A DNA stretch of 6,537 nt from Candidatus Wukongarchaeum yapensis (lineage in GTDB: Archaea > Asgardarchaeota > Wukongarchaeia > Wukongarchaeales > Wukongarchaeaceae), in contig JAEOSI010000129.1 of NCBI GenBank assembly GCA_016840425.1, forward strand, positions 1-6,537. Reading direction: 5' to 3'. Below, piece after piece: positions 1-6,537 of this stretch. The position numbers were made by a program, and so were the translations under genes. The notes under the pieces are model-generated. The model was not told the DNA's origin, did no database searches, and saw only the letters and a program-made list of their open reading frames with translations. Position 1 is the stretch's first letter. Each line of letters begins with the position of its first letter.

Positions 1-2
1 AG

Positions 3-128
3 GCGGAATTTACAACGGTGGAGGATGAGGACGGTCTTCTTAGATCTGTAGCGGTTTGTCCTAAGTGTAAAAGCCAGAACATAGTTATAAGTTGGTGGGT
101 AGAAGGAGAAAAGAAAACTGAAACATAA
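3..128 (+). CDS. 3' end of a gene truncated by the window edge; small protein with a CxxC (possible zinc-ribbon knuckle), function unknown
   Basis: Open frame from base 3: AEFTTVEDEDGLLRSVAVCPKCKSQNIVISWWVEGEKKTET, stop TAA 126-128. CPKC at 57-68. Purine-rich coding-like composition, followed by an AT-rich intergenic region with T-runs. Confidence 0.6.
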   Translation, partial: AEFTTVEDEDGLLRSVAVCPKCKSQNIVISWWVEGEKKTET

Positions 129-260
129 AAAAGATGGGAGTTAAGAAGTGATATGAGTTTACTGGGTTGCTGGTTTTTACTTAGGCCCTAGTTTTGAAGT
201 TTGATAGTGTTTGAAAATTTTTTAATTGTTTTTTGGACTGTTATTTTAACTGTTTCTGCC

Positions 261-278
261 TCCCTTTAAAAAAAGGGA
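261..278. terminator. Short hairpin in the convergent intergenic region, possible terminator element
   Basis: TCCCTTT(261-267)-AAAA-AAAGGGA(272-278) is a perfect 7-bp inverted repeat between two convergent genes. Oligo-T tracts occur on both strands nearby. Archaeal termination usually relies on oligo-T, so the hairpin role is uncertain. Confidence 0.3.
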
Positions 279-328
279 AGTTAAGGTATTATCTTTAAAT
301 TTAAAAAATATGTGTGTTTTTTTTGTTT

Positions 329-664
329 TTATTCTTCTTCTTCTTCTTCTTCTTCTTCTCCTTCGCCTAGTTCTAGTTCTTCTAGTTCTTCTGGTTCAAG
401 GGGTGTCGGTGGTGGAGTTGTGGCTATGGTATAGCCAATCCATGCGGCGATTCCTAAGACTACTATCATCGCGATAAAAATCGGCAAAGCTAGAGCCCAG
501 TATGCTGATGGCCATTCGATTCCTATGAGTGGTATTTCGTCTCCTCTTTTTGTGGGATATGTCCAATCCATTAGGGGACCTACGATAGCCCAGAGGGTCC
601 ATCCGACTAGGATTATCAGAGATAGTCCGCATATTGTGAAACCGATTGTTTTATCTTTTGCCAT
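329..664 (-). CDS. 111-aa two-transmembrane-helix protein with Pro-rich linker and poly-Glu tail; DPM2/PIG-P-like (inferred)
   Basis: ATG at 664-662, GGAGGT SD 10 nt upstream, TAA at 331-329. Hydrophobic segments at about aa 7-29 and aa 54-81, then TTPPPTP and an acidic tail. Motifs D-x3-G-x6-SLII-x4-T-x-W-x-I-x2-P-x2-D and WP-x2-YWA-x-ALP. CDS confidence is high; the family call is moderate. Confidence 0.85.
   Translation of the reverse strand: MAKDKTIGFTICGLSLIILVGWTLWAIVGPLMDWTYPTKRGDEIPLIGIEWPSAYWALALPIFIAMIVVLGIAAWIGYTIATTPPPTPLEPEELEELELGEGEEEEEEEEE
332..358 (-). repeat. (GAA)9 trinucleotide run encoding the terminal poly-Glu of the membrane protein
   Basis: Plus strand reads (TTC)9 from 332 to 358, immediately before the stop codon on the minus strand. 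Confidence 0.9.
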
Positions 665-674
665 TTGTTATTTT

Positions 675-680
675 ACCTCC
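675..680 (-). promoter_or_regulatory. Shine-Dalgarno site (GGAGGT) for the 329..664 gene
   Basis: Plus-strand ACCTCC at 675-680 is GGAGGT on the minus strand, 10 nt upstream of the ATG. Confidence 0.75.
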
Positions 681-710
681 AAATTTCCTTTACAAAACGA
701 TCATAGGGGA

Positions 711-724
711 TATTGAAACTTTCT
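711..724 (-). promoter_or_regulatory. Possible weak BRE/TATA for the 329..664 gene
   Basis: Minus strand AGAAAG-TTTCAATA resembles GAAAG-TTTAAATA with one mismatch and would give a short leader containing the SD. The AT-rich context makes a chance match likely. Confidence 0.3.
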
Positions 725-775
725 TTTTATTTTTTTTGTTTTTATTGGTTGGACGGATAAAGAATATGAGTAAAC

Positions 776-790
776 TATTTAACGTTTTTC
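776..790 (-). promoter_or_regulatory. Alternative BRE/TATA candidate for the 329..664 gene
   Basis: Minus strand GAAAAACG-TTAAATA, about 110 nt upstream of the ATG. Confidence 0.3.
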
Positions 791-875
791 CTTTTTTTTG
801 TGGTTAAAAGTGGAAATTAAACTCTTGTTACGGGGTTTGTTTTTTGACTTGTTAGAAATTTTTGTTTCTTTTTTT

Positions 876-2276
876 CTAGTTTTCAAGTTTTTTGATTTCT
901 TTTATTACTTTTGTTTTTGCTTCTTCAAGGAGTTCTTTTACACGTTCTTGGGTGTGAGCTTCTGCTTGTATTCTTATTTGTGGTTCGGTGTTTGAAGGTC
1001 TTATTAGAATCCAGTCGCCGTTTTCATGGGTTATTCTTACACCGTCAAGGGTTGAAATTTCTACTTTTTCTTCTTTAAGGGCTTCTTCGGCTATTTTTTC
1101 GACTATTTGGAACTTGATTTGGTCTTTACACTGTATGTTTTCTTTTAGGAATGGGTAGGATGGGACTTTTTCTAAAAGGTTTGAAAACTTTTCTTTTTTC
1201 TCTGAGAGAATTGAAGCCATTAGAAGACTTGCCATTATGGCGTCATCATAATAATAGCCGTAGATAGGTAGAAAGAAATGAGCGCTTATTTCTACGCCGA
1301 AAATGGCTTTATGTTCTTTGGCGGTTTCAGCTACAAAAACGTCTCCTACCCGGCATCTTATCACTTTTCCCCCGAATTTTGACACTTCTTCATCTATGAC
1401 CATGCTACAGGAGACATTGGCGATAACTGTGCCTTTACCGCCGTTTTCGGCAATTAGTTCTTCTGCTATGATTGTTGCTGCTCTCTCGGTTTGAACTTTT
1501 CTTCCTTTATCATCAACGAGGATGGCCCGGTCTCCGTCCCCGTCAAAGGCGAGACCAAGATCTGCATTAGAGCTTACAACTAGGGATCTAAGGTCGTCTA
1601 AGGGATCTTCTAAAGGATCGGGTGAGCGTCCGGGAAAAGTGCCGTCTGGTTGATTATTCAAGGTTATTGTTTGGCATCCTGCTTTTTTAAAGAGGTATGG
1701 AGCCACGACAGAGGCGGCTCCATTGCCTGTATCTAAAACTACGGGTGTGGGGTCAGAAACAGTGATTTTTGAGAGAATAAAGTCAATGTATTTGGAGACG
1801 GCGATTTTATTGGATATTTGGTGGGTTTTTCCAAGTTTGTCCCAGGGAGCCCTTTTAAAATCGTTTGAATAAAAGAGGTTTTTTATCTTTTGATTCTCCG
1901 AAGTAAAACCTGTTCCGTCGAATCTTCTAAAACGTATCCCGTTATCCTTTGCGGGGTTATGAGATGCTGTAATTACGGCACCACCGTCGCAAGTTTCTTG
2001 CCATATCATAAAGTTAACAGTTGAAATTGGAAGAGTACCATAAGAAATAACATCGACGCCTGTAGAGTTTAAACCTGCAACAAAAGCATTTTCAACTATT
2101 TGACTACTTGTACGCACATCCCTTCCAGTTATTATTGTGCCTTTCCCTCCGATAAAGGTCCCATAGGTTAATCCTATCCTTGTAACAACTTCGGGAGTAA
2201 GCTCTTTATTAAAAGGACCGCGAATATCATAACTTCGAAATATATGTTGTATCTCCTCATAAACCAAAAAGATCAC
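876..2276 (-). CDS. Alpha-D-phosphohexomutase (phosphomannomutase/phosphoglucomutase, AlgC/ManB-type)
   Basis: All four family motifs are present: N-terminal FRSYDIRG, catalytic loop ITASHNP (Ser105, codon 1964-1962), metal loop FDGDGDR (1544-1527) and phosphate-binding RPSNTEP. The sugar loop reads GVEISAH. YDIRG is typical of PMM/PGM rather than GlmM (GTDGIRG). Start is GTG 2276 or, since that GTGATC looks like an SD, TTG at 2267. Stop TAG 878-876. Confidence 0.93.
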   Translation of the reverse strand: MIFLVYEEIQHIFRSYDIRGPFNKELTPEVVTRIGLTYGTFIGGKGTIITGRDVRTSSQIVENAFVAGLNSTGVDVISYGTLPISTVNFMIWQETCDGGAVITASHNPAKDNGIRFRRFDGTGFTSENQKIKNLFYSNDFKRAPWDKLGKTHQISNKIAVSKYIDFILSKITVSDPTPVVLDTGNGAASVVAPYLFKKAGCQTITLNNQPDGTFPGRSPDPLEDPLDDLRSLVVSSNADLGLAFDGDGDRAILVDDKGRKVQTERAATIIAEELIAENGGKGTVIANVSCSMVIDEEVSKFGGKVIRCRVGDVFVAETAKEHKAIFGVEISAHFFLPIYGYYYDDAIMASLLMASILSEKKEKFSNLLEKVPSYPFLKENIQCKDQIKFQIVEKIAEEALKEEKVEISTLDGVRITHENGDWILIRPSNTEPQIRIQAEAHTQERVKELLEEAKTKVIKEIKKLEN

Positions 2277-2337
2277 AACCGTTACATTTCCTAAACCTTA
2301 AATAAATAAAAATTTAAGTCTATTTTAAGTGTTGTAA

Positions 2338-2373
2338 CGCGAAGTTTTTAAACCTGCGCGAAGTTTAAAAACA
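2338..2373 (+). promoter_or_regulatory. Two tandem BRE/TATA-like elements upstream of S19
   Basis: CGCGAAGTTT is repeated exactly at 2338-2347 and 2357-2366, continuing TTAAACC and AAAAACA respectively. Each resembles archaeal CGAA-G-TTT(T/A)AAA, 40-70 nt upstream of the S19 start. Confidence 0.55.
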
Positions 2374-2411
2374 GAGAACGCATACTTTTTGGTTTGAAAG
2401 GTGTTGTTATC

Positions 2412-2825
2412 GTGTCGGCGAAGAAAAAGGTTGTTTATAGGGGCTACACGCTTGAAGAGCTGCAATCGCTTAGCATGGATGATATTATAAACTTGTTGCC
2501 TTCAAGACAGCGTCGCTCTCTCCTTAGAGGTTTATCGGAGTCTCAGAGGAAGCTGATAGAGCGGTTGCGCAAAGCGAAAAAGATTGCTTTGAAAGAAGGA
2601 GAAGTGCCTGTGGTACGCACACATTGCAGAGACCTCATAATTCTGCCAGAATTTGTCGGGTTAAAGATCGCAATCCATAATGGAAAAGAGTTCATAGAGA
2701 CAGAGATTAGACCGGAAATGATAGGGCATTATTTGGGAGAGTATGCGCCTACTAACAAGATAATAAAACATAGTGCGCCAGGAGTCGGAGCTACTAAAAG
2801 CTCTTTGTATGTACCTCTAAAATAA
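2412..2825 (+). CDS. rps19p: 30S ribosomal protein S19 (uS19), archaeal type
   Basis: YRGYTLEEL...LLPSRQRRSL, VRTHCRDLIILPE, GHYLGEYA and C-terminal PGVGATKSSLYVPLK. Start reassigned from TTG 2394 to in-frame GTG 2412, 8 nt after SD AGGTG (2399-2403). Confidence 0.97.
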   Translation: MSAKKKVVYRGYTLEELQSLSMDDIINLLPSRQRRSLLRGLSESQRKLIERLRKAKKIALKEGEVPVVRTHCRDLIILPEFVGLKIAIHNGKEFIETEIRPEMIGHYLGEYAPTNKIIKHSAPGVGATKSSLYVPLK

Positions 2826-2852
2826 TTTTGGATATGCGTATCTTTAATTTTT

Positions 2853-2868
2853 GGAAAGATTTTAAATA
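2853..2868 (+). promoter_or_regulatory. Internal BRE/TATA promoter upstream of L22
   Basis: GGAAAGA-TTTTAAATA in the 107-nt S19-L22 spacer, directly after a T5 tract (2848-2852). SD GGTGGT at 2919-2924. Confidence 0.55.
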
Positions 2869-2932
2869 AAACGAGTTTACTATTTGTTTATTCCTTATCA
2901 ACTTTAGTTTGTTTCGTTGGTGGTAGATAGGC

Positions 2933-3403
2933 TTGTCTCCGAGTCATAAGTACAGCATTGTAGGTCTTGACCCAGACAGGACCGCTATAGCAGTAGCTAG
3001 GGATCTTAGAATCAGCCCTAAAGCGACTAGAGAGATCTGTAACACGATAAAAGGTCTTTATGTGGAAGAAGCTCGAAGTTTCTTAGAAGACGTTATTGCT
3101 AAAAAGAAGCTTGTACCATTCAAAAGGTATAAGAAGAAATTAGCGCACCACCCAGGTTTGGAGGAATGGAAGTGGTATTGTGGCAGGTATCCTGTTAAAG
3201 CTGCAAAGTATATTCTTCGTTTACTTGATAATTTGATAAATAATGCGGAGTATAAAGGTATAGATGTGGAGAGATCTAGAATTATTCATGCAGTAACTCA
3301 TAAAGGGCCTAAAATAAAGAGATTTTTCCCGAGAGCTTTTGGGAGAACTTCTCCTAAATCTGATATATTAACTCATATAGAGATAGCTCTAGAGGAAGAG
3401 TAG
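2933..3403 (+). CDS. rpl22p: 50S ribosomal protein L22 (uL22), archaeal type
   Basis: YS...DPDRTA, RDLRISPK..REIC, GRYPVKAA, FPRAFGR, THIEIAL. TTG start 8 nt after GGTGGT. Confidence 0.97.
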   Translation: MSPSHKYSIVGLDPDRTAIAVARDLRISPKATREICNTIKGLYVEEARSFLEDVIAKKKLVPFKRYKKKLAHHPGLEEWKWYCGRYPVKAAKYILRLLDNLINNAEYKGIDVERSRIIHAVTHKGPKIKRFFPRAFGRTSPKSDILTHIEIALEEE

Positions 3404-3434
3404 TTTAAAAAGGTGGATGATAGAGGAAGAAAAA

Positions 3435-4229
3435 ATGCCTGTAGTTAAAAATATTCTAAAAGATTCGTTTCTTTATACGCAAATTGATGAGTTTCTAGCT
3501 AAGCGTCTTAAAAGGGCTGGATATGCAGGATTAGATATTCGGAAAACGCCCTTAGGTACTAGGGTTATAGTTTATGCTGCTTATCCGGGGATAGTTATCG
3601 GTCGGCGTGGTCGTAACATAAACGACATTACTAAAGAACTTGAAAAGAAGTTTAACTTTGATAGCGTGCAGGTAGAAATTAGCGAAGTGGAAAACCCGGA
3701 GCTTAATTCAAAAATTATGGCTTCTAGGCTGATTTCAAGCTTGGAGCGCGGGTTTCAGTTTCGTCGTGCAGGTTATTCGATTATCAGGAGGGTGATGAAG
3801 GCGGGGGCGAGAGGTTGCGAGGTTAGGATAAGCGGGAAACTTACGAGTCAGAGGTCTCGAACTATAACTTTTCGCCAAGGTTTTGTGGCGAAATGCGGCG
3901 AGCCTGCTAAGATTTTTGTGGATGAAGCGGTTGCTTATTCTGTTTTGAAGCCAGGGGTTACGGGGGTTAAAGTTAGGATTATGCGCTCTGATGCGAAAAT
4001 GCCTGACGAGATATCGATAAAGCTACCGGAGGAAGTTACGCCACCTAAAGAAGAAGAAGAAGAAGAAGAGATAGAGGAAGTAGAAGAGGTTTTAGGGGAA
4101 GAAAGGAAAGAAGTAGAAGAGGTAGCAGAAGTAGAAGAGGTAGCAGAGGAAGAAAGGAAAGAAGTAGAAGAGGTAGCAGAAGTAGAAGAGGTAGCAGAGG
4201 AAGAAAGGAAAGAAGTAGAAGAAGAATGA
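3435..4229 (+). CDS. rps3p: 30S ribosomal protein S3 (uS3) with a long acidic repetitive C-terminal tail
   Basis: KH-domain motif PGIVIGRRGRNI, GARGCEVRISGKL, GVTGVKVRIM. Preferred start is ATG 3435 (MPVVK..., GAGG 8 nt upstream). In-frame ATG 3417 is an alternative. Confidence 0.97.
   Translation: MPVVKNILKDSFLYTQIDEFLAKRLKRAGYAGLDIRKTPLGTRVIVYAAYPGIVIGRRGRNINDITKELEKKFNFDSVQVEISEVENPELNSKIMASRLISSLERGFQFRRAGYSIIRRVMKAGARGCEVRISGKLTSQRSRTITFRQGFVAKCGEPAKIFVDEAVAYSVLKPGVTGVKVRIMRSDAKMPDEISIKLPEEVTPPKEEEEEEEIEEVEEVLGEERKEVEEVAEVEEVAEEERKEVEEVAEVEEVAEEERKEVEEE
4097..4222 (+). repeat. Perfect in-frame 51-bp tandem repeat (about 2.5 copies) with an internal 18-bp duplication
   Basis: Units 4098-4148, 4149-4199 and partial 4200-4222 are nucleotide-identical (EERKEVEEVAEVEEVAE). 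Each full unit contains GAAGTAGAAGAGGTAGCA twice. Confidence 0.95.
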
Positions 4230-4272
4230 TTGGAAATTATTAGTTTTTCAAGGAGATTTTGGAGGGTTTTTA

Positions 4273-4479
4273 GTGCCTATTCTTAGGAAAAGTGAGATTA
4301 GAGCCATGGATAAAGAGGCAAGGTTTAAGAAACTTAGCGAGTTGAGGGCAGAACTATCGAAGATAATGGCGGAAAAGGCAGGTGGTGGAAGTTTAGAAAA
4401 TCCTGGTCGTGTTAGGGCGTTAAAAAGAGTTATAGCGAGGATATTAACGATTAATCGTGAGGAAGAACTTTCAACTTAA
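4273..4479 (+). CDS. rpl29p: 50S ribosomal protein L29 (uL29)
   Basis: MPILRKSEIR..., GGSLENPGRVRALKRVIARILTI is the typical archaeal uL29 pattern. GTG start, SD GGAGG 4261-4265, position after S3. Confidence 0.96.
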   Translation: MPILRKSEIRAMDKEARFKKLSELRAELSKIMAEKAGGGSLENPGRVRALKRVIARILTINREEELST

Positions 4480-4497
4480 GGAGGTAAAGATTATAAG

Positions 4498-4782
4498 GTG
4501 AAAATAACGCCGAAAAACATAATACAACACGAGTTAATAGGACGAAAAGTCTTCATAACAAAAGCAACTCATAAGGGTTACGAAGGCCTTAAAGGCATTA
4601 TTATTGGTGAAACTCGTAATATGTTCATTATTCGTTCCAATGGTAATAAAGTTTATAAGATCCCGAAAAAGGTTTGTGTTTTTCGGTTTGATTTGCCGGA
4701 TAATTTGATGGTTGAAGTAAAGGGGTTCCTCCTTGTAGGGAAGCCGGAAAATAGGTTAAAAAAGCGTTTGAGAACTTATTGA
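4498..4782 (+). CDS. rnp1: Ribonuclease P protein component 1 (Rpp29/Pop4 family)
   Basis: ITPKNIIQHELIG, G.IIGETRNM, IPK..CVFRF, G..LVGKPENRLKK. Conserved position between L29 and S17. GTG start, GGAGGT at 4480-4485. Confidence 0.93.
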   Translation: MKITPKNIIQHELIGRKVFITKATHKGYEGLKGIIIGETRNMFIIRSNGNKVYKIPKKVCVFRFDLPDNLMVEVKGFLLVGKPENRLKKRLRTY

Positions 4783-4818
4783 AACTGAACCTTGAAATTG
4801 GTATGAGGAAGATTGAAA

Positions 4819-5154
4819 ATGGCGAAAGTAAAAGTGAGAGACATAGGTTTAGGAGTACCAGCACCGAAAACAGCTTGTAATGATAAACATTGTCCTTTTC
4901 ATGGGAATCTTTCCGTTAGAGGTAGATTAATTACTGGTACCGTAGTGAGTGATAAGATGGATAAAACTGTAGTCATAGCGCGTAATTATTCTTTTTATGT
5001 GAAAAAATATGAAAGATATGAACGTCGTCGTAGTAAAATAAGCGCTCATGCTCCTCCCTGCCTTGATATTAAGATGGGCGATGAGGTAAAAATTGCAGAG
5101 TGCCGTCCGTTATCAAAAACTGTAAGCTTTGTTGTTATTCAGAAGTTAACTTAA
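4819..5154 (+). CDS. rps17p: 30S ribosomal protein S17 (uS17), archaeal type
   Basis: RDIGLGV..P...[62 protein letters not shown] 4819 preferred over TTG 4813. Confidence 0.97.
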
Positions 5155-5200
5155 TAATTTGTAATTAGAAAATTAGAAGAGAGATAGGAGACAAAAATTT

Positions 5201-5620
5201 ATGGCGATTGTACAAAAACCTAGAAGAACGCCTAGGCAAAAAATTTCTAAGGGACTGCCTGTGGGTGCAAGAGTAAAATGTACAGACAATACTGGAGGAA
5301 AAGTGCTTTCTATTTTGGCTGTTGTCGGATATAAAGGACGTAAGGCTAGAACTCCCTCTGCAGGCGTAGGAGATATGGTTGTTGTTTCAGTCAAAAAGGG
5401 CACGCCGCAACTAAGACGGCAGATACTTACCGCGATAATTGTAAGGCAAAAAAAGCCTTATAAAAGAAAAAACGGTATTACGATATCTTTTGAGGATAAT
5501 GCAGCAGTTTTAACGGCCCCTACAGGTGAGCCTAAAGGATCGGAAATTAGAGGACCTATAGCACGAGAAGTAGCGGAAAGATGGCCCCGTATAGCGGGAG
5601 CTTCATCCATCATTGTGTAA
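5201..5620 (+). CDS. rpl14p: 50S ribosomal protein L14 (uL14)
   Basis: GLPVGARVKCTDNTG, AGVGDMVVVSVKKG, FEDNAAV, KGSEIRGPIAREVAERWPRIA. ATG with AGGAG SD at 5186-5190. Confidence 0.98.
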   Translation: MAIVQKPRRTPRQKISKGLPVGARVKCTDNTGGKVLSILAVVGYKGRKARTPSAGVGDMVVVSVKKGTPQLRRQILTAIIVRQKKPYKRKNGITISFEDNAAVLTAPTGEPKGSEIRGPIAREVAERWPRIAGASSIIV

Positions 5621-5664
5621 AAAATTATGAATTTTATGATCTGTGTTTTAGGAGGAACTATGCT

Positions 5665-6087
5665 TTGGCATCCAGTAAAAGCAAACAACCAAGAAAACAG
5701 AGGAAGATGATTTTTACTACACCTTTACACAAAAAGAGAAAATTATTTAACGCCCGCCTCTCAACAGAACTACAAATAACGCATGGAGTGAAAAGATTAC
5801 CGATTGTTAATGGTGACACCGTTCTGATTTTGAGAGGTCAGTATAAGGGGATAGAAGGAGAAGTAAGTCTGGTTGATACTAAAAGCATAAGGATTCATAT
5901 TCAAGGTGCTGAAAGAGAAAAAGCTGACGGCTCAACGGTTATGTATCCTATCCACCCTTCAAATGTTGAGATTACAGTGCTTAATCTTAAAGATTCTTTA
6001 AGGAAGGAATTGATTGAGCGTCTTAGTAAGGAAGAGGTAAGATTGAAGGCGGAAATGTTGGAAAAGATGGAAGAAGAAGAGTTTTAA
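5665..6087 (+). CDS. rpl24p: 50S ribosomal protein L24 (uL24; eukaryotic RPL26 orthologue)
   Basis: SKQPRKQRK, PLHKKRK, GDTVLILRGQYKG.EG.V, EKADGSTVMYPIHPSNVEIT. True start is TTG 5665, 9 nt after AGGAGG (5650-5655). The ORF-track start at 5581 overlaps L14. Confidence 0.96.
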   Translation: MASSKSKQPRKQRKMIFTTPLHKKRKLFNARLSTELQITHGVKRLPIVNGDTVLILRGQYKGIEGEVSLVDTKSIRIHIQGAEREKADGSTVMYPIHPSNVEITVLNLKDSLRKELIERLSKEEVRLKAEMLEKMEEEEF

Positions 6088-6111
6088 AATTGATTTTAGA
6101 GGTGCGGTAAT

Positions 6112-6537
6112 GTGGGTAGAAAAGGAAACAGACAACACATGAAAAGGTTGGCAGCACCGAGATTGTGGCCTGTTCACCGTAAAAAGGCTGTTTGGGCGGT
6201 TAAACCTTCACCTGGCCCCCATCCTATGGGGGAGTGCTTGCCCCTGCAAGTTATTATAAGGGATATTTTGGATTACGCTAAAACTGGTAAAGAGGCTAAG
6301 AAAATAATTACTGATGGAAAGATAATAGTTGACGGTAGGGTGAGAAAAGACAGGCGCTTTCCTGTGGGGCTCATGGATGTTATTGAGATCCCTGATTTGG
6401 AGGAGTTATACAGGGTTTTGCCTAAATATAGGAAAGGATTAGTGCTTCAACCCATAGAAGCGGAGGAAAAGAACTTTAAACTTTGTAAAGTGATCGGGAA
6501 AACCACAATAAAAGGTGGTAAAACACAGTTTAATTTA
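6112..6537 (+). CDS. rps4e: 30S ribosomal protein S4e (eS4), 3'-truncated by the window edge; absent from the ORF track
   Basis: Own translation from GTG 6112: MGRKGNRQHMKRLAAPRLWPVHRKKAVWAVKPSPGPH...LQVIIRDILDYAKTGKEAKKII..G.I.VDGRVRKDRRFPVGLMDVI..., open to base 6537. SD GAGGTG 6099-6104. Confidence 0.96.
   Translation, partial: MGRKGNRQHMKRLAAPRLWPVHRKKAVWAVKPSPGPHPMGECLPLQVIIRDILDYAKTGKEAKKIITDGKIIVDGRVRKDRRFPVGLMDVIEIPDLEELYRVLPKYRKGLVLQPIEAEEKNFKLCKVIGKTTIKGGKTQFNL

Follow-up and report, generated by a model that had tools for sequence, protein, structure and literature searches.

The question raised by this locus is whether a short membrane protein of an Asgard archaeon is related to the eukaryotic proteins DPM2 and PIG-P and, if so, what such a protein would do in an archaeon. 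DPM2 is the regulatory subunit of the eukaryotic type-II dolichol-phosphate-mannose synthase, where it acts with DPM3 and with a DPM1 lacking transmembrane helices to make Dol-P-Man. It is also an accessory subunit of the GPI-N-acetylglucosaminyltransferase (GPI-GnT), of which PIG-P (Gpi19) is an essential subunit. Both are small proteins whose contribution to these two essential ER enzymes is poorly understood, and their defects lead to human glycosylation disorders. An archaeal counterpart would add one ER membrane component to the inheritance from the archaeal ancestor of eukaryotes, and a near-universal one would give a simpler system for hairpin function of the DPM2/PIG-P type.

The window, i.e. 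the whole stretch of 6,537 nt that was analysed, is from Candidatus Wukongarchaeum yapensis (contig JAEOSI010000129.1), and its relevant features are collected in Table 1. A preliminary description had reported a 111-aa two-helix reading frame with a strong Shine-Dalgarno sequence; the translation proved to be exact, and GGAGGT is indeed found at 680-675. The product is a real two-helix membrane hairpin of an Asgard archaeon, the helices themselves being predicted. Its upstream neighbour contains Pfam PGM_PMM domains I-IV and scores 448.7 bits against the NCBIfam model TIGR03990 (Arch_GlmM, cut-off 439). On the coding strand of the gap between the two genes there are A/T-rich, TATA-like stretches and no run of five or more Ts, and transcription of the hairpin gene from its own promoter and read-through from GlmM are both possible. 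The two oligo-T runs behind the hairpin gene are candidate archaeal termination signals. In the single metatranscriptome run that contains part of the window, coverage is restricted to positions 1151-1368, inside GlmM. Strain variants of the hairpin gene (the substitutions K39E and I47L, and a silent one at T35) are located in the loop.

Table 1. Features of the hairpin gene, its product and its surroundings (window coordinates; all on the reverse strand)
Feature	Position	Strand	Details
CDS of the 111-aa DPM2/PIG-P-like hairpin protein	329..664	(-)	stop TAA 331-329; ATG 664-662; ORF translation
Shine-Dalgarno-like GGAGGT	675..680	(-)	11 nt 5' of ATG; read from sequence
Oligo-T runs 3' of the hairpin stop	268..308	(-)	T6 308-303, T7 274-268; read from sequence
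211-nt gap, hairpin gene to upstream gene	665..875	(-)	read from sequence
Archaeal phosphoglucosamine mutase / PGM-PMM family protein, 466 aa	876..2276	(-)	upstream of and co-oriented with the hairpin gene
N-terminal conserved motif K3-D4-x3-G8	641..658	(-)	D4 in 121/129 members, G8 in 128/129
Helix 1, aa 2-31	572..661	(-)	AlphaFold2; carries the G8-x6-S15-x6-W22 face
Variable loop, aa 32-53	506..571	(-)	low AlphaFold2 confidence
Helix 2, aa 54-82	419..505	(-)	AlphaFold2; opens YWALALPI
W75-I-G-Y-T-I-A-T-T-P-P-P-T-P88	401..442	(-)	most conserved motif of the family; at the presumed cytoplasmic end of helix 2
Acidic low-complexity tail, aa 89-111	332..400	(-)	poly-E run at end; translation

The two helices were predicted by AlphaFold2 from a 129-sequence alignment, with a mean pLDDT of 86. 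At alignment position 22, occupied by W22 in the Wukongarchaeum protein, 122 of the 129 family members have Y, and in the same alignment W75, I76, G77, T79, T82, T83, P84 and P86 are each more than 90% conserved. The protein terminates with WIGYTIATTPPPTP followed by the poly-E tail; tails across the family have a median length of 25 aa and consist of 28% E and 12% K. As the density of K+R per residue is 0.15 in the N-terminus, 0.04 in the loop and 0.15 in the tail, we infer that both termini are cytoplasmic. The KDxxxG motif would then lie adjacent to WIGxTxATTPPPxP and the charged tail on the cytoplasmic side, with the outer loop free to vary.

A widespread archaeal family ending in WIGYTxATTPPPxP plus an acidic tail had been named in the preliminary description as the probable home of this protein. 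That family is real and the protein belongs to it (E 1.2e-24 against the family profile), having the motif W-I-G-[WY]-T-x-A-T-T-P-P-P-x-P with a charged tail, [KR]-D-x3-G, and two helices. With at least 5,900 clusters at 90% identity, the family is present in 108 of 121 genomes of the Asgard phylum (59 of the 61 high-quality ones), mostly as a single-copy gene. It is not Asgard-specific, being also abundant in Bathyarchaeia and Methanomethylicia. Members are labelled 'hypothetical' or 'transcriptional regulator' in the databases; the latter name, as well as 'ClcA' and 'MnhD' (NCBI/JGI), is a misannotation of a two-helix membrane protein. An Asgard relative (L165:568-1110) has a 181-aa protein with two DPM2-like hairpins in tandem. 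A 220-aa protein in Hermod and Promethearchaeota loci was considered as a second hairpin copy and rejected, as it is a DUF1616 protein.

Out of 24,736 Pfam models, PIG-P and DPM2 match the hairpin protein best. The DPM2 model (PF07297) is passed with a whole-protein score of 29.9 bits (cut-off 27.3, E 6.7e-7); the best stretch pairs aa 4-33 with profile positions 2-31 of 75, which is helix 1 only. No other Pfam family gives as low an E-value as PIG-P (PF08510; 2.2e-9); the score of 37.6 bits is 1.7 bits short of the cut-off of 39.3 (38.2 bits in a six-frame search). This match covers aa 6-89 on profile positions 4-77 of 121, including both helices and the T.P region that follows them; the conserved cytoplasmic region of PIG-P (profile positions about 78-121) is unmatched in the protein. 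In six-frame searches with the PIG-P model, the hairpin ORF was the sole match in the 2.16-Mb genome and there was no match in 14 control genomes. A six-frame search of the genome with the DPM2 model found nothing at E<=1e-3. At E<=0.01, 40 of the 129 family members match DPM2 and 33 match PIG-P, and some span almost the whole DPM2 profile (e.g. L165, 39.9 bits, positions 3-71 of 75). The PIG-Y match of the hairpin protein is marginal (E 0.73), and DPM3 is matched by single family members only (E 0.004-0.007). Sequence searches of the PDB with the protein and the family profile returned nothing relevant, and the profile did not match 5mlz at E<=10. In the ESM Atlas, only archaeal clusters were found (score <0.9), one of them with DPM2 annotated on 11% of its members, which is at most a lead.

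The likeness extends to individual residues. The placements on the PIG-P transmembrane consensus of Pfam, as printed in PMC3217874, are co-linear, with helix 1 on helix 1 and helix 2 on helix 2. The opening of helix 2, YWALALPI, is nearly identical to YWALAIPI of the consensus, and over the helix 9 of 24 residues are identical (FWALAIPVFLAV vs YWALAIPIYLLV), a score reached by none of 5000 shuffles; for helix 1 the match is weak (z 2.0), with the register G-x6-S-x6-Y common to both. The regions aligned by eye in the preliminary description are those matched by the Pfam models, and its identity counts against the presumed human sequences (11/30 for DPM2, 13/35 for PIG-P) are arithmetically correct; composition-preserving shuffles of these strings reached the ungapped scores in 0 of 3000 cases each (z 7.7 and 10.7). 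Presumably, D-x3-G and the helix-1 register G-x6-S-x6-aromatic are also common to the archaeal hairpin and human DPM2. Resemblance to both eukaryotic proteins is supported at the profile level. In the highlighted motif WP..YWA.ALP, the WP pair is not conserved across the family (W56 in 61/128 members, P61 in 76/129), which weakens this point.

The similarity is confined to two predicted transmembrane helices and their flanks, a weak kind of evidence according to published work. Wong et al. (PMC2912341, PMC3217874) showed that false positives occur among PIG-P model matches of this helix-only kind, even at E-values between 1e-9 and 1e-27, and they count PIG-P helix 2 among the 'simple' transmembrane segments. 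One alternative is that the likeness is convergent, arising from two generic transmembrane helices in a protein with an unrelated role in the archaeal membrane. Convergence would agree with the restriction of the match to the helices and a short linker, with the published false positives of the same type, with the weak matches of 38 of the 129 members to the holin family Phage_holin_3_6, and with the absence of the WIGxTxATTPPP hallmark both from what the family has in common with the PIG-P consensus and from the matched DPM2 region. Structure searches also gave generic hairpins only: a Foldseek comparison of the AlphaFold2 model with AFDB Swiss-Prot and the PDB returned two-helix proteins such as ATP synthase c and CysZ at E >1, which is uninformative for kinship because the two-helix hairpin is too simple a fold. 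However, the top two of all Pfam models are mutual partners and reported paralogues, and the PIG-P model matches nowhere else in 15 genomes. The co-linear consensus matches include polar and aromatic positions and, in helix 2, were not equalled by shuffling; moreover, size and architecture are the same as in DPM2 and PIG-P, and the gene context (see below) suits a role in glycosylation. We consider convergence unlikely; the archaeal family probably shares ancestry with DPM2 and PIG-P.

DPM2, PIGP and PIGY have been called homologous (PMC13478489), and in a PF07297 tree of a 2025 Nature paper, Asgard sequences are sister to the pre-LECA duplication that led to DPM2 and PIGP (PMC12872463). The earlier suggestion that the protein is a candidate for the pre-duplication lineage fits this tree. 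The link of the family to DPM2/PIG-P, which had been thought possibly novel, is not new, because precomputed Pfam matches (PF08510/PF07297) are present on most members and the 2025 paper uses it. From the earlier interpretation as a whole, the resemblance, the family and the fit to a pre-duplication lineage are supported, the link is not novel, and a PIG-A-like partner is unlikely.

The explanation we favour, and in which we place about as much belief as doubt, is that of a pre-duplication relative of DPM2 and PIG-P serving as a cytoplasm-facing dock for a peripheral lipid-sugar glycosyltransferase. The family would be an archaeal branch that diverged ahead of the pre-LECA duplication. If the hairpin works as DPM2, PIG-P and PIG-Y do, it would give a peripheral glycosyltransferase a dock or a stabilising support at the membrane, and this enzyme would move a sugar from a nucleotide sugar to a membrane lipid carrier, most plausibly polyprenol phosphate. 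Published AlphaFold3 models show DPM2, PIG-P and PIG-Y as V-shaped hairpins by which DPM1 or PIG-A is seated at the membrane (for PIGA, PMC12182360), neither enzyme having membrane-spanning helices of its own in the models. Candidate partners in the Wukongarchaeum genome would be three polyprenol-phosphate GT2 enzymes, all of which are without transmembrane helices. One is a DPM1/DPMS orthologue (E 2e-37 to 5mlz, chain residues 24-248 of 374), and the other two are ArnC/GtrB-like with no transmembrane segment by hydropathy. A DPM1-type GT2 partner, as proposed earlier, is possible in this genome; its distribution, with DPM1 orthologues (E<=1e-30) in 17 of 61 phylum genomes, is unlike that of the hairpin family. 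No candidate partner matches the near-universal distribution of the family in the phylum, and two hairpin-carrying genomes have only one GT2 match each. The DPM3 model had no match in the genome and is uninformative, as it matched no control genome either.

The comparison with known systems is mixed. Like DPM2, the archaeal protein is small, has two helices with termini that are probably cytoplasmic, scores above the Pfam cut-off, and has a DPM1-type enzyme without transmembrane helices in its genome; unlike DPM2, it carries the WIGxTxATTPPPxP motif and a long acidic tail outside the part that matches the DPM2 profile, and its family is far commoner in the phylum than DPM1 orthologues. With PIG-P it shares the two-helix architecture and a nearly equal start of helix 2, but the cytoplasmic C-terminal part of PIG-P is unmatched, and searches of this genome yielded none of the partners PIG-A, PIG-C and PIG-L, which are rare throughout the phylum. 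The two helix pairs of DPMS have been suggested to correspond topologically to DPM2 and DPM3, with TMH1 and TMH3 resembling human DPM2 (Gandini et al., PMC5526996); the tandem double hairpin of L165 is similar to this arrangement, whereas the Wukongarchaeum hairpin is a separate gene and the DPMS orthologue of the genome ends before the transmembrane domain. PIG-Y/Eri1 and DPM3 are of the same size class and hairpin shape, and the layout of DPM3, in which DPM1 is tethered by a cytoplasmic tail behind the two helices, resembles that of the archaeal hairpin with its charged tail (PMC13478489 and established knowledge); nevertheless, the Pfam matches are marginal and a specific kinship is unsupported.

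Gene context points to sugar activation. In 21 of 38 Asgard loci, the hairpin gene has a hexose-phosphate or sugar-nucleotide gene no more than three genes away, in several arrangements; in Wukongarchaeum this is the archaeal GlmM. The recurrent neighbours across Asgard loci include PGM/PMM-GlmM, a Man-1-P guanylyltransferase-like NTP transferase, and Man-6-P isomerase with a PfkB kinase, accompanied in some loci by a SIS-domain protein and a UDP-GlcNAc 2-epimerase. Outside the 38 loci, a DegT aminotransferase adjoins the second hairpin copy of one genome (G078, L163). In 14 of the 38 loci the hairpin gene is near the start of the uS19-uL22-uS3 ribosomal operon, and the context signal may partly be inherited synteny because this location is frequent.

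A second alternative accepts the homology to DPM2 and PIG-P and assumes that the near-universal partner is not a peripheral glycosyltransferase, being instead, e.g., the oligosaccharyltransferase AglB, the translocon, or a protein that moves polyprenol-phosphate-sugars across the membrane. The hairpin is near-universal and mostly single-copy, yet DPM1 and PIGA (the latter in 6/101 genomes) are patchy, and the location near the uS19 operon could be read in the same way. For a flipping partner, there is also a 2026 paper (PMC12992685) in which flipping of Dol-P-Man is proposed as a possible function of the type-III DPMS transmembrane domain. Nevertheless, we consider this distinctly unlikely: the recurrent neighbours are cytoplasmic sugar-activation enzymes and not OST or Sec genes, and the conserved surfaces of the hairpin are probably cytoplasmic.

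It is very improbable that the hairpin takes the place of PIG-P in an archaeal enzyme of the GPI-GnT type, in which a PIG-A-type GT4 would transfer GlcNAc onto an inositol lipid using UDP-GlcNAc made via the adjacent GlmM. In favour, PIG-P is the best Pfam match, the gene upstream scores above the cut-off of the archaeal GlmM model, UDP-GlcNAc 2-epimerase is a neighbour of the hairpin in two related loci and GT4-type enzymes are present in the genome. On the other hand, the PIGA domain (PF08288), PIG-C/GPI2 (PF06432) and PIG-L (PF02585) have no match in this 92%-complete genome (the absence of GPI2 is weak because PF06432 matched no control genome), PIGA-domain matches are limited to 6 of 101 phylum genomes when about 90% have the hairpin, and the other recurrent neighbours indicate activation of mannose, not GlcNAc. 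The PIG-A-like GT4 partner proposed earlier is unlikely because of these missing matches and the rarity of the PIGA domain.

Returning to the docking explanation, a broader version is that the family is a shared membrane dock for several lipid-sugar glycosyltransferases without transmembrane helices, in Asgard and related archaea, which we regard as rather doubtful. If it were true, the multi-subunit architecture of the type-II Dol-P-Man synthase would predate eukaryotes, as would the hairpin subunits of GPI-GnT, and the lineage-specific paralogues and the tandem double hairpin of some Asgard genomes would parallel the split into DPM2 and PIG-P.

The homology to DPM2/PIG-P was already available from databases and one 2025 paper. 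Added here are the near-universality in the sampled Asgard phylum, the reach into Bathyarchaeia and Methanomethylicia, the repeated sugar-activation neighbours, a distribution unlike that of DPM1 or PIG-A, and the anchor-less polyprenol-phosphate GT2 enzymes of the genome. The NTP transferase neighbour recurs in Bathyarchaeia. In 37 bathyarchaeial loci, S-adenosylhomocysteine hydrolase is encoded directly upstream of the hairpin gene, an adjacency of no evident functional meaning that we read as lineage synteny.

The two-helix membrane protein encoded in the window, whose 111-residue sequence as quoted in the preliminary description was confirmed, probably shares a common ancestor with DPM2 and PIG-P, judging from profile and consensus comparisons. 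The Pfam PIG-P profile scores it at 37.6 bits (E 2.2e-9), below the cut-off of 39.3, over aa 6-89 on profile positions 4-77 of 121, and the DPM2 profile at 29.9 bits (E 6.7e-7, cut-off 27.3), with its best stretch at aa 4-33 on positions 2-31 of 75. These are the regions that had been aligned by eye with human sequences; the identity counts reported then (11/30 and 13/35) are correct for the human strings as given in the preliminary description, and the observed scores were not reached by shuffles of those strings. Among 129 family members, DPM2 matches 40 and PIG-P 33 at E<=0.01, with some relatives matching the DPM2 profile over almost its full length, and a holin family matches 38, more weakly (best E 2e-5).

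There is a serious reservation, as the PIG-P model has been presented by Wong, Maurer-Stroh and Eisenhaber as a textbook case of false matches: those resting on two helices and a short linker alone, with E-values of 1e-9 to 1e-27, proved false, and PIG-P helix 2 is classed as a 'simple' transmembrane segment (PMC2912341, PMC3217874). As a control for hydrophobic bias, already called for in the preliminary description, the PIG-P model was used in six-frame searches, with the hairpin ORF as its sole match in the 2.16-Mb genome and no match in 14 control genomes. The DPM2 model, searched in the same way, is silent at E<=1e-3. The archaeal consensus was also set against the transmembrane consensus of Pfam PIG-P given in PMC3217874, and the two helices place best in co-linear order. 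In helix 2, FWALAIPVFLAV (archaeal) and YWALAIPIYLLV (PIG-P) are identical at 9/24 positions, a score reached by 0/5000 shuffles; in helix 1 a G-x6-S-x6-Y register is common to both, but with a z of only 2.0. Fold searches with the hairpin model, which had also been proposed, retrieved generic hairpins only. The AlphaFold2 model, built from a 129-sequence alignment, has helices at aa 2-31 and 54-82 (mean pLDDT 86), joined by a loop modelled with low confidence.

Profile searches and alignment bear out the existence of an archaeal family ending in WIGYTxATTPPPxP and an acidic tail, which the preliminary description had named. A word-indexed search finds few relatives of the protein; an exhaustive profile search, run over 1.84 billion representative proteins, yields 362 family clusters at E<=1e-3, and a profile search of a 5.8-billion-protein collection at least 5,927 clusters (90% identity) at E<=10 among 8,000 candidates scored. 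Members, publicly named 'hypothetical protein' or plainly wrongly, are 65-130 aa long, with two hydrophobic helices, a loop of 0-53 residues, a common N-terminal [KR]-D-x3-G motif and a nearly invariant C-terminal W-I-G-[WY]-T-x-A-T-T-P-P-P-x-P motif, which precedes a tail of 28% E and 12% K. As the density of K+R per residue is 0.15 in both termini vs 0.04 in the loop, both conserved motifs would, by the positive-inside rule, lie on the cytoplasmic face. Strain variants on contigs from further samples of sediment, marsh and mangrove (I47L at window position 526, K39E at 550 and synonymous T35 at 560) are all in the variable loop, with none listed in the helices or motifs; K39E and I47L are likewise present in a 97%-identical protein cluster.

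The family is not confined to Asgard archaea. Among named relatives of the protein, the closest belong to Hermodarchaeota, Thorarchaeota and Promethearchaeota. Two genomes classed in the phylum of the source genome have the same sequence as records named Promethearchaeota archaeon and Candidatus Borrarchaeum yapensis, which places the window in an Asgard archaeon. The family profile finds a copy, mostly one per genome, in 108 of the 121 sampled genomes of the phylum (59/61 high-quality ones); the majority of the 80 listed family loci are from Bathyarchaeia, the remainder from Methanomethylicia or from records labelled Nitrososphaerota. DNA of the source genome (38% G+C, 92% complete) recurs in metagenomes of marine sediment, mangrove and marsh from several studies.

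The link to DPM2 and PIG-P, put forward as possibly new, is already contained in precomputed Pfam annotation, PF08510 matches being present on most family members, and in the work of Kay et al. (Nature 2025), where DPM2 and PIGP are listed as having arisen by pre-LECA duplication, dated at 2.06-2.88 Ga, within a family that came from archaea, and a supplementary table gives PF07297 an Asgard sister group (PMC12872463). Earlier work reported no archaeal GPI-GnT accessory proteins (PMC2446393). In the literature searched, we found no paper pairing PIG-P with Asgard and no study on the function of the archaeal hairpin family. The protein thus belongs to an already known, uncharacterised kind.

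In one Asgard family a second hairpin copy has diverged; it adjoins either a UbiA-family prenyltransferase gene or one for a PlsC-type acyltransferase, and has TTKEPVRFTYEQAYE at its C-terminus in place of the TTPPP motif and acidic tail. In genome G035 the diverged copy favours PIG-P (E 2.5e-6), the canonical one (L164) DPM2 (E 6e-5); orthologues of the diverged copy in the other two genomes gave no match, and the apparent leaning of one copy to each family is weak and inconsistent. Genome G009, of the same phylum, encodes a protein in which two DPM2/PIG-P-like hairpins stand in tandem and the WIGxT-TTPPP motif is missing. Pfam DPM2 matches it at 39.9 bits in two stretches over nearly the whole profile length. 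The protein is reminiscent of type-III DPMS with its two helix pairs, and the neighbouring genes (HSP20, PAC2, radical SAM) give no clue.

Coordinates of the hairpin gene, its signals, related genes and neighbouring reading frames
Feature	Location	Strand	Remarks
Hairpin CDS	window 329-664	minus	111 aa; translation identical to the protein first quoted
Shine-Dalgarno-like GGAGGT	window 680-675	minus	11 nt 5' of ATG
Poly-L ORF	window 310-477	plus	antisense
Poly-S ORF	window 312-434	plus	antisense
3' end of convergent gene	window 3-128	plus	runs off contig
uS3, read by eye	window 3417-4229	plus	C-terminal extension
Diverged second paralogue	L159:3974-4249	minus	genome G051
Diverged second paralogue	L160:3934-4251	minus	genome G015
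Diverged second paralogue	L161:3888-4226	minus	genome G035
Tandem-hairpin protein	L165:568-1110	plus	genome G009; 181 aa
Nucleotidyltransferase/DUF1616/hairpin neighbourhood	L007:5110-5772		equivalents in L012, L013, L054, L120, L121, L143
Polyprenol-phosphate-type GT2 genes, own genome	C21:398-1192, C21:7203-7913, C199:4404-5207	minus	no transmembrane segment by hydropathy
DPM1 copies with C-terminal helix	L101:316-1116, L102:228-1028		genome G061

The upstream co-oriented neighbour of the hairpin gene encodes a PGM/PMM-family mutase (448.7 bits with the archaeal GlmM model vs a cut-off of 439), beyond which a ribosomal-protein operon, uS19-uL22-uS3, was read by eye. As the 211-nt gap between hairpin and mutase genes holds no T runs >=5 on the coding strand, expression from an own promoter and read-through from the upstream gene are both possible; two oligo-T runs, read from the sequence, lie downstream of the hairpin stop codon. 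A hexose-phosphate or sugar-nucleotide gene is found, in varied arrangements, at most three genes away at 21 of the 38 Asgard loci where the position of the hairpin gene could be placed. A PGM/PMM mutase is nearby at eight (upstream, downstream or convergent, twice with a SIS-domain protein between), a nucleotidyltransferase with mannose-1-phosphate guanylyltransferase as best match at eight (twice with UDP-GlcNAc 2-epimerase too), and a mannose-6-phosphate isomerase domain protein with a PfkB kinase at five. Fructose-6-phosphate is converted to GDP-mannose in three steps, by an isomerase, a mutase and a guanylyltransferase. The same nucleotidyltransferase cluster adjoins the hairpin gene at additional loci in Bathyarchaeia, and in genome G078, outside the 38 loci, one copy (L162) adjoins a PGM/PMM mutase and another (L163) a DegT-type aminotransferase. 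Because the genomes are related and the hairpin gene lies near the start of the uS19 operon at 14/38 loci, we take the sugar-activation context as a moderate, not a strong, functional signal. In Hermodarchaeota and Promethearchaeota loci the genes next to it encode a nucleotidyltransferase and DUF1616 membrane proteins, at two loci also a UDP-GlcNAc 2-epimerase, a neighbourhood that looks like a small glycosylation-related cluster.

A GT2 polyprenol-phosphate-sugar synthase, one of two partners suggested in the preliminary description, is possible in the source genome. Three short GT2 enzymes of the polyprenol-phosphate type are encoded there, and hydropathy detects no transmembrane segment in any of them. 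One, with E 2e-37 to 5mlz, is clearly an orthologue of DPMS, its match stopping at chain residue 248 of 374, short of the transmembrane domain; the other two are ArnC/GtrB-like over the catalytic part only; the solved relatives PfDPMS, ArnC and GtrB, in contrast, have C-terminal membrane helices. This anchor-less set matches the 'human-type' situation, where soluble DPM1 needs separate membrane subunits (PMC5526996, PMC4973528). However, DPM1 orthologues (E<=1e-30) occur in just 17 of 61 phylum genomes. They are mostly of 237-264 aa without transmembrane helix, but G061 has two copies, each with one hydrophobic helix at the C-terminus, as in yeast type-I DPM1. Two hairpin-bearing genomes have one GT2 match apiece. 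The other suggested partner, a PIG-A-like GT4, is improbable: PIGA-domain, GPI2/PIG-C and PIG-L models have no match in the source genome (92% complete) and the PIGA domain occurs in only 6/101 phylum genomes, so a GPI-GnT-like role is unlikely as the general function of the family. As no candidate is as near-universal as the hairpin family, its partner is either a changing set of glycosyltransferases or something else.

In published AlphaFold3 models, DPM2, PIG-P and PIG-Y are V-shaped hairpins seating peripheral PIG-A, and DPM1 contacts the soluble helices of DPM2 and DPM3 (PMC12182360, PMC13478489). By analogy, the cytoplasmic face of the archaeal hairpin (KDxxxG, WIGxTxATTPPPxP and the charged tail) may be a docking site, which would keep a peripheral sugar-to-lipid transferase at the membrane.

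Three further features of the window were noted. The poly-L and poly-S reading frames are antisense artefacts of the GAA repeat behind the poly-E tail of the hairpin protein. The long C-terminal extension of uS3, with E/V-rich tandem repeats (EEVAEVEEVAEEERKEVEE...), echoes that tail. The convergent gene at the contig end terminates in a segment containing CPKC, possibly a zinc ribbon.
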